From Balneolaceae bacterium (GTDB lineage: Bacteria > Bacteroidota > Rhodothermia > Balneolales > Balneolaceae), in contig CP030887.1 in NCBI GenBank assembly GCA_006969905.1, forward strand, positions 2,218,730-2,282,729: a DNA stretch of 64,000 bases. The letters are read 5' to 3'. The notes below the pieces were generated by a model that was not told where the DNA came from, ran no database searches, and worked only from the letters and a program-made list of their open reading frames with translations. The translations under genes and the position numbers were made by a program. Shown piece after piece: positions 1 to 64,000 of this stretch (positions are counted from its first letter, which is position 1; every line of letters starts with the position of its first letter).

Positions 1-2
1 GT

Positions 3-476
3 GATTTAAGTTATTCGCTCTTTGCTCTTAATTTCCTGGAGCATTTTACTGAAGTTTCAGATTCTGTAATTGAGAAAGAAAAGCATTTAGCCCGTGCATT
101 GGCAGCCGGTTTTTTCGGCCAGCGTAATAATCAGGTTGAAATGGATAAAAGTGCGGAGTTATTTCAGCAGGCACTAGAGATATATCCAGAGATAGTAGAG
201 GAGGAAGGCCTTTCTCTTTTACATGGACTTGCAGTTGCAGATGTTTTAGGAGGAAGGGATTCGTTTGAAGATGAAATTTTCTTGATAGGAAAGAGGATAT
301 TGGATAAAGATCCTTTTAACCCTTATGTCAATTTCTATCTTGGCTTGTACAACGATGTGAAGAAGTCCCCGAGAGAAGCTTATCCATACTTCAACAAAAT
401 CCTGCAAGCCGATAACTATTCAAGATTTTGGTATACAGTTGAAGCCGAAAACTTCATGAAGAACTATAAGGAATAA
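3..476 (+). CDS. 5'-truncated helical/TPR-like protein (C-terminal part)
   Basis: Frame is open from nt 3, so the gene starts before the window; TPR-like helices (AELFQQALEIYP, NFYLGLY..AYPYFNKIL). Confidence 0.5.
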   Translation, partial: DLSYSLFALNFLEHFTEVSDSVIEKEKHLARALAAGFFGQRNNQVEMDKSAELFQQALEIYPEIVEEEGLSLLHGLAVADVLGGRDSFEDEIFLIGKRILDKDPFNPYVNFYLGLYNDVKKSPREAYPYFNKILQADNYSRFWYTVEAENFMKNYKE

Positions 477-491
477 TAAAAGCCAGGCTGC

Positions 492-974
492 TTATAGCTT
501 GGTAGGATTCGGAGCGTCCCCATACACTTCTTCCGGATCAAATACTTTTTCGGATTCTTCGAATGCTAGCTCACCGTCTTTTTCAAAAAATTCATCTCCT
601 GTTGGTACACTACGGTAGAAACAGGAACGGTAACCTACGTGGCAGCTGGCACCATTGCCCTGTACTTCAACCCTCAACCAAACGCAATCCTGGTCATCGT
701 CAATACGCATTTCCTTGATGATTTGAGTTAAACCAGAAGTGGCACCCTTATGCCAAAGTGTTTCCCGGCTGCGGCTGTAGTATACCGCCTCGCCCAGTTC
801 AATGGTTTTTTTAAGAGCTTCTTCATTCATGTAACCATGCATAAGTAACTCTCCTGATTCATAATCAGTGGTGACTACGGGAATAAGTCCGTCTTCCTGG
901 AATTTAGGGGCCAGGTCTTTTTCTTCTTCTACCTGGTAAACGGAGATTCTTTTTTTAAAAGTGATGTCGCTCAT
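492..974 (-). CDS. hisI: Phosphoribosyl-AMP cyclohydrolase
   Basis: Motifs [39 protein letters not shown]; no fused HisE domain. Confidence 0.95.
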
Positions 975-986
975 TTTTTCGTTTTT

Positions 987-1061
987 GTCATCCTGAGGCT
1001 ACTGCCGAAGGATCTGCATAATTGGTTATTTCGAAGATTCTTCGCTTTCGCTCTGAATGAC
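987..1061. repeat. Inverted REP-like doublet
   Basis: 987-1015 GTCATCCTGAGGCTACTGCCGAAGGATCT; 1035-1061 reverse-complements to GTCATTCAGAGCGAAAGCGAAGAATCT. Both fit the GTCAT(C/T)C(T/A)GAG...CGAAG(G/A)ATCT palindromic repeat type. Confidence 0.7.
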
Positions 1062-1319
1062 TTCTTTGTTTAGTTTCTTTTTTAGATTCTCCGGAACCGG
1101 ATCGTAACCATGGCTACCCCAGGGGTGACATCTGCCAATCCTTTTTATTCCCAACCAGAATCCTTTTAATGGCCCCCATTCATTCACAGCTTCAATCATG
1201 TACTGCGAACAGGTAGGGGAGTACCGACAGGAACTTCCCGTCCACGGGGAAATTACCAGCTGATAAAAGCGTACCAGTCCAATAATCAGTTTGCTGAATA
1301 TGAGTTTCAGCAGTTTCAT
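1026..1319 (-). CDS. yidD: Membrane protein insertion efficiency factor YidD
   Basis: YQLVISP...[10 protein letters not shown]...[14 protein letters not shown] signature. Confidence 0.95.
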
Positions 1320-2773
1320 CAGTCAATACTGAAGGTAGTACCATCTTTACCATCCATCAGCTGTACGCCAAGTTCCTTTAAATCGTCCCTGATTTTATCA
1401 GAAAGCACAAAGTCTTTATTGGTTCTTGCATCCTTGCGAATTTCAATCAGTAACTCAACTAAACCGGAAGTTAATTCTTCGTTTCCGCCTGCTGATTCAC
1501 TGGGCCAAATTCCTAGTACATCGTCAATCATGGAATGCAGCATAACTTTAACCTCTTCGAGGTTTGCAGGAGATGAACCATCAGATATTTGCTTCCGCAA
1601 GGTTTTTAACTGATCGAATAAAACTGCAATTGCCTGGGCGGAATTGAAATCATCATTCAAAGCCGAGTCGAAAGATGATTTCAGTTTTTCAATATCAAAC
1701 TTACTCCCGGTACCTGCTTCTGCCTTTTCAATGGTTGTAATCATGGAATGCAGGTTCTTTAAGCCGGTTTCAGCAGCCTCAAGTGCATCCTCAGAAAAAT
1801 CCGTAGTACTTCGGTAATGGCTTTGCAACAGGAAGAAGCGAATAACCTGTGGATTCCACGATCGGCTAAGCAATTTATGATTGCCAGTAAAAAACTCATC
1901 AAGACTGATGGCATTGCCCAGTGATTTACCCATTTTCTGGCCTTCGAGGGTAACCATGTTATTGTGCAACCAGTACTTTACAAACTGTTTACCATGGGCA
2001 CATTCCGATTGGGCAATTTCACATTCATGATGCGGAAACTGGTTTTCCAATCCGCCTCCGTGAATATCAAAACTTTCACCCAGGTATTTACTGCTCATTG
2101 CCGAACACTCAATATGCCATCCGGGATAACCCATGCCCCAGGGTGAGTTCCATTTCATCAGGTGATCGTCACCGGCTTTTTTCCAGAGAGCAAAATCTTC
2201 CGGGTTTTTTTTATCGGATGCAGTTTCAACACGGGTACCTGATTCAGCATCTTCTAAACTTCTTCCGCTTAGCTTGCCGTAATCTTTATCCGATTTTACA
2301 TCGAAATACACATTTCCGTCTACATTGTAGGCATGACCTTTATCGATCAGGGTTTCGATCATTGCAATTTGCTCAGGAATATGCCCGGTTGCTCTCGGAG
2401 CAATATCAGGCCGAAGCACATTCAAAGCATCCATATCACGGAAGTAGGTATAGGTGTACTTCTCCGCAATTTGCATTGGGTCGGTTTGCTCAAGCCGTGC
2501 CTTTTTTGCCAGCTTGTCTTCACCTTCATCTCCATCGCCTACTAAATGTCCTACATCTGTAATGTTCTGAACATAACGCACTTTATAATCTAAATAGCGG
2601 AGATAGCGCAGGATCAGGTCAAAGGAAACATAACTTTTGGCATGCCCAAGATGCGCATCTCCGTACACCGTGGGACCACATACATACATCCCTACAAAAG
2701 GAGGCTTTAGCGGCTCAAAAAGTTCTTTTTTGCGGCTTAGCGTATTGTAAACGTACAGTTTTTGTTCAGCCAA
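1319..2773 (-). CDS. cysS: Cysteinyl-tRNA synthetase
   Basis: CGPTVY, HLGH (HIGH), [15 protein letters not shown] (KMSKS); TTG start. Confidence 0.98.
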
Positions 2774-2778
2774 AACGG

Positions 2779-3480
2779 TCAGAGATCGGTGTCAGTTTTG
2801 ATGAAATCTATAAATTTCTGTTGGGTAGTCTTGTCTTTGAAAGCTCCGCGGAACTCAGAAGTAATGGTGCTGCTGCTGATATCCCTGATACCACGGGTTG
2901 AGACACATAGGTGCTTGCTGTCGATAAACACGGCAACATCTTCTGTACCCATAGCTTCGGATAACGCATCGGCAATCTGCAATGTCAGGCGTTCCTGTAC
3001 CTGTGGGCGGCGTGCATAGTAATCAACCAGGCGATTGATTTTCGAAAGGCCGATTACCTTTCCTGTTGAAATATATGCTACATGTGCTTTACCGATGAAG
3101 GGTAGAAAATGATGTTCACAAAAAGAAGTGACCTGGATGTTCTTCTCAATTACCATGTCACTGTAATCATAATGATTACTGAATGCACGGGCAGTGGGTT
3201 TGTTCTCCGGGTTTAACCCGTTAAAAATTTCTTTAACAAACATTTTAGCCACACGGTAAGGTGTGCCTTTTAAACTGTCATCAGTAAGGTCTAAACCAAG
3301 TGTGTGCATAATTTGAGCAAAGTGCTCCTGAATTCGCTCAATTTTTTCCTCATCGGTTAAATCAAAAGCATCATCACGAAGCGGGGTAAGTTCAGAAGAA
3401 CCGATATGATCATCTCCGAGCTCTTCTGCTGTAATTTTATCTAAATCTAAATTATCCAATATGTGTGGAATTTCTTTCAT
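2779..3480 (-). CDS. folE: GTP cyclohydrolase I
   Basis: [41 protein letters not shown]. Confidence 0.97.
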
Positions 3481-3561
3481 AAATAAGGGTAGCTGATACC
3501 AGCTTAAAACAGAACATTAAAGTTAAGGGTTCCGTGTATTAATTGACAGCAAGGGAATCAG

Positions 3562-3655
3562 CAATATTCAATGTTAAGTACCCGGTTGTCATTTGAAAGT
3601 TTACACCTGTACATTCCTTATTGAATATTGAATATTGGATATTGAAACATTGAAC
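3562..3655. repeat. Degenerate heptamer repeats with an inverted copy
   Basis: ATTGAAT ATTGAAT ATTGGAT ATTGAAAC ATTGAAC at 3620-3655; CAATATTCAAT (3562-3572) is the reverse complement of ATTGAATATTG (3620-3630). Confidence 0.6.
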
Positions 3656-3676
3656 CATTAACTATTTCCTATAAAG

Positions 3677-3988
3677 ATGGTAAAGCATATTGTAATGTGG
3701 AAGTTGAAAGAGATAGCCGAAGGTAAAACAAAGGCAGAGAATGCAGCTATTATGAAAGAATTGCTGGAAGGATTACCTGCAAAAATTGGTGAACTGGATA
3801 CTGCAGAAGTGGGCATTACTTTTTTGGAAGACGGAGCAGAAGCGAACGCTGATGTTGTGTTGACTACTACCTGTATAAATAAAGAAGCTTTGAAGGCCTA
3901 TGCTGTTCATCCTGATCATCAGAGAGTAGTAAAGTTTATTCAAAAAGTAGCTGTTGAACGCAGGGTTGTGGATTATGAGATTGATTGA
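3677..3988 (+). CDS. Dabb family (stress-responsive A/B barrel) protein
   Basis: MVKHIVMWKLK start; AYAVHPDHQ motif. Confidence 0.9.
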   Translation: MVKHIVMWKLKEIAEGKTKAENAAIMKELLEGLPAKIGELDTAEVGITFLEDGAEANADVVLTTTCINKEALKAYAVHPDHQRVVKFIQKVAVERRVVDYEID

Positions 3989-4061
3989 TCAATTCAGAAT
4001 TTTTCAATTATCAACTACGAATGGGTTTTAGTTAAACAAAAAGTCAATAAGTAGTAGTTAG

Positions 4062-4337
4062 TTGAGTGATATAGAACCCATAGAGCTTCCTATTGATGGT
4101 ATCTTAGACCTTCATTTGTTCAGCCCCAAAGAGTTGGGAGATTTGATCCCGGATTATATAGAGGCCTGCCTGGAAAAAGATATCTTTTCAATTCGCATTA
4201 TACATGGGAAAGGAAAGGGGGTATTAAGGCGAACTGTTCATAGTTTATTAGATCGAAATCCTCATGTAGCTTCTTATAGAATGGCTGATGACCGCAGCAG
4301 CTGGGGAGCAACTTTGGTAGAACTTCAAAAACAATAA
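4062..4337 (+). CDS. Stand-alone Smr (small MutS-related) domain protein
   Basis: LDLH...IRIIHGKGKGVLR...WGAT, canonical Smr motifs. Confidence 0.92.
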   Translation: MSDIEPIELPIDGILDLHLFSPKELGDLIPDYIEACLEKDIFSIRIIHGKGKGVLRRTVHSLLDRNPHVASYRMADDRSSWGATLVELQKQ

Positions 4338-4338
4338 A

Positions 4339-6168
4339 ATGCCAAAACAAGATTTTAAAGGCTTTCTGTTAATGCATATAGCCCGTATTGAGAGAAAGAT
4401 AGATGAGCTAGAGAAAGTAAGTTCACAAATCTCCCGGTGGAGGTTAGGTGTATTTTTGGGAGGTATTTTATACAGCTATTTTACAATAAATGCACTGAAT
4501 TCTTTTCTGTATACCCTGCTTCTGCTCACTTTTATTATTGGCTTTATCATTCTGATAGATCGGCATCTGAAAGTGGAAAAGGTTTTGGAAAAATTTAAAT
4601 ACCTGAAACAGATTAAAGAAGAGCATGTTGCCAGGTTTGATCTTGACTGGCAAAGAATTCCTCAAAAGCATTTAAGCAACGAGCATACCAAGCATCCATT
4701 CGGAGCTGATTTGAATATTTTTGGAAAACAGTCTTTAATCCAGTTATTGGATACTTCTATTTATGAAGGTGGATTGAGCAGGTTATCAAACTGGCTGTTG
4801 GATGTAGGCCCTGATAAAGAAAGGATTCTGGAAAGACAAAAGCTCGTTCAGGAACTGTCAGAACTTCAAAGCTTCAGGGATCGGTTAAGGGTTGAGGCAT
4901 TATATACAAAGGTGAAAAGCTCTGAGAAAAAATGGACCATGGAGCAGATGCTGGAATGGCTCCGGCTTCCAAAGAAAACAGGTTTTATCCTTCCTTTACT
5001 TATTACGATAACTCTTTCGGTCTCAAATATAACCCTGGGAATTTTGGCGCTAACAGGTCAGCTTAGTAGTGCATATTTTGTGCTCTCATTTGTAAGCTAT
5101 CTTACTGCGCTTAAACTTACTAGTGAAAAAGTAAAAGGATTGTTTGATGCTGCTTTTCAAATGGAGAAGTTGCTGGGAAGTTTTAGCAATATTTTGAGCC
5201 ATGTTGAACTATTTAAAGTTAATGATGACAAAGAGATTTCACGCTTCTTAAGGGTTTACCAGGAGGAGAAAGAAAAGCCGTCTATAATCCTCAAAAATGT
5301 AAGAAGGTTTGCCGTTGCTGCTTCTATTCAAAAAGATCAGTTATTGGGACCAGTTGTGAATTTATTTATTCCCTGGAATCTATATTTCTCAATGAGATTG
5401 GAAAATTTAAAAGAAGAACTGGAGCCAAAACTAACCAGGTGGCTAGACAGATTTTATGAGTTAGAAGCCCTGAACTCAATGGCTAATTTCTCATTTTTAA
5501 ACCCCGAGTATTCGTATCCGGATTTTCAAAATAAATCCAAATTTCTGTTTGAAGCGGTTAACCTCGCTCACCCGCTTATTAAAAAAGAACAAAAAGTAGC
5601 TAATGATTTTGTAGTGAAACCTAATCAAAATCTGTTCCTTATAACGGGATCAAACATGGCAGGGAAAAGTACTTTCCTGAGAACAGTAGGCATTAATCTT
5701 GTATTGGCATATGCAGGCGCACCAGTAAATGCGAAGTCTCTAAACACAGGTTTGTTCAGAATATTTACCAGCATCAATGTAAATGATTCGTTAGGGGACG
5801 GGCTTTCTCATTTTTATGCCGAGGTAAAAAGATTAAAGCAGTTGATTGATGAGCTCAATAAAGAAGACAGGTTGCCTTTATTTTTCTTTGTGGATGAAAT
5901 CTATAAGGGAACCAATAATAGGGAGCGTTTTGCAGGCAGTGCAGCCTTTTTGAGAGAAATAGCTGGTAAAAACGGAATAGGAATGGTCTCCACCCATGAT
6001 TTAGAACTTGCAGACTTAGAGTCCGAGATTAATCAGTTAACTAACTGGCATTTCTCTGAATCGATTTCCAATGACAAAATGAGTTTTGAGTATAAATTAA
6101 AGCCCGGTCCGTGCCCAAGCACCAATGCACTTAAGATTATGAAGATTGAGGGATTACCGATTGAGTAG
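4339..6168 (+). CDS. Membrane-anchored MutS-family (domain V) ATPase
   Basis: N-terminal hydrophobic helices; GSNMAGKST Walker A, SHFYAE, FVDEIYKGTN Walker B, STHD; no mismatch-binding domain I. Confidence 0.88.
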   Translation: MPKQDFKGFLLMHIARIERKIDELEKVSSQISRWRLGVFLGGILYSYFTINALNSFLYTLLLLTFIIGFIILIDRHLKVEKVLEKFKYLKQIKEEHVARFDLDWQRIPQKHLSNEHTKHPFGADLNIFGKQSLIQLLDTSIYEGGLSRLSNWLLDVGPDKERILERQKLVQELSELQSFRDRLRVEALYTKVKSSEKKWTMEQMLEWLRLPKKTGFILPLLITITLSVSNITLGILALTGQLSSAYFVLSFVSYLTALKLTSEKVKGLFDAAFQMEKLLGSFSNILSHVELFKVNDDKEISRFLRVYQEEKEKPSIILKNVRRFAVAASIQKDQLLGPVVNLFIPWNLYFSMRLENLKEELEPKLTRWLDRFYELEALNSMANFSFLNPEYSYPDFQNKSKFLFEAVNLAHPLIKKEQKVANDFVVKPNQNLFLITGSNMAGKSTFLRTVGINLVLAYAGAPVNAKSLNTGLFRIFTSINVNDSLGDGLSHFYAEVKRLKQLIDELNKEDRLPLFFFVDEIYKGTNNRERFAGSAAFLREIAGKNGIGMVSTHDLELADLESEINQLTNWHFSESISNDKMSFEYKLKPGPCPSTNALKIMKIEGLPIE

Positions 6169-6254
6169 ATTTGGTATAACAGATCAACAAATGATTCAGA
6201 ATATGAGATAAAGCACACAAGATCGAAATCTTATGTTTCAGTTCTTAATTTTTC

Positions 6255-6282
6255 TGTAACCTTCAAGCAAATCATAAGTGTA
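6255..6282 (+). promoter_or_regulatory. Candidate ECF-sigma promoter (autoregulatory)
   Basis: TGTAAC-N17-GTGTA upstream of the sigma gene; similar spaced motifs at 9382-9409 and 12362-12389. Confidence 0.4.
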
Positions 6283-6318
6283 CCTTACCGACAACACTAA
6301 ACGGGGAAACATCTGCAG

Positions 6319-6882
6319 GTGGATTCAACATCGGATAAAGCATTAATGATGAAGGTAAAAGGAGGAGACCTGGACAAGTTGGGTTTACTCTTTGAACGAT
6401 ACAATCGTCCTTTATTCAGCTTTTTTTACCGGTTGACATCAGAAAGCTCGTTAAGTGAAGATCTTGTTCAGTCGGTGTTCGAGCGAATGCTCAAATATCG
6501 ATCCACATATTCGGGAAACGGAGCATTTACTACCTGGATGTTCAGCATTGCCCGAAATGCTCATATCGATCACTATCGCAAAAATAAGCGGTACAATGAC
6601 ATTGAGGATTTTGATGAGGAGCGGATAGGTGAGGCTCCTCCTGAGTATGCGGAAATGGACGAGAGAACAAGAAGAAAAAAGTTGCTGGAACTTGCTTTGA
6701 ATAAACTGGATCCGGAGAAAAAGGAAGTGGTTATCCTTAGCCGGTATGAAGGGCTTAAGTATACAGAGATAGCTGAGATTCAGGAAGTAAGCGAAAGCGC
6801 AGTAAAAGTAAGAATGTTCAGGGCTATGAAAGAATTGAAAGACATTGTAAACACACTAAGTGAGGAATACAGTGATGAATGA
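6319..6882 (+). CDS. ECF (sigma-24 type) RNA polymerase sigma factor
   Basis: EDLVQSVF, FTTWMFSIARN, YTEIAEI...VKVRMFRA regions 2 and 4. Confidence 0.93.
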   Translation: MDSTSDKALMMKVKGGDLDKLGLLFERYNRPLFSFFYRLTSESSLSEDLVQSVFERMLKYRSTYSGNGAFTTWMFSIARNAHIDHYRKNKRYNDIEDFDEERIGEAPPEYAEMDERTRRKKLLELALNKLDPEKKEVVILSRYEGLKYTEIAEIQEVSESAVKVRMFRAMKELKDIVNTLSEEYSDE

Positions 6883-7660
6883 AAAATATGAACAACTGGT
6901 AGCTGATTATTTAGCTGGAAGCCTTGATGAGGAAGGGAAACTCCGGGTTGAGCAGCTAATTGCAAATGGTGAGATTGAGCTTATTGAATTCAAAGCAATA
7001 GAACAGCTCCATGACGAACTGGATGTTATTGTTACTCCGGCTCCCTCACCTGATATGAGTACCGGTTTTTATGCCATGCTGGAAAAAGAAAAGGCAGCCA
7101 GCCGGCCTTTTTCATTTTCTGTAGCGGAAAAGTTAAAAGCTTTGTTTGCTGAACTTACCATGCCACGACTGGCCTATGCCTGTTTACTTTTGATTGTAGG
7201 CGGTTTTATAGGCGATCAGTTTGGAAGGAATGAAAGTAAACTGGAAGAGTTATCAGCTGAAATGCAGGATATGCGACAAATGATGATGGTAAGTATGCTG
7301 GAAGGTGCTTCAACAACCGATCGTATCCGGGCGGTAAACATCAGTGCTGAATTGCCTGTAGCTGATGAAAAAGCGATACAGGCGTTATTGTTTACGCTGA
7401 ACAATGATAAGAGTATAAATGTACGCGTACAAACGGTAGAAGCTTTGTCGCGTTGGGGAGATAATGAAATGGTAAGACAAGGAATGGTGAATGCGATCAC
7501 TAACCAGGATTCCGAAGTTGTAATTATAGCATTGGCAGATGCTGTGGTGTCATTAGGGTTAAAAAATTCCGCTAAAGAACTCGAAGAATTGCTCAAATAC
7601 AAAGAGCTGGATATAAACGTACAACAGAAACTACAAACAAGTATAGCAGCATTGCTATAA
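6875..7660 (+). CDS. Anti-sigma factor with TM helix and periplasmic HEAT repeats
   Basis: ATG at 6875 overlaps the sigma stop; ZAS-like N-terminus lacking HxxxCxxC, one TM helix, HEAT-like C-terminus (NVRVQTVEAL). Confidence 0.8.
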   Translation: MNEKYEQLVADYLAGSLDEEGKLRVEQLIANGEIELIEFKAIEQLHDELDVIVTPAPSPDMSTGFYAMLEKEKAASRPFSFSVAEKLKALFAELTMPRLAYACLLLIVGGFIGDQFGRNESKLEELSAEMQDMRQMMMVSMLEGASTTDRIRAVNISAELPVADEKAIQALLFTLNNDKSINVRVQTVEALSRWGDNEMVRQGMVNAITNQDSEVVIIALADAVVSLGLKNSAKELEELLKYKELDINVQQKLQTSIAALL

Positions 7661-7669
7661 GGGGATAGA

Positions 7670-8551
7670 ATGAAAAGAATATTAATTACCGTACTTACTT
7701 TATGTATTACTATTCCTGCTTTTGCGCAGAAGGATAAGATCAGGGAAGAAATTGATATAAAAGTATTAAGAGGGGAGCTAAATGATGTTTCTGAGTTTCT
7801 CATCAAAAATGTAAACGGTGATGTGGAAATACAGGGCTATGATGGCAATGAGATCATAATTACCGGAACAAAAGTGATTGAAAAGAAAAAGGGAGATATC
7901 ACCCGGGAAGAGGCAGATGAGTTTTATCTCAAAAAAGAGAAAATAGGCGACAAAGTATATGTATACTTTTATGCTCCCGGTGTTCAGGTTAAATTTAAAG
8001 ATGGGAAAATTAACTATAACATAGGTTGGGATAGAAAGGAAGACCGTTTCCTAAGGAAATTTGAATACCACTTTGATATAAAAGTGATGGTTCCTGATTA
8101 TTTATATGTGAGTGCATCAACCATTAATGATGGAGATGTAACCATTGCTGACTTAAAAAGAGGAGTAAATGCGGGGAATATAAATGGGGCAGTTTTAATT
8201 AAAGAAATTTCAGGCCGAACCCAAGCAAACACAGTAAACGGTGATATTGAAGTTTGGTTTGCAAATAGCCCAAAAGAAGACTCTGAATTTAATACTGTTA
8301 ATGGCACCATTGAGATTTATTCTCCAAAAGATTTGTCAACCGTTGTAACCTTTGAAAGTTTAAACGGTGAATTATATACCGATTTTGAGAACGTGAAACG
8401 TTTGCCAAACCGATTGAACAAGGAAAAAGACGGCAAAGGCTTCCGTTACCGAATTAGTAAACAATCTCCCATCCAAATAGGGCAGGGTGGACCTGAGATG
8501 GAGTTTAAAATGGTAAACGGTAGCGTATATATCCGGGAAAGAAAATCATAA
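7670..8551 (+). CDS. DUF4097 (toast-rack beta-strand repeat) protein
   Basis: Signal peptide; repeated NxVNGxV/I motifs. Confidence 0.85.
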   Translation: MKRILITVLTLCITIPAFAQKDKIREEIDIKVLRGELNDVSEFLIKNVNGDVEIQGYDGNEIIITGTKVIEKKKGDITREEADEFYLKKEKIGDKVYVYFYAPGVQVKFKDGKINYNIGWDRKEDRFLRKFEYHFDIKVMVPDYLYVSASTINDGDVTIADLKRGVNAGNINGAVLIKEISGRTQANTVNGDIEVWFANSPKEDSEFNTVNGTIEIYSPKDLSTVVTFESLNGELYTDFENVKRLPNRLNKEKDGKGFRYRISKQSPIQIGQGGPEMEFKMVNGSVYIRERKS

Positions 8552-8566
8552 CAGGAAAACAGAATC

Positions 8567-9373
8567 ATGAAAAAATTAAACACTATTCTTTTTATTACTC
8601 TCTTCGTTGTACTCGCAATTCCTTTTACGGCTTTTGCGCAAAATGACCTTACAGTTCCTCTTTCAAGGCCAGGAAAAGCAGGAGTGTTAGAGGTCAGTTC
8701 TATTTATGCAGATGATGTGATTATCCGTGCACATTCCGGCCAGGATGTTATTGTGAAATTTGATGGGGATGATGATAAGGATGATTATGACAACCGAAGA
8801 AATGGTCTGCGTCGTATCTCTTCCGGAGGTATCGGGATGGAAGTAACCGAAGATAATAACCGCGTAATTGTGAGGACATCACCGAGTGCGCATGATCTTG
8901 AGCTCGAAATTATGGTTCCAAGCAACTTTTCATTAGAACTGCACATCACTCATGGCGATATAGAAGTATATGGCGTAAATGGTGAGCTTGAGATAAATGC
9001 CGTTAATGGTGACGTGGAAATGATAGATGTAAGCGGATCGGCATTAATTAATAGTGTAAATGGAGATGTTGAAGTAGAGTTCAAAGAGGTTACAGACGGT
9101 GCACCTATGTCATTCACAACAGTTAATGGCGATATCGAAATAGCACTTCCTGAAAGCGTTAGAATGTCTGCAAAAATGAAAACCGAATGGGGAGATATCT
9201 ATACTAATTTTGATATGGACATTGACCGGAATTCAAACGCAGCAGAAGTATCCAAAGATAAGGGAAAATACAAAGTGGCTATAAACAAGTGGGTATACGG
9301 GAGCATTAATGGAGGAGGAGCAGAATATCTTTTCAAAACCCTTCATGGAGATATATCCATACGTAAAAAATAG
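8567..9373 (+). CDS. DUF4097 (toast-rack beta-strand repeat) protein
   Basis: Signal peptide; repeated xVNGDV/I motifs; paralog of the preceding gene. Confidence 0.85.
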   Translation: MKKLNTILFITLFVVLAIPFTAFAQNDLTVPLSRPGKAGVLEVSSIYADDVIIRAHSGQDVIVKFDGDDDKDDYDNRRNGLRRISSGGIGMEVTEDNNRVIVRTSPSAHDLELEIMVPSNFSLELHITHGDIEVYGVNGELEINAVNGDVEMIDVSGSALINSVNGDVEVEFKEVTDGAPMSFTTVNGDIEIALPESVRMSAKMKTEWGDIYTNFDMDIDRNSNAAEVSKDKGKYKVAINKWVYGSINGGGAEYLFKTLHGDISIRKK

Positions 9374-9463
9374 TAAACGTCAGAAACGTTTAAAAAATTT
9401 ATTCGTCCAACATTCAACCAGTTTCTGAAACCGCAAATCATTTGGAGTAAATGATTTGCGGGG

Positions 9464-12307
9464 TTGGAGCACTACTACTTAAATCATGGAGTTATGAGAG
9501 TATTATCTACTACCCTGCTATTGTTATGTCTTCTTTTTAAAGCACAGGCTCAAAGTTCATCAGTAACTAAACCGGCCTTATTCGGCTCAAATATGAGTAA
9601 AGATGCAGACTACAGGTTGGGTTACGAGCTAAACCCTAATCTTGATGCCATACGGTTATCGAGTAAAGACCTGGTAAGGCTGGATGGTTTTTTAGATGAA
9701 TCTATTTGGAGAAATGCACCTATAGCTACAGGTTTTACCCAGAGAGCTCCAAAAGATGGCGGAAATCCATCCCAAAAAACGGAAGCAATGGTACTGTATA
9801 CCGACAGGGAAATTTATATCGGAATTATGGCATATGATACATCGCCCGATTCTGCAATAGCTACTCTGTTCAGAAGAGATGGTTCAGAGATCAGTGACTG
9901 GGTATATGTAAGTTTGGATAGTTATAATGATAAGCGAACAGCGTTCACTTTTGCAGTAAACCCAAAAGGTGTTCAAAAAGATATTCTATACTTTGATGAC
10001 AGGAGAGAGGATGTACTTTGGGATGCAGTGTGGGAGGCACAGGCAAAGATTTTAGAGAATGGATGGTCTGTGGAGATGAGAATACCTCTATCCCAGTTGC
10101 GATTCAGTTCAAATGATAATGTGAAATCCTGGGGTATTAATTTTCAAAGAAGAATTGCCCGCCACCAGGAGTTTAATTACTGGGCACCAACACCACAAAC
10201 AGAAGCAGGGGTTGTATCCAAGTTCGGAAGGCTAAACAGTATCCGGGATTTAAGCGAACCCAAGCGTCTTGAGATAGCACCATATGTTTCTTCACTGCTG
10301 GAAAGAGCTCCTGGTGATGCTTCTAATCCATTTTATGATGAGAATGAATTTGAAGGAAATGTAGGAGGAGATATCAAATACGGGTTAACATCAGACCTGA
10401 CAATTACCGCTACTATCAATCCCGATTTTGGACAGGTAGAAGCAGACCCGGCAACTATAAACCTCTCTCAGTTTGAGCTATTCTTTTCTGAGAGGCGGCC
10501 TTTTTTCCTTGAAGGGAATGATATCTTCCGCTTTGGAAGTACACGAACTTACAATAACTACGGAAACCCTAATACTTTTTATTCAAGAAGGATAGGAAGG
10601 AGGCCGCAAGGCAGTTTTGGAAGAGCAAATAGTTTTCAGGAAGGCGGCACCTACTTCGATCCGGACGACGATAATCTGACTACCACCAGGTATACAGATA
10701 TACCGAACCAAACTCGCATATTGGGAGCTGCTAAGTTGAGTGGTAAAACACAGGCAGGTACTTCTATCGGTGCACTATATGCCCATACCTTGGAAGAAAA
10801 CTCACCATTCAACGTAACAGTAGAAGATACTTCTGCTAATACAACACGTGAAATAAATGGAGAGTTTTTAGCACAGCCTTCCAATAACTTCTTTGTATCA
10901 AGAGTTAAGCAGGATTTTAATGAAGGGAATACGATTATTGGTGGATTTTTCAGTGGAATGAATCGCGATATTGATGGAACTTACTTTAGCAGGTATCTGC
11001 ACAAATCTGCTTTTATAACGGGTGCTGATTTTGAGCATGCCTGGAAGGATCAAACCTGGATAGTTAGCGGTACGGCTTCTGTTTCTAATGTTAATGGATC
11101 CAGTTTAGCCATTTCCCGCACACAAAATGAGCCTCAACGGTATTATCAAAGAGTTGATTCTGATGGGTTAAATGTTGATTCAGCTAAAACCAATTTAAGT
11201 GGATTAGCTTCAGAGTTAAGTCTCCAAAAAGCAAGCGGCGATCATTGGACGTGGTCAGTAACAGGGTCTATGGTTACACCAGGCTATGAAACAAATGATG
11301 TAGGTTTTCAAAGGAGGGCTGATTACCGGGCTGTAACTACAGGATTGCAATACCAGGAAAATGATCCTGACTTCTTTCAATTCTATGAGCTTTGGAGTTA
11401 CACAGTACATGCCTGGAATTTTGATAATAACCTGATTTCAAGAGGATATAATGCGGGCGCATATTTTCAATTCAAAAACTTGTGGTCGTTTAATTTTAAT
11501 ACAAATGCCAACTTCGATATATACTCAGATCGTATCACCAGGGGAGGACCGATTTATAAGATGCCCGGAAGCTGGAATTTTAATTTTAACATAAGATCAA
11601 ATCAGGCGAAAGAGCTGGCTGGTGGTTTTGGCCAATTTCATAGAACCGATCGTGTAGGGGAGTACGATCATTATTACTGGTTCTGGGTTACATACAGGCC
11701 CACTACTTTTATACAGCTATCTATTGAGCCGGAAATAGGTTTTCAAAATGATGTAGATCAATACATATCAACCAGAACAAGAAGTGAGGATGCTCTTGAT
11801 GCGGATAACACATTTGGAAGAAGATATATCTTTTCGGATGTGGAGCAGGTAGATTATTCCACGGAAATACGCTTGAATTGGACATTTACTCCAACAATGA
11901 GCCTTCAGACTTTTATGCGTCCGTTTATTGCAACAGGCAAGTTCAGTAAGCTAAAAGAGTTTTCTGCGCCTGGTGATTACGGTTTCAGAGTGTATGGTGA
12001 TAACAGTAATAGTAGTACAGCAGTAAAAAATGAAGATGGCTCTATACTAGTTGATCCCGATGGGGCAGGAGGAGAAGATCCTTTTACTATAGATAACCAG
12101 GATTTTAGTTCAAGGGCCTTACAGGGTAATGCTGTATTCAGGTGGGAATACAGGCCAGGTTCTACTCTTTTCCTAGTATGGCAGCAGCAAAGAAGCAGTT
12201 TTTCAGAGAATGGCGGGTTTAATTTTGGAAATGATTTTAACAACCTGTTAAAAGAAAAGCCCGTCAATGTGTTTTTGGTTAAGCTTAGCTATTGGTTCGG
12301 CTCCTGA
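9464..12307 (+). CDS. DUF5916-type outer-membrane protein with N-terminal CBM9-like domain
   Basis: LDGFLDESIW, GWSVEMRIP, WGINFQR, TINPDFGQVEAD, ERRPFFLEG, C-terminal SYWF; true start may be slightly downstream. Confidence 0.8.
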   Translation: MEHYYLNHGVMRVLSTTLLLLCLLFKAQAQSSSVTKPALFGSNMSKDADYRLGYELNPNLDAIRLSSKDLVRLDGFLDESIWRNAPIATGFTQRAPKDGGNPSQKTEAMVLYTDREIYIGIMAYDTSPDSAIATLFRRDGSEISDWVYVSLDSYNDKRTAFTFAVNPKGVQKDILYFDDRREDVLWDAVWEAQAKILENGWSVEMRIPLSQLRFSSNDNVKSWGINFQRRIARHQEFNYWAPTPQTEAGVVSKFGRLNSIRDLSEPKRLEIAPYVSSLLERAPGDASNPFYDENEFEGNVGGDIKYGLTSDLTITATINPDFGQVEADPATINLSQFELFFSERRPFFLEGNDIFRFGSTRTYNNYGNPNTFYSRRIGRRPQGSFGRANSFQEGGTYFDPDDDNLTTTRYTDIPNQTRILGAAKLSGKTQAGTSIGALYAHTLEENSPFNVTVEDTSANTTREINGEFLAQPSNNFFVSRVKQDFNEGNTIIGGFFSGMNRDIDGTYFSRYLHKSAFITGADFEHAWKDQTWIVSGTASVSNVNGSSLAISRTQNEPQRYYQRVDSDGLNVDSAKTNLSGLASELSLQKASGDHWTWSVTGSMVTPGYETNDVGFQRRADYRAVTTGLQYQENDPDFFQFYELWSYTVHAWNFDNNLISRGYNAGAYFQFKNLWSFNFNTNANFDIYSDRITRGGPIYKMPGSWNFNFNIRSNQAKELAGGFGQFHRTDRVGEYDHYYWFWVTYRPTTFIQLSIEPEIGFQNDVDQYISTRTRSEDALDADNTFGRRYIFSDVEQVDYSTEIRLNWTFTPTMSLQTFMRPFIATGKFSKLKEFSAPGDYGFRVYGDNSNSSTAVKNEDGSILVDPDGAGGEDPFTIDNQDFSSRALQGNAVFRWEYRPGSTLFLVWQQQRSSFSENGGFNFGNDFNNLLKEKPVNVFLVKLSYWFGS

Positions 12308-12441
12308 AAAGTAGTGATTGCGCCTAAGATTTTGATATTTATAAAAATATTTTAGTTCTTTTGTAACAAATTGATCGGTAAAACCTCTTAAAGTTGTATT
12401 TAGTTGTATGGCAACTGGGGTAATTTAACGATCAATGATAA

Positions 12442-15042
12442 ATGGCTGTAAAAAAGGTCAGCACGTATTGGTGCTTGGTATTATGCTTTATGAGTACACA
12501 GGCTCTTTCACAAGAAAGTCCTGTGTTAAAAGCTCAGAAAATCGAAGCGGGACAAGCTATAGAGCTTGATGGAAAGTTTGATGAAAGAGTTTGGCTGAAA
12601 TCTGAGATAGCTACTGGGTTTACTCAAAGATTCCCACTCGATGGAAAACAGGCTTCAGAAAAAACGGAAGTCAAGATAGCCTATGATGACAGGTTTTTAT
12701 ATGTAGCTGCGAAAGCTTATGATACATCACCTGATTCAATAGCTGCTACTCTTTTCAGGAGAGATGGTTCAGACTACAGTGACTGGATTTATGTAAGCAT
12801 TGACAGCTATAATGACAAGCGTACCGCATTTACATTCGCCGTAAATCCAAAGGGGGTACAGAAAGATATTTTTTACTTTGATGATGAAGAAGAAGATGTA
12901 CGATGGGATGCAGTATGGGATGCCATTACTCATATATCAGAAGAAGGATGGTCTGCTGAATTCAGAATACCATTTTCACAACTTCGTTTTTCATCCGGTC
13001 AAGCCATTCAGGAGTGGGGAATTAACTTTCAGAGAAGAATTGCCAGAAGGGAAGAAATATCATTTTGGGCAGAAACATCACGACAGGAAAGTGGTGTGGT
13101 TTCAAGATTCGGAAAGCTTACCGGCATTAAAGACCTTCCCCGCCCGCTCAGGTTAGAGCTTTTGCCTTATGTCTCAGTAAATAATACACGCGCACCTGCA
13201 CCTGATGGTGATAACGGGCCTTTTTATGAAAAAAATGACATTGAATACAGGGCAGGAGGGGATATAAAGTATGGATTAACTTCAGATTTTACGCTCACAG
13301 CTACTATCAATCCCGATTTTGGACAGGTTGAAGCAGATCCAGCTACTATAAACCTTTCTGAGTTCGAACTTTTTTTCGAAGAACGAAGGCCTTTTTTCCT
13401 GGAAGGAAATGACATTTTCTCCTTTGGCGGTACCAATACTCAAAATACCTACCGGACCCATCAAACTTTTTATAGCCGGAGGATTGGCAGGAGTCCTTTT
13501 GGTCAATTTGAGCAATTTGAAGATGACTATTACCGGGCATTTGAAGACCGGCCTAATGAAACAACCATCGCGGGTGCTGCAAAGGTAAGTGGTAAAACCC
13601 AGAACGGTTTTTCTCTTGGTATACTAAATGCATACACTTTACAAGAAGAAGCACAGTACGTAGATACTGTCGGCACAAACCGGACATATCCCATCGAACC
13701 TCCGACAAATTACCTGGTATCCAGGGTAATCCAGGATTTGAACCAGGGGGATGCTCAGATCGGAGGCTTTTTCAGCAGTGTGAACAGAAATTTAGATAAC
13801 GGGTACCTGAGAGATTATTTGCACACTTCTGCATATCAGGGTGGAATTGACGGACAGTATACCTGGGATAACAGAAACTGGGGAGTAAGTGCATCTCTTG
13901 CATTTAGCCAGGTCAATGGCTCACAGGAAGCATTGCAACGCACACAAACTTCATCAGCAAGATTTTACAACCGTGTTGATTCTGATTACCTGGAATTAGA
14001 TCCAACAAAAACGAGCTTGAGTGGCTACTCGGGTGAGTTAAGCATAGGAAAATACGGAGGCACCGGGTTCAGGTACGCTCTTACCTACTCAGAGGCAAGC
14101 CCAGGGTACGAGATCAATGATATAGGTTTTCAGGAACGAACTGATTACCGGGCACCTCATTTTTATACTGAATATTTGAATGTAGATCCTGATTTCTTCA
14201 GGTTTTATTTGCTTTGGGGTTATGGAGGATATGCCTGGAATTTTGACGGGGACATGACTATGAATTTTTATGCCGGGGGTGGTTATTTTCAGTTTAAGAA
14301 CTTATGGTCTGTTACTTTGGCTGGGGGATTTACTGGTACATTCTATAATGATCGGATTGCAAGAGGTGGCCCCGTGATGAGAAGGCCCAAAGATTGGAAC
14401 TCAAGTATTGAGGTGACTTCTAATACAACAAAAGACTTTTTTTACACATTGGGGACATCGTATAGGAGGGATGCTTCAGGAGAATATTCTACAAGCGTTA
14501 ACGCTGCCATTAATTATCGACCTACGGGATACCTGCAGCTTTCAGTAAAGCCAACATTCATCAAAGAGTTAAATACAGATCAGTACCAGGCATTTGCCGA
14601 TGTGGATAATGATCCCAAAGCCGATTATCTATTCTCTGATGCCAGGTTGGATATTTTCTTTACAGAGTTCCGTTTGAACTGGACATTTTCTCCTACTTTA
14701 AGTCTTCAAACTTTTGCGAGGCCATTATTCTATACAGCGGACTTCTCAAACTTCAAAACTTTTGAACAAAGAAGAACCTATAACTTTGATCAGCTTGATC
14801 AAGCCTCACAAACAGCTTTCTCCAACTTTTTCGATTTTGATTACAGGGTACTTCAGGGGAATGCAGTTTTACGATGGGAATATCGCCCGGGTTCAGCTGT
14901 TTTCTTTGTTTGGCAGCAGGAGAAAGAAGCTTTTCTTGAAGAGCAAAGTTTTTTTGAGCCTCTCAAGAACACACCCAACCTGATTAAAGAAAAGCCTACA
15001 AATGTCTTTCTTATCAAGTTCAGTTACTGGTTTGGTACCTGA
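12442..15042 (+). CDS. DUF5916-type outer-membrane protein (tandem paralog)
   Basis: Same motif set as 9464-12307; C-terminal FSYWFGT. Confidence 0.8.
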   Translation: MAVKKVSTYWCLVLCFMSTQALSQESPVLKAQKIEAGQAIELDGKFDERVWLKSEIATGFTQRFPLDGKQASEKTEVKIAYDDRFLYVAAKAYDTSPDSIAATLFRRDGSDYSDWIYVSIDSYNDKRTAFTFAVNPKGVQKDIFYFDDEEEDVRWDAVWDAITHISEEGWSAEFRIPFSQLRFSSGQAIQEWGINFQRRIARREEISFWAETSRQESGVVSRFGKLTGIKDLPRPLRLELLPYVSVNNTRAPAPDGDNGPFYEKNDIEYRAGGDIKYGLTSDFTLTATINPDFGQVEADPATINLSEFELFFEERRPFFLEGNDIFSFGGTNTQNTYRTHQTFYSRRIGRSPFGQFEQFEDDYYRAFEDRPNETTIAGAAKVSGKTQNGFSLGILNAYTLQEEAQYVDTVGTNRTYPIEPPTNYLVSRVIQDLNQGDAQIGGFFSSVNRNLDNGYLRDYLHTSAYQGGIDGQYTWDNRNWGVSASLAFSQVNGSQEALQRTQTSSARFYNRVDSDYLELDPTKTSLSGYSGELSIGKYGGTGFRYALTYSEASPGYEINDIGFQERTDYRAPHFYTEYLNVDPDFFRFYLLWGYGGYAWNFDGDMTMNFYAGGGYFQFKNLWSVTLAGGFTGTFYNDRIARGGPVMRRPKDWNSSIEVTSNTTKDFFYTLGTSYRRDASGEYSTSVNAAINYRPTGYLQLSVKPTFIKELNTDQYQAFADVDNDPKADYLFSDARLDIFFTEFRLNWTFSPTLSLQTFARPLFYTADFSNFKTFEQRRTYNFDQLDQASQTAFSNFFDFDYRVLQGNAVLRWEYRPGSAVFFVWQQEKEAFLEEQSFFEPLKNTPNLIKEKPTNVFLIKFSYWFGT

Positions 15043-15157
15043 TCATTTTGTTTGAACCGGCTTGATAATAAATGTTTATTTGAACGTTTTATCTGCAACA
15101 AAAAGCAACAGATTTGCTATTTTGTGCCTGATAGAATTTAAAGACTTTACTTAGATC

Positions 15158-15883
15158 ATGAACTTTTCTAAAAACATCGATACCAGCGTACAACATCTTT
15201 CAGCAGAACAGGTAAAAAGCATTCAGGCCAGCTTCATCAACAAGGTTTATATGTGGATGTGTGCGGCATTATTAATTACGGGTTTTGTTGCCTTGCGTGC
15301 GATCACCTCTGAAACCCTGATGACTACCTTATTTGGCAGCGGAAGTATGATGCCTTTTTATGTGTTGATTATAGTTGAATTGGGTTTGGTATTTTGGATG
15401 GTGGGACGGATAAACCAAATGTCATCCGGGTTGGCAACAGGTTTATTTATTCTCTATTCGGCGCTTAACGGGCTTACCTTATCTGTTGTATTTCTTTTAT
15501 ATACCAAGGCTTCTATTGCTTCCACTTTTTTTGTGACGGCCGCTACATTCGGGGTGATGAGCCTTTATGGCTATTTCACAAAAAAGGATCTGACAAGCTG
15601 GGGAAATCTGCTTTTTATGGCATTAATAGGATTCATTATTGCCAGTATTGTTAACATTTTTCTGCAGAGCACTTTCATTTACTGGATAGTTACCTATGCA
15701 GGTATTTTAATTTTTGTTGGCCTCACCGCGTATGACACTCAAAAAATCAAGAAAATGAGTCTGGAATTTGAGATAGAATCCGAAGAAGGCAAAAAAGGGG
15801 CAATCATCGGAGCGCTTGCTCTCTATCTTGATTTTATAAATCTCTTCCTTTTACTACTGCGGGTTTTAGGGGATCGCCGGTAA
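15158..15883 (+). CDS. Bax inhibitor-1/YccA family membrane protein
   Basis: About 7 TM helices; YDTQKIK and LYLDFINLFL motifs. Confidence 0.92.
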   Translation: MNFSKNIDTSVQHLSAEQVKSIQASFINKVYMWMCAALLITGFVALRAITSETLMTTLFGSGSMMPFYVLIIVELGLVFWMVGRINQMSSGLATGLFILYSALNGLTLSVVFLLYTKASIASTFFVTAATFGVMSLYGYFTKKDLTSWGNLLFMALIGFIIASIVNIFLQSTFIYWIVTYAGILIFVGLTAYDTQKIKKMSLEFEIESEEGKKGAIIGALALYLDFINLFLLLLRVLGDRR

Positions 15884-15933
15884 ATAAGAATAGCTATTTG
15901 GCTAACATAAAATTTTAGCAAATTCATTTTACT

Positions 15934-16851
15934 TTATTCCTGAACTGTAACAGTATCAATTTTTGATAAAACTGAGTACATACTCTTTTCAATAAGGTCA
16001 GGCCTGTTCCAGGGTACAAAATGTCCTATTTCATTTTCAAGCAAAACAGTGACAGGGGCATTAACCAGCATGGAATCTCCGAAAAAAGCGTTTTGAAAGG
16101 GTACTAAATTATCTTTGTCTCCCTGTATTATTTCAACGGGTACCTGAATTTCCTGCCATAGGGGTAACATAAGCTGAAGTTCTTCTTTAAGGGCTAATAT
16201 CTCTTCGTTGGAGGAATAAATGGCACCCGGAAGAATCCATGAAAGTACCGGATAATCAACCAATACCTGATACCACTTAGTCTCTTCCAGTTCAGGGTCA
16301 ATAGAAGCAGCGACAAAAATCAGCCCATTCACAAGAGAGGGATAATCGATAGCCATACGCGCAATTACAGGGCCGCCATATGAATGCCCCACAAGGAGTG
16401 TTGGTGTAAAAAGGTTTTCCCTGATAAGTACTTCTGTAATTAATTCGGCCTGTTTTTCCAATGACCGTTCAGGTCTTCCTTCGTCAGACTTCCCAAAACC
16501 GGGCCTGTCCACAGCAATCATTCTGAAATCATCTAAGAGTCTTTCATCTTTAAGAAAGCCTGAGAAGTTATCCCATGAACCGGGTGATCCATGTATAAAA
16601 AGTACTTTTGGTTTATTTGTGTCTCCAATTGCGGCGTAAAAAATATTACGCTCTTCATACCTGAAATTGTGTTGCTCTAAGGGAAAGGGAAGTCCCTGAA
16701 AAGAAGATTGGATCTCTTCTTCACTTAAAGAAAAGTCGATACTGTGTATGAGTACAATACCAGTGAAAATTAGAACAAAAAAACTAATCAGCATCCATTT
16801 AAGCAGGCGAAAGACAGCCTTTACAGGTTTATTTGCTTGCTTGCTCAACAA
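15934..16851 (-). CDS. Alpha/beta hydrolase with N-terminal TM anchor
   Basis: HGSPG, DRPGFG, GHSYGG nucleophile elbow, catalytic D (GDKD) and H (GHF). Confidence 0.9.
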   Translation of the reverse strand: MLSKQANKPVKAVFRLLKWMLISFFVLIFTGIVLIHSIDFSLSEEEIQSSFQGLPFPLEQHNFRYEERNIFYAAIGDTNKPKVLFIHGSPGSWDNFSGFLKDERLLDDFRMIAVDRPGFGKSDEGRPERSLEKQAELITEVLIRENLFTPTLLVGHSYGGPVIARMAIDYPSLVNGLIFVAASIDPELEETKWYQVLVDYPVLSWILPGAIYSSNEEILALKEELQLMLPLWQEIQVPVEIIQGDKDNLVPFQNAFFGDSMLVNAPVTVLLENEIGHFVPWNRPDLIEKSMYSVLSKIDTVTVQE

Positions 16852-17863
16852 GGGGATCCATTATTTTAAACCATAGTGGAGGGAACAGGGCAAGCAGGAT
16901 CATGCCAGGGTAACCGGTAGGAAGCTGGGGGCTGTCATCAAATGTGCGAAGTACCTGGTACTTTCTGCTTGCAGTAGCATGGTGATCTGAATGCCTGGAA
17001 AGTTCAAATAAGAACATTCTGCTTATAACAAAATCACTGTTCCATGAGTGATGGTGGTCCACTTTTTCGTAGCGTTTACTTTCCATTCTGCGTTCCAAGC
17101 CATAGTGTTCTAAGTAATTCACGGCTTCAAGCAAAGAAAATGCGAGTACTGAACTTGAAACAAATACCAACAAAGCACTAAATGATAAGAATAAACCAAG
17201 GCTTACCAGCAATAATAGTTGAATAACCATGAACCATATCATCTCATTTTGTAAAGAGAGAACAGATAGCTTTCTTTTTGATAATCGTTTCTTTTCAATG
17301 TGCCATGCTGAAATAAACTGTTCAGGCACGGTTCGAATCCAAAAGAGGTAAAAGCTTTCGCCCTTTTTTGCGGTAGCCGGATCACCAGGAGTAGCTACAT
17401 GCTTATGATGGCCGTAAACATGTTCGATAGCAAAATGCATATACAATGTGGTTAGCAAAAGTAAGCGACCCAGAAGTTGTTCAAACATACTGCTTCTGTG
17501 GATAAGCTCATGAGCTACGGTAATGCCAATTCCACCATTACTTATCCCTACTGATACTATTGCGCCTGCCAAAACCCAACCTGTAAGTGTCCCGGTGTAA
17601 AAACTCCAGATTAGATAGATAGTGAGGGCATATTGGACAGGGACATATGACCAGAGCAAAAAAGAATAGCTTTTGGATGCCTTAAGACGTTCTTCAGTTT
17701 CGGGATCTGGGTTTTCTTTATTCTGGCCTATTAGAAATTCAGTGAGTGGCAACAGCAGGAAAATATAAACAGGGGTAAGAAACACCCAAAAACCACCGAA
17801 AAAAATACCCAGCGCAGCCGAGATTGGAACTGTATACGATGGGAAATACCTGGCAATACCCAT
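16829..17863 (-). CDS. alkB: Alkane 1-monooxygenase (AlkB-type membrane di-iron oxygenase)
   Basis: His boxes HELIH, EHVYGHH, NYLEHYG, RHSDHH and LPTGYPGM. Confidence 0.88.
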   Translation of the reverse strand: MGIARYFPSYTVPISAALGIFFGGFWVFLTPVYIFLLLPLTEFLIGQNKENPDPETEERLKASKSYSFLLWSYVPVQYALTIYLIWSFYTGTLTGWVLAGAIVSVGISNGGIGITVAHELIHRSSMFEQLLGRLLLLTTLYMHFAIEHVYGHHKHVATPGDPATAKKGESFYLFWIRTVPEQFISAWHIEKKRLSKRKLSVLSLQNEMIWFMVIQLLLLVSLGLFLSFSALLVFVSSSVLAFSLLEAVNYLEHYGLERRMESKRYEKVDHHHSWNSDFVISRMFLFELSRHSDHHATASRKYQVLRTFDDSPQLPTGYPGMILLALFPPLWFKIMDPLVEQASK

Positions 17864-17904
17864 TTCAGTTTGATTTGTTCAAGAATAAATTAATAAAGAA
17901 ACCA

Positions 17905-17928
17905 CTCCAGATATTAATATCTTTGGAG
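17905..17928. promoter_or_regulatory. Palindromic operator candidate between divergent alkB and MerC-domain genes
   Basis: Perfect 14-bp palindrome AGATATTAATATCT (17909-17922), extendable with a bulge to CTCCA/TGGAG. Confidence 0.35.
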
Positions 17929-17969
17929 GCTTAAATCCAATTTCAGGGAATAAATAGTGACGCTTGTAA

Positions 17970-18347
17970 ATGAAAGAATTTGAACCGGCAAAACCGGGCT
18001 TTTGGGATAGAATAGGAATAGGCTTATCCGGCATTTGTGCTATTCATTGTTTACTGGTACCTGTTTTTGTAGCCTTAATTCCATTATGGTCTGCATTCGA
18101 AGAATTTCATGAATACACTCATCTGATATTTTTTCTGGCTATCTCACCTGCTGTATATCTCTCTCTTCGGAGGAGGCATGAGTCTTCTAAAGTTACCTTT
18201 CTTTTAATAAGTGGATTATCCATCATATTTATTGCCTGGTTACTTAATCATCAATTGGGAGAATACGGAGAAGCTGGGGTAACTTTAATAGGTAGTGTAC
18301 TTCTGATTTGGGGACATTGGCTAAACTATAAGTCAAAGTCTGCCTGA
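17970..18347 (+). CDS. MerC-domain membrane protein
   Basis: WDRIGIGLSGICAIHCLLVP motif; 4 TM helices. Confidence 0.85.
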   Translation: MKEFEPAKPGFWDRIGIGLSGICAIHCLLVPVFVALIPLWSAFEEFHEYTHLIFFLAISPAVYLSLRRRHESSKVTFLLISGLSIIFIAWLLNHQLGEYGEAGVTLIGSVLLIWGHWLNYKSKSA

Positions 18348-18461
18348 CAAGCTAAATATTGCGTTTTATTAGTAAGATTTAACTGATAATTGAAGATGCA
18401 AGTTTGTGCTGCATAAACAGTTTTTCTAAATTAAAGACATCATCTTAAGGCGTAAAATTTT

Positions 18462-19307
18462 GTGACTAGGACAAATGTAAAGATACTCTTGTTTTGTATC
18501 CTATCCATTAGTATGTGGGGGTGTGAAGTTGCCTCTACCGAGGAACCCGTTCCTTACCCTAAAGTGTATGAAAAGAAAAACATTGAAGAGCTAACGGCCT
18601 TAAATGATGAGTATCAACAAAACAACGATAATAAAATATGCTCTACGCTAAATGAGTACGGCCTTACCGGGTTTAGCAGAATTCTTTTTCCAAATGATAT
18701 AAATCCATGCCTGATACGAAATACCCCTAGGGTAGAATTTCCATTTTCCGATTCAATTGTAGAGCAAGCAAAACAAAAACTTATCGAGAACGGAAAGTTC
18801 ACAAATGTAAATGAATTTGATAATTTTGAGGTCAGTGAAATACTCGCGCTTAATGGATGTACTATTTGTGAAGGCCCTGATATCAACAATGTACCGTTAG
18901 AGTGGAAAATCACATTTTCTAATCATTTTTACGAAGGTATTGAGGTTAAAGGAACAGATATAACAGTACATGTTGATCATAACGGAGTAAACAGAATTTG
19001 GGGAAGCCGGTTTGAAATAGCCGATCCGGGATTACCTGTAATCGGCTACCTGGAAGCTCAGCAAAAGTTTATCGGAAGAACCCTAAGCTATGAGAATGAG
19101 GGCGGAAGTACTATAGATCAGGATATAAATGCATCTGATATGAAGAATGTACCCGATATAATTTACCTGCCAGTAAAAAAAGCTGATAATTTAGAGTTAA
19201 GAAAGTGCTGGCGAATTCCGATAAGTGAGAGGAATAGCGAGGTAATAAGATGGAAAGGTTTTGTAGATGTTATTACCGGAGAGGTCGTATTTACGGAAAC
19301 TGTATGA
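18462..19307 (+). CDS. Lipoprotein with FTP/PepSY-like propeptide modules and no protease domain
   Basis: Lipobox MWG-C; YEGIEVKGTDITVHVD..G and FVDVITGEVV resemble thermolysin-family propeptide motifs; no HExxH. Confidence 0.55.
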   Translation: MTRTNVKILLFCILSISMWGCEVASTEEPVPYPKVYEKKNIEELTALNDEYQQNNDNKICSTLNEYGLTGFSRILFPNDINPCLIRNTPRVEFPFSDSIVEQAKQKLIENGKFTNVNEFDNFEVSEILALNGCTICEGPDINNVPLEWKITFSNHFYEGIEVKGTDITVHVDHNGVNRIWGSRFEIADPGLPVIGYLEAQQKFIGRTLSYENEGGSTIDQDINASDMKNVPDIIYLPVKKADNLELRKCWRIPISERNSEVIRWKGFVDVITGEVVFTETV

Positions 19308-19446
19308 GTTTTCTTATTTTAGAACACTCGTTCTGTAAATAATAATTCGTAACTTTAGGAGGCAATTTAACTCCTTTAGAGAAAATGTCGATAAGGTCAT
19401 AATTAAAAGGTATAACTATGATGAACAATAGCAGGCTTAAGAACTA

Positions 19447-19812
19447 ATGGTTTCAAAAAAAAGAGTTTTAATAGTAGAGGATGATTTGATCATTTCGTTA
19501 GTAATAGAGAATATGGTCAAAGAACTGGGACATGAGGTAGTAGGGAAAGCAGTCTCAGGTAGCGAAGCAATCTCTCTCGCAGAAGAGCATAAACCGGATT
19601 TATTGCTAATGGATATAAGATTGAAAGGCGATATGGACGGTATAGAAGCTGTTGAAAAAATTAAAGCGATTCATGATGTTTCGGTTATATACCTGACCGG
19701 TAATTCAGATCGGCTAAATTATGAAAGGGCCAGAGATACTAAGTTTACCGATCTTATTGTAAAACCTTTTACAATAAATGACCTTACAAAATCATTTGAA
19801 CTGGTTGGGTAG
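19447..19812 (+). CDS. Single-domain response regulator (CheY-like)
   Basis: VLIVEDD, LLMDIRL (phospho-Asp), KPF; no kinase adjacent. Confidence 0.92.
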   Translation: MVSKKRVLIVEDDLIISLVIENMVKELGHEVVGKAVSGSEAISLAEEHKPDLLLMDIRLKGDMDGIEAVEKIKAIHDVSVIYLTGNSDRLNYERARDTKFTDLIVKPFTINDLTKSFELVG

Positions 19813-19852
19813 CCATTTTTCATTCTGAATCTTTTTACGTTACATTTCGTAC

Positions 19853-20563
19853 TTGCAATGCGAAAAAAAAGGCGTAAAAATGAGTACAAAGTTTCGGCAA
19901 TTAAAAAACGATTTACAGGAGTTAGAAAAAGACCCTTCATCGCAGTTGAACAACAGCGGGGCTTCTAAAACATCTAGTTCAAGGCTTTCCAATTACATCC
20001 TTTTATTTGCTTTCCTGGCCACGCTTACCTTTTACATAGGATCCAGGTTTAGTTTACCGGATATAAATATTCCGAATCCAACGGAAATAGCACAATCATT
20101 CAATGAGCCCAGTGATGATTTACTTCAGAGAATGGGTAGCTGGATGACCGAAATGGGATATGGAGAATTAAGCAGGCAAGAGTTGATTGACCTGAGAAAC
20201 GAAGGCGTGACAGCTACCTATACATCTCAAATAAGGGATGTTGGATATACCGATGTAACCTTAGAACAACTTGTTGAGCTCCAAAGAGCCGATGTAAGTG
20301 CAACCTATGCCCGCATGATGAAAGAATTGGGCTATGGTCTTTCTGTAGACCAGCTGGCTGAAACGAGGAGAAATGGAGTTACGGCTAATTTTACCAGCCA
20401 AATGATGGATTTGGGATATACGATTGAAGAGCTGACCATTGAAAACCTAATGCGTCTCAGAAGTGTAGGAGTGACCGCATCCCTTGCAGAGCGCTTAATT
20501 AATGCAGAGGGAGTAAAACCGACTATCGAAGAATTGATTCGCTATCGAATCAGCAATCAGTAA
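19853..20563 (+). CDS. Single-TM protein with about five 35-aa helical repeats
   Basis: Repeat consensus GYxxLxxxxLxxLRxxGVTAxY; true start probably the ATG of MSTKF. Confidence 0.7.
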   Translation: MQCEKKGVKMSTKFRQLKNDLQELEKDPSSQLNNSGASKTSSSRLSNYILLFAFLATLTFYIGSRFSLPDINIPNPTEIAQSFNEPSDDLLQRMGSWMTEMGYGELSRQELIDLRNEGVTATYTSQIRDVGYTDVTLEQLVELQRADVSATYARMMKELGYGLSVDQLAETRRNGVTANFTSQMMDLGYTIEELTIENLMRLRSVGVTASLAERLINAEGVKPTIEELIRYRISNQ

Positions 20564-20651
20564 ATCAACTAATATTAAAAGTTGGAACTTAATGGCGGAG
20601 AGATTGTTAGTGTGTATGAAATAAAAACTTTCACACTTAACTAAGCTAGTT

Positions 20652-21218
20652 TTGAAATATATAAAGCAAATATCCCTTGTCGCAGTAATGTTAATTTTTT
20701 CCGGCTCTGCTTATGCCCAGAGTTTATTAAAAGACAAATCCGGCATAGGCCCCAGGATCGGTTACTACAAAGCTCCTGATGCTGAGGACGGTACTATGTT
20801 TATCGGTGCCCAGACTCGCTTCAGAGGAGAAATAGTAGGTTTTGAACTGGCAGCAGAATACAGAGGAGAGCAAAGCTATACAGTTAATGGTGGGGAATTA
20901 ACAGTAAAACAAATTCCTGTTACTACTTCCCTTTTAGTATTTGTACCTGTAGCTCCAAATTTCCAGCCTTATGGCCTCATCGGATTAGGGGCATACTATT
21001 CAATCTATGATTATGATGGTGGATTCATTAATCCTGGTGATGATGCTGAAGTTAATTTAGGCTATCATTTAGGATTTGGTTTAGATCTGCCACTTAATGA
21101 ATCTGCAGCATTAAATGTGGATTACAGATACCTCTTTCTTGATGGAAATAACGACAGTATAAGTGATAAAGAGTTTAGTGGTAATGTTCTTACAGCTGGC
21201 CTTACTTTTTACTTCTAA
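20652..21218 (+). CDS. Small outer-membrane beta-barrel (porin-family/OmpA-like TM domain)
   Basis: Signal peptide, alternating beta-strands (QPYGLIGLG, LNVDYRY), C-terminal Phe. Confidence 0.85.
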   Translation: MKYIKQISLVAVMLIFSGSAYAQSLLKDKSGIGPRIGYYKAPDAEDGTMFIGAQTRFRGEIVGFELAAEYRGEQSYTVNGGELTVKQIPVTTSLLVFVPVAPNFQPYGLIGLGAYYSIYDYDGGFINPGDDAEVNLGYHLGFGLDLPLNESAALNVDYRYLFLDGNNDSISDKEFSGNVLTAGLTFYF

Positions 21219-21351
21219 TTACTCAGAAAGGGCTTTCACAATTTCTGTTGTGAAAAACTAATTTTTTAGAGGAATTCTCAATTAATTCTATTTTCTTCAT
21301 CAGGTATTCATATGAGTACCTGATTTTTTTTGCAATTTAAACTGTAGAATT

Positions 21352-22275
21352 ATGCCTGAGATCATTTTACCGGAAGTAGAAATGAACATTTATTCTCCCA
21401 AGAGCCCTGCGGAGGCGACTTTAGTAGAGAATTATGTATGTACAGCTGAATCAAGCCCCAATATAATCCGACATCTTACTTTTGATGTTTCAGGTACTGG
21501 CCTGGAGGGGAAGTTTAAAGTAGGGCAATCTATTGGTGTACTTCCCCCTGGTGCTGATGAAAAGGGAAAAGCGCATAAACTAAGGCTTTACTCTGTGTCA
21601 TCTCCTGAAAAAGGCGAGGGAGGTAAAAAGCATTTGGTTTCGACTACTGTAAAAAGGGCTAATGAAGAAGTTGATGGTACTTTTTATTTAGGTGTGTGTT
21701 CAAACTATTTGTGCAATCTCAAACTGGGAGACAAGTTGAAAGTAACCGGGCCCAGTGGCCGCCGCTACTTGCTACCGGTCAACAAGGAAGAATTTAACTA
21801 TGTCTTTTTTGCTACTGGAACTGGTATTGCTCCCTTCCGCGGTATGATTATGGAGCTTTTTGAAGCGGGAATTACTAATGAGGTAGCACTGGTTTTCGGA
21901 TGTCCGTATCGAACAGATCTTATTTATCCGAAATTTTTAAATGAAATGGAAGAAAAGCATGAGAATTTCCATTACATAAAAATGATTTCAAGAGAAGATC
22001 GCCGTGACGATGGCAGCAAGTATTATGTGCAAACCGCGATTGAAGACCGACCTGATATTCTGGATCCTATATTAAGTAAAGAGAATACACTTATATATAT
22101 CTGTGGAATGAAGGGTATGGAGTCAGGTATTTATCATAACCTGGCTAAAAGGGGACACATGGGTTATTTACGCTTGAAAGGGCAGCCAGAATCAGATGAC
22201 CCAAACCAATGGAGTTGGGAAGAAGTAAAAAAGATGCTTAAACCGTCAGAGCGGACCTTCGAAGAAGTGTACTAA
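21352..22275 (+). CDS. Plant-type ferredoxin-NADP+ reductase family protein
   Basis: RLYS, GVCSNYLC, ATGTGIAPF, YICG, C-terminal EEVY. Confidence 0.88.
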   Translation: MPEIILPEVEMNIYSPKSPAEATLVENYVCTAESSPNIIRHLTFDVSGTGLEGKFKVGQSIGVLPPGADEKGKAHKLRLYSVSSPEKGEGGKKHLVSTTVKRANEEVDGTFYLGVCSNYLCNLKLGDKLKVTGPSGRRYLLPVNKEEFNYVFFATGTGIAPFRGMIMELFEAGITNEVALVFGCPYRTDLIYPKFLNEMEEKHENFHYIKMISREDRRDDGSKYYVQTAIEDRPDILDPILSKENTLIYICGMKGMESGIYHNLAKRGHMGYLRLKGQPESDDPNQWSWEEVKKMLKPSERTFEEVY

Positions 22276-22282
22276 TCTGCAA

Positions 22283-22846
22283 CTAAAGTTTGGTTACCCC
22301 ACCCGACACTATAAATCTCATAAACTCTGTCGAATCCTTTTGTACAGGTTTAATATGTTCTTTTTTAACTATGTAAAGGTTGCCGGAAAAGTTATAAGAG
22401 TGTGGACAGTAAACGGCAATTTCATCTTCCAATCCAAGGTTTTCGAGAGATTCCTGGGTCACAAAACCTAATCTATTAACTCCGGGAACTCCAAAGTCAA
22501 CCACAACCGGCGAGGTAAACTTCTTTTTCTCTCCTACAAAAGCTTCAGTAAGGTCTTTTAGCGAAGTATAAATGATACTGACCAAAGGAGTGCGGCTCAG
22601 TAGTTTCTCAAAAAGGTGAACAATTGGCTTGGTAAAAGCCCTTGTAAACATAAATCCAATTAAAGAAATGGCAACGAACCCGGTTATAATCCCAAGCCCG
22701 GGAATATTATACTCAAACCAGCCAAAGAAAAAGTAATTCAGGGTTTCGTTCATCCAGCCGATGGCAATAGAAACCAAGTAAATGGTAGCACCAACAGGAA
22801 ATACGATAAGCATTCCGCGTAGAAAATAATTTAAGATCGTTTTCAT
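22283..22846 (-). CDS. DUF502 family membrane protein
   Basis: FLRGMLIV, RTPLVSIIY, VYCPHSYNFSG, FIVSGG motifs. Confidence 0.88.
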   Translation of the reverse strand: MKTILNYFLRGMLIVFPVGATIYLVSIAIGWMNETLNYFFFGWFEYNIPGLGIITGFVAISLIGFMFTRAFTKPIVHLFEKLLSRTPLVSIIYTSLKDLTEAFVGEKKKFTSPVVVDFGVPGVNRLGFVTQESLENLGLEDEIAVYCPHSYNFSGNLYIVKKEHIKPVQKDSTEFMRFIVSGGVTKL

Positions 22847-22924
22847 AATTCAAAAATTGGATTAGACAGAACAAAGAACGCAAAACTATAGCTCTTGTTC
22901 CATGAGTAAGAGCAATAAATTTTC

Positions 22925-22932
22925 TATCTTTG
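22925..22932 (+). promoter_or_regulatory. Bacteroidota-type sigmaA -7 box for alaS
   Basis: TATCTTTG matches TAnnTTTG, 33 nt before the alaS ATG. Confidence 0.5.
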
Positions 22933-22965
22933 TGGCCTTAATAAAAAACCTGCTTACTCACACCA

Positions 22966-25635
22966 ATGCCGACCAAAACTTCATCAGAGATTAGAAAAGA
23001 ATTCCTGGATTTTTTTGCTGAAAAAAATCACGCTATCGTAAATAGTGCACCTGTTGTACCAAAAGATGATCCGACCCTTCTGTTCACTAATGCAGGTATG
23101 AACCAGTTTAAACCAATCTTTTTGGGTGAAGAAAAATCTTTGAAACATGAAGGTAGAGATTGGAACCGTGCGGCAGACACGCAAAAATGTATCCGTGTTA
23201 GTGGCAAGCATAACGATCTTGAGGAGGTAGGCCACGATACCTATCATCATACATTATTCGAAATGCTTGGTAACTGGTCTTTTGGGGATTACTTTAAACA
23301 AGAAGCTATAGCCTGGGCGTGGGAGCTATTGGTTGAACGATGGGGATTAGAACCGGATCGATTATATGCTACGGTTTTTGGGGGCGATGAAGAAGATGGG
23401 TTACCGGTAGATGACGAAGCTATTGAACTTTGGAAAAGTGAGACAACGATAAAACATGATCACATCCTGAAGTTTGGTAAAAAAGATAATTTCTGGGAAA
23501 TGGGAGAGACGGGACCTTGCGGGCCATGTTCTGAAGTTCATATTGATTTGAGAAGTGATGAAGAGCGGGCAAAGCAAGATGGTGCTGAACTTGTAAATAT
23601 GGATGACCCTCGTGTTATGGAAATATGGAATCTTGTATTCATCCAGTTTAACAGAATAGCAGGGGGAGAACTCGAAAAACTACCCGCCCAGCATGTTGAT
23701 ACAGGGATGGGTTTTGAGCGGGTTTGTGCAGTTTTACAAGGCAAAACATCCAATTACGATTCAGATGTATTTACACCCCTGTTAACATCTATCGCTGATC
23801 TTGCAGGTACGCCTTATGGAAAAGATGAAAAGAAAGACATAGCAATGCGCGTAATTGCAGATCACATCCGTGCAGTGGCTTTTTCTATAGCAGACGGAGC
23901 TTCTCCCGGAAATGACGGGCGTGGTTATGTGATAAGGAGAATTTTACGCCGTGCCATCCGCTACGGTTGGGACAAATTAGGCTTAAAAGAACCTTTTTTC
24001 TATAAATTGGTTCCGGTGCTATCCGGGCAGTTTAAATCGGTTTTCCCTGAAATAGATGCTCAACAAGAGTACGTGATAAATGTGATTCGTTCTGAAGAAC
24101 AGAGTTTTCTAAGAACACTTGGGCAGGGTATTGACCTTTTCAACCAAATGATTGAAGGTAAAGAAAAGCTTTCAGGGGATGATGCCTTCAAATTGCATGA
24201 TACTTACGGTTTCCCCATTGACCTGACCCAGCTGATGGCCCGGGAACAAGGTGTTAGTGTTGATGAAGCCCGCTTTGAAGAGCTAATGAAAGAACAAAAA
24301 GACCGTGCCCGGGCAGCAGGTAAGTTTTCTGTTGATCAAAGTAAACTCAATAACTGGATTGTCTTGAAGGAAGGAGACAATTCCGAGTTTGTAGGATATG
24401 ATGATGCAGATGCTGAAGCAGAAATACTTTCATATCGAAAAGAAGGTGATCGTTTTGCTTTTACTCTTTCCCTAACTCCTTTTTATGCTGAAAGTGGTGG
24501 ACAAGTAGCAGATACAGGTTTGCTTACAAATGGGGAAGAGTATATCCACGTCATAGATGTTCAAAAGGTTAATGATCAGTATATACACTACACTGACTCG
24601 TTGCCGGAGAATTTAGAAGGGTTCTGGACTGCACAAATCGATATTGACCGGAGGTCTGAAATCCAGAAGCACCACTCAGCGACACATTTGGTACATGCAG
24701 CTTTACGAAAAACTTTGGGAGATCACGTAGCCCAAAAAGGTTCGCTGGTTGATGAACACCATCTGAGATTTGATTTCTCTCATTTTGAGGGAGTGAACCA
24801 GGATCAACTGGATACTGTAGAACAAATAGTGAATGAAAAGATACAGCAAAACATTCTGCTTGAAGAGGAGCGAAATGTCCCTATTGAAGAAGCTAAAAAA
24901 CGTGGGGCTATGATGCTTTTTGGAGAGAAATATGGAGAATCCGTTCGCATAATAACTTTTGATGAAGATTATTCGGTAGAGCTTTGTGGGGGCACCCATG
25001 TTGGAGCAACCGGTGAAATCGGGTACTTCAGGTTCACCCAGGAAACATCGGTAGCTGCAGGTATTCGGCGTATTGAAGCCGTATGCGGAAAGGCAGCGGA
25101 TAACATTTTACGGGAAGAGAAAGAAACCATCCGCAATGTGAAACAGGTTCTGGGACAAAGCAGTGATTTAGCCCGTGATGTTCAAAAGCTTTTAGAAGAA
25201 AAGAAAGCTCTTGAAAAAGAGCTATCCAAGCTGAATTTACAGAATACCGGCGCTAAGCTCGCTGATTTAATAAATACAGCAGTAACCCTTGATAGCGAGA
25301 TTAAGCTTGTAAAAGGTGAGATTTCAGGTGCTGACATGAATATCCTGAAGCAACTTGGGTACGATGCTCTCCAAAAATCTTCTCAGAATACTGTTACTGT
25401 TTTAGGAGCTAAAGACGAAGAAGAAGGCAAAGTGTATTTGATGGTTTCGGTAACGGATGATCTTATCAAAGAAAAAGGATTAAAGGCAGGTGCTTTGGTA
25501 GGTCAATTAGGCCGGGTAGTAGGCGGTGGAGGTGGTGGCCAGCCTAATTTGGCAACAGCCGGGGGACGGCAACCTGAAAATCTTGACCAGGCTTTAGAAA
25601 AAGCGGATGAAATCATCACGGCTTCCATTCAATAG
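22966..25635 (+). CDS. alaS: Alanyl-tRNA synthetase
   Basis: LLFTNAGMNQFK, GPCGPCSE, HHSATHL editing motif, ELCGGTH, GGGGGG C-Ala tail. Confidence 0.98.
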   Translation: MPTKTSSEIRKEFLDFFAEKNHAIVNSAPVVPKDDPTLLFTNAGMNQFKPIFLGEEKSLKHEGRDWNRAADTQKCIRVSGKHNDLEEVGHDTYHHTLFEMLGNWSFGDYFKQEAIAWAWELLVERWGLEPDRLYATVFGGDEEDGLPVDDEAIELWKSETTIKHDHILKFGKKDNFWEMGETGPCGPCSEVHIDLRSDEERAKQDGAELVNMDDPRVMEIWNLVFIQFNRIAGGELEKLPAQHVDTGMGFERVCAVLQGKTSNYDSDVFTPLLTSIADLAGTPYGKDEKKDIAMRVIADHIRAVAFSIADGASPGNDGRGYVIRRILRRAIRYGWDKLGLKEPFFYKLVPVLSGQFKSVFPEIDAQQEYVINVIRSEEQSFLRTLGQGIDLFNQMIEGKEKLSGDDAFKLHDTYGFPIDLTQLMAREQGVSVDEARFEELMKEQKDRARAAGKFSVDQSKLNNWIVLKEGDNSEFVGYDDADAEAEILSYRKEGDRFAFTLSLTPFYAESGGQVADTGLLTNGEEYIHVIDVQKVNDQYIHYTDSLPENLEGFWTAQIDIDRRSEIQKHHSATHLVHAALRKTLGDHVAQKGSLVDEHHLRFDFSHFEGVNQDQLDTVEQIVNEKIQQNILLEEERNVPIEEAKKRGAMMLFGEKYGESVRIITFDEDYSVELCGGTHVGATGEIGYFRFTQETSVAAGIRRIEAVCGKAADNILREEKETIRNVKQVLGQSSDLARDVQKLLEEKKALEKELSKLNLQNTGAKLADLINTAVTLDSEIKLVKGEISGADMNILKQLGYDALQKSSQNTVTVLGAKDEEEGKVYLMVSVTDDLIKEKGLKAGALVGQLGRVVGGGGGGQPNLATAGGRQPENLDQALEKADEIITASIQ

Positions 25636-25722
25636 AACAGCTTGAACAAAAGCGAAAACTTCCCAAAAAATGGATATATTCCTGCCCTTTTTCAGAAGGC
25701 AGAAGCATATAAAAACTAAACT

Positions 25723-26823
25723 ATGGCTAAAAAGAAAGCAGACGATGTCCAATTTGCCCCGAAAGGCGTTGGAGAAATAAAAGACGGAGCCGTGCAGAAA
25801 GGGGTTGATTTACCCCCGGCAACCAAAAAGAAACATAAAGATTTAGGTTTGTCAGCAGATAAACTGAAGGCAATGTATGAGCAGATGTACCTTCAAAGGC
25901 GTTTTGAAGAACGTGCTATGCAGCAGTACCAAAAAGGTAAGTTTGGCGGGTTTCTGCATCTCTATATAGGGCAGGAGGCAGTTTCTACAGGTACTGTATT
26001 TGCTTTAAATGACGATGATGACATTATAACGGCTTACAGAGATCATGGCTGGGGTCTTTGCAGGGGTATATCAGCTAATGAAGGTATGGCCGAGCTGTTT
26101 GGAAAAGCAACAGGTTGTTCAAGAGGGAAGGGTGGCTCCATGCATTTTGCCAAAGTGGATCATCATTTTTGGGGAGGATATGGTATTGTAGGGGGGCATA
26201 TTCCTATTGCCGGTGGGCTTGCTTTTGCCAACAAATACAACCAGAATGACCGGATTTCAACCTGCTTCTTTGGCGATGGTGCTGTAGACCAAGGCGCATT
26301 ACACGAAACTATGAATATGGCACAACTCTGGAAGTTACCGGTAATTCTTGTTGTTGAGAATAATGGATACTCTATGGGTACGGCTGCCAAAAGGCATACC
26401 GTTGCTGAAATTGTTGACCGGGCAAAAGGATATGCCATGAAAAGTGCGGTAATTAATGGCATGGATGTATTCTCGGTATATGAGAAAATGAAAGAAATAG
26501 CTAATGATGTTCGTGAAAACTCTGAGCCCTGGTTTGTAGAAATACGAACCTACCGGTACAGAGGGCATTCTATGTCAGATCCTCAGCAATACCGTTCTAA
26601 GCAAGAACTGGAAGACTACCAAAAGATCGATCCGATCCAGAGATTGAAGACTTACATTCTTGAACACAAAGTGTTAAGTGAAGAGCAGATTAAAGAAATT
26701 GATGATAAAGTAGAGCAGGAAATACTGGATGCAGTAGAGTTTGCCGATAATTCTGACTTCCCAAAAGAAGAAGAACTCTACGAAGATATGTTCGAAGAAG
26801 ACAATCCATACTTCCACGTTTAA
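25723..26823 (+). CDS. pdhA: Pyruvate dehydrogenase E1 alpha
   Basis: GFLHLYIGQEA, GKGGSMH, FFGDGA TPP motif, YRGHSMSDP. Confidence 0.96.
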   Translation: MAKKKADDVQFAPKGVGEIKDGAVQKGVDLPPATKKKHKDLGLSADKLKAMYEQMYLQRRFEERAMQQYQKGKFGGFLHLYIGQEAVSTGTVFALNDDDDIITAYRDHGWGLCRGISANEGMAELFGKATGCSRGKGGSMHFAKVDHHFWGGYGIVGGHIPIAGGLAFANKYNQNDRISTCFFGDGAVDQGALHETMNMAQLWKLPVILVVENNGYSMGTAAKRHTVAEIVDRAKGYAMKSAVINGMDVFSVYEKMKEIANDVRENSEPWFVEIRTYRYRGHSMSDPQQYRSKQELEDYQKIDPIQRLKTYILEHKVLSEEQIKEIDDKVEQEILDAVEFADNSDFPKEEELYEDMFEEDNPYFHV

Positions 26824-26839
26824 AAGATAATATTGAAAA

Positions 26840-27823
26840 ATGGCTGAATTACAATTTAGAGAAGCAATAAAGCACGCAATTGATGAGGAAATGGGGCGCG
26901 ATGAACGCGTCTTTGTTATGGGCGAGGAAGTGGCAGAGTATAACGGTGCCTATAAAGTTACAGAAGGGTTACTGGATAAATACGGGTACAGAAGGGTGAT
27001 AGATACTCCGATCTCTGAACTTGGATTTGCCGGAATCGGTGTAGGCGCTGCAATGAACGGGCTTCGTCCCATTATTGAGTTTATGACCTTTAACTTTGCT
27101 GTGTTAGCTACTGATCAAATCATCAATCATGCTACCAAAGTAAAATATATGACAGGCGGGCAAATCAGTTGCCCGATTGTTTTCAGGGGGCCGAATGCTT
27201 CAGCAGGGCAGCTTGGAGCCACACATTCCGTTTCTTATGATTCAATGTACGCTCATTTTCCGGGATTAAAGGTGATTTATGTTTCCGAACCCGATGACGC
27301 GAAAGGACTAATGAAATCAGCTATCCGGGATGATAATCCGGTTATCTTCATGGAATCTGAGCAAATGTATGGAATGAAAGGAGAAGTGTCTGATGAAGAA
27401 GATTATATCATTCCGATTGGAAAAGGAAAGATCAAACGTGAAGGGGACGATGTAACCCTGGTTGCCCATGGCAAAATGTATCACGTAGCTGTACAGGCTG
27501 CCAAACAGCTGGCGAAGGATGGAATAGAGTGCGAGATTATTGATCCGCGTACAGTTAAGCCTCTTGACCTGCCGTTGATTATAGAATCCATTAAGAAGAC
27601 AAACCGGTGCGTGGTTGTGGATGAAGCACATCCGTTCGGTGGTTTAGCTTCCGAAATTGGCTTTCTTATCCAGAGAGAAGCGTTTGATTACCTGGATGCT
27701 CCAGTACAGCGTGTTTGCTTGCCTGATGTAAATGCGCCCTTTGCCAAAAACCTGTTTGATATCTGGTTCCCCAGCCCGAAACAGGTGATTGATGCCGTGA
27801 ACCAGGTTACTTACAGAAATTAA
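26840..27823 (+). CDS. pdhB: Pyruvate dehydrogenase E1 beta
   Basis: GEEVAEYNGAYKVT, DTPISE, EFMTFNF. Confidence 0.96.
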   Translation: MAELQFREAIKHAIDEEMGRDERVFVMGEEVAEYNGAYKVTEGLLDKYGYRRVIDTPISELGFAGIGVGAAMNGLRPIIEFMTFNFAVLATDQIINHATKVKYMTGGQISCPIVFRGPNASAGQLGATHSVSYDSMYAHFPGLKVIYVSEPDDAKGLMKSAIRDDNPVIFMESEQMYGMKGEVSDEEDYIIPIGKGKIKREGDDVTLVAHGKMYHVAVQAAKQLAKDGIECEIIDPRTVKPLDLPLIIESIKKTNRCVVVDEAHPFGGLASEIGFLIQREAFDYLDAPVQRVCLPDVNAPFAKNLFDIWFPSPKQVIDAVNQVTYRN

Positions 27824-27847
27824 ATTAACTCACTTAATCGAAGAAAA

Positions 27848-29113
27848 ATGGCCATTAAGATTGAAATGCCGAAGCTTAGCGATACCATGGAAGAAGGGGT
27901 AATCGCAAAATGGAATGTAAAAGAAGGCGATAAAATTGAAGCCGGTGATATTATAGCAGAAGTTGAGACCGATAAGGCTACTATGGATGTGGAAGCTTTT
28001 GACGCAGGGGTTCTGCTAAAGATCATACCTGCAGAAGGGGATGCAGTACCTCTTGGCGGGCTTATAGCAGTTATAGGGGAAGAAGGAGAAGATATAAGTG
28101 ATATTTTAGCCAATGCAGGAGGAGATTCACCTTCCTCATCTTCTGAAACTGAAAAAGAAACCGCTACTGAAGAAGCTGAAGAACCTTCAGAGGAAGAAGC
28201 TAAAACAGAAAATTCCTCTTCTTCAACTTCGGATAATGGACGGATTAAAGCTTCTCCACTGGCCAAGAAAATGGCGGAAGATAAAGGAATTGATCTGTCT
28301 TCTGTATCCGGCAGTGGCCCTGAAGGTCGTATTGTTAAGAAAGACATTGAAAGTTTTAAAGGTACTTCATCAGGTGGAGGCCTGTCTAAGCCGGGTGGCA
28401 CCGCGGCAACCTCAGGAGCAAGCTTCCCAAGCTTAGAGAGTAAGGAAGTAAAAGTCTCACAAATGAGAAAAGTAATTGCCCGAAGGCTTTCTGAAAGTAA
28501 GTTTACCAATCCTCATTTTTATGAGACGGTTGACATAGACATGAAAGCAGCAATGGCAGCTCGTTCTGCTATGAATGAAGCCAATGAAGTTCGTATAAGC
28601 TTTAATGATATTGTTGTAAAAGCCTGTGCTGTTGCGCTTACCCGCCATCAGGCCATAAACAGTTCGTGGCATGATGATATTATAAAAGAGCATGGAGACG
28701 TCCATATTGCCGTAGCTGTTGCGATTGATGAGGGCTTGATGACCCCAGTTATTACCCATGCAGATAAGAAAGGGCTTTCCAAGATATCTGCCGAAACCAG
28801 GGAGTTGGCAGAACTGGCAAGAGATCGAAAACTCGCACCGGAGCAAATGGAAGGCAGTACCTTTACCATCTCTAACCTGGGTATGTTTGGTATAGAAGAA
28901 TTTACAGCCATTATAAATCCACCAAATGCATGCATACTTGCAGTAGGGGCTATAAGGGACGTTCCTGTTGTCGAAAACGGAGCCGTGGTTCCGGGTAAAA
29001 GAATGAAGATTACACTTTCCAGTGACCACCGTATTGTGGATGGTGCGAAAGCAGCTCAATTCTTAAATACAGTTAAGAATCTGTTGGAGAATCCCTTATC
29101 CATGCTGTTATAA
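27848..29113 (+). CDS. pdhC: Dihydrolipoamide acetyltransferase (E2), single lipoyl domain
   Basis: ETDKATM lipoyl motif, KASPLAKK E3-binding domain, DHRIVDG. Confidence 0.96.
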   Translation: MAIKIEMPKLSDTMEEGVIAKWNVKEGDKIEAGDIIAEVETDKATMDVEAFDAGVLLKIIPAEGDAVPLGGLIAVIGEEGEDISDILANAGGDSPSSSSETEKETATEEAEEPSEEEAKTENSSSSTSDNGRIKASPLAKKMAEDKGIDLSSVSGSGPEGRIVKKDIESFKGTSSGGGLSKPGGTAATSGASFPSLESKEVKVSQMRKVIARRLSESKFTNPHFYETVDIDMKAAMAARSAMNEANEVRISFNDIVVKACAVALTRHQAINSSWHDDIIKEHGDVHIAVAVAIDEGLMTPVITHADKKGLSKISAETRELAELARDRKLAPEQMEGSTFTISNLGMFGIEEFTAIINPPNACILAVGAIRDVPVVENGAVVPGKRMKITLSSDHRIVDGAKAAQFLNTVKNLLENPLSMLL

Positions 29114-29145
29114 ACGAAAGTTCTAACAGGCATGCATTGTTTTCT

Positions 29146-29177
29146 AAAAGCCTCATTCAAAGGAATGGGGCTTTTTT
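29146..29177. terminator. Bidirectional intrinsic terminator between pdhC and the usher gene
   Basis: AAAAGCCTCATTC-aaag-GAATGGGGCTTTTTT hairpin flanked by A and T tracts. Confidence 0.8.
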
Positions 29178-32100
29178 ATTGTTTCTTTTGTATAAGCTGA
29201 ATGACTGGCTTTATAAATGTAGAATCAGCTTCAATGCGTCGCTTTAAAGCTAAAAATTCATTCCAATCGGTAAACACCCGTTCCGTAATCAGGGTAGTTT
29301 TATCCTGTTCGTCAATTACTACTTTTGAGCGCACATTGAAGCTGTTATCAATTCGAATAGCATATAGTGCTGCATCTTCTGCAGTCCTGAACTCACCAAA
29401 TTGCAGCACAAATTCAAAATCAGCATTAATTATATCTGTTGCTATCTGCCTTGTTAGATAGAGATCGAGTGAAGGGTATTTAGTTATTAATTCTAACCGC
29501 TTTTTTAAAGCAACAGTACGATTCTCAAAAGGGCCTAAACGTACTTTATACATCGTATCCTTATTATCGAACATCGTATTGGCCTGGATACCAAAACGAT
29601 TATTTAAGCGATTAATGAGTTGGTTCGACTGGTATTCCTTAAAGAAAGCACCAAATTGAAGAAAATAGTGCTCAAATCCTGATTTAATATTATCAGAGGT
29701 TGAAGTATCTGAAGAGTAGCACTTATTGATAACGGCTATATCCGGAAACACTTTGTTTGTTGAAGAACGTGCTAAAGCTGCTGATTCAGAAAAAGTAGAG
29801 GAAGCCCTACTTCTGAGAGCATAAAGGTTTCTGGATGTATTAAAAACAATAGAAGGGCTATACGTTTGATTTTGCTTTGCAAGCTCTGTCGCTTTTGAAA
29901 GAGATGAGTAAGCACCAAGCTGTAACCCATATTTACAACCGTCTATGCTAAGAGAATCTACTTCAATATTATAGTTAATGGATATGGCATTATTTCTTCG
30001 AACTACTGATGCAGAACCTACCGAAGGAGAAGGCTCGGGACTTGCTGTAATAGAAGACTCTGTTTCCAGGGCTTCTTGCTCCTCGATAGGGAGTAATAAA
30101 AAGTTTAATCCTTCTATAAAGTCACCTTCCGGCAATGGTTTAATTTCAAATTCAATTTTTGCAGGTTGGGAGATTACTTTTAAAATATCCAGCTGGTTTT
30201 TTTCAATTTGGGCCTCATACTTGCCGGGGGGAAGTTCATAAGCATAATAACTGCCCTCAGAAAAAGACCGCACCTCTTGTGAGTAATCACCATCCAGCTT
30301 GTTTATCAGTATTTTTACACCGCCCTGACCACTAGTAGTTTCAGTTCCGGGGAATTTACGCTCAACACGCCCCTCCATTACCCCCGATATATAGAATGGA
30401 ATATCTATAGGCTTAAACTGGTTGGGGTCAGAAATCATCGCAAACTTATCGAACACAGGGACCAGCATAGGATTTCTGATATTAGACTTTATGACTTCCA
30501 TATTGTACTTAAAATAGGGCAGTAGCTGGGTAAAGTAATTAATGTTGCCTACTGATATTTGAGAAGCTCCGGCGCGGTCTATTCGCACCGCATTATCCGT
30601 CATAATTTCATCCCCATCATCGTAGATGCTGTTTGCATTATTGTCGACAAAAAGACGAATAGCAGTGGCTGATCTTCCTACCTGCTGCCTTGCAGTAAGT
30701 AAAAACTGGCTGTTTTCAGAATCGAAACCAACTGAACCACGGAAATTCTGGGTGATAGTGTTATTGTTACGAAGGCTTCTGAACGTGGTACTTGATCGTG
30801 TCCTGTTGAAATCGAGAACAAGGTTTAATCCTACGCTATTAAACTTACTAAAGAAATTCCTGGCAAATACAAGTTGTATACGTCCTTTTTGAGTTACATT
30901 TCGGGAAAAAAGAAATTCAAGACCTTCAAACTCATTCAGTTTCGGCAGGTAGCTGAACTGGGCTCGTATGAATGAGCCTTTTAGAAAATCAGGGAGGGTA
31001 GAAGCCCTGGAAATAGAATAAGTATAGGAATTCTGGAACCTCGAAAGATTGGTAGGTTCTAAAAGGTTTAACTCGCCCACATAACTGTCTGAGTAAGCAA
31101 AACTAATATTTACCCTGTTTTTTCTTATCGATGTTTCCAGTTTTAAGCGCGTATTGTCAAGGCTTTCCCTTACCCTGGTAAAACTGTTTACCCGAAAGTT
31201 AACGGGAGTTCCAAAAAGAGTAATAGGAAAAAAGAAATTTGTTAATAACTGGCTTTGATCATTAGAGAGGTTATAGATTCCGGCACCTCCCGTGAAATTG
31301 GTATAAGTAATCCCGATACTGGCTGCGTTGGGATACACTACATTTGCTGAGGTGCGGATAAATGCATCTGAAGCAGCTTCAGCCTGGACCAGGTATTGCG
31401 AAAATAAGCGTGCTGAAAACCCACCCTTAAAGACAGGATTATCTAAGCTTTGATAGTATTCAGCCCCTGTACTGGCAGAGAGCCAGTGTGTTAAACCAAT
31501 GTCAATGTTTCCATTGGCAATGTAATCTCTTTCTGTACTACCGATTTGCCGGAAATCGGTTCGCCCAGCATTTAGCTGGTAATTGATCTCACCGGGTGGT
31601 GTAAAGGTAAAAGGGATTTGCACGCTTCTGGATTGTTCCTGAATTTGTCCCGTAGGCCCGAATATGCGTATGTCGTACCTTGATATTCCATAGGTAAGGG
31701 GAACAAGAAAGTCATAGTTGCCCAAGTCATTAGTTTCCTGGAAATCTACCAAAGCGTTATTCAGGTAGAGCTCTACCTCCGATTCAGGCAGGGTATTTCC
31801 CTGTATCCTGAACTCATCGAACATTCTCCGGGGCTCTACAGGCTCATTAGTAATCCTTAGGCCTGTGTAGGCATCTCCTATCAAACCGTCTGATCTTGTT
31901 TGGCCTACCACGATATTGGAGACCCATGGGTTCTCTCGTATAACTCTTCTCCATCGCAGCCCGTTTGTATTGAATGAACTGAATTCCTGGGAATAACTTC
32001 CATTCATACTTCCCTCAACATCCCCGCCAAATGCCTCCAGGCCAATATTTCCATTATAGGTAAAAAGATTAGTGTTTTCAGAGTAGGCATTTGAAATATT

Positions 32101-32703
32101 GTAATCCAATACCCCACCATTCAGCGTGCTTCTGTTTCTACCATAACGGACATCATAATTCTTTTCTACAGAAGCATTATAACGGGCACGGGTTCTTTTT
32201 TGCTGCCTTAACAACTCGGAAACAACAGGCAGGGTTCTAATAGATTCCAGCGTAAGGGCCAGGTTGTTGAAATCAACAGTGAAATCTAAGTCAAAAAGCT
32301 TTTTAAAAACATCCGGTCTAAAGTAATAGTCAAGGTCTCCAATTAAGAAGTCATCCTGGGTGAGGGTGAACCTTTTATCACCAAAACGGGCAGAAAAAGT
32401 TGTCAGGTTTACTTCATAAGGTGTTTGCTCTTCCAGGTATTTACCTTTTAGGATAATCTGGCCATTTATATAGGGTGTATAGTCTATTTTCAGAAGGCGG
32501 AACAGTTCTCCCATTGGTAAATAGAACTCGTCATCTTTGTAATAGCTTACTATTACGGTATTGATGACACTCCGATGCCGGAAAGAGGGGTAAAGCTCTA
32601 TTGCCTCATCATCATTTATGACCTGTGCTGAACTTTCAACAGGAGCTAGAGATAAAGAAATAAGGATGATGAATAAAAAGGTATGAAAATACCATCTTTT
32701 CAC
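29176..32703 (-). CDS. Alternate chaperone-usher-type usher-like outer-membrane protein with three C-terminal SPOR-like domains
   Basis: Usher-like motifs (EVELYLNNAL, PLTYG...GPTGQ), beta-barrel-like region, Ig-like segment, then LQLGAY / LQFGAF..YKVRLGPF / LQFGEF SPOR-like units; GTG start overlaps the chaperone stop. Confidence 0.72.
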   Translation of the reverse strand: MKRWYFHTFLFIILISLSLAPVESSAQVINDDEAIELYPSFRHRSVINTVIVSYYKDDEFYLPMGELFRLLKIDYTPYINGQIILKGKYLEEQTPYEVNLTTFSARFGDKRFTLTQDDFLIGDLDYYFRPDVFKKLFDLDFTVDFNNLALTLESIRTLPVVSELLRQQKRTRARYNASVEKNYDVRYGRNRSTLNGGVLDYNISNAYSENTNLFTYNGNIGLEAFGGDVEGSMNGSYSQEFSSFNTNGLRWRRVIRENPWVSNIVVGQTRSDGLIGDAYTGLRITNEPVEPRRMFDEFRIQGNTLPESEVELYLNNALVDFQETNDLGNYDFLVPLTYGISRYDIRIFGPTGQIQEQSRSVQIPFTFTPPGEINYQLNAGRTDFRQIGSTERDYIANGNIDIGLTHWLSASTGAEYYQSLDNPVFKGGFSARLFSQYLVQAEAASDAFIRTSANVVYPNAASIGITYTNFTGGAGIYNLSNDQSQLLTNFFFPITLFGTPVNFRVNSFTRVRESLDNTRLKLETSIRKNRVNISFAYSDSYVGELNLLEPTNLSRFQNSYTYSISRASTLPDFLKGSFIRAQFSYLPKLNEFEGLEFLFSRNVTQKGRIQLVFARNFFSKFNSVGLNLVLDFNRTRSSTTFRSLRNNNTITQNFRGSVGFDSENSQFLLTARQQVGRSATAIRLFVDNNANSIYDDGDEIMTDNAVRIDRAGASQISVGNINYFTQLLPYFKYNMEVIKSNIRNPMLVPVFDKFAMISDPNQFKPIDIPFYISGVMEGRVERKFPGTETTSGQGGVKILINKLDGDYSQEVRSFSEGSYYAYELPPGKYEAQIEKNQLDILKVISQPAKIEFEIKPLPEGDFIEGLNFLLLPIEEQEALETESSITASPEPSPSVGSASVVRRNNAISINYNIEVDSLSIDGCKYGLQLGAYSSLSKATELAKQNQTYSPSIVFNTSRNLYALRSRASSTFSESAALARSSTNKVFPDIAVINKCYSSDTSTSDNIKSGFEHYFLQFGAFFKEYQSNQLINRLNNRFGIQANTMFDNKDTMYKVRLGPFENRTVALKKRLELITKYPSLDLYLTRQIATDIINADFEFVLQFGEFRTAEDAALYAIRIDNSFNVRSKVVIDEQDKTTLITERVFTDWNEFLALKRRIEADSTFIKPVIQLIQKKQ

Positions 32704-33575
32704 TGTTTACTGAATGTGACAGACTTTGAGGAGGTTTCAGATTGAACAATATCTCCGCTTGAAATGTCATTTCGCTGTGTTTCAAAAACAAGCTCTGCCC
32801 GGTATGTTCCGGGAGCCAGCGAACTCACATTTATTTCTTGCTTATGTACCCCATCAAAAAAGATGGTGGTGGAAACAAAGTTGCCGGGAGTATTTATTTT
32901 TTTGTTATTAGAATCATAGATATTGGCAGTAATGGTTCCTAAAAAAGGAGAATTACCGATTCTATTTACATCAGCCAGAACTTCGAGTATTCCGTCTTCT
33001 CTCTGATTTGTTCTCATATCACCAATAACAATTCCGGTTGTAACGTCACCTTTTTTAAGGTATAAACCGGTTATCTGTTCAATTTTGAAACCTACCCGTG
33101 CTGTCACAGTCTCAGTAGACTGGAGCTCAACAGGAGGTGCTTCGGGGGAAGAAGTGGTTTTAATGCGTGCCCAGTAAGTTCCATCATCCAGATCAGCAGG
33201 AGCATTTACCCTTAAGCGTACAATCTGGCGTTGGCCGGGTTGTAGTGTAAAGTTCCTGGGAAATGCGCGTACCTGGTCAGCTATGGAATGCTGGGTTTCT
33301 TTTTGAGGATCATCATATACCAAACTTCTGTTACCTTGCTCATCCGTATCGCTGTAACCAAACAGGAACTCTATGGATATCTCCTGTGCCTGGTTAGAGC
33401 CGTTTATGATCATATACGTGCCAAACCTTGATTGGCTATCAATAAACAGGTTGGTAGGGGCAATGGTAACCTGCGCAGTTGCATAAGCAGGCGCAAGCAA
33501 TACGTAACAGAAGAGTATGTAGATGATTTTTTTCATTGCAAATGATTTCTTCCCTTGTTGCCTAATAATAATCAA
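32700..33575 (-). CDS. PapD-like periplasmic pilus chaperone
   Basis: Signal peptide (likely ATG at 33536); VTIAPTNLFI...FPRNFTLQPGQRQIVRL. Confidence 0.78.
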   Translation of the reverse strand: MIIIRQQGKKSFAMKKIIYILFCYVLLAPAYATAQVTIAPTNLFIDSQSRFGTYMIINGSNQAQEISIEFLFGYSDTDEQGNRSLVYDDPQKETQHSIADQVRAFPRNFTLQPGQRQIVRLRVNAPADLDDGTYWARIKTTSSPEAPPVELQSTETVTARVGFKIEQITGLYLKKGDVTTGIVIGDMRTNQREDGILEVLADVNRIGNSPFLGTITANIYDSNNKKINTPGNFVSTTIFFDGVHKQEINVSSLAPGTYRAELVFETQRNDISSGDIVQSETSSKSVTFSKQ

Positions 33576-33625
33576 AAATTATAAAGAATAGGACTTTTAA
33601 TTTGAACGTGTTGTATGGGTGATAC

Positions 33626-33657
33626 AAAAAAGTCCCATTACTGGTGGGTAATGGGAC
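33626..33657 (-). terminator. Intrinsic terminator after the putative major pilin gene
   Basis: 10-bp stem GTCCCATTAC/GTAATGGGAC, 6-nt loop, T6 tract on the minus strand. Confidence 0.85.
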
Positions 33658-33680
33658 CTTAAAGGCTTTTAAAAAGCTAA

Positions 33681-34193
33681 TTAGTTATACGATACAGTAA
33701 AAGTTACTGCAGATCCACCACCATTGGTAGTAGCAAATGACCCGGTTGCACCTGTGTCAGCTAGTGTACCACCAACATCTAAAGTGATTGAACCACCGGT
33801 AATAGTTTGAGTAGAACCGGAAGTTACAGCAGAAGCACCCAGATAAACAGATGGAGTAAAGGTTGTTGGGTTTAATCCACCGCCATCAGTTAATGTACCG
33901 TTTGTAAATGAAACTGATATAGAAGCACCAGAAGTACCGTCTATTTGTAAAGAACCGGCAGTAGCACCCACTCCTACATTAGCTTCAGTAGCGGCATCAT
34001 TCGCATTTGCATCCAAAGTAGTAACACCCTGGGAAATAGTTCCTAGGTTTACTGCGGTAGGAGATAAAACAATTACTGCATTTACAGTAGCAGATACTTC
34101 AACGTCTGCAGTTTGTGCATTTGCTGTGGCAGTTAAACCAGCAGCAACAAATAAAACAAAAGTGGTTTTTAAAAGAGTTTTCATGACTTTCAT
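33681..34193 (-). CDS. DUF4402/Csu-like pilin, probable major subunit
   Basis: Sec signal ending ANA-Q; A/G/T-rich Ig-like body; LNLG-type motif; C-terminal TVSYN; followed by a terminator. Confidence 0.72.
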   Translation of the reverse strand: MKVMKTLLKTTFVLFVAAGLTATANAQTADVEVSATVNAVIVLSPTAVNLGTISQGVTTLDANANDAATEANVGVGATAGSLQIDGTSGASISVSFTNGTLTDGGGLNPTTFTPSVYLGASAVTSGSTQTITGGSITLDVGGTLADTGATGSFATTNGGGSAVTFTVSYN

Positions 34194-34276
34194 ATTTGGT
34201 TTTTTAAGTTCTGCTACAAATATCCCGCTAAAAAAAGTGATAAAAAAGTTAGGTAGTTTTAATTAAAGCAATCTAA

Positions 34277-34822
34277 TTATTCATATACAACGGATAAAAA
34301 CACATCTCCTTCATATACACCGGTAGGGATATTGCCCACATCTATTGAACCATACACATAAATATATACGGTTTCCCATAGGTCGGATGTATTCCTGGAT
34401 TGAATGCCTGAAGGGTAATCATATACATTGAACAAGGCGCCAGACATAGGAATGTCAAAGGAATTTCTGTAATCATCTTCTCCACGGTTATTAACAGAAG
34501 CCTGAAGAAGAACCGGAATACCTTCATTAATTGCCGGGTTCTCGTGTTTTAACTGATCGGGGTTTATAAGTTCGACAAATATTCTTTGGTTTCTAAAAGC
34601 GCGGATAGTAAAAATACCCATATTCGGATCGCCAATATCTACTGATTTAAGCCCGAAATTGGTAGCTATACGCCCAAAATTCAGGTCATTCACAACAGAA
34701 GCACTTAATTCGGGCTCGATCTTAAGTTGAAGGTTAATGAATTGTGCCGGTACCCGGTTTGCAATAGACAGGCTAAAAAAGAGTGCCAACACGTATATTG
34801 ATACTGTTTTTCCGCTATTCAT
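34277..34822 (-). CDS. DUF4402/Csu-like minor pilin
   Basis: Signal peptide, DLNFGRI, YVYGSIDVG...GVYEGD...SVVYE. Confidence 0.7.
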   Translation of the reverse strand: MNSGKTVSIYVLALFFSLSIANRVPAQFINLQLKIEPELSASVVNDLNFGRIATNFGLKSVDIGDPNMGIFTIRAFRNQRIFVELINPDQLKHENPAINEGIPVLLQASVNNRGEDDYRNSFDIPMSGALFNVYDYPSGIQSRNTSDLWETVYIYVYGSIDVGNIPTGVYEGDVFLSVVYE

Positions 34823-35405
34823 AGCTTACACTTATTGTAATATTGCTATTGTAATCACCAGCATTTACAGCACCTATATTAACAGAGCCATAAATATACA
34901 AGTAAGCAGTTTCATTGAATACGGATGGGTCAAAACCTTCGTATACCGGGGTGGGGGGAGGCCCTGCGGGGCCGCTTGTTCTTTTAAGAATAGGGAAGCG
35001 TGCTGCTTTCATATTACCCCCTGCACTAATTATAGTTGCCTGGCCTATATTATCTGCACCCAGGTTTGCATAGGCAGCCTCTAAAGTAAAATCTATACTA
35101 CATGAAGGATCGCCAATACAGCCCGGATTTCCATTTAGCAACAACTCATCATCGGCTGTAATGGTTATAAATACATCCAGGTATTTAACCCCTTCAATAG
35201 CTACCGTTGCTCCCTCAGAGATAGTAATATTGGTTACCCCGCTTGAGGCAACCAACGGGATTGGACTTCCCAGTACAATTCCGCCAGGGGTAAGATTAGT
35301 AAGAGTAGCACTATAATTGTAGTAAGATCCAAAATCTACCTGGGCATTAACAAGGGTAGAAAAAGAGCTGAGAAAGAAGGACAATATGAATATTGCTTTC
35401 TTCAT
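34815..35405 (-). CDS. DUF4402/Csu-like minor pilin
   Basis: Signal peptide, YIYGSVNIG..NAGDYNS...VSYE; CIGDPSC Cys pair. Confidence 0.68.
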   Translation of the reverse strand: MKKAIFILSFFLSSFSTLVNAQVDFGSYYNYSATLTNLTPGGIVLGSPIPLVASSGVTNITISEGATVAIEGVKYLDVFITITADDELLLNGNPGCIGDPSCSIDFTLEAAYANLGADNIGQATIISAGGNMKAARFPILKRTSGPAGPPPTPVYEGFDPSVFNETAYLYIYGSVNIGAVNAGDYNSNITISVSYE

Positions 35406-35407
35406 TA

Positions 35408-35926
35408 TTATATATAGTCTATCTCAATGGTAAAATCACCTTCGTAGGTACCCGGGTTTGCACGTTCTAAATTAATTCTGCCACCAACCCAAAGATATAA
35501 GCGGCCCTCTCTGTTTAGTTTTTGTAGCCGGCTGTCATCGCCAATTAGTTCTGAGGTTCCCTGGTTGTCTTCCGTATTGGTGGAGACTTCATAGGTAAAT
35601 ACAAGAACTCCGGGGCCATCTGTACGGGTAAGCTCCCTGTTTCTAAAATAGTTGATTTGAATATCTGCCTCAGCAGTTCCTACTGCAATCATGTGGCCGG
35701 CTGCGGCATCTGTAATCGGGTTTATCACAATTTCGAGTTGTCCCGGCTGTGCCTGGGTAACATCCATACTCTTTACTGTAATCAGCTCAATAGATCGAAT
35801 TACGTTAGCTTTTATATCAATATTGGCGCTAAACTCGGATGAATTAACCTGACCTAAAACAATATTAGTTATTAATAAAAAGGGTATTAGAATAAGTAGT
35901 CTCATAGTGCACTCTGTTTGAGACAA
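35408..35926 (-). CDS. DUF4402/Csu-like minor pilin
   Basis: Signal peptide (likely ATG at 35905); LWVGGRI....PGTYEGDFTIEIDYI. Confidence 0.72.
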   Translation of the reverse strand: MSQTECTMRLLILIPFLLITNIVLGQVNSSEFSANIDIKANVIRSIELITVKSMDVTQAQPGQLEIVINPITDAAAGHMIAVGTAEADIQINYFRNRELTRTDGPGVLVFTYEVSTNTEDNQGTSELIGDDSRLQKLNREGRLYLWVGGRINLERANPGTYEGDFTIEIDYI

Positions 35927-35992
35927 TTTTGTACAAAATAGAGATTAAAGCTAGTTAGGTTTTTTTAATTAGATGGATATAATGAACGTCAT

Positions 35993-36397
35993 CTAAAATG
36001 GAAAAGTGTCGAATACATAAGGAGGGTGGTTAACATCCATGCCTTTTAATTCTATATAACGGGGTAAACTTTCCTGGAGGGTGCCTCTATTCAGGGTTTG
36101 TATGAAATAATTAAAGGTAAGGGTTTGATCGGTATATCTGCGGGGAAAGTTGATAGTAACGCTGTATACGCTATCAATAGGCTGTTCGTCATTAAGCTGA
36201 AAAGTAGTAACACGGGTAAAGGGTTGTAAGTCGCCTTTTACACGTAAAATATCCTGCCCGGGAATGAAAGTGCTGTCTTCAAGCATGGGTTTCATATTTA
36301 CGTTAAAGGTAACCTTGGTTTGGGCAGAGATACTGCTTGCCATAAAGGAAAGCACTATTAAGAATGGTATGCTTTTGAATAGTCTATTGAAGTACAT
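35993..36397 (-). CDS. Secreted single-domain protein, CBM20-like beta-sandwich
   Basis: Signal peptide then VTFNVNM..RVKGD...YSVTINF...FNYFI. Confidence 0.5.
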   Translation of the reverse strand: MYFNRLFKSIPFLIVLSFMASSISAQTKVTFNVNMKPMLEDSTFIPGQDILRVKGDLQPFTRVTTFQLNDEQPIDSVYSVTINFPRRYTDQTLTFNYFIQTLNRGTLQESLPRYIELKGMDVNHPPYVFDTFPF

Positions 36398-36408
36398 TGA
36401 GTGATGAA

Positions 36409-37683
36409 TTAGCTTGATGGTTTCTCTAATAGTTTGTCTTTCCAGTATAGAATAGAAAATACGGCTTCGCGCGGGAACATAGGGGGTACATTATATTTAA
36501 GCCTGGTATCATATTCATAGTCTTTTGCAAACCCTGAGTAAATGCTACCACTAGAAAAAGTACCTACAGGCCCCCTGGTTTCTTGTATAATTCCTCCATA
36601 CACATGTAGGGTACCTCTATTACAGCAAGAAGTGTAGTTTTCGACATAGAACGAATTGTTTAATGCCATAATAGATCCATAGATATTCAGATCTTTTGAA
36701 CCGCTCGCTGAGTGTGCATTACGGTCTACTACTACTGACCCTTCACTTACCAAACCGAGATAATCTGTAGAGTTAGGATTGGTCTTTGGATCATCGTTAT
36801 AATAGATATCCCCGATTATTTCGATGTCTTCTTCGGAATGGATAGTTAGTGCTCCACTTACGGTACCTTCTATATAAATATCTTTTGAAGAGGAAAGCAC
36901 CCCGTTTGTACCAGACATATCGTAATTCACTGTAGAGCTCCAGTTGCTTCCTGTCCATGTGCGAACATCTACCGTACCGTTAGCCTTTGGTTCTACGCGA
37001 ATAATATCAGTAAAATTTATTCCACCGCTTGCAGCGGCATTTTTTATAGCTAATAATTGTTCAGCAGCCGGAATCGTTTTTACCGGGGCGCTAAAGTTAG
37101 AGCCCCCATTAAATTCAGGGTTGTTAGTATAGGATGAATGCCCAATCCAGCTGGTTGGACTTGTGACCAACCCTTCAAAAACAGGTTCTCCTGCTATTCT
37201 GAATGTACCGTTTGTATGAACCGGGCCACTAAGTGTATCTCCGGTCAAAAACCAAATATTGCTAGGTTGTGTATTGGTATAATAGGAGTATTTGGAAAAG
37301 GAGTCTCGTTGCATCAGCACTTCTGTAGCTACGGTATAGCCTTCATATTCAACTTCGCTATATAGCAGTAGCTTATATTCATTCCATGTTCCTACATTAG
37401 CAGAATCACCAAAATTGGAAATAGTTGCCTGGTCATATGCAGTTAATTTACCTTTTCCTGGTGAGTAGCTGTCAGTTTCTATTTCTCCCATCCAGTCATT
37501 GTTATCCAATAATGCCTGCACAGCCTGATCAACAAGGCCTATGGATACATTTCTGGCCTGCTGTTCGTAGAAATAGTCAATGGTTTTTTCAGGTATAAGT
37601 GCAGTTCGCTCATTCATCCCAATTTTTGTCATACCTGTCACCAGTACTAATCCTGTCACTATCAACATTAAAGATCGTCCCAT
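36409..37683 (-). CDS. PilX-like protein (N-terminal helix plus beta-helix, DUF4900-like)
   Basis: N-terminal hydrophobic helix MGRSLMLIV, GPVHTNG motif, C-terminal KDYEYDTRL...PPMFP. Confidence 0.6.
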   Translation of the reverse strand: MGRSLMLIVTGLVLVTGMTKIGMNERTALIPEKTIDYFYEQQARNVSIGLVDQAVQALLDNNDWMGEIETDSYSPGKGKLTAYDQATISNFGDSANVGTWNEYKLLLYSEVEYEGYTVATEVLMQRDSFSKYSYYTNTQPSNIWFLTGDTLSGPVHTNGTFRIAGEPVFEGLVTSPTSWIGHSSYTNNPEFNGGSNFSAPVKTIPAAEQLLAIKNAAASGGINFTDIIRVEPKANGTVDVRTWTGSNWSSTVNYDMSGTNGVLSSSKDIYIEGTVSGALTIHSEEDIEIIGDIYYNDDPKTNPNSTDYLGLVSEGSVVVDRNAHSASGSKDLNIYGSIMALNNSFYVENYTSCCNRGTLHVYGGIIQETRGPVGTFSSGSIYSGFAKDYEYDTRLKYNVPPMFPREAVFSILYWKDKLLEKPSS

Positions 37684-37692
37684 AAGATACTC

Positions 37693-38292
37693 CTAGTAGG
37701 GTTTATTTAAATTATTTGGGAAGAATGTTTTCTTCCAAACCGAACGATAATATGCCTCGCCACCTTTTATCGACCCGGAGGGGTAATAAGGTTCTTCACT
37801 TTCCACAATCAGTTCTATTTCAATTCTTTTTACTGTTGAAGATGTGGAGGTTGTATTTCCCTGATCGTTATAGTAATTAACATTAAAGTAGGTTACTGGA
37901 AACCTGATTGTACTTGACGAAGAACTTGAAGAGGCAGGCCCGGTTCGTACCAGCCAATAGTCATTTGGGTTTGTTGAACCTGAAACAGGCCGGCTGCTTT
38001 TTTGCCATTCCCAGGTTACAGTGGTAACCCCAAAGGTGTCATCATCGAAAATATCGCCTTCAAAAGAGAGTTCTTTACTTTGCATGGTATTAATCGGATC
38101 TCCGGAAGTATCCAGGTAACCGAGGCGATTCATATCATTAGTGATGATGGAAACAATGGTATTCATGTTATCATGAGTCATTGATGACAACGTAACTTCC
38201 TGGGTTTGCCCTTGAAAAGTGATCGTAAAGAATAAAACGCTGAGAAGCATTAACCCCCCAACAATAAAACTTGTAAGAATACCAATATTCAT
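37693..38292 (-). CDS. PilW-like / minor-pilin-like protein
   Basis: N-terminal TM helix continuing into an amphipathic helix (DMNRLGY), then a beta-rich domain ending VKRIEIELIV. Confidence 0.5.
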   Translation of the reverse strand: MNIGILTSFIVGGLMLLSVLFFTITFQGQTQEVTLSSMTHDNMNTIVSIITNDMNRLGYLDTSGDPINTMQSKELSFEGDIFDDDTFGVTTVTWEWQKSSRPVSGSTNPNDYWLVRTGPASSSSSSSTIRFPVTYFNVNYYNDQGNTTSTSSTVKRIEIELIVESEEPYYPSGSIKGGEAYYRSVWKKTFFPNNLNKPY

Positions 38293-38295
38293 AGT

Positions 38296-38718
38296 TTACT
38301 GATTGAAAGACTTAATAAATTTAAGTGTATCGCTTATAGGAGGGTCCAAATAGTCATCTTCAACTATAACGGTGACCAAATACCTGTTAAGAGTAGATGA
38401 AGTAGAAATAAGAGTAGAACTTCCATCAATAGTTATCTGGCTCGAATACTCATTGCTCTCCCCAAACTGAACAGTTCTTGTTTTTGGATACCCTTTAAAA
38501 TAAGCATTGGATGAAGTATTACTTGAAAGCTTGCTTTCGTCAGTAATCCAGCGTACCTCATCAATGATATCCTGGCCTGCAGCAATAGCCCTGTATTCCA
38601 GTTCGGCACGGATCATAGTATCGGTAGTTGACTGGAAAGTAAGCGATGTACTCATACTCAGTAAAGAGAATGCTACCATCGCTCCCAATAGCAATATTAA
38701 ATCGGAAAAATCACTCAT
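38296..38718 (-). CDS. PilV-like / minor-pilin-like protein
   Basis: FSDLILLLGAMV hydrophobic helix, RAIAAGQDIIDEVR, short beta domain. Confidence 0.5.
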   Translation of the reverse strand: MSDFSDLILLLGAMVAFSLLSMSTSLTFQSTTDTMIRAELEYRAIAAGQDIIDEVRWITDESKLSSNTSSNAYFKGYPKTRTVQFGESNEYSSQITIDGSSTLISTSSTLNRYLVTVIVEDDYLDPPISDTLKFIKSFNQ

Positions 38719-38864
38719 ATTTTTTTATACCTGCTTTGTTCTCTTGTATTAAGAGAGGTAAAACCCTTCGCTATTACAAAAATGTATATAAAGAATGATT
38801 ATTGCTATTAAAAAAGCTGAAATTAGAAGGATTTAACGGCCTGCTTTACAAAAGCTTACAATTG

Positions 38865-41800
38865 CTATTTGATAAGGGTAAATTTCTTGACAAAAGTGGC
38901 CTTATCTGTGATTAACCTGTAAAAATAGACACCGCTGGCAAGGTTTAAAGCCTGGAATGGGATCTCGTATTTTCCGGCTGTTCTGCGGCCAGAAACCAGT
39001 GTCCGTACTTTACGGCCCAGGATGTCGTACACTACTAATTCAACATTTGCATCTTCGTCTAATCCAAATGGAATTTTGGTGACAGGATTAAAAGGGTTGG
39101 GGAAGTTTTGGTTTAAGTAAACCTCTTCGGGGACATCTCTTTCAATTTGTTCGGTACTTACTTTTAAAGTGAACCGGGTGTACTGGGTACTTGCCTTCTT
39201 TTTGAGATTTGTATTTGGGGTTGCCGGATTCTCATTTCTTACAATTTTGGCACGGGTTGTGTGATTAAAAGTGTAACTGAGTTCTTCGAGAATATTTACT
39301 TCAGTGCCTGTATCATTGTCAATAAGGGTAAGTATCCAATCATCTGGAATATTTCTAAGCCCACCCCAAACCATTTTTAATTCTCCGGAAACGGGAGCAC
39401 CCTCTTCAAAATAATTGATATGTAGAGGTATCCGGATCCTGGAGTTGAAATCTGATGGCAAACTATTTATTGCCAGTTCTGTTCCATCTTCGAGTAACGT
39501 ATGGAACTCAATATGAGATAAGGAAAGAGGTAGCAATCTGTAGGCATCAAAAGTGTCTTTTCCTTTTGTGCCTGCTTCTGAAAACATAATGTTTGTTCTT
39601 TTGGAACGTCCGCTTGGGGATGTTACCCTTAATTCGAGTACAGGATCGGTAGAACTAGCTTTTTCCTTTTTGTTTTCAGGGTTTTCTTTACTAGTGGCTT
39701 GTTTCCGTAAAAAACCGCCACCTGTAGTTTTAGCCTCCTTTCTGACTTTCAAAACAGGACTGGGGGCGTTCGCTTTCACCCAAAAACCCTGGAAAGGCGC
39801 AATTAAGCCACTGGTAGGAATAGTACCCGACACTCCGTTCCAAGTAAGGTATTCTCCATCTCCACCGTTTGCATCAGGATCCCAGATATAAATACTGGAT
39901 TCTACATTGGTTTTTGTCCAGTTGGCATTATCATCCCAATCAATAGTCGCTAAAAACGGGTTACCAATAAGGTTCCATCCCGTATCTGCCAGAGCCGTAT
40001 AGGTAATCCCAAAATCGACTTCTGTATCGTCTCCATTCCATTCCTGCCCCTGAACGTCTAAAGTATCAGGAAGGGGATCATTATACCTGGAATCGGCTGC
40101 AACATCACCGAAAGCAAACAGGAAAATGCCCTGCCCCTGAACAACGGCGTCAGTAATATTGGTGGGGGCTCGATATCGTTCAAGATCTGTACCTACTACA
40201 TTTTCCAAATAGGTGAGCACATTGGGTTGTAAACTATCTAACGGGGCATTTCCTAATGTGGAGCCTGTATAACCCTGTGTTAGTGTACCATCCAGGAAAT
40301 CACCATAAGTAGTGCTAAAAGGAGAGGAGAGGATGCGCCAGCCTCTTGAGCCGGAAATCCTGCGTTGCATTCTGATCTCGCCTGAACCATATAGTTTTGA
40401 ATTGGCAATCAGATTAGTTCCCGATGGCATAAACAGTACTCCATTAGTAAGCTTAAGGGAGTCTGTAACGGTTAAGTTAGCAAAGAAATCTGCACCGTTG
40501 GTATTATTTAGTTCCAGGTTTACATAGTCATTTGGTGAATTAATATCTTGGTTTATGGTACCATCTAATTTTACATAACCCACTGTCACATCTGAAATAT
40601 CCAGGTTTCCACCCACTGCTACAGAATCAGTATTGCTTCCTAATAGCTCACCATCACCGGAAAGTTCTCCGGTTACAATTAATTCCTTACCCCCGGAAAT
40701 AGTTACTGATGCGCTTGCTTCAATAGAAAGCTGAGCTACAGTGGTATTGGTGGTATTTATAACAGGTTGTTCATTACCCACAGCAGGTGTTGCGGGAATC
40801 AACACTTTATCTCCCGGAACAGGTACAAAACCCGAACTCCAGTTGGCTGCCAAATCCCAGTTTCTTGCGTCTGAAATAGACCCGATTTGAGATTGCCACA
40901 GGTTATTAAATGCAGCAAACTCTACCTGGGCATTATCGGTGATTGAAACTGCATTTAATGTCCCGGTAATAGTTGCAATACCTTCTACCACAGAAGATGT
41001 AAGGGTTGCCGTATAAGTACCATCGGTATTATCAGTTACTGATGAAAGTGAGCCATCGGTTGTACTCAGAACTACTGTTTCACCACCCGTTGTCCTGCTA
41101 TTACCTTCGCTGTCTTTTAATTGAACGGTGATAGTTGAAGTTGAAAATCCATCATTTAATATTACAGAGGGGCTTGCAGTAACCTCTGTAGTAGATGCTG
41201 ATGCAGCACCGGGGGTAACATCAAAAGTATTACTGTCTCCACTCTCAGGCCCTGAGCTGTTGGTTGCTGTTAAGGTACATGTGCCCAGGCTGGAGATTGA
41301 TACTGTATGAGAAGAAAGCACTCCTGCAACAAAATTTGCTGTTGTTCCCTGTCCAACTCCCATCGTACAGTTTGAAGACATAGAAACTGTACCTGTGAAT
41401 GTATCAACGGTATCCTGGATTCCATCGGCAGCTACAACAGTAATATTGAAGGTTTGTCCGGCAAGTTTGTCTGCTATATTTCCGGAAGGAACACGTTCAA
41501 CTATAAATTGAGTAAGCTGGCCAAGTACTACAATATCAAAATTAGTACTGGTTGTATCTGTTAGCCCGGTGCTGGAAGCAGTAACGTTATATGTACCCAC
41601 AGCGTCAACCGTGATATCAGTAAATTCGGCAATGCCAAAAAGGTTTGTTTCTACAGTTGTGGTACCACCGATTACCCCGGAACCACTTACTTGGTTTAAT
41701 GCCAGGCTTACGTTAACCCTGCTCTCTTCAACGGAATTGCCAAACTGGTCAATAAGCTGAATACGGATAGCCGGAGAAATCGCAGAACTTACGTTTGAGG

Positions 41801-44800
41801 TAGCGGGTTGTTGAGCATATTTCATCGCTACTTCTGTGCCAGGTACCATCGTAAGTTGTCCGTAATTAGTACTACCTCCTAATCCGGTAGTCCCTGTATT
41901 GGTAATGTTACCTGTATTAGGCAAAATCCCGGTTGTTGGCCTTATCCTTAGATTTTGGAAAGTAATTTCTCCCGGATTTGCAGATGAAGCGGCAGAAATG
42001 GTAAATGTAATTTGAGAGGAGGTTCTGCTGGTAAATCCAACTGCAAGGGTTGTGCTTCCACCAAAGGCAGGCAATACTGATGCGGAAGGAGTACCGCCTG
42101 TTACATCCCATTCAAACCCGGCAGGTGCATTAAAAATAAATGTACCTCCGTTTGCAAACTCCCCTGCAAAGCTTTCCTGTACCCTGGGCCCTGTAAGTGT
42201 TGTGTATGTGGTATTCGCATCATCAGCAGATATAGCTTCTCCACCTGTAGCAGCGGTTAACGAACGAATAGGAATACTGTATTTTGTTGATAAGTAATCT
42301 TCGATAGATTCCTGTTCGGAAATGGCTACTTCTTTACCATAAAGAATTACTTCGGCGATTAGCCCGTCCCAGCTATCTGTTTGATCCTGGGTTCCCTGGC
42401 CGATAATAGCTGTTGTAACATCAGTCAGGATTCCTGTAGGAATATTTTGCTGAAATGTAGGATTACTCAATACACCATCTACATAGAGTTCATAGTTTAC
42501 TTCAGAAGTCCACTTTAGCATTACAATTTGGCCGGAAGTGGTTTGAGCATCCTCGAAACTCTCCTGGACGAAAGCAACAGGCAAATCCCTCATTCCAGTA
42601 GTAATTACATCATCTGCTCCTCCATTGTCTCCCACATCGTCATAGCGTATGCTAAATACACGGTCTTGAGCTGTTCCATCCGGTTCATACGTAGTCCAGA
42701 AGCCACGATCTGTAGCCACACCATCCGATTCGATTACAAAGAAAATGGTGAGTTCATCAAGGCCGTTCAGATAGTTTTCTGCATCGGCATCTTCAAGCCG
42801 AACGGCTGATCCTCCCGGGAATTCAACAGCATTTTGTGAATTGATGCTTCCTACGCTGGTTGCAAATGTGGGTGCCGTAGCTGCGGTTATAAAATCATTT
42901 CCGTTACCACTTTGATCTTCCCACCGGCGAACATTTCCTCCATTTGTGCTTGCACTGCCACCAACCGTAGCATCAAATGTGCCTTCATCTCCTTTTAACC
43001 AAACCAGCAGATCTGGTACTGATTTTGGGATACTGAATGAGATTGTTCGGTTTACCGTATTGCTGTTTCCATCTCCGTCATTGGCAATGATGCTTACAGT
43101 TCTGTCTGTATCAGTGGGTACGGAAGCTGTATTTGCATAACGAACGGTTCGTATAGCTGCCTGGAAATCGGCTTTAGACGCAGGCCCTGTTAACGTAAGT
43201 AAACCGGTTCCGTCCGTCCATGCATCAGTAATTCCAAAGATATCATCAAAAACAAGGGTATCTTCAGCGCTGTCATAATTTCCTGTAATCTGGAAGGTCA
43301 CACTTTCTATATTTGTATCGTCGGGATCGGTAAGTGTAATGGTTTCTGATACAGAAACAGTATCACCGGAAGGGTAGAAGAGGTTGCCAACCTCAATATT
43401 TGCTAAGGCAGGTACTGTATTTAAACTGGCTACCGAAATATCACGTGTGGTTCCTACAATACTACTGTCTATTCCGTCATATACCCTGAACTCTACAGTT
43501 CTGTCCAGTCCGGTTACAGGATCACTGCTTATATTTTCATAAGTAACATTGCGTAACGCTGTTTGATAGTTTGCCAGTGTAGTAGTTCCGGATAAGGTCA
43601 GTACTCCGGTTGAGCTGTTAAAAGAACCCGTAATACCAAGTGCATCAGAATAATCGAGTATGTCTTCTCCAAGAAAGTAGTTGTTAGTGAAAGATACAGT
43701 AGCTGCTTGCAGGTTTGTGTCATCAGTATCAGTAACGGTAATAGCAGAAGTGATTTGGGTTGCCCCATCATTTTCAGTAAACGCAAGCGTAGTTCCCTCA
43801 AGGTTTGCAAGCACGGGCACATCATTTGAAGGAATAATATTTATGTCTCTTGTAACAACACCACTGGAATCATCCCAATCATACACAATAAAGCTGATCT
43901 CTCTTGTAACAGTAGAGGGGCTAACCGTTTCTGTGTTTTGATAAGTAACAGAGCGTAAAGCAGCCTGGTAGTTGGCTACTGAAGAACTGCCGGTTAAAGA
44001 AAGTACACCGGTTGAACTGTTATAAGAACCGGTGATTCCTGTGCCGTTACCTGCAAGTACATCTTCGGAACTGTTAAAACCGGATGAGATATAAACCCAC
44101 GCACTATCCAGGTTAGTGTCATCCTCATCTGCAACTGTAATGGTTGAAGAAATAGCCGTTGCAGGATCAGCTTCGTTATAGTCCAGATCTGATACTTCAA
44201 CATCGGCCAGGACAGAAGGGGTATTGAACCACTTATCACTTAAAAATCCGTAAATATTGGTGAAGTCGGATGTAGTTAGTGCATTATTCCAAGAAATAAA
44301 CTCTGCTATAAACCCATCAAAATTATTAGTTCCTGTAGGGTTGTTTCCGGTGGTAACCGGATCCCGGGTTCCGTCTTCTTCACCAATTTCTGCTCCTCCG
44401 GAATGTGCACGTTGAAAATCTACACTTGCTAAAGTGGTTATAGCTCCACCGTTTACATTGGCTTCCCAAACTTTATTAGCCAGAGTAGGATCAGTAGCGT
44501 CATGACTGGCAATTATAATGTAAGAGGTATTTGGTTGAACACTTCCAAGGTCGATTGACTTGTATTGATCACCCCCTCCCCATTCTGCATTATTCCAAAC
44601 AAACGCGTACAGATTTCCATCTTTTATACTTAACTGGTAACCTCTTGTACCACCTCCTTGCTCATACATTACCTGAAGGCCAGTAGTAGAATTACCCGTT
44701 CTAAAAACCATAGCAAATGATTTTTCGGTGTAAGTGGCGGTATTAAGTAGAGCATCATTTGTGGGAGAGAGGTTGTCATCAGTGCCATCAAACAGGAGTG

Positions 44801-46871
44801 CACCTCGTCCACCTAAATAGCTTGAACCTAATAAAGGTTGATTGGAACCTGTGCCATTTGAAGCAGAAATATCCGTACTACTTGCACCCACATTATCGGA
44901 TCGGTCACTCCAGGGAGATAAAGCCCCATCAGCTGGTTGATTGGTTCCACTGTTTCCATCGCCGTCTGCATCCTGTGCATCGTAGTGGAAAACACCTGTT
45001 GACTTATAAGTTGCCAACTCGGTTATATCTGCAGGATACTCTAGATTACGGGTAACCGCACTGCTGTTTTCTGTGCCATCATTAACAGTAATGCTTATAG
45101 TTCGGGTTAACATAGAAGGGGAACCGGCAGTATTTTGATAGGTAACTGATCGCAGAGCTGCCTGATAACTGGCTAACGTAGCCGTTCCTGATAGTGATAG
45201 GACTCCTGTTCCTACTGTCCAGGTTCCGGTAATCCCATTTTGATCAACAAATGCCAGCTCATCTTCTGTGTTATCATAATTTCCTGTAATCTGGACAATT
45301 GCACTTTCAATATTAACGTCATCTAAATCAGAAACGGTAATAGCAGAACTAATTACCCGGGTACCACTTCCTGCAAAATAAATAATAGCATTCGATTCCA
45401 GATTATTTAAAACCGGGGCATTGTTTACTTTAACAACATTAATGTTTCTTGTTTCAGTATTACTGTTATTTGTACCATCGTTTACAGTAAAGGAAATAGT
45501 TCTTGTTAATTCACTTGGGGCAGGATCGGTATTTTGATAAGTAACAGTTCGTAAAGCTGTTTGGTAATTTGCCAGGGTTGTTGAACCTGTGAGTGTTAGC
45601 ACTCCTGTTCCGCTAGAGTAACTACCTGTAATGCCTAATTGATCTGTAAATGCCAGAACATCTTCTGATGAATCAAAATTGCCGGTAATAGAAACGGTTG
45701 CACTTTCTATGTTTGTGTCATCTCCATCCGCTACCGTGATGGCTGAGGTGATTACTGTGGGGGAATCTCCTGAATTGTAGGTTATTGCACCTGCCTCAAT
45801 ATTATCCAGAACAGGCTCTGCATTCAGTTGAGTAAAAAATGAGCCGGGAGCAAACTGGTTATTATACTCTGTGGCAATCCAGGCACTATCCCTTGTGATA
45901 TTCGAAATTCTTACCTCATCTATGTCACCACGATAGTCATAAGTGGTAGTAGAGATGAACAGATCATCATCACTGATTGAAAAGGATTCAACGGAATTGT
46001 CGGAAGCTACTTCAGTACCATCTACGTAAATAATCCGATCTCCGTTTGAAGCTCTTGTAAAAGCCAGATAAGCCCATATATTATTAGTGAGTTGTCCTGC
46101 CGGAGAGTTTAGGGCATCGTTATTAATTTGGAAACGTAAGCTTCCTGATCCGTCTGTCCATACGGAATACCCATCGGTATAATTTCCTTTGGTAATAATG
46201 TCGGGTCCATTGCCAAGGTTAGCAATTCGTGTCCATAGCGAAATAGTGATGTTACCGCTGATGTCGAGAGGAGATACTCCATTGTCGGCAACTGTGATAA
46301 GATCGTTATTGCTATTGAAATCAACAGCGTTACCAATTTGCCCTGTAGTTGATACGGTACCTGAGTTTACCCCATCTGTTCCGTTGCCGGATGCATCGAG
46401 GTAGTCATTATTGAGGTGGAGTACCATTTTATAGTTAGAGTCCCAGACATTGGTGCTCGACTGATCAGTGGAAATACCTGAATTACCAAAGTGTATATAA
46501 AACTCAGTATCAACAGTAGCTGAAAGGGTAGGGAAGCGTACCCAAAACTCGATAGCACCGGTAGCAGCATTATAAGATTCAAGCTGATGACTAAGTATAG
46601 TAAAACCATTTGCAGAGGTAAATGCTATATCATACCCATTTGCATTTTGCACACCCCCGCCGTTGCCAACAGTGCGAAGGTCATTTAAAGTGAAACTTAC
46701 AAGCACAGGGAAGTTCGTCAAGTCTGAGGTTCCCTCTACTTGTGAAGCATTTACCTGACCTTTTAACCTAAAATTATAGCCTGGAAGTTGAGCCAGTGAT
46801 AATTCTGTAAAAGCAAACAGGACTAAAATAAATGCTGACAGATGATATAAGCATTTTTTGCTCTTGAACAC
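38865..46871 (-). CDS. Giant T9SS-secreted adhesin-like protein (DUF2341, LamG-like domains, five ~133-aa Ig/cadherin-like repeats, invasin Big-like domain, CTD)
   Basis: Signal peptide; C-terminal NQNFPNPFNP...ASGVYFYRL T9SS tail; internal repeats visible in the translation. Confidence 0.85.
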   Translation of the reverse strand: MFKSKKCLYHLSAFILVLFAFTELSLAQLPGYNFRLKGQVNASQVEGTSDLTNFPVLVSFTLNDLRTVGNGGGVQNANGYDIAFTSANGFTILSHQLESYNAATGAIEFWVRFPTLSATVDTEFYIHFGNSGISTDQSSTNVWDSNYKMVLHLNNDYLDASGNGTDGVNSGTVSTTGQIGNAVDFNSNNDLITVADNGVSPLDISGNITISLWTRIANLGNGPDIITKGNYTDGYSVWTDGSGSLRFQINNDALNSPAGQLTNNIWAYLAFTRASNGDRIIYVDGTEVASDNSVESFSISDDDLFISTTTYDYRGDIDEVRISNITRDSAWIATEYNNQFAPGSFFTQLNAEPVLDNIEAGAITYNSGDSPTVITSAITVADGDDTNIESATVSITGNFDSSEDVLAFTDQLGITGSYSSGTGVLTLTGSTTLANYQTALRTVTYQNTDPAPSELTRTISFTVNDGTNNSNTETRNINVVKVNNAPVLNNLESNAIIYFAGSGTRVISSAITVSDLDDVNIESAIVQITGNYDNTEDELAFVDQNGITGTWTVGTGVLSLSGTATLASYQAALRSVTYQNTAGSPSMLTRTISITVNDGTENSSAVTRNLEYPADITELATYKSTGVFHYDAQDADGDGNSGTNQPADGALSPWSDRSDNVGASSTDISASNGTGSNQPLLGSSYLGGRGALLFDGTDDNLSPTNDALLNTATYTEKSFAMVFRTGNSTTGLQVMYEQGGGTRGYQLSIKDGNLYAFVWNNAEWGGGDQYKSIDLGSVQPNTSYIIIASHDATDPTLANKVWEANVNGGAITTLASVDFQRAHSGGAEIGEEDGTRDPVTTGNNPTGTNNFDGFIAEFISWNNALTTSDFTNIYGFLSDKWFNTPSVLADVEVSDLDYNEADPATAISSTITVADEDDTNLDSAWVYISSGFNSSEDVLAGNGTGITGSYNSSTGVLSLTGSSSVANYQAALRSVTYQNTETVSPSTVTREISFIVYDWDDSSGVVTRDINIIPSNDVPVLANLEGTTLAFTENDGATQITSAITVTDTDDTNLQAATVSFTNNYFLGEDILDYSDALGITGSFNSSTGVLTLSGTTTLANYQTALRNVTYENISSDPVTGLDRTVEFRVYDGIDSSIVGTTRDISVASLNTVPALANIEVGNLFYPSGDTVSVSETITLTDPDDTNIESVTFQITGNYDSAEDTLVFDDIFGITDAWTDGTGLLTLTGPASKADFQAAIRTVRYANTASVPTDTDRTVSIIANDGDGNSNTVNRTISFSIPKSVPDLLVWLKGDEGTFDATVGGSASTNGGNVRRWEDQSGNGNDFITAATAPTFATSVGSINSQNAVEFPGGSAVRLEDADAENYLNGLDELTIFFVIESDGVATDRGFWTTYEPDGTAQDRVFSIRYDDVGDNGGADDVITTGMRDLPVAFVQESFEDAQTTSGQIVMLKWTSEVNYELYVDGVLSNPTFQQNIPTGILTDVTTAIIGQGTQDQTDSWDGLIAEVILYGKEVAISEQESIEDYLSTKYSIPIRSLTAATGGEAISADDANTTYTTLTGPRVQESFAGEFANGGTFIFNAPAGFEWDVTGGTPSASVLPAFGGSTTLAVGFTSRTSSQITFTISAASSANPGEITFQNLRIRPTTGILPNTGNITNTGTTGLGGSTNYGQLTMVPGTEVAMKYAQQPATSNVSSAISPAIRIQLIDQFGNSVEESRVNVSLALNQVSGSGVIGGTTTVETNLFGIAEFTDITVDAVGTYNVTASSTGLTDTTSTNFDIVVLGQLTQFIVERVPSGNIADKLAGQTFNITVVAADGIQDTVDTFTGTVSMSSNCTMGVGQGTTANFVAGVLSSHTVSISSLGTCTLTATNSSGPESGDSNTFDVTPGAASASTTEVTASPSVILNDGFSTSTITVQLKDSEGNSRTTGGETVVLSTTDGSLSSVTDNTDGTYTATLTSSVVEGIATITGTLNAVSITDNAQVEFAAFNNLWQSQIGSISDARNWDLAANWSSGFVPVPGDKVLIPATPAVGNEQPVINTTNTTVAQLSIEASASVTISGGKELIVTGELSGDGELLGSNTDSVAVGGNLDISDVTVGYVKLDGTINQDINSPNDYVNLELNNTNGADFFANLTVTDSLKLTNGVLFMPSGTNLIANSKLYGSGEIRMQRRISGSRGWRILSSPFSTTYGDFLDGTLTQGYTGSTLGNAPLDSLQPNVLTYLENVVGTDLERYRAPTNITDAVVQGQGIFLFAFGDVAADSRYNDPLPDTLDVQGQEWNGDDTEVDFGITYTALADTGWNLIGNPFLATIDWDDNANWTKTNVESSIYIWDPDANGGDGEYLTWNGVSGTIPTSGLIAPFQGFWVKANAPSPVLKVRKEAKTTGGGFLRKQATSKENPENKKEKASSTDPVLELRVTSPSGRSKRTNIMFSEAGTKGKDTFDAYRLLPLSLSHIEFHTLLEDGTELAINSLPSDFNSRIRIPLHINYFEEGAPVSGELKMVWGGLRNIPDDWILTLIDNDTGTEVNILEELSYTFNHTTRAKIVRNENPATPNTNLKKKASTQYTRFTLKVSTEQIERDVPEEVYLNQNFPNPFNPVTKIPFGLDEDANVELVVYDILGRKVRTLVSGRRTAGKYEIPFQALNLASGVYFYRLITDKATFVKKFTLIK

Positions 46872-46882
46872 TTTTATACCTT

Positions 46883-46907
46883 TTGTAATTACAATGAATC
46901 AAATATA
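46883..46907 (-). promoter_or_regulatory. -7 promoter box plus downstream palindrome for the 2668-aa gene
   Basis: TATATTTG on the minus strand (46907-46900); perfect palindrome TTGTAATTACAA at 46883-46894 near the expected start site. Confidence 0.45.
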
Positions 46908-46971
46908 AAAAGAAGGGGATAAGGCGTTCGTATTCTTAATTGATTCTAACTCAAAAAAGGAAAAATTAGGA

Positions 46972-49900
46972 TTATTTAATGAGAGTCATTTTCTGAATGA
47001 AGATTCCTTCAGATGTTTGAAGCCGGTAGAAGTAAATACCTGAAGCGAGGTCAAGGGCATTGATGGTAACAGAATAATTTCCTGCATTTCTTGGAGCACT
47101 AACAACCGTTCGTACTTTTCTTCCGAGAATATCAAATATATCCAGTTCTACAAATCCGTCTTCACTTACTCCGTATTCTATTACCGTAGAAGGATTGAAA
47201 GGATTGGGGTAGTTTTGGTTCAGGAACGCAATCCTGGGAATATTGGCCTCAATCTCTTCTGTGGTAATTAGTAAGGTAAAGCGTGTTGCAAGTGAGTTTT
47301 TTTGGGTAAGTTTTTGCCTGCTATTCGGATGGGCTACTTTTGCATTACCTGATGTGGCATGGAAGAATTCATAAAATTCGGTATTTAACAGGTCAATTTC
47401 TTCCCCGGTTTCATTGTCAGTCAAAATCAGCAACCATTCATCGGATAGGTTGTCCAGGTTAATAGCACGGAGCTTAAAGTCACCGACAATAGGCTGTCCC
47501 TCAAAGTAACCTCCAACCGTTATAGGTATTTTGATCCTGTTTGTTAAAACACCAGGCAGGTTATTGATGGACAGTGCGGTTCCGTCTGGAAGAAGTGTAT
47601 GTAATTCGATGCGATTTTCTGTGAGTGGGAGTAACTCATAAGCATCCAGTACATCTTTGTCTTTAGAACCTTCCGGTGAAAACATAATACTGGTTTCTTT
47701 TTCAAGGCCTTGTGCAGTTAGTTCAAGAGTAATAAGTGGTGAGTCTGTACCGCCAGGCGTTTTATTGGCTTCTTTACGTAAAAAAGCTCCCCCTGTGGTT
47801 TTCGCTGCTGTGGTTACTTTTAACACTGGACTGCTTGTGCTTGCTTTAACCCAAAAACCCTGGAAGGGTGCTATTAAACCAGTGCCTAATGTTCCGGTTG
47901 TACCGTTCCAGGTCAGGTATTCCCCGTTACCTCCATTAGCAGCCGGATCCCATACATAAATCGTTGACTCTATATTTGTTTTGGTCCAGTTCGCACCATC
48001 ATCCCAGTCAATAGTGGCTCCAAACGGATTTCCAATAAGGTTCCACCCGGTATCGGCAAGGGCTGTGTAAGTTACTCCAAAGTCTACCTCGCCAGCTGTA
48101 CCATTAAATTCCTGACCACTGACATCCAAAGTATCAGGTAACGGATTATTATATCTGGCATCAGCGGCCACATCATCAAAGAAGAACACAAAAACTCCCT
48201 GGCCTTCTACCAGGTTGTCAGTAATATTGGTGGGAGCCCGATACCGCTCATTATCGGTACCTACTACAGTTTCAAGGTAGGTTAAAACGTTAGGCTGTAA
48301 GCTATCGAGAGGTGCATTGCCAAGAGTTGACCCGGTGTAGCCTTGTGTGAGTGTTCCATCTAAGAAATCGCCGTAGGTAGATGCCACCGGAGAGGATAAA
48401 ATGCGCCATCCTCTTACTCCTGTTATGGTTCTTTGAAAACGTAAAACACCGGTGCCGTAACTAATACCTGTTACGGTAAGATTAAGCCCGCTTGGAATTA
48501 GTAACTCTCCGGCAGTCATAAACAAGCTGTCACTGATAGCAAGATTTTGCTCAATACTTACACCTGCTGCATTATCAATTTCGAGATTGGTATAAGAATG
48601 GGGGTTAGTAATAGATTGGGCAGCAGAGCCATTGAGTATTACCGTACCCACGTTAATGGTAGATACATTCAGGATGTCACCACCTACGGTTAAACTATCC
48701 GCGTTACTTCCTAAAACACTTCCCCCGGATATATCACCGGAAATAGTGAAATTGATGCTTCCTGAAATGGTCAGGGAGGCCCCGCTTTCCATAGTTACAG
48801 ATGCAACACTGGCTCCTGCTACATCAATTACAGGAAGTTCATTACCCACAGCAGGGGTGGCAGGTATAAATACTACAGAAGAAGGGCCCGGTACCGTTCC
48901 TACGTTCCAGTTACCTGTATCTTCCCAATCGGAGGCTAAACTTGCTGAACCTAGCTGGCTGTCCCATATATGGCTAAAAGCTGCATATTCAACATCTGCA
49001 TCATCCGTTATGGATGCTGCGTTTACGGTTCCTGTTATGTTATCGGTTCCTAAGGTTGTGGAAGAAGTAAGAGTGGCTGAATAAGTTCCGTCTGTATTAT
49101 CGGTTACTCCGCCTAAAGAGCCCAAAGCAGTAGGAGTGATACTAAGTACAACAGCATCACCACCTGTGGTAATATCATTTCCATATACATCTTTCAGATC
49201 AACAGTAATAGTTGATGTGCTGATACCATCATTGAGGATTACTGTAGGCGAGGCGGTTATGGTAGAAGTAGTTCCTGACGCCGCCCCGGCGCTCACTGTG
49301 AAACTATTACTGGTTCCGAACTCTGGCCCCGATGAATTTGTAGCTGTGATGGTACAATTACCAACACTTGTTATACTTACGGTTGTGGAAGCTAATACCC
49401 CGTCAACAAAATTGGCTGAAGTACCCTGCCCGGTTCCCATGGTGCAGCTTGAAGAAATAACCACGGTACCATTAAAGGTAGTTACAGTAGTAGCCGTGCC
49501 ATCAATAGCAGTAATAATGATATTGAAGCTTTGTCCGGCTGTTTTAGCACTAATGTTACCGGATGGTACCCGTTCAACCGTAAAACCGGTTAAGGTCCCG
49601 GCATTTACAATCTCGAATGTGGAACTCGTATCCGGGCTTAACCCGGTACTTGTAGCTACCAGTTCTTTGGTTCCGATGTCATCAATAGCCAAGGTGTCAA
49701 ACTCTGCAATTCCCAGCGCATTAGTTGCAATGGGGGTGCTTTGATTGAGGTTACCGGTGCTTCCTGTTGCCAGGGCAATAGATATATCTACACCTGATTG
49801 CTCTATGCTGTTTCCAAACTGATCTACTAATTGAACCCGGACAGCAGGAGAAATAGTACTATCAACGTTGGTTGTTGTTGGCTGCTGGGTAAAAATCAAA

Positions 49901-52900
49901 CTATCGCTGGTACCAGATACCATAGTAATGGTTCCATAATTAGTACCACCGCCCTGCCCGGTTGTTCCTGTATTGGTGATATTGCCGGTATTAGGAATTA
50001 CCCCTGTTGTTGGTCTTATTTCTAGTCCGGTAAATTCCAGTTGACCGGGGTTAGTAGAAGAGGCTACATCTACAGTAAACGTAACCGTTGTTGTGTTAAC
50101 GCTGGTAAAGGAGGCGTTGAGTTCAGTTGATCCACCAAAAGCCGGAGATTCTGTCACATTAATAGTACCACCTGTATTCCATTCGTAACCTGTTGGGGCT
50201 GTCAATACAAAAGTGCCGGTAGCGGTAAATTCCCCTATAAAACCTTCCTGTACAAAGGGGCCGGTAAGCGCTGTATAAGTAGTATTTGCATCATCTGCAG
50301 AAATAGCTGAACCGCCCGTAGCCGGTGTGATTTTTCGTATAGCCTGGTCATATTTATCAGCGAGGTAATCTTCAATGCTTTCCCGTTCAGACTGCGAAAT
50401 ACTACGGCTGTAAAAAATAAACTCAGCTATTTCACCATCCCAGCTTACATTTGCCGCATTCGGATCATCTTTTCCTCCTTTACCTAAAATAGCCGTAGTA
50501 GCCGCTGCTGCTGATATGGTACCAGAGGGAGGGGGATCAGCGGCCGAACTGGGGTTATTCAAAATACCGTCTACAAAAAGATCGTAAGTAATACCACTTT
50601 CCCACTGTAAGCTGATGATTTGGGCATTAGTGGTTTGTATATCCGAAAAGCTTTCTAATTGGTTGTCGGCTGCATTACCCAGAATGCCTGTTTTAACTAC
50701 ATTCGTGAAGGCACCTGCGCCATTTGCCCCTGAAGCATCATATCTGATTGTCAGCGTTTTATCCTCACCGGCAGGTGTTTCAGCAATAAACAAACCCCGG
50801 TCACTATTGGTGACATCTGATTTAAACACTACAAAAAGGCTGAACTCAGCTAGGTTATCAATATAATTTGCATCGCCATCCGCATCTTCAAAATGATCGC
50901 CATTTCCCGCAAAGCTTACAGATGGTTGGCTGTTTAGGTTTGCAGAACTGGCAATAAAGGTGGGTGCTGTACCTGCATCAGCTACACCTATATAATCATT
51001 TCCATTTCCACTTTGATCAGCCCAGGTTGTAATGGCAACCCCATCACCTTCAGAAATACCGGCATCTGCCCGCAACCATACTTCCAGGTTGGGAATGGTT
51101 TCTACAGGGCTAACATCAATGGTTCGTTTCAGGGAATCACTTTTCAGGGCTCCGTCACTTACAATAAAACTTACTACACGTTCAGGCCCTGAGGCAATGG
51201 TTGCATAATTTTTATAGTCAACGGATCGTAACGCGGCCTGGTAATCACTTAGGAGGTTGTTTCCTGTCAGCTTTAACCACCCTGTTGCTGTATCATAAGT
51301 TCCCGTAATCCCGAACAGGGTAGAATAAATAAGAGAATCTTCTGTAGGTTTGAAGTTTTCCGAAATAACCACAATAGCACTGTCGAGGAAAGTATCATCC
51401 GGATCGGATACCACGATGGTATTGGTAATTTGTACAGCAGCATCAGGATAAGCCAGGTTTTCGGATTCAATGGAACTCAACACAGGCTTGGAATTTGTTG
51501 CTGTAACAGTAATATCCCGGGTTTCTGTGTTGCTGTTGTTATCTCCATCATTAATAACAAAAGAGATGTTTCTGTTTAGCTCTACCGGGTCAGAACTGGT
51601 ATTTTCATAAGTAACGGCACGTAATGCTGCCTGGTAATTTGCTTTTGTATCGCTACCTGAAAGGGTTAAGACGCCTGTTCCTGCTGCAAAGCTTCCGGTA
51701 ATACTTCCTGCATCTGTAAAGCTCAGGATGTCTTCACCTAAGGTATAATTTCCTGTGATACTTATAGTAGCGCTTTCCATATTAGTATCATCAAAGTCTT
51801 CGAGTGTAATTGCGGAGGTAATGGCTACGGCTCCGTCTCCTTCATTATAGGCCAGGTTTCCGGCCTCAATATTGGCAAGAGTAGGGGTGATTACTGCATC
51901 TATCACATTTACATTTCTACTTACTGTGTTACTTACATCATCCCAGTCATAGGTTTCAAACTCAATGGTCCTTGTACTTGCTGTGGGGTTTGCAGCAGAG
52001 TTTCTATAATTGATTGAACGAAGCGCAGTTTGGTAATTGGCTTTGGTATCTCTACCTGTTAGCAGAAGTACCCCTGTAGTGCCGTTATAAGTACCTGTAA
52101 TACTTCCTGTATCAACAAAAATCAATGAATCTTCACCTGTTACAAAATTAGTGGTTATGGAAACCCTGGCGCTGTCCATATTCAGATGCGGGTCGGTATC
52201 AGTTACGGTAATGGTATTGGTAATTTGAGTATCAGGGTTGCCTTCGGTGAAGTCAATATTGGTACCTTCAATTGCTCCCAAAATGGGTGCTGTATTTCCC
52301 CACTTATCTTCAAAATAGGTATTTAAGCTAGCTATTTGCCCGCCATTTAGAGCCGTATTCCAGGATGCAAACTCTGCAATTTGTCCTGCAAAATTTCCAT
52401 TTTCGTTAGCCAGGGTAACCGGGTTTTTTGTATTTCCACTATTACCTCCTAAACCCGAAGTTTCACTGGTAGCAGGCATATCTCCGGCATCTGTAAATGA
52501 ACTGAATGCCCCGTTATTAACTTGTGCAGTCCAAACATTTGAATCATGATATGCAATTACGGTATAGGATGTATTAGCCTGAACAGCACCCAGATTTATG
52601 GATTTATGCCGCACAGCATTGGAGCCCCCCCAATTTCCATCCCCTCTGCTGTAAGCCTGGGCATAGAGTACTCCATCTTCCAGAGTGAAATTATATCCTC
52701 TTGTACCACTCGTTTGCTCATAGATAACCTGGAACCCGGAAATATTGGTTCCCGTCCTGAAAACGAATGCAAATGCTTTTTGGCTAAATATGCTGTTATT
52801 AATAAGTGCTTCAACTGTTTTAACCAATTCATTAGCAGCACCATCAAATACTACAGAGCCCCGTTCCCCAAAACCGTCCGTATCGTAAGTGGCGGCATCG

Positions 52901-54507
52901 CCGGTTGTAAAGTCAAAATTATTAGTGGTATTTAAGTCTACCCAGGTAGAAATTGCTGCACCATCAGCAGTATTGGCAATGCCATCGTCATCTACATCCT
53001 GGGCATCAAAATGAAATACATTATTTGAAATATCAGTTGTTAAATCTGTGAGGGTAGTAATAATATCAATATCCCTGGTTACAGTATTTGTAGCATTCGT
53101 TCCTTTATACCCTGTAATTGAAACTGTTCTTGTAAGTGAACTGGGGGAAACTGGTTCATCATTGCTATATGTGATACTTCGTAGGGCACTTTGGTAATTA
53201 GCAAGGCTAGTTGTTCCAGTAAGCAATAGCTTTCCTGTTGCAGTTGAATATGTTCCGGTAATAGTACCATCTGTAAAATTCAGTTGATCATCCGGGTTAT
53301 CCAGGTTCCCGGTTATCTGTACAATAGCGCTGTCCAAAGTTGTAATAGTAGGGTGGGAGTCAACGGTAAGTGCCGAAGTAATGAATACAGCCGAACCGCC
53401 AGCGGTATAAAGCTGAGTACTGGTTTCAATATTACTTAGCCCCGGGACATCAGCCAGTTCTTCTATAAAAGCAGAGGGGTTTAACTGGTTTTTATATTCA
53501 GTGAGAATCCAATCCTCAGAACGATCAATATCAGATATCCGGACTTCATCCATAATACCATCTACAGCATCTGCACTTCTGGAGATATATAAAGGATCGT
53601 TATTAGCAATAAATGCATCAGTATTTGTATTGGAAGCAACCAGGGCACCATCCTGGTAAATAGCCATTCCTGAAGAACTTTGAACAAAGCTAATGTACAC
53701 CCAGGTTGCGTTTGCCAGTGGGTTTGCCGTACTGGTGGTCAATACATTGGTTCCGTTTTTCCTCCATCGTGTTCTTACTCCACTTCTTGCACTGGCCTCG
53801 TAAGAAAGGTTAATTCCTTTCGATATATAGTCTGGAACTTGTGTACTTGTTTGGTTGAACCAAAAAGACAGGGTAATATTACCGGTGATATCCAGGCTTG
53901 CGGCATCAGGTACCTGAATAAAATCAGCATCCGCACGTACAAAATTCCGGGCATTTCCGATTTGTCCGGCTACAGTTGGGATACCCCCGGTACCATTTTC
54001 TGTACCATCGTTGCCGTTTGTGGTACCATCTGTTTCAGTAGCACCTCCGTCCATGTGCATAACCAGTTGGTAGTTAGAGTCCCAGGTGGAAGTAGAGCTT
54101 TGATCAGTAGTAATCCCGGAATCCCCGTAGTAAATGAAGAACTGTGTATCAATGGAGGGGCTCAATGTAGGGAACTTCACCCAAAAGATAATTTCACCGG
54201 TGCCGGAGTTATAGGATTCCAGCTCAAAGTCTAATGCAGTGGTGCCGTCTGCAGCAGAAAAAGCAATATCGAAACCATTTACATTTTCTACCCCGGTTCC
54301 CGGGTTATGGATAAAATCACCATCTGTAACATTAATAAGAACCGGAAAGTTAGTAAGATCAGTGGTGCCGCTTACACTATCGCTTTCTATGATATACTTT
54401 TTCCTGTTTGCAAAAGAACCCAATTGAGCATAGGCTATTTCTGCAAAAAAGGTCGTAAGCAGTACACATATAAATACGCTATATGTTTTCTTAGAAAACA
54501 ATATCAA
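46972..54507 (-). CDS. Giant T9SS-secreted adhesin-like protein, paralog with four repeats
   Basis: Same domain order as 38865-46871; shared block YGDFLDGTLTQGYTGSTLGNAPLDSLQPNVLTYLE; NQNYPNPFNP tail. Confidence 0.85.
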   Translation of the reverse strand: MILFSKKTYSVFICVLLTTFFAEIAYAQLGSFANRKKYIIESDSVSGTTDLTNFPVLINVTDGDFIHNPGTGVENVNGFDIAFSAADGTTALDFELESYNSGTGEIIFWVKFPTLSPSIDTQFFIYYGDSGITTDQSSTSTWDSNYQLVMHMDGGATETDGTTNGNDGTENGTGGIPTVAGQIGNARNFVRADADFIQVPDAASLDITGNITLSFWFNQTSTQVPDYISKGINLSYEASARSGVRTRWRKNGTNVLTTSTANPLANATWVYISFVQSSSGMAIYQDGALVASNTNTDAFIANNDPLYISRSADAVDGIMDEVRISDIDRSEDWILTEYKNQLNPSAFIEELADVPGLSNIETSTQLYTAGGSAVFITSALTVDSHPTITTLDSAIVQITGNLDNPDDQLNFTDGTITGTYSTATGKLLLTGTTSLANYQSALRSITYSNDEPVSPSSLTRTVSITGYKGTNATNTVTRDIDIITTLTDLTTDISNNVFHFDAQDVDDDGIANTADGAAISTWVDLNTTNNFDFTTGDAATYDTDGFGERGSVVFDGAANELVKTVEALINNSIFSQKAFAFVFRTGTNISGFQVIYEQTSGTRGYNFTLEDGVLYAQAYSRGDGNWGGSNAVRHKSINLGAVQANTSYTVIAYHDSNVWTAQVNNGAFSSFTDAGDMPATSETSGLGGNSGNTKNPVTLANENGNFAGQIAEFASWNTALNGGQIASLNTYFEDKWGNTAPILGAIEGTNIDFTEGNPDTQITNTITVTDTDPHLNMDSARVSITTNFVTGEDSLIFVDTGSITGTYNGTTGVLLLTGRDTKANYQTALRSINYRNSAANPTASTRTIEFETYDWDDVSNTVSRNVNVIDAVITPTLANIEAGNLAYNEGDGAVAITSAITLEDFDDTNMESATISITGNYTLGEDILSFTDAGSITGSFAAGTGVLTLSGSDTKANYQAALRAVTYENTSSDPVELNRNISFVINDGDNNSNTETRDITVTATNSKPVLSSIESENLAYPDAAVQITNTIVVSDPDDTFLDSAIVVISENFKPTEDSLIYSTLFGITGTYDTATGWLKLTGNNLLSDYQAALRSVDYKNYATIASGPERVVSFIVSDGALKSDSLKRTIDVSPVETIPNLEVWLRADAGISEGDGVAITTWADQSGNGNDYIGVADAGTAPTFIASSANLNSQPSVSFAGNGDHFEDADGDANYIDNLAEFSLFVVFKSDVTNSDRGLFIAETPAGEDKTLTIRYDASGANGAGAFTNVVKTGILGNAADNQLESFSDIQTTNAQIISLQWESGITYDLFVDGILNNPSSAADPPPSGTISAAAATTAILGKGGKDDPNAANVSWDGEIAEFIFYSRSISQSERESIEDYLADKYDQAIRKITPATGGSAISADDANTTYTALTGPFVQEGFIGEFTATGTFVLTAPTGYEWNTGGTINVTESPAFGGSTELNASFTSVNTTTVTFTVDVASSTNPGQLEFTGLEIRPTTGVIPNTGNITNTGTTGQGGGTNYGTITMVSGTSDSLIFTQQPTTTNVDSTISPAVRVQLVDQFGNSIEQSGVDISIALATGSTGNLNQSTPIATNALGIAEFDTLAIDDIGTKELVATSTGLSPDTSSTFEIVNAGTLTGFTVERVPSGNISAKTAGQSFNIIITAIDGTATTVTTFNGTVVISSSCTMGTGQGTSANFVDGVLASTTVSITSVGNCTITATNSSGPEFGTSNSFTVSAGAASGTTSTITASPTVILNDGISTSTITVDLKDVYGNDITTGGDAVVLSITPTALGSLGGVTDNTDGTYSATLTSSTTLGTDNITGTVNAASITDDADVEYAAFSHIWDSQLGSASLASDWEDTGNWNVGTVPGPSSVVFIPATPAVGNELPVIDVAGASVASVTMESGASLTISGSINFTISGDISGGSVLGSNADSLTVGGDILNVSTINVGTVILNGSAAQSITNPHSYTNLEIDNAAGVSIEQNLAISDSLFMTAGELLIPSGLNLTVTGISYGTGVLRFQRTITGVRGWRILSSPVASTYGDFLDGTLTQGYTGSTLGNAPLDSLQPNVLTYLETVVGTDNERYRAPTNITDNLVEGQGVFVFFFDDVAADARYNNPLPDTLDVSGQEFNGTAGEVDFGVTYTALADTGWNLIGNPFGATIDWDDGANWTKTNIESTIYVWDPAANGGNGEYLTWNGTTGTLGTGLIAPFQGFWVKASTSSPVLKVTTAAKTTGGAFLRKEANKTPGGTDSPLITLELTAQGLEKETSIMFSPEGSKDKDVLDAYELLPLTENRIELHTLLPDGTALSINNLPGVLTNRIKIPITVGGYFEGQPIVGDFKLRAINLDNLSDEWLLILTDNETGEEIDLLNTEFYEFFHATSGNAKVAHPNSRQKLTQKNSLATRFTLLITTEEIEANIPRIAFLNQNYPNPFNPSTVIEYGVSEDGFVELDIFDILGRKVRTVVSAPRNAGNYSVTINALDLASGIYFYRLQTSEGIFIQKMTLIK

Positions 54508-54725
54508 AATCCTGGTTACTATTTGCCGTCTAAAAAATAACTAAACGCAGTGTATTAACAGCATAGGTTAGCCAATTCTAACTCATACACAAATCTTGTA
54601 TTAATTGCATTAACATACAAACAAAAGCAATTTTCGGTTTAAAAAACTAAACCTTGTTAAAGAGTAAACAAAACTTTCAATCAAATAGCTTATAAGGCTA
54701 TATTAGCAGCCCAATTAAGTTAAGA

Positions 54726-55436
54726 TTGCCCATGAAAGGAATAGTATTAGCCGGGGGTACCGGATCAAGATTATATCCACTTACAAAGGTTACAAATAAA
54801 CATTTGTTGCCTGTAGGTGAAAAGCCCATGATTTATCACCCCATTGAAAAGCTTCTGGAAGCAGGTATCCAGGAAATTTTGATTGTAACCGGAACTGAAC
54901 ACATGGGGGATGTGGTAAATCTGCTGGGTTCCGGGAAAGATTTTGGTTGCCGCTTTACCTATAAAGTACAAGATGAGGCAGGTGGTATAGCCCAGGCATT
55001 AGGCCTGGCCGAGAATTTTGCAGGAGATGATCCCGTAGTGGTTATTCTTGGGGATAATATTTTTGAGCATTCGCTTCAAAAAGCCATGGATAATTATGAA
55101 GGAGCCGGGGCGCAGATTTTGATCCAGGAAGTGCACGACCCGGAACGTTATGGGGTTGCAGAACTGGATGGCGACAGGGTTATTTCAATCGAAGAAAAGC
55201 CTAAGAATCCAAAATCGAATTATGCTGTTACCGGTATTTATTTTTATGATGCTACGGTTTATGAGTGCATTAAGACCTTGAAGCCCTCTGGCAGGGGAGA
55301 ACTCGAAATCACAGATGTAAACAACCACTATATTGCTAAGGGAGTAATGAAGAGTTCTGTTTTAGAAGGTTGGTGGACAGATGCAGGTACGCCGGAATCA
55401 TATCGACATGCTAACGAACTTGCCCGGAATAATTAA
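54726..55436 (+). CDS. rfbA: Glucose-1-phosphate thymidylyltransferase (short form)
   Basis: GIVLAGGTGSRLYPLT, EEKP, RGELEITD, WTDAGT; likely ATG at 54732. Confidence 0.9.
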   Translation: MPMKGIVLAGGTGSRLYPLTKVTNKHLLPVGEKPMIYHPIEKLLEAGIQEILIVTGTEHMGDVVNLLGSGKDFGCRFTYKVQDEAGGIAQALGLAENFAGDDPVVVILGDNIFEHSLQKAMDNYEGAGAQILIQEVHDPERYGVAELDGDRVISIEEKPKNPKSNYAVTGIYFYDATVYECIKTLKPSGRGELEITDVNNHYIAKGVMKSSVLEGWWTDAGTPESYRHANELARNN

Positions 55437-55439
55437 TCA

Positions 55440-56297
55440 ATGAAGTTGTTGATAACAGGTGCCAATGGTCAGTTAGGGCAGGAATGGGTAAGCTTTTGTA
55501 ACGCGAAAGGAATTAGTTACGAAGCTTTCGATTTACCCGGGTTAGATATCACCAATACCGGGTCACTTAAATCAAAAATCCGGCAAGTACAGCCTGATGC
55601 TATAATCAACTGTGCCGCCTACACTCGTGTTGATGAAGCAGAAATTCAAAAGGAGAAATCCGAAAGAATAAATGCAGAAGCCGTGCATATACTTGCCTCA
55701 CTATGCAAAGAAAACAGTATAAAACTCGTGCATTATTCCACCGATTATGTATTTAGCGGCGACATAAATGATCGGCTTCAATTTCCAAACGGGTATCCTG
55801 AAACACATACAACTTCGCCAATTAACCAGTATGGGTATTCAAAATGGTTAGGGGAAAAAAGCATAATCGAATCTGGCTGCGACTATTTATTGATCAGGGT
55901 CTCCTGGCTTTGCGGGAAACATGGCAGCAACTTTGTTAAAACCATGCTCACACTCAGTAGCCAAAGAAATGAACTTACTGTTGTGAATGATCAATTTGGA
56001 AGCCCAACATTCGCTGATAATGTTGTTGAAAATAGTGTAGTATTGTTAGAAACTGGGCAAAACGGTGTTTTTCATTTGAGTTCTTTAGGGATATGTACAT
56101 GGTACGATTTTGCCTCCGAAATTTTCTCCCGACAGGGAATTGATGTAACTGTGAATCCGGTAGATTCTTCGGCTTTTCCTACCCAGGCAAAACGCCCTGC
56201 TTTTTCTAAGCTAAGCACCCAAAAAATTGCTACCATTAACGGAGTTACGTTGGCAGGCTGGAAAGAAGGATTACAACAATTGCTTAAAACGCTTTGA
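55440..56297 (+). CDS. rfbD: dTDP-4-dehydrorhamnose reductase
   Basis: GANGQLG, STDYVF, YGYSK, DQFGSPT. Confidence 0.95.
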   Translation: MKLLITGANGQLGQEWVSFCNAKGISYEAFDLPGLDITNTGSLKSKIRQVQPDAIINCAAYTRVDEAEIQKEKSERINAEAVHILASLCKENSIKLVHYSTDYVFSGDINDRLQFPNGYPETHTTSPINQYGYSKWLGEKSIIESGCDYLLIRVSWLCGKHGSNFVKTMLTLSSQRNELTVVNDQFGSPTFADNVVENSVVLLETGQNGVFHLSSLGICTWYDFASEIFSRQGIDVTVNPVDSSAFPTQAKRPAFSKLSTQKIATINGVTLAGWKEGLQQLLKTL

Positions 56298-56845
56298 TAA
56301 TGAAGATTACCGAGAGCAGGATTAAAGAAGTTAAGCTTCTTGAACCCAGGGTTTTTGAAGATGACCGGGGTTACTTTTTTGAATCATACAGAGAAAACCT
56401 ATTGCAGGAAGCAGGCATCTCAGGTGCTTTTGTTCAGGATAATGTTTCAAAATCATTCCAGGGAACAGTAAGAGGATTGCATTACCAGATCAAGAATCCG
56501 CAAGCTAAATTGGTAAGCTGTCTAAAAGGGACTATTCTTGATGTGGCTGTAGATATCCGAAGAAATTCGTCAACTTTTGGTAATTATGTAGCTTTTAAGC
56601 TGTCAGAAGAAAATCACCGGATGCTATATGTACCTATTGGTTTTGCCCATGGGTTTTCAGTATTAAGTGAGGAAGCAATAGTATCATACAAATGTACGGA
56701 TTACTATAATCCTGATGGAGAGCGGGGTATTCGTTGGGATGATCCGTTAATTAGGATCAACTGGGATGTATCCCGACCCATATTATCTGAAAAAGATCGC
56801 AAGCTTCCGTTATTTTCATCATTAAGAGAAGAGGACACCTTTTGA
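56294..56845 (+). CDS. rfbC: dTDP-4-dehydrorhamnose 3,5-epimerase
   Basis: DDRGYF, QDNVS, RGLHYQ, GFAHGF. Confidence 0.95.
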   Translation: MIMKITESRIKEVKLLEPRVFEDDRGYFFESYRENLLQEAGISGAFVQDNVSKSFQGTVRGLHYQIKNPQAKLVSCLKGTILDVAVDIRRNSSTFGNYVAFKLSEENHRMLYVPIGFAHGFSVLSEEAIVSYKCTDYYNPDGERGIRWDDPLIRINWDVSRPILSEKDRKLPLFSSLREEDTF

Positions 56846-57849
56846 AAAAGATAATTGTAACAGGAGGAGCCGGATTTATTGGTTCTAACCTAATCCTGAA
56901 ATTGTTCAAAGATTATCCGGACTGGACGATAATGAATATCGACAAGCTTACATATGCTTCTGATCAATCGTACCTTAAACCCTTGCGTGATTCTGAGCGG
57001 TACTATTTTAAAAAAATTGATCTGGTAGATCGTGACGAGGTAAAAGACATAGTGAAGAGTTTTAAGCCGGATGGAGTTATTCATTTAGCAGCCGAGTCAC
57101 ATGTAGACAATTCCATAACCGGGCCGGGGCCTTTTATTCAATCTAATATTGTAGGTACATTTAATATTCTTGAAGAATGCCGACAGCTTTGGGTTGAAAA
57201 TGAGGAATCGTGGACTAAAAACCGGTTTTTACACGTATCAACTGATGAGGTTTATGGAGAACTGGAAGACGATGGTTTTTTCAAGGAGAATACACCCTAT
57301 GCTCCAAATTCACCGTATTCTGCTTCAAAAGCGGCGAGTGATATGATTGTACGTGCGTACTTTCAAACCTATGGCATGAATGTGGTTACTACCAATTGCT
57401 CCAACAATTACGGGCCTCATCAACACGATGAGAAACTGATACCCGTTGTGATTCGAAAAGCTCTTGGTCATGAACCTATTCCGGTATACGGGAAAGGACA
57501 AAATGTGCGAGACTGGCTGTTTGTAAGAGATCATTGCAGCGCTCTTGAAACTGCATTTTTGAAAGGGAAAGCAGGAGAAACTTACAATATTGGAGGGAAT
57601 AACGAGTGGAAAAACCTCGACCTGGTATACAAAATTTGTGATATCCTTAATGAAGAAGTTGGAAAGGGGCCCGAAGCAGATTATAAAAACCTGATCTCTT
57701 TTGTTACTGACCGTCCGGGTCATGATTTCCGTTATGCTATTGATGCTTCTAAAATCAAAAACGAATTGGGTTGGGAACCATCTCCTGATTTTGATGGAAT
57801 GCTAAGAGAAACCATTTTGTGGTATGTAAATAAGTATAACTCAAAATGA
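56842..57849 (+). CDS. rfbB: dTDP-glucose 4,6-dehydratase
   Basis: GGAGFIG, AAESHVDNSI, STDEVYG, YSASK, DRPGHDFRY. Confidence 0.96.
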   Translation: MKKIIVTGGAGFIGSNLILKLFKDYPDWTIMNIDKLTYASDQSYLKPLRDSERYYFKKIDLVDRDEVKDIVKSFKPDGVIHLAAESHVDNSITGPGPFIQSNIVGTFNILEECRQLWVENEESWTKNRFLHVSTDEVYGELEDDGFFKENTPYAPNSPYSASKAASDMIVRAYFQTYGMNVVTTNCSNNYGPHQHDEKLIPVVIRKALGHEPIPVYGKGQNVRDWLFVRDHCSALETAFLKGKAGETYNIGGNNEWKNLDLVYKICDILNEEVGKGPEADYKNLISFVTDRPGHDFRYAIDASKIKNELGWEPSPDFDGMLRETILWYVNKYNSK

Positions 57850-57853
57850 AAGA

Positions 57854-57901
57854 TTTAAGATTTAAAATTGGAATACACAGTCGCCAATTTTAAATCTTAA
57901 A
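57854..57901. repeat. Perfect 18-bp inverted repeat (hairpin)
   Basis: TTTAAGATTTAAAATTGG - 12 nt - CCAATTTTAAATCTTAAA between rfbB and the EVE gene. Confidence 0.85.
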
Positions 57902-57924
57902 TTTTGAATACATAATTCAGAAAT

Positions 57925-58401
57925 ATGAGCGATAAAAGATATTGGTTAATGAAATCAGAGCCAGATGCATACAGTATTGATGACCTTGAAAGAGACCAGG
58001 TAGAACCCTGGGATGGTATCAGAAACTACCAGGCACGGAACTTTATGAGAGACGATATGAAGATAGGAGACAAGATTTTTTTCTATCATTCCAATGCAAA
58101 CCCCATTGCCATTGTGGGTACCATGGAAGTAGCCAGTGAGCCTTATCCCGATCCTACCCAATTTGACCCGGACAATAAATACTTTGATGAGAAAAGCAGT
58201 GAGGAAAATCCGCGCTGGCAGTTAGTGGATGTAAAATTCATCCAAAAGTTTGAAAATCCGGTTACGCGTGAAGCTATGAAAGAAGAACCGGAGCTGGAAG
58301 ATATGCTTATCTTTAAAAGAAGCCGCCTGTCAATTACCCCGGTTACCGAAGCCGAGTGGAAGAAAATTCATGAGATGGCAGGGGTGAGTGTGCCTGGCTA
58401 A
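57925..58401 (+). CDS. EVE domain protein
   Basis: YWLMKSEP, WDGIRNYQARN, FFYHSN, SRLSITPV. Confidence 0.95.
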   Translation: MSDKRYWLMKSEPDAYSIDDLERDQVEPWDGIRNYQARNFMRDDMKIGDKIFFYHSNANPIAIVGTMEVASEPYPDPTQFDPDNKYFDEKSSEENPRWQLVDVKFIQKFENPVTREAMKEEPELEDMLIFKRSRLSITPVTEAEWKKIHEMAGVSVPG

Positions 58402-58444
58402 ATGCTGTAGCTAACGAATGGAAGTTATTGACAGTTTAACTTTG

Positions 58445-59803
58445 TTAGGTGGCGGTTTTACTTTCCATCTTGCCAAAACTATTGTAAACCACATACCCCA
58501 ACCATAAGGCTACAATTACATCGATTAAAGTTGAACCAAAATACACCCCGCTTACCCCAAACCATTTTGGTAGTAATAACATAACCGGTACGTAAAAAAT
58601 GATTTGTCTCGCTAATCCTATGATGCTGGCATATTTGGGTTGCTCAACAGCAGGCAGGTGTGTAAGTGACATAAAGACAAAAGGAAGGAAAGGAATAATT
58701 GCCATATAAACCCTGAAATTAATCAATTCAGTGGATGTCATGATTTTATTTGGTAGTACCATCTGTAGACTGATTTGCGGGAATACCATTAGAAAAAGCC
58801 AAAATGGGAGGATTAACCAAAAACCTGTTCTGCAGAACAACCAAAAAACCTCTTTTACTCTTTTGTATTGACCCGCGCCAAAATTGACTCCTTCTATTGG
58901 TTGTAATGCTCTCATAAAGCCAAATAGTGGTGTCATCATAAATAATAAAATACGGTTGGCCGCGGCAAAAAAAGATAGGTCCTCATCTGTGCCGTAATTA
59001 ACAATAGCATTGAATACAATAATGGCTTGTATCAAGCCCATTATGCTTAGGATAAAACCAGGAAAACCCAATTTTAGAATACTTTGAAAAACGGTTTTAT
59101 CATAGGAAATGCTATTTATATTTGAAGGAAAAGAAGATTTTCCTGTATTAAAATAAGTGTAACCAACAATACAGTATATTAGCATACCAATATTGGTTGA
59201 CCAAGCGGCACCATCAACATCCATATTCAAATAGATTATCGAAATTGGAGTTAAAACAAGGTTTATCATGAGCCCATATACCATGATAATCGCTGCTGTC
59301 ATCATTTTACCTTCTGATCGTACTACAAAATTAAGCTGTAAGGCATATATCCAAAGAGGAGTTGCTAAAAGAGTGATTTTGAAGTAACGCACTCCATATT
59401 GGAGAACTTCACCATAGCCCCCCATCATCTTTATCAAAGACTCAGCAAAGAAGAAGGCAGGTAAAGCAAAAACAAGTGATCCTATTATTGTGAAAAGTGT
59501 AGCATTAGGGATTACTTTTTTTTGACTTGTCACATCTTCTTTGCCTATCAGAATGCTTATTAAGTTTCCAGCCCCTGTGCCTACCCAGGAACCTAGCCCC
59601 AGCATAACTGATGTTAAAGGGTATGCTAGTGCTACACCAGATAATGCCGTTTCGTTAAGCAATTGCCCTATATAAATCGTGTCCATAAAAGCATTAAGCC
59701 CAAATAACACCATGGCAAAGATAGCAGGAAGGGACAGCTGCCACATCACTTTCTTCAGGTCAGCTGTCAGAATAAATTGTTTTTGGTTACTACCTGGTTT
59801 CAA
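58445..59803 (-). CDS. MATE family efflux transporter
   Basis: About 12 TM helices; AFMDTIYIGQ, GVNFGAGQYKR. Confidence 0.92.
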   Translation of the reverse strand: MKPGSNQKQFILTADLKKVMWQLSLPAIFAMVLFGLNAFMDTIYIGQLLNETALSGVALAYPLTSVMLGLGSWVGTGAGNLISILIGKEDVTSQKKVIPNATLFTIIGSLVFALPAFFFAESLIKMMGGYGEVLQYGVRYFKITLLATPLWIYALQLNFVVRSEGKMMTAAIIMVYGLMINLVLTPISIIYLNMDVDGAAWSTNIGMLIYCIVGYTYFNTGKSSFPSNINSISYDKTVFQSILKLGFPGFILSIMGLIQAIIVFNAIVNYGTDEDLSFFAAANRILLFMMTPLFGFMRALQPIEGVNFGAGQYKRVKEVFWLFCRTGFWLILPFWLFLMVFPQISLQMVLPNKIMTSTELINFRVYMAIIPFLPFVFMSLTHLPAVEQPKYASIIGLARQIIFYVPVMLLLPKWFGVSGVYFGSTLIDVIVALWLGYVVYNSFGKMESKTAT

Positions 59804-60013
59804 TTCCTTAACTAAACCCTTTAATTACAAATAATTTATATCCTCAATTATGATTCAAGCACAGAGCTAAAATATAAAATATATCTAAGACTAAAAATTT
59901 ATTTAGCCAAGACTAAATAATAAAACCTATAAAGAGGGGAACAGAGATTCATCAGGTGGCAGGAGTTGGTAACCACTATTGATATTGTCGACTTACCACA
60001 TTAATAATCTGGA

Positions 60014-60658
60014 TTACAGTTTTATATCACAGCGGATAATATCGTGCTTTACTTCAAGCTTATATTGATCGTTTTTATCTAATATGTATTTTTCCAGTTC
60101 TTCAATGGTTGGGTAGTCACCTTTGCCAATGAATAGACGTGCATCATCAATTAGCAAAACGTGATTAAGTTCGTCATCACTGAGGATAGCGTCCAGCTCT
60201 TCGAATATCGGGCAGTTTTTATTACCCTTTGCAGTTATACCAGATGAGTAATGACCGTCCAGCCAAAATATAGCGGGTTCATTTATTTCCGGTAGTATTT
60301 TTGGAAGGACATCTCCGCTGTCACCATGCAGAATTGTAATGTGCTTATATTTTCTGAATCGCCGGGTGGCTTTATTGAACAAATCAATCCCCAATTCAAT
60401 AGAAATAATCTTACTGAATGTGTTCTTTTGTGCTTCCACCATATCTCCTAAGTAAGTACCGGTTTCCACTAATAGTTTATATTGATACTTCTCCCGGTAC
60501 TCCTGAATAGTTATCTGTTTTACAATATGAGGAGAAGGGGCTGGGCACCCGTTTTGTTTCCATTCAGCAAGCTGTTTTTGATCATTTTTTTTCTTGCGGA
60601 TATTTAATACCGGTTGAGGCATCAGGCTCTTTAAAAATCTTTTAATCTTTGCTGTCAT
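60014..60658 (-). CDS. Class I SAM-dependent methyltransferase-like protein
   Basis: LVETGTYLG, SIE, GDSGDVL, FWLDGHYS, LIDDAR motifs. Confidence 0.7.
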   Translation of the reverse strand: MTAKIKRFLKSLMPQPVLNIRKKKNDQKQLAEWKQNGCPAPSPHIVKQITIQEYREKYQYKLLVETGTYLGDMVEAQKNTFSKIISIELGIDLFNKATRRFRKYKHITILHGDSGDVLPKILPEINEPAIFWLDGHYSSGITAKGNKNCPIFEELDAILSDDELNHVLLIDDARLFIGKGDYPTIEELEKYILDKNDQYKLEVKHDIIRCDIKL

Positions 60659-60829
60659 TTAAATTGTTTAGGGGGTTAGGGTTCCTATGTTTCCCACTAC
60701 GATTTTTGGGGCACAGCGATTATTTCGGAATATAACCAGGAAGGGTGTGAATTGCTGTTTCCTATATCAGTCTTCATTCTTTTAGAAGGCTGTCTAACTC
60801 ACCTTTCCGTACTTCGAATTATTCATGAA

Positions 60830-60900
60830 TTTAAAGATGAAGAGCGGAGCGGATTCATCTTCAACGGTCTGTATATGGTGCGTTGCCGTCCAGCAGGGCT
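60830..60900 (-). repeat. Eroded cassette junction: 36-bp palindrome plus half of a short attC-like site
   Basis: 60830-60865 is 31/36 identical to 61776-61811; the adjacent GGTCTGTATATGGTG parallels GGCTCGCATATGGTG, but the partner arm is missing. Confidence 0.7.
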
Positions 60901-60901
60901 G

Positions 60902-61660
60902 CTATGATTTTTTAGCCTTTGTTATATGCTTTTCTTTATTTCTTACAAATATTAATTTGTGTCTACTTTTCGGGTTTTCACGTTGTTCGATTTCGAATCT
61001 GTCAATTGATTTAATCAGTGGTGTGAGTTTTTCAAATCCATAATTTCTAGAGTCAAAGTTGGGTTGCTTTTTCTGTATCAAACTTCCAACGTCTCCAAGA
61101 AATGCCCAACCGTCTTCATCTGATAAATCCCTAATAGTTGTTGATATTAGATTTATTTCCTTTTTAGTAATCTTATCTATTTCCGGTTCATTTGATTCTT
61201 TACTTTCTACTTTTTCTTCAGTTTGTTTCTTTAGGATTTCAATGTAAATGAATTTGTCACACGCTACTATAAATGGATTTGGAGTCTTTTTTTCTCCGAT
61301 TCCTATCACTTGCATTCCAGCCTCTCTAAGTCGTGTTGCTAATCGAGTGAAGTCACTGTCACTTGAAACAAGACAAAATCCATCAACTTTTCCGCTATAA
61401 AGAATGTCCATAGCGTCAATTATCATGGCAGAATCAGTCGCATTTTTACCTTTTGTATATCCGTATTGTTGAATTGGAGTTATTGCATTTTCTAAGAGCA
61501 GGTTCTTCCACTTGGTTAAGCCTGGTCTGGTCCAATCTCCATAGATTCTTTTTATTGTTGGGTTACCATATTTGGTAATTTCTTCCATCATTTCTTTTAC
61601 ATGAGCAGAAGGAATATTGTCACCGTCTATTAAGACAGCCATATTTGAATTTGTATTCAT
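60902..61660 (-). CDS. NYN (LabA/DUF88) RNase-domain protein with C-terminal OST-HTH/LOTUS domain
   Basis: LIDGDN, RIYGDW, KNATD, SSDSDF; GWAFLGDVG...RNYGF. Confidence 0.92.
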   Translation of the reverse strand: MNTNSNMAVLIDGDNIPSAHVKEMMEEITKYGNPTIKRIYGDWTRPGLTKWKNLLLENAITPIQQYGYTKGKNATDSAMIIDAMDILYSGKVDGFCLVSSDSDFTRLATRLREAGMQVIGIGEKKTPNPFIVACDKFIYIEILKKQTEEKVESKESNEPEIDKITKKEINLISTTIRDLSDEDGWAFLGDVGSLIQKKQPNFDSRNYGFEKLTPLIKSIDRFEIEQRENPKSRHKLIFVRNKEKHITKAKKS

Positions 61661-61680
61661 TTAGTCTTTTTAGTTATTGC

Positions 61681-61783
61681 ATATAACGTGGCTGGGCTAA
61701 GTACAGTGGTTATACCATTGAATTTAGTCCAAGTTGGGATGAGTTGCTACGCAACTTTGTACTTAGCCCAGCCACGTTGGAGA
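61681..61783 (-). repeat. Long att-like site with 21-bp perfect inverted repeat
   Basis: AACGTGGCTGGGCTAAGTACA (61685-61705) pairs with TGTACTTAGCCCAGCCACGTT (61758-61778). Confidence 0.8.
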
Positions 61784-61811
61784 TGAAGAGCGGAGCGAAT
61801 TCATCTCCAAC
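61776..61811. repeat. 36-bp gene-less palindromic mini-element
   Basis: GTTGGAGATGAA-gagcggagcgaa-TTCATCTCCAAC. Confidence 0.85.
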
Positions 61812-61871
61812 GGCTCGCATATGGTGTCGTGGCTGACGTTAGGAAGCCATGCACTATATGCATTGTTGTGC
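61805..61871 (-). repeat. Short attC-like site (67 bp)
   Basis: Minus strand: GCACAAC aat GCATATAG TG-CATGGCT loop AGCCACGACA CCATATGC gagcc GTTGGAG; has an unpaired spacer and a bulged base. Confidence 0.72.
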
Positions 61872-61880
61872 CTAGTGTTT

Positions 61881-62906
61881 TTATTTTTCTTCTTTGTATG
61901 GACCTAAAAACTTGTCCCCGTTAAAGTGAACCAAGTGGTCTGGATTATCTGCAATCCAAACTTCAGTTTCCCAAGCGATATCAGCCATAAATTGTCGGAA
62001 CTTCGGTCTGTTCAAAAATGCTGTAACATACACAATATCAGCTTTGCAGTCCTTTGTCAACTTTTGAAGTTGAATTAGCCGTAATTCACTGATTGGCCCT
62101 GACGAGTGGACAGCTTCAATTAAGTAAAGCCAATTCTTTTTCTTAGAATAGGCAATCACATCTGGTAATTCTTCGTGTGAAATTTCGAAGAAGTTCAACT
62201 TTTCAAGTTTTTCTTTCTCCAAGTACAGATATTTGTCAGAAGTGTCGCCAACATAGAGGATTTCTGCACCATGTCCATATCTTGGAAGAAAATCTTCAAT
62301 TATTGCCTTTTGTAAATCGTTGTGTTCTCCTGCGGAAAAAGTTAGCTCGCCACCCGAAGGAAGAGTCACATTAACTTTTGCTATTTCCCTTTGGCGTTTA
62401 AGTTTTTTACTGAGAGGCTCGATATTCTTGAGCTTGTCAGATACCATTTTCTCCCAATTATTTGAACCAAATTCTCTAAGAAGTTCGGCATATGTTGGGT
62501 TGATTGAATAGCCCCTTGTCGAGTCGTTGGTTGCTGAGTTTGGGCTAGATTGTAAAACGATTTCTGCAACCGTTAGCAACTTGAGGTCTTTTCTTCGAAT
62601 GTCATCATAAGAACCCGAGCTAATGTCTTCTCCAAAATGCTCGTTGACATAGATGATTATATCCCTTGTTTTCAAGGAATGACCACTATTTAAATCTTTT
62701 GCACGTTTGAAATCTGAGAGCTTTTTAATGTCACCACTTGCTAGAAACGCGATTGCCATTCTTTCCAACCTTCTCGGGGTTGAATCCAATGGAATTCCAA
62801 ATGTCTCAAGAATAAAAAGTGTGGTGTTTATCAGTTCCTGTACCTCTTTGCTTTTCTCCCTATAAGTTTTAGATTTATCGGGACTGATATACTGCTTCAT
62901 TCTCAA
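61881..62906 (-). CDS. BsuBI/PstI-family type II restriction endonuclease
   Basis: FSAGEHNDLQKAIIEDF, YVGDT, LPDVI...WLYLIEAVHSSGP, IAWETEVW; likely ATG at 62900. Confidence 0.88.
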   Translation of the reverse strand: MRMKQYISPDKSKTYREKSKEVQELINTTLFILETFGIPLDSTPRRLERMAIAFLASGDIKKLSDFKRAKDLNSGHSLKTRDIIIYVNEHFGEDISSGSYDDIRRKDLKLLTVAEIVLQSSPNSATNDSTRGYSINPTYAELLREFGSNNWEKMVSDKLKNIEPLSKKLKRQREIAKVNVTLPSGGELTFSAGEHNDLQKAIIEDFLPRYGHGAEILYVGDTSDKYLYLEKEKLEKLNFFEISHEELPDVIAYSKKKNWLYLIEAVHSSGPISELRLIQLQKLTKDCKADIVYVTAFLNRPKFRQFMADIAWETEVWIADNPDHLVHFNGDKFLGPYKEEK

Positions 62907-63906
62907 ATAGTTTTAATTGGTCGTTTTCCGTAATGACATATTGGGCTTCAAGACCGTCTGTCAAATGATTTTTGATGTTTAGTGCCAAATGATATGCGAA
63001 GTAAGGCGCAACAGCATTTCCAATTTGGTTAAACTGATGTGTTTCTGTTCCTGAGAACACAAACCAATCAGGAAAACTTTGAAGTCTCGCAGCTTCTCTA
63101 ACAGTAATTCTGCGTCTTCTCCCATCCTTTAATCGAACTCGATGCATGTCTCCTGTTGCACCTGCTAAGTTTCTACATGTCAATGTTCTTGCAGGTCTAT
63201 CTAAGTATAAGTCTCTTGGATTTATGCACTTGGAAGCCTTTTCATACTTGGCGACATATCTGTCCATGGATTCAGTAAAGAACTTAGAGTCTTCATTAAA
63301 TTGAAAAGCGAGCTCCCCTAATGCTTGACCTGCCGTTACCTTTCTATTTACCTTTTTTGGTAGGTTGATTTTTTTCTTTGACCCGATTACTATAACTCGT
63401 TCTCTGTTCTGTGGTACTTCGTAGTTCAAAGCATTCAAAAGGGCATAATTGATAAAGTACCCTAAGCTTTCAAGTTCTTCTATGACTTCCTTCAAATACC
63501 ATTTATTCTTGTAAAGCATTCCACGAACATTCTCAAACAACAGGACTTCAGGGTCAAGTTTTCTGATTGCAGATAAGAAAATTGGGAATCCATCTCTAGA
63601 ATCTTTCAAGCCAAGCTGCTTGCCACCAACACTAAATGGCTGACAAGGTGGGCCACCAATTACGACATCCGCCTTTGGGTATTCCGATTCTACTGTCAGC
63701 TTTTCGTTGAAGCATTCTCCAATCAAGTTCTTATTGTATGTCTGGGTGGCTGGTTCGTCCATTTCATAACCAATAGTTCGAAACCCATGAGCTTCGAAAC
63801 CAAGGGAAAGTCCACCGCAACCCGCAAAAAGGTCAACTACTGTTTTATTCAAATCAGAGTCCACCCAAGGCTTCAACTTTTCATTTATCTCTTCCCAATA
63901 TTCCAT
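62875..63906 (-). CDS. DNA (cytosine-5)-methyltransferase
   Basis: Motifs FAGCGG, GGPPCQPFS, ENV, QNRERV, REAARLQSFP, IGNAV. Confidence 0.95.
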   Translation of the reverse strand: MEYWEEINEKLKPWVDSDLNKTVVDLFAGCGGLSLGFEAHGFRTIGYEMDEPATQTYNKNLIGECFNEKLTVESEYPKADVVIGGPPCQPFSVGGKQLGLKDSRDGFPIFLSAIRKLDPEVLLFENVRGMLYKNKWYLKEVIEELESLGYFINYALLNALNYEVPQNRERVIVIGSKKKINLPKKVNRKVTAGQALGELAFQFNEDSKFFTESMDRYVAKYEKASKCINPRDLYLDRPARTLTCRNLAGATGDMHRVRLKDGRRRRITVREAARLQSFPDWFVFSGTETHQFNQIGNAVAPYFAYHLALNIKNHLTDGLEAQYVITENDQLKLFENEAVYQSR

Positions 63907-63954
63907 TCTCGAAAGTTACGAATTTGTGATGTGGTTTCCATTTCTTCACATTAG

Positions 63955-64000
63955 GCACAACGTGGCTGGGCTAAGTACAGTGGTTATACCATTGAATTTA
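63955..64000 (-). repeat. Second copy of the long att-like site (truncated by window end)
   Basis: 63959-64000 is identical to 61685-61726. Confidence 0.85.

Follow-up and report, generated by a model that had tools for sequence, protein, structure and literature searches.

The last 3.1 kb of the window (the whole stretch of 64,000 nucleotides of a Balneolaceae chromosome that was analysed) contain genes bounded by hairpins with integron-type cores, which raises the question of which recombinase serves them. The preliminary description placed an IntI-like or novel tyrosine recombinase outside the window, and such a gene does reside 4.1 kb to the right of it, next to an attI. In our view, the region is probably an integron-type array served by this adjoining short recombinase rather than by a canonical IntI, while the activity of the recombinase on the sites is something we infer from sequence.

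A cassette array of 7.1 kb (C1:2279592-2286738) reaches into the window, where positions 60835-64000 are its distal part; in this array, four gene cassettes are interleaved with a 128-nt ORF-less cassette. All cargo genes are encoded on the minus strand, in agreement with the co-orientation noted before. Read leftwards from the platform, attI is followed by a ParB-like plus Mrr-like cassette, the 128-nt unit, an AriAB/PARIS-like cassette, again the 128-nt unit, a type II R-M cassette, once more the unit, an NYN-LOTUS cassette and a terminal B hairpin. The distal array end consists of this B-type hairpin only (AGATGAAGAGCGGAGCGGATTCATCTTCAAC, 60835-60865, plus strand), and its AAC at 60863-60865 is the last crossover triplet. 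Adjacent to it is cassette 4 (60865-61686, minus strand, 822 nt), which encodes a protein with an NYN ribonuclease-type domain and OST-HTH/LOTUS (ORF 60902-61660) and has its attC-like site at 60863-60929 (plus strand) with R'' GTTATATGC at 60921-60929. Copy 1 of the 128-nt cassette (61684-61811, plus strand) is composed of hairpin A (61685-61779) and hairpin B (61777-61811) and is followed by the attC-like site of the R-M cassette (61809-61878, plus strand), the R'' of which is GTTGTGCCTAGTGT (61865-61878). Cassette 3 (61811-63960, minus strand, 2150 nt) carries the type II R-M pair with the endonuclease at 61881-62906 and the methyltransferase at 62875-63906. Copy 2 of the 128-nt cassette (63958-64000, plus strand) is cut by the window end and continues to C1:2282814. 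As anticipated in the preliminary description, the array extends to the right of base 64000, where the remainder of copy 2 is succeeded by the AriAB-like cassette, copy 3, the ParB-like plus Mrr-like cassette, attI and the recombinase gene; altogether, two further gene cassettes and two further full copies of the 128-nt repeat are found there.

Every cassette starts with an integron-type G|TT crossover followed by 6-11 bases that are complementary to R'' of its own folded attC-like site. For the R-M block this had been recognized early on, and its ends GTTGTGCCTAGTGT and ACATTAGGCACAAC (63948-63961) are indeed complementary at 13 of 14 positions, with folding corroborating an AAC...GTT hairpin at both boundaries. 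The complementary pairs formed by cassette ends and R'' are, in either order, GTTATATGC / GCATATAAC for the NYN cassette (whose 5' end TTATATGC pairs with its own R''), GTTAGGCTC / GAGCCTAAC for the AriAB-like cassette, GTTGTGCTCA / TGAGCACAAC for the ParB/Mrr cassette and GTTGGAGATGAA / TTCATCTCCAAC for the 128-nt unit. With six free bases, the chance of such a partner is about 1/4096 per cassette. Since all four gene cassettes and the 128-nt unit display this complementarity, with the partner always exactly at the predicted junction, it is not due to chance, and ends that complement their own R'' are the footprint of circle excision and insertion with a crossover inside the AAC/GTT triplet.

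The R-M site is built from AAC, five unpaired nucleotides, a stem (GCATATGGTG..) in which a G·T wobble occurs and one T is bulged, three unpaired nucleotides and R'', and its folding energy amounts to -13.2 kcal/mol (z = -2.4). The site of the NYN cassette is degenerate or a hybrid, folds poorly (z = -0.8) and has its R'' within the 3' end of the ORF; its R'' (GTT) half including the centre matches the ParB/Mrr cassette site, while the AAC (crossover) half resembles the R-M cassette site. With a custom geometry scanner we find 8 such sites, termed class-2 sites in the following, per 4.3 kb in this region as compared to 0.05 per kb genome-wide. Class-2 sites are hairpins of 55-125 nt with integron-type cores, a 5-6/3-nt internal loop and a G·T asymmetry. 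Their L stems are mostly unbroken for 9-18 bp with G·T wobbles instead of bulges, such that a spacer-like loop is present and extrahelical bases are absent; the canonical attCs of the same genome have two to three bulged bases each. The bottom strand, i.e. the strand complementary to the cassette genes, is the better folder in 30 of 37 verified class-2 sites (p = 0.0002) as judged from predicted folding energies only. Compensatory changes across genomes preserve the structures of both attC and attI, and an Rfam search of the hairpins returned only sub-threshold miRNA noise.

The 42-bp stretch that had been reported to recur upstream of the R-M and NYN genes does so exactly (61685-61726 = 63959-64000), but it is only a part of the 128-nt ORF-less cassette, the second copy of which is truncated by the window end. 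A search of the genome, as had been proposed, retrieves six copies of the full 128-nt unit that are 99-100% identical to one another, while identity between genomes is only 78-96%; near-identity within a genome combined with divergence between genomes speaks for recency. Copy 1 measures 124 nt between its two AAC crossover triplets, and the unit ends are complementary (GTTGGAG / CTCCAAC). In hairpin A (-31 kcal/mol, z = -8.6), the stem is perfect over 21 bp, and both hairpins A and B show compensatory changes across genomes. The sequence of the terminal B hairpin recurs at C1:2468 kb, in a platform that is empty and decayed, where it lies immediately next to attI.

The gene for the tyrosine recombinase (280 aa, C1:2286824-2287663) is transcribed divergently from the array. 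Its ORF is intact, the protein consists of Phage_integrase and SAM-like domains, and the catalytic residues are complete with the motifs RLSE, KGKKDR, HTLRH, LGH and IYTH retained. It had been suggested to look for a recombinase with the IntI insertion, but the neighbour, while related to IntI, does not have it. The protein scores 205 bits with TIGR02249 (cut-off 265 bits) with two stretches skipping model positions 180-238, and in an alignment to VchIntIA (2A3V) about 43 residues between positions 179 and 245 are absent. Judged by this profile and alignment, the short recombinase is devoid of the IntI additional domain (I2 helix region), and the integrase adjacent to the array is not one that carries the IntI-specific domain and scores as an integron integrase. 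According to PMC2426708, which cites Messier & Roy 2001, IntI activity requires the additional domain, and the recognition of folded attC is held to require it as well (PMC2426708, PMC4889954 and PMC4792948). Recombinases near attC sites that lack it are not counted as integron integrases (PMC4889954). In a tree of 52 sequences with few outgroups, IntI and the short family fall together (97/85 support) and apart from XerA/C/D, and IntI itself is monophyletic (100/100), which suggests that, in this tree, the short family is the sister group of IntI rather than a branch within Xer. Neither does the enzyme appear to be the XerC/XerD of chromosome-dimer resolution, as it lies apart from the Xer clade; the genome has XerD-like (yr178, 194 bits to E. 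coli XerD) and XerC-like genes of its own.

The attI has the same geometry of AAC, a 4-nt gap and a stem as the attC-like sites. In about 26 Balneolaceae loci, the beginning of the conserved sequence coincides exactly with a YAAC that precedes the start codon by 86 nt, while the left flanks are unrelated, and the attI thus adjoins the integrase gene with a fixed insertion point. When compared with the recombinase tree, attI motif types are clustered with an imperfect match. Co-evolution of the two is only partial, and structure accounts for the compensatory pattern better than sequence-specific binding does. Four decayed platforms, consisting of attI and a truncated 5' end of the recombinase gene, reside elsewhere in the genome at about 1533, 1975, 2468 and 3100 kb. 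A scan for sigma-70 consensus promoters, which does not cover the promoter rules of this phylum, gave no more hits than shuffles and none in attI or the 128-nt unit, and a terminator scan was likewise not above shuffled sequence.

A comparison among relatives, suggested at the outset, reveals gene content that differs in every one rather than an identical gene order: no cargo gene is common to any two loci, with recombinases that are 72-79% identical. Around the recombinases of these relatives, class-2 sites number 54 per 232 kb upstream and 13 per 263 kb downstream, and a matching cassette end is present for 34 of the 54 upstream scanner sites. Loci L009 and L014 contain chains of abutting cassettes. 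Next to homologues from other Bacteroidota (42-51% identical), the scanner detects neither an enrichment of class-2 sites (28 in 292 kb vs 22 in 238 kb) nor one of cassette signatures. The system may be confined to Balneolaceae or the scanner may be too narrow, and we do not claim that the short-recombinase system has spread beyond this family. An identical recombinase is encoded on one other scaffold, from a 99.15% identical strain; this scaffold starts exactly at the AAC of attI and the array is unassembled there. An exact look-up of three cargo proteins gave no match, a result that is uninformative at 0.85% divergence.

The same genome contains a separate canonical IntI integron at about 1.0 Mb (C1:988-1001.5 kb) with at least 12 attC sites and an integrase that possesses the IntI domain and, with 426.5 bits to TIGR02249, exceeds the cut-off. 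Integrons as such are therefore not new to this lineage, and it could be this IntI that moves the cassettes in trans, with the short recombinase being accessory or an unrelated Xer-like enzyme and the array a CALIN-type satellite. We consider this unlikely. The two site classes do have the plan of AAC, unpaired spacer, stem and GTT in common, but in 9-10 genomes each class keeps strictly to one kind of array: IntI-adjacent arrays contain 95 canonical-type sites in seven of eight relatives plus 12 in this genome, and all nine have class-2 sites at background level only and no 128-nt unit, while not a single canonical-type site occurs in 232 kb of short-recombinase-adjacent arrays. Furthermore, class-2 sites do not offer the extrahelical attC bases that are used by IntI (PMC4792948), and the insertion point lies at a fixed distance from the short recombinase gene in about 26 loci. 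Both enzymes are present in nine of nine relatives tested first, and co-occurrence of the short recombinase with canonical IntI exceeds expectation (21-22 of 24 genomes vs 68 of 127, p = 0.0015), which would also fit a dependence on IntI. Genomes G033 and G095, both of good quality, however, encode the short recombinase with upstream cassettes and have neither IntI nor an IntI fragment; at least four abutting cassettes form a chain in the G033 locus, and one signature-verified cassette is present in that of G095.

It is even less probable that the array is a fossil that was assembled long ago and is now inactive, its repeats being kept by gene conversion or by other selection such as RNA structure or insulation. 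The decayed platforms and the degenerate NYN attC would fit such a history, but the recombinase ORF with its catalytic motifs is intact, the 128-nt copies hardly differ within the genome, compensatory changes maintain the attC and attI structures, and the cassette content is wholly different among relatives with similar recombinases. That we are dealing with MITE/REP repeats in an ordinary defence island, the AAC/GTT complementarity being a by-product of palindromes, is very improbable. Hairpin A, 95 bp long and with perfect terminal inverted repeats of 21 bp, does resemble such an element and is dispersed over six genomic places, but all six copies of the 128-nt unit are located at attI or attC junctions and none in random context, and we rejected its identity as a MITE on these grounds. 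There is also no target-site duplication, as the flanks of hairpin A differ (e.g. ..TAT versus GGA..), and the AAC triplets bounding the unit are the same conserved crossover triplets that bound every gene cassette. The variable gene-specific sites that complement the far end of their own cassette are not predicted by a MITE model.

If the adjoining short recombinase serves the array, it would be this enzyme and not the genome's canonical IntI that recombines class-2 sites. The folded bottom strand would be the substrate, and G·T/A·C asymmetry would make this strand fold better and thereby substitute for extrahelical bases, which in canonical integrons are read by the domain that is absent here. 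In view of its geometry, attI might also be used as a hairpin. A cassette circle would be expected to have a junction such as ...GGCACAA|CGGCTCGC... and the system may serve to stockpile and exchange anti-phage modules. The degenerate NYN attC, the partial match between attI and tree and the absence of enrichment in other Bacteroidota weigh against this explanation. A more far-reaching interpretation, the prospects of which we judge to be even when all its features are taken jointly, is that of a second, orthogonal Balneolaceae integron lineage that operates alongside the canonical integron within one cell. It would feature an IntI sister that never had, or early lost, the I2/additional domain, attC without extrahelical bases and with strand choice by G·T/A·C asymmetry, an attC-like hairpin in attI such that recombination may take place between two folded single strands, and a conserved 124/128-nt empty cassette propagated by the system. 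The short-recombinase platform has the appearance of an undescribed second branch within the integron family.

XerC/D integrate CTX-phi as a folded single-strand hairpin, and the pdif modules on Acinetobacter plasmids are exchangeable gene modules that depend on Xer. These systems provide a precedent for folded single-stranded or module-flanking sites that work without an IntI domain. They rely on housekeeping XerC/D and 28-bp dif-like sites, however, whereas a dedicated recombinase linked to its own attI and much longer hairpins with integron-type cores are found here. Sedentary chromosomal integrons, such as the V. cholerae superintegron (IntIA/VCR) and the IntI integron of this genome, are alike in the divergent integrase gene beside attI, in co-oriented, promoterless-looking cassettes and ORF-less cassettes, in sites that are folded imperfect palindromes and have AAC...GTT cores as well as an unpaired spacer, in the triplet crossover, 5' ends complementing R'' and the folding bias of the bottom strand, and in defence cargo (compare bioRxiv 10.1101/2024.07.02.601686). 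They differ from the array described here, in which the recombinase lacks the additional domain and stays below the TIGR02249 cut-off, the L stem has G·T/A·C asymmetry and a 5-6/3-nt loop instead of extrahelical bases, attI bears an attC-like hairpin, and the sites of gene cassettes are heterogeneous while a conserved 128-nt empty cassette has been amplified. Standard tools would at best class the array as a CALIN (Cury et al., 2016, PMC4889954), with no IntI-profile protein within reach. In contrast to a CALIN, a conserved intact recombinase and a conserved attI at fixed distance are present in many genomes, and an array with recombinase and attI is a complete platform and not a degraded integron.

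Integron integrases are defined by the additional domain, and integron-finding tools demand it. If our explanation is true, cassette capture is not tied to this domain, a natural intermediate exists between Xer-type and IntI-type recombination, and cassette arrays may be undercounted in surveys because they are filed as CALINs or missed. The same cells also house a canonical integron whose site class is different and does not mix with that of the array, a natural specificity experiment.

The preliminary description regarded the cargo (R-M, NYN) as defence-type. This holds for the R-M cassette, in which a BsuBI/PstI-family endonuclease is combined with a C5-cytosine methyltransferase and which is assigned to type II R-M by PADLOC, but not for the NYN gene, which has no PADLOC defence match. 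Neither does the NYN gene behave like a travelling cassette: its product is 97% identical (aa) to a copy in Aquimarina, but 80-97% identical Bacteroidota homologues are without attC and have a recombinase neighbour in only 1 of 80 cases. Further PADLOC assignments are AriAB-like and PD-Lambda-5_A/PDC-M38A-like, such that the cargo as annotated appears to be mostly defence-type, and R-M, PARIS-like and PD-Lambda-5-like cassettes bring the idea of integrons as defence biobanks to the FCB group. No relative of the AriAB-like protein was found in species-representative genomes. The protein encoded in cassette 2 matches the AriAB profile PDLC02982 over its full length (PADLOC, E = 3.7e-42, residues 20-517 of 553), as would be expected for a fused PARIS (AriA/AriB) form.

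The right end of the window proved to be part of a genuine cassette array with defence cargo, as the preliminary description had proposed. In the single 3.49-Mb contig of this genome the window corresponds to C1:2218730-2282729. The complementarity noticed between 61865-61878 and 63948-63961 (13 of 14 positions), the exact 42-bp repeat (61685-61726 and 63959-64000) and the common orientation of the cargo were all recovered, with ORFs encoding a protein with NYN and OST-HTH domains and, in the R-M block, a BsuBI/PstI-family endonuclease together with a C5 methyltransferase residing on the minus strand. Beyond position 64000 the same cassette pattern goes on: a 128-nt unit is followed by a gene for a 553-aa ATPase with a 109-nt hairpin site, a further 128-nt unit, genes for a 285-aa Mrr-like and a 359-aa ParB-like protein with a 61-nt hairpin site, and a non-coding stretch. 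The array ends next to the gene for a 280-aa tyrosine recombinase (C1:2286824-2287663), which is transcribed in the direction opposite to the cassettes and lies 4.1 kb beyond the window, where an IntI-like or novel tyrosine recombinase had been anticipated.

Copies of the repeat match up to and including ...CTCCAAC at one edge and, at the opposite edge, diverge immediately ahead of YAAC. In gene direction, each unit starts with G|TT plus 6-11 bases that form the reverse complement of an R''-like box in its own downstream hairpin. The respective 5' ends and R'' boxes are TTATATGC and GCATATAA for the NYN cassette, TTGTGCCTAATGT and ACACTAGGCACAA for the R-M cassette, TTAGGCTC and GAGCCTAA for the ATPase cassette, TTGTGCTCA and TGAGCACAA for the ParB/Mrr cassette and TTGGAGATGAA and TTCATCTCCAA for the 128-nt unit. 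This complementarity is the integron cassette signature, and as all five unit kinds show it exactly where it is predicted, the array extends from C1:2286736-38, the crossover in attI, to window 60835-65, where a terminal B hairpin lies; nothing cassette-like was found to the left of this hairpin. A 214-aa minus-strand ORF that separates the MatE gene from the end of the array (window 60014-60658) has neither a match in Pfam or PADLOC nor an adjoining attC-like site.

According to PADLOC and Pfam annotation, three of the four gene cassettes are of the defence type. One carries a type II R-M pair, another a PARIS-type ATPase-nuclease of the fused AriAB form, matched over almost its entire length at E = 3.7e-42, and the third a ParB-family protein resembling PDC-M38A/PD-Lambda-5_A together with an Mrr-type nuclease. 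There is a precedent for integrons carrying defence genes (bioRxiv 10.1101/2024.07.02.601686). An 89% identical homologue of the AriAB-like protein is preceded by the same 5' boundary, G|TTAG.CTCAATTAT, with different sequence upstream, and a 60% identical one resides inside an attC-bounded cassette elsewhere. For the NYN-LOTUS protein (window 60902-61660) neither PADLOC nor Pfam returned a defence match. It has more than 580 matches, with homologues of 80-97% identity in Flavobacteriales, Cytophagales, Bacteroidales, Saprospirales, Ignavibacteria and Calditrichaceae that are not cassette-borne; the best match is a 97% identical Aquimarina copy. Such a distribution would point either to unusually strong conservation or to wide horizontal spread.

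The 42-bp repeat is the beginning of the 128-nt unit, which occurs six times in the genome with 99-100% identity, three copies being located in the array and the others at about 1533, 1975 and 3100 kb. It consists of two hairpins, A with a perfect 21-bp stem (-31 kcal/mol, z = -8.6) followed by B, and contains neither an ORF nor a detectable promoter consensus. Five of nine relatives carry the unit in up to 26 copies, either in short-recombinase-type arrays or dispersed, never beside a canonical IntI. Compensatory changes between genomes affect both hairpins and the R boxes, the latter existing as GTTGGAG/CTCCAAC, GTTGAAG/CTTCAAC and GTTATAG/CTATAAC pairs. The loops of the unit (window 61684-61811 and copies) stay constant across genomes while the stems vary, namely GAGCGGAGCGAATTC in hairpin B and GGTTGGGATGAGTTGC.ACGCAAC and ATTGAATTTAGT in hairpin A. 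Conservation of the loops despite changing stems suggests a sequence-specific role beyond that of a recombination site.

The tyrosine recombinase that adjoins the array does not carry the IntI insertion. The enzyme has Phage_integrase and SAM-like domains, and its best NCBIfam matches are to 'XerA / integron integrase' (218.6 bits, cut-off 220) and to the integron-integrase model TIGR02249. The match to TIGR02249 reaches 205 bits (cut-off 265) and is split in two, with model positions 180-238 left out. Aligned with the sequence of the VchIntIA structure (2A3V), residues 12-179 and 203-276 correspond to 11-178 and 245-318, so that approximately 43 residues are absent, which coincide exactly with the insertion specific to IntI. 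The alignment retains every one of the Arg, Lys, His-x-x-Arg, His and Tyr motifs. The platform is built like an integron, but its recombinase lacks the domain by which IntI is defined. In a maximum-likelihood tree of 52 sequences, a limited sampling, IntI (100/100) and the short family (98/85) group together at 97/85, apart from XerA, XerC-like and XerD sequences. The short enzyme falls outside the IntI clade and is not nested within it, which is moderate evidence for a sister lineage of IntI rather than a recent deletion mutant. The short family is large, with 3281 representatives below E = 1e-30, of which many are extended at the N-terminus. Full-text literature searches brought up no account of cassette arrays of the integron type whose integrase lacks the additional domain; Cury et al. 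(PMC4889954) examined 50 co-localisations of that kind. Complete canonical integrons are already known from the Bacteroidetes/Chlorobi group, e.g. from Salinibacter ruber.

Comparison with relatives is likewise in line with a cassette array, as none of the cargo genes recurs beside the recombinase homologues (72-79% identity) found in about 30 Balneolaceae assemblies, which also assign our genome to this family. At about 26 loci the region upstream of the start codon can be aligned as far as a YAAC 86 nt away and is unrelated beyond, which marks this YAAC as a fixed insertion point, with differing first cassettes. Upstream of the recombinase genes our geometry scanner (AAC, 3-6 nt, at least 9 uninterrupted pairs ... 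1-5 nt, GTT) detected 54 sites within 232 kb, as against 13 within 263 kb on the downstream side and a genome-wide density of 0.05 per kb. A cassette-end partner of at least 8 nt exists for 34 of the 54 upstream sites, and in one locus (L009) four cassettes abut directly, each with 9-10-nt complementarity. Whereas the tests agree within Balneolaceae, the scanner gave no indication that the system is spread across Bacteroidota. Three short contigs with a Balneolaceae-type recombinase (73% identity; L026, L033 and L035), labelled as Virgibacillus, Salinimicrobium and Saprospiraceae MAGs, are probably mis-binned rather than evidence of transfer. In our genome EVE (window 57925-58401) and MatE genes lie on the other side of the array and a dCTP deaminase gene follows the recombinase, while one relative (L016 11069-13874) has the order recombinase, EVE, dCTP deaminase, rsmE; the platform thus occupies the same neighbourhood, but rearranged.

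The same genome also contains a canonical sedentary chromosomal integron (C1:988000-1001537; L005 3000-16543) with cassettes on the minus strand. Its IntI (C1:1000596-1001537; 426 bits to TIGR02249) aligns end-to-end with VchIntIA including the insertion, and at least 12 homogeneous attC sites of 84-123 nt with bulged bases lie to its left; a solo copy of this attC is situated at C1:2600913. The canonical sites have an internal loop of 4 nt on one side only and two to three single-base bulges in the 3' arm, the expected extrahelical bases, whereas the attC-like sites of short-recombinase arrays, here termed class-2 sites, have internal loops of 5-6 nt and 3 nt and an uninterrupted L stem without bulges. 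Since an IntI-specific helix reads the extrahelical bases (PMC4792948), the two losses, of the domain and of the bulges, go together. The bottom strand is predicted to fold better in 30 of 37 class-2 sites, via G·T wobbles (p = 0.0002); strand asymmetry is not evident for canonical sites (6 of 12).

Which enzyme moves the cassettes has to be considered in light of this second integron, as canonical IntI could act in trans. Among 151 Balneolaceae genomes sampled, 89 contain canonical IntI and 24 the short recombinase, and 21-22 of these 24 have IntI as well, a co-occurrence (p = 0.0015 in this sample) that keeps action in trans alive as an explanation. It is countered by two near-complete genomes, G033 (99% complete) and G095 (3 contigs), which have the short recombinase with upstream cassettes, a four-cassette chain in the former and one signature-verified cassette in the latter, and contain neither IntI nor a fragment of it. 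The two site classes, moreover, do not mix. Canonical-type sites beside IntI genes number 95 in arrays of seven of eight relatives plus the 12 in our genome, and none occurs in the 232 kb upstream of short recombinases; conversely, the nine IntI-adjacent arrays are devoid of 128-nt units and show class-2 matches at background only (9 in 139 kb). As attI is also fixed at the short recombinase, we consider it rather likely that the short enzyme is the cognate recombinase of the array.

Within 45 nt past the attI crossover lies an inverted repeat that begins 4 nt from AAC and shows compensatory changes at three pairs among 22 sequences (covariation 0.208 versus 0.093 when shuffled, 0/500; slid controls 0.03-0.07). 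Its layout is that of a class-2 attC half-site with the crossover outside the repeat, which does not fit a classical double-stranded core site. It may be speculated that attI, too, acts as a hairpin. Close to the beginning of the recombinase gene, attI contains a further inverted repeat with covariation (L001 8790-8830; e.g. TTGTTATTCC ... AAGGATAACATG), which extends over the ribosome-binding region and the start codon and might be an element controlling translation or binding.

Four decayed platforms, each composed of attI and 50-150 nt of a truncated recombinase gene (5' end), are found elsewhere in the genome (C1:1533049-1533300, 1975508-1975760, 2468022-2468300 and 3099850-3100128). They represent three different attI motif types; three of the platforms include a 128-nt unit, and two are adjoined by a cassette whose ends match, with verified signature. 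In a second strain, a scaffold that is 99.15% identical over 10.9 kb starts exactly at the attI AAC, which fits an assembly-graph branch at the crossover but could be explained equally well by the duplicated attI.

Follow-up and report, generated by a model that had tools for sequence, protein, structure and literature searches.

The DNA analysed here is a stretch of 64,000 nucleotides (the window, C1:2218730-2282729) from the genome of a member of Balneola (Balneolaceae), which is 3.49 Mb long and assembled as a single contig. The last 3.2 kb of the window contain the far end of an integron-like array, with the recombinase gene and the attI site located 4 kb past the window (Table 1). Between positions 60000 and 64000 all genes are found on the minus strand, and the array ends at a divergently transcribed tyrosine recombinase gene. 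In the restriction-modification (RM) cassette, Pfam matches were obtained to PF00145 (3e-63) and to PF06616 and PF17728, and the protein of the NYN-LOTUS cassette matches PF01936 (3e-41) and PF12872 (8e-20), with no exact-protein match in other assemblies. The array cassettes (61881-63906 and L001:6200-10126) all look like defence genes.

Table 1. Features of the array and related sites. Plain numbers are positions in the window; C1 numbers are positions in the contig.
Feature	Position	Strand	Description
Tyrosine recombinase	C1:2286824-2287666 (L001:10095-10937)		280 aa, divergent from the array
Cassette 1 from the recombinase	beyond the window		ParB-like 406-aa protein and Mrr_cat protein
Cassette 2 from the recombinase	beyond the window		AAA_21 ATPase
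Cassette 3 (RM)	61812..63960	-	C5 DNA methyltransferase (62875-63906) and BsuBI/PstI-type restriction endonuclease (61881-62906)
Cassette 4 (NYN-LOTUS)	60866..61686	-	protein at 60902-61660
Short attC of the RM cassette	61809..61872	-	~64 nt; R'' GGCACAAC at 61865-61872, R' GTT at 61809-61811
36-bp palindrome	61776..61811	-	12-bp arms, 12-nt loop; read directly from the sequence
Long inverted repeat (putative attC of U127)	61685..61778	-	94 nt; 21-bp perfectly complementary arms, 52-nt spacer
U127, candidate gene-less mini-cassette, with bounding GTT...GTT	61685..61811	-	127 nt
U127, cassette proper (TT...G)	61687-61810	-	124 nt
Next U127 copy, start only	63959..64000	-	clipped by the window end; complete at C1:2282688-2282814
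Last attC of the array, hybrid	60863..60929	-	predicted not to fold (-5.3 kcal/mol, no L stem)
U127 head remnant	60830..60865	-	small hairpin only, GAAG allele; long inverted repeat lost
Dispersed U127 copies	C1:1533050, 1975509, 3100034		each abuts a diverged attI remnant
attI remnants	C1:1533177-1533280, 1975636-1975760, 3099880-3100000, 2468022-2468291		decayed, scattered over the chromosome

At the junction between the RM and NYN-LOTUS cassettes (61685-61872), three elements follow each other back to back and share AAC/GTT motifs, as reported in the initial annotation: a short attC site, a palindrome of 36 bp, which was confirmed as described, and a long inverted repeat. The palindrome has its GTT in common with the long repeat and its AAC in common with the short site. 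This arrangement is not due to chance, the 127-nt unit made up of the palindrome and the long repeat being present six times in the genome with 99-100% identity. The short site, of ~64 nt, is real and folds with the spacer and bulge ascribed to it. The initial description needs correction only for the long site, which does have perfect 21-bp arms, but comprises 94 nt and not ~103. In fold predictions, the short attC of the RM cassette has, as single-stranded DNA, an R-box stem of 4-5 bp, an internal loop that is unpaired, and an L stem with a bulge; in the short sites of the gene cassettes in general, the R stem is short, the spacer is unpaired, and the L stem has bulges or mismatches. The stem predicted for the long repeat has no unpaired spacer, internal loop or bulge, and the conserved 52-nt loop that it closes contains a small inner hairpin (GTTGC-GTA-GCAAC).

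An integron cassette begins with the TT of a G^TT and ends with the G of the attC that belongs to it, and the R'' box of this attC complements the first bases of the same cassette, since both meet in the circular form. This complementarity can be used to assign each site to its cassette. The NYN-LOTUS cassette begins with GTTATATGC and its attC has the R'' box GCATATAAC, and the first bases of the RM cassette, GTTGTGCC (63951-63961), are complementary to its R'' box. The same applies to all four gene cassettes, over 8-9 nt (GTTATATGC/GCATATAAC, GTTGTGCC/GGCACAAC, GTTAGGCTC/GAGCCTAAC, GTTGTGCTC/GAGCACAAC). Together with the unit between them, the five have an attC of the form RYYYAAC...GTTRRRY with an R'' box complementing their own first bases over 8-12 nt, and the same rule holds in the array of a relative. 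As R'' is found in the short site, and the cassette start just after the long repeat, the attC belonging to the gene cassette is the short site; the same boundaries leave the long site outside the gene cassettes, with the palindrome and the long repeat between them. Each gene cassette evidently has exactly one attC, the short one. The long site at the 5' side and the short site at the 3' side that had been noted for the gene cassettes are indeed seen for three cassettes of the array (two in the window and one beyond), and the first cassette joins attI directly. The alternating two-site architecture read from this pattern had to be abandoned, and of the functions suggested for it the empty spacer cassette is the one retained: judging from these boundaries, the palindrome and the long repeat are one separate gene-less integron cassette, which we call U127.

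U127 contains a single reading frame starting with ATG, of 13 codons, the start codon of which is missing in other species; no reading frame is conserved, and the unit carries an attC of its own. The first 11 nt of U127 are paired with its R'' arm, and the palindrome corresponds to the 5' end of U127, TTGGAGATGAA, paired with the extended R'' arm, TTCATCTCCAAC, around a loop of 12 nt. These two segments are separated by only 12 nt, and therefore appear as a "36-bp palindrome". The 12-nt loop of this small hairpin is the sole 'cargo' of U127, which, as far as its sequence indicates, contains little beyond its recombination hairpin. Folding of both strands, as recommended in the initial annotation, predicts that the circular 124-nt form is one continuous and perfect stem of 30 bp closed by the 12-nt and 52-nt loops, with energies of -41.6 (top strand) and -43.0 kcal/mol (bottom strand). 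The integrated form would be this circle opened at G^TT, with the same stem then seen as a palindrome beside a long inverted repeat. The edges of the unit are sharp at GTT...GTT (gene strand) in the six genome copies, which have unrelated flanks, and the same exact edges and unrelated flanks are observed in 26 aligned copies from nine genomes. We thus consider it likely that the junction is composed of an ordinary cassette recombination site, the short attC, followed by U127 as a gene-less cassette of 124 bases.

The compensated changes that both stems accumulated across species, while keeping their pairing, bear out the selection on pairing suggested initially. In the small hairpin these variants are GTTGGAG/CTCCAAC, GTTGAAG/CTTCAAC and GTTATAG/CTATAAC, with compensated double changes in 3 of its 12 pairs, and in the long repeat they are AACGTGG.../...CCACGTT, AACGTGCC.../...GGCACGTT, AACGTTCC.../...GGAACGTT and AACGATCC.../...GGATCGTT, where 13 of the 18 modelled pairs have substitutions in both partners with pairing kept, and 95.4% of cells are paired. 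Over all modelled pairs, pairing holds in 95.8% of cells, and both partners have changed in 16 of 36 pairs; many of the double changes were inherited throughout entire subfamilies, and these tallies therefore count sequences and not events. The covariation score is 0.345, against 0.105 for shuffled data and at most 0.046 with the partners slid, in a model-based alignment that leans towards the modelled structure. In the MAFFT alignments one arm of the long repeat was mis-registered between two subfamilies, because of which RNAalifold lost the long-repeat stem, and arm-by-arm pairing and the model-based alignment were used instead. Taken as sequence comparisons, these data demonstrate that the pairing of both U127 stems is under selection.

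The strand asymmetry of U127 is confined to its two loops. In two copies from a congener (L020:4326-4452 and L021:6305-6432) the 12-nt loop is inverted (GAGCGGAGCGAA vs TTCGCTCCGCTC), and the loop of the long repeat has the usual orientation. The small loop is thus not the orientation determinant. The flip possibly results from inversion between the 12-bp arms or from template switching, and is a small echo of the inversion system initially envisaged, but nothing in the data suggests such a system.

The second short-site/palindrome pair, reported at the far end of the array (60830-60929), is also real, but it is decayed, and the adjoining attC is a hybrid that is predicted to no longer fold, its 5' half resembling the attC of the first cassette and its 3' half that of the RM cassette. 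The compensatory G-C to A-T change described in the second palindrome copy is present at 60830-60865, alongside two uncompensated changes (CAAC to TAAA), and is explained by the GAAG allele being normal in other species. No attC was found after the next gene, and the NYN-LOTUS cassette is probably fixed in place.

Three of the six genome copies of U127 are in the array and three are dispersed. Comparison of the dispersed copies with each other and with those of the array gives no more than one difference in 127 bases. The attI remnants that they abut are mutually diverged, and so U127 must have arrived long after the remnants diverged, that is, recently, although the identity among copies could partly result from gene conversion. 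In the remnants at 1533177, 1975636 and 3099880 a full U127 is found at the crossover point, and the 2468027 remnant has part of the small hairpin. Three of the four remnants (all except the 1533177 copy) keep the first codons of an integrase gene.

A covariance model of U127, built from four species, retrieved 30 full copies in relatives, all 30 oriented alike with respect to the integrase or the attC next to them. Among 29 copies with inspected context, 19 follow an attC, nine are at attI or an attI remnant, and one is inside a gene. In the latter case, found in a congener, a conserved reading frame is split by 125 nt (TT...G) at CAAGTG^TTAGGCG; five other species of the genus keep the site empty and uninterrupted (CAGGT|TTTAGG). 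This comparison places the crossover between the G and the TT of G^TTAGG, as in an R' box, with no duplication beyond the shared GTT, which matches an integron-type insertion at a secondary GTTRRRY-like site.

In the array of a congener, U127 is present at attI and at four later junctions. One further junction of this array has a single attC directly followed by the next cassette, with matching boxes (GTTAGCGGC/GCCGCTAAC) and no U127; in Balneola, a U127-less junction would read as attC joined directly to TTATATGC and the like. The order of short site, palindrome and long site is therefore not invariant, with this single-attC junction in a relative and the direct joining of the first cassette to attI in the present genome, and the single-attC junctions anticipated elsewhere do exist. 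Across the family, U127 was found in 18 of 151 genomes and 5 of 43 genera, with 1-17 copies each, a patchy distribution resembling that of a mobile element. The concern that the long site is a widespread repeat was justified in this respect, but not in that it would be unrelated to cassette boundaries, to which it is tied. Marine metagenome contigs also carry U127, often at contig ends, since assemblies break at the repeat. The highest count, 17 copies in several clusters, was seen in a single Balneolaceae genome (G152). Judged from the comparison of its copies, U127 is mobile, with defined unit boundaries, a site preference and a fixed orientation, and appears to be the most mobile cassette of the array.

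The recombinase of the array is Xer-like, with archaeal XerA and VchIntIA as its best relatives among solved structures. It aligns with VchIntIA (2a3v) in two blocks (12-179/11-178 and 203-276/245-318), between which it has 23 residues versus 66 in VchIntIA. The IntI-specific insertion, or additional domain, is therefore missing (~43 residues fewer). In the 2a3v structure, this insertion of VchIntIA contacts the extrahelical bases. The protein also scores below the curated cut-offs for integron integrases (TIGR02249, 205 bits vs 265; NF040815, 218.6 vs 220). Due to the absence of the insertion and to these scores, the activity of this recombinase on folded attC sites is assumed here. Its homologues have 73-79% identity across Balneolaceae and 43-50% across Bacteroidota, and a quick look for direct repeats beside the latter, in distant Bacteroidota, gave nothing clear in the way of cassette arrays. 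No other close intact integrase was found in the genome.

The putative attI lies beside the integrase gene and joins the first cassette. It extends ~95 nt upstream of the start codon, and its conservation in 16 Balneolaceae loci reaches as far as an invariant AAC|A, after which the sequences differ; in 3 of these 16 loci the first cassette is U127. We also considered that the palindrome could be the native right half of attI, which was rejected because other sequences come after attI in 13 of the 16 related loci.

On this basis, we propose that U127 is probably a non-autonomous and largely selfish cassette, moved in trans by the Xer-like integrase of the array. The recombinase would cut and join U127 at G^TT like any other cassette, and U127 would land at attI, at the R' box of other attC sites, and rarely at other places that resemble GTTRRRY. 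As replication resolves integron recombination, one sister chromosome would keep the original while the excised copy re-inserts, so that the number of U127 copies can rise in a manner resembling that of a non-autonomous transposon. The gene/U127/gene pattern of the arrays would be produced if attI is quickly taken up again by U127 whenever a gene has been captured, and if pairs of U127 in tandem collapse. In this scheme we infer the array recombinase as the catalyst, single-stranded hairpins as the substrate, and the mainly selfish character of the element.

Across two arrays U127 is present at ~80% of junctions, an occupancy that is high for a purely selfish element, and a useful role could be considered. 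It is found at 3/3 inner junctions here and at 5/6 junctions inspected in a relative. The cassette may have been kept by selection for a role in the array, as a transcript-stabilising or processing hairpin, an insulator, or a cassette that carries a promoter, as demonstrated for gene-less cassettes of Vibrio and Treponema. U127 would move as a cassette in this case too, and so this explanation overlaps with the one we prefer, and differs only in why U127 is common. Besides the occupancy, it would account for the strong conservation of the 52-nt loop across species and for the presence of a strong hairpin just upstream of each defence gene. However, a scan of U127 revealed no sigma-70-like promoter and no intrinsic terminator, inspection by eye gave no convincing match to Bacteroidota-type -33/-7 promoter motifs, and no Rfam family was matched between 60500 and 64000. 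Furthermore, copies are found at dead attI remnants without downstream cassette genes and inside a disrupted gene, one array junction lacks U127, the small loop works in either orientation, and most integrase loci of the family are devoid of U127. A selected role therefore seems unlikely to us as the main reason for the abundance of U127.

Movement by a system other than the integron is much less probable still. U127 has a hairpin at each end, a fixed orientation, and neither terminal inverted repeats (its ends share only GTT/AAC) nor a target duplication, and the genome encodes five proteins with a Y1_Tnp domain. These features would be compatible with an IS200/IS605-type palindrome-associated element or a REP-like repeat moved by a Y1 (HUH) transposase with a preference for GTT. 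Yet no U127-like sequence is found within 1.5 kb of the five Y1_Tnp genes, with which only chance 9- to 12-mers are shared. U127 also follows the integron rule, with an R'' box complementing the start of the cassette, and 28 of the 29 copies are exactly at attC or attI crossover points. There is also no IS110-family transposase in the genome. A phage origin of U127 was discarded after no match was obtained in viral contigs. The least probable explanation is a composite region of short site, palindrome and long site, with two different sites used by each gene cassette, since the fixed order of the three elements at three junctions of this array is outweighed by the R''/R' complementarity placing the gene cassette boundaries outside U127, by U127 occurring at attI, at attI remnants and inside a gene without the short site, by the single-attC junction in a relative, and by the first cassette having attI, and not a long site, at its 5' side.

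U127 has parallels among known systems. Gene-less cassettes are known from Vibrio superintegrons and Treponema integrons, and some of them carry promoters (bioRxiv 10.1101/2023.11.21.568050; PMC6557892). U127 likewise is a discrete unit bounded by G^TT, with its own attC and no reading frame, placed between gene cassettes. In contrast to these, only 12 nt of U127 are not part of the site, its 5' end and R'' are paired over 12 bp so that the circle would be a single hairpin, its attC has no unpaired spacer or bulges, no promoter was detected, and many near-identical copies are present inside and outside the array. What is unusual here is thus not a cassette without a gene, but the combination of no cargo, no unpaired attC features and a MITE-like spread. 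The literature searched gave no description of a cassette stripped down to a perfect hairpin and amplified in the manner of a MITE.

With classical integrases, the features of canonical attC sites that stay unpaired (UCS, EHBs and VTS) help to determine how efficiently a site is used and which strand is chosen (PMC5027507, PMC2727003). The site of U127 has in common with canonical sites the AAC...GTT inverse core sites, a palindrome with a terminal loop, a crossover at G^TT, and a bottom strand that is predicted to fold slightly more stably than the top strand. It differs in the absence of an unpaired central spacer and of extrahelical bases, the stem being perfect over 21 bp when integrated and over 30 bp in the predicted circle, and in having a conserved loop, not a variable one. 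Classical integron integrases also insert cassettes at secondary, or attG, sites (bioRxiv 10.1101/2022.09.11.507474). The U127 copy at G^TTAGG inside a chromosomal gene, off att sites and with the empty site in relatives, is a similar case, but it is a natural event in a Balneola genome and involves a gene-less cassette and a non-classical integrase. With MITEs and REP/BIME palindromes U127 shares its short, non-coding, hairpin-forming and multi-copy nature, as well as its patchy occurrence and its breaking of assemblies. Unlike these, it has no terminal inverted repeats, target-site duplication or link to a transposase, and it inserts at integron crossovers.

Sedentary chromosomal integrons with anti-phage defence cassettes have also been described (bioRxiv 10.1101/2024.07.02.601686). 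The present array resembles them in being chromosomal and divergent from a tyrosine recombinase, and in its content of an RM pair, an AAA_21 ATPase, and Mrr-like and NYN-domain proteins, but the host belongs to the Balneolaceae (FCB group) and the recombinase lacks the IntI-specific insertion. Integrons have barely been reported in this family, and a single complete integron, that of Salinibacter ruber, was found in Bacteroidetes proper with IntegronFinder 2.0 (bioRxiv 10.1101/2022.02.28.482270). Our own search of the literature revealed no report of integrons in Balneolaceae.

Integron cassettes are usually viewed as carriers of cargo, and U127 indicates that the machinery can probably also host a non-autonomous parasite of its own. 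It offers a natural test case for attC rules, with a perfectly paired site beside an integrase without the domain that reads unpaired features. From a practical point of view, annotation pipelines would take such adjacent attC-like sites for odd composite junctions. A more tentative and rather unlikely extension is that U127 may be the preferred substrate of integron-like recombinases without the insertion, which would read a fully paired hairpin with the strand set by the 52-nt loop, and that it may act as a portable handle for defence cassettes. If so, the arrays of Balneolaceae would represent an integron variant that recognises its sites by a different logic, in which U127 flanks and helps to shuffle defence cassettes whose own sites are poorer substrates.

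Two other repeats resemble parts of U127. In another congener (L013:1383-1540) we observed a different gene-less cassette of ~155 nt, which has the same small hairpin head and an ordinary, imperfect attC end, and could resemble the ancestor of U127. The second is a repeat family in the genome studied here (C1:1741429-1744126, L124:5430-8126), located ~2.5 kb from another tyrosine recombinase, of 312 aa, and formed by units of 74 nt that are repeated 2-4 times in tandem between small reading frames. Each of these units contains a small hairpin with the same 12-nt loop as that of the U127 small hairpin, and is bounded by GTT on the reverse strand.
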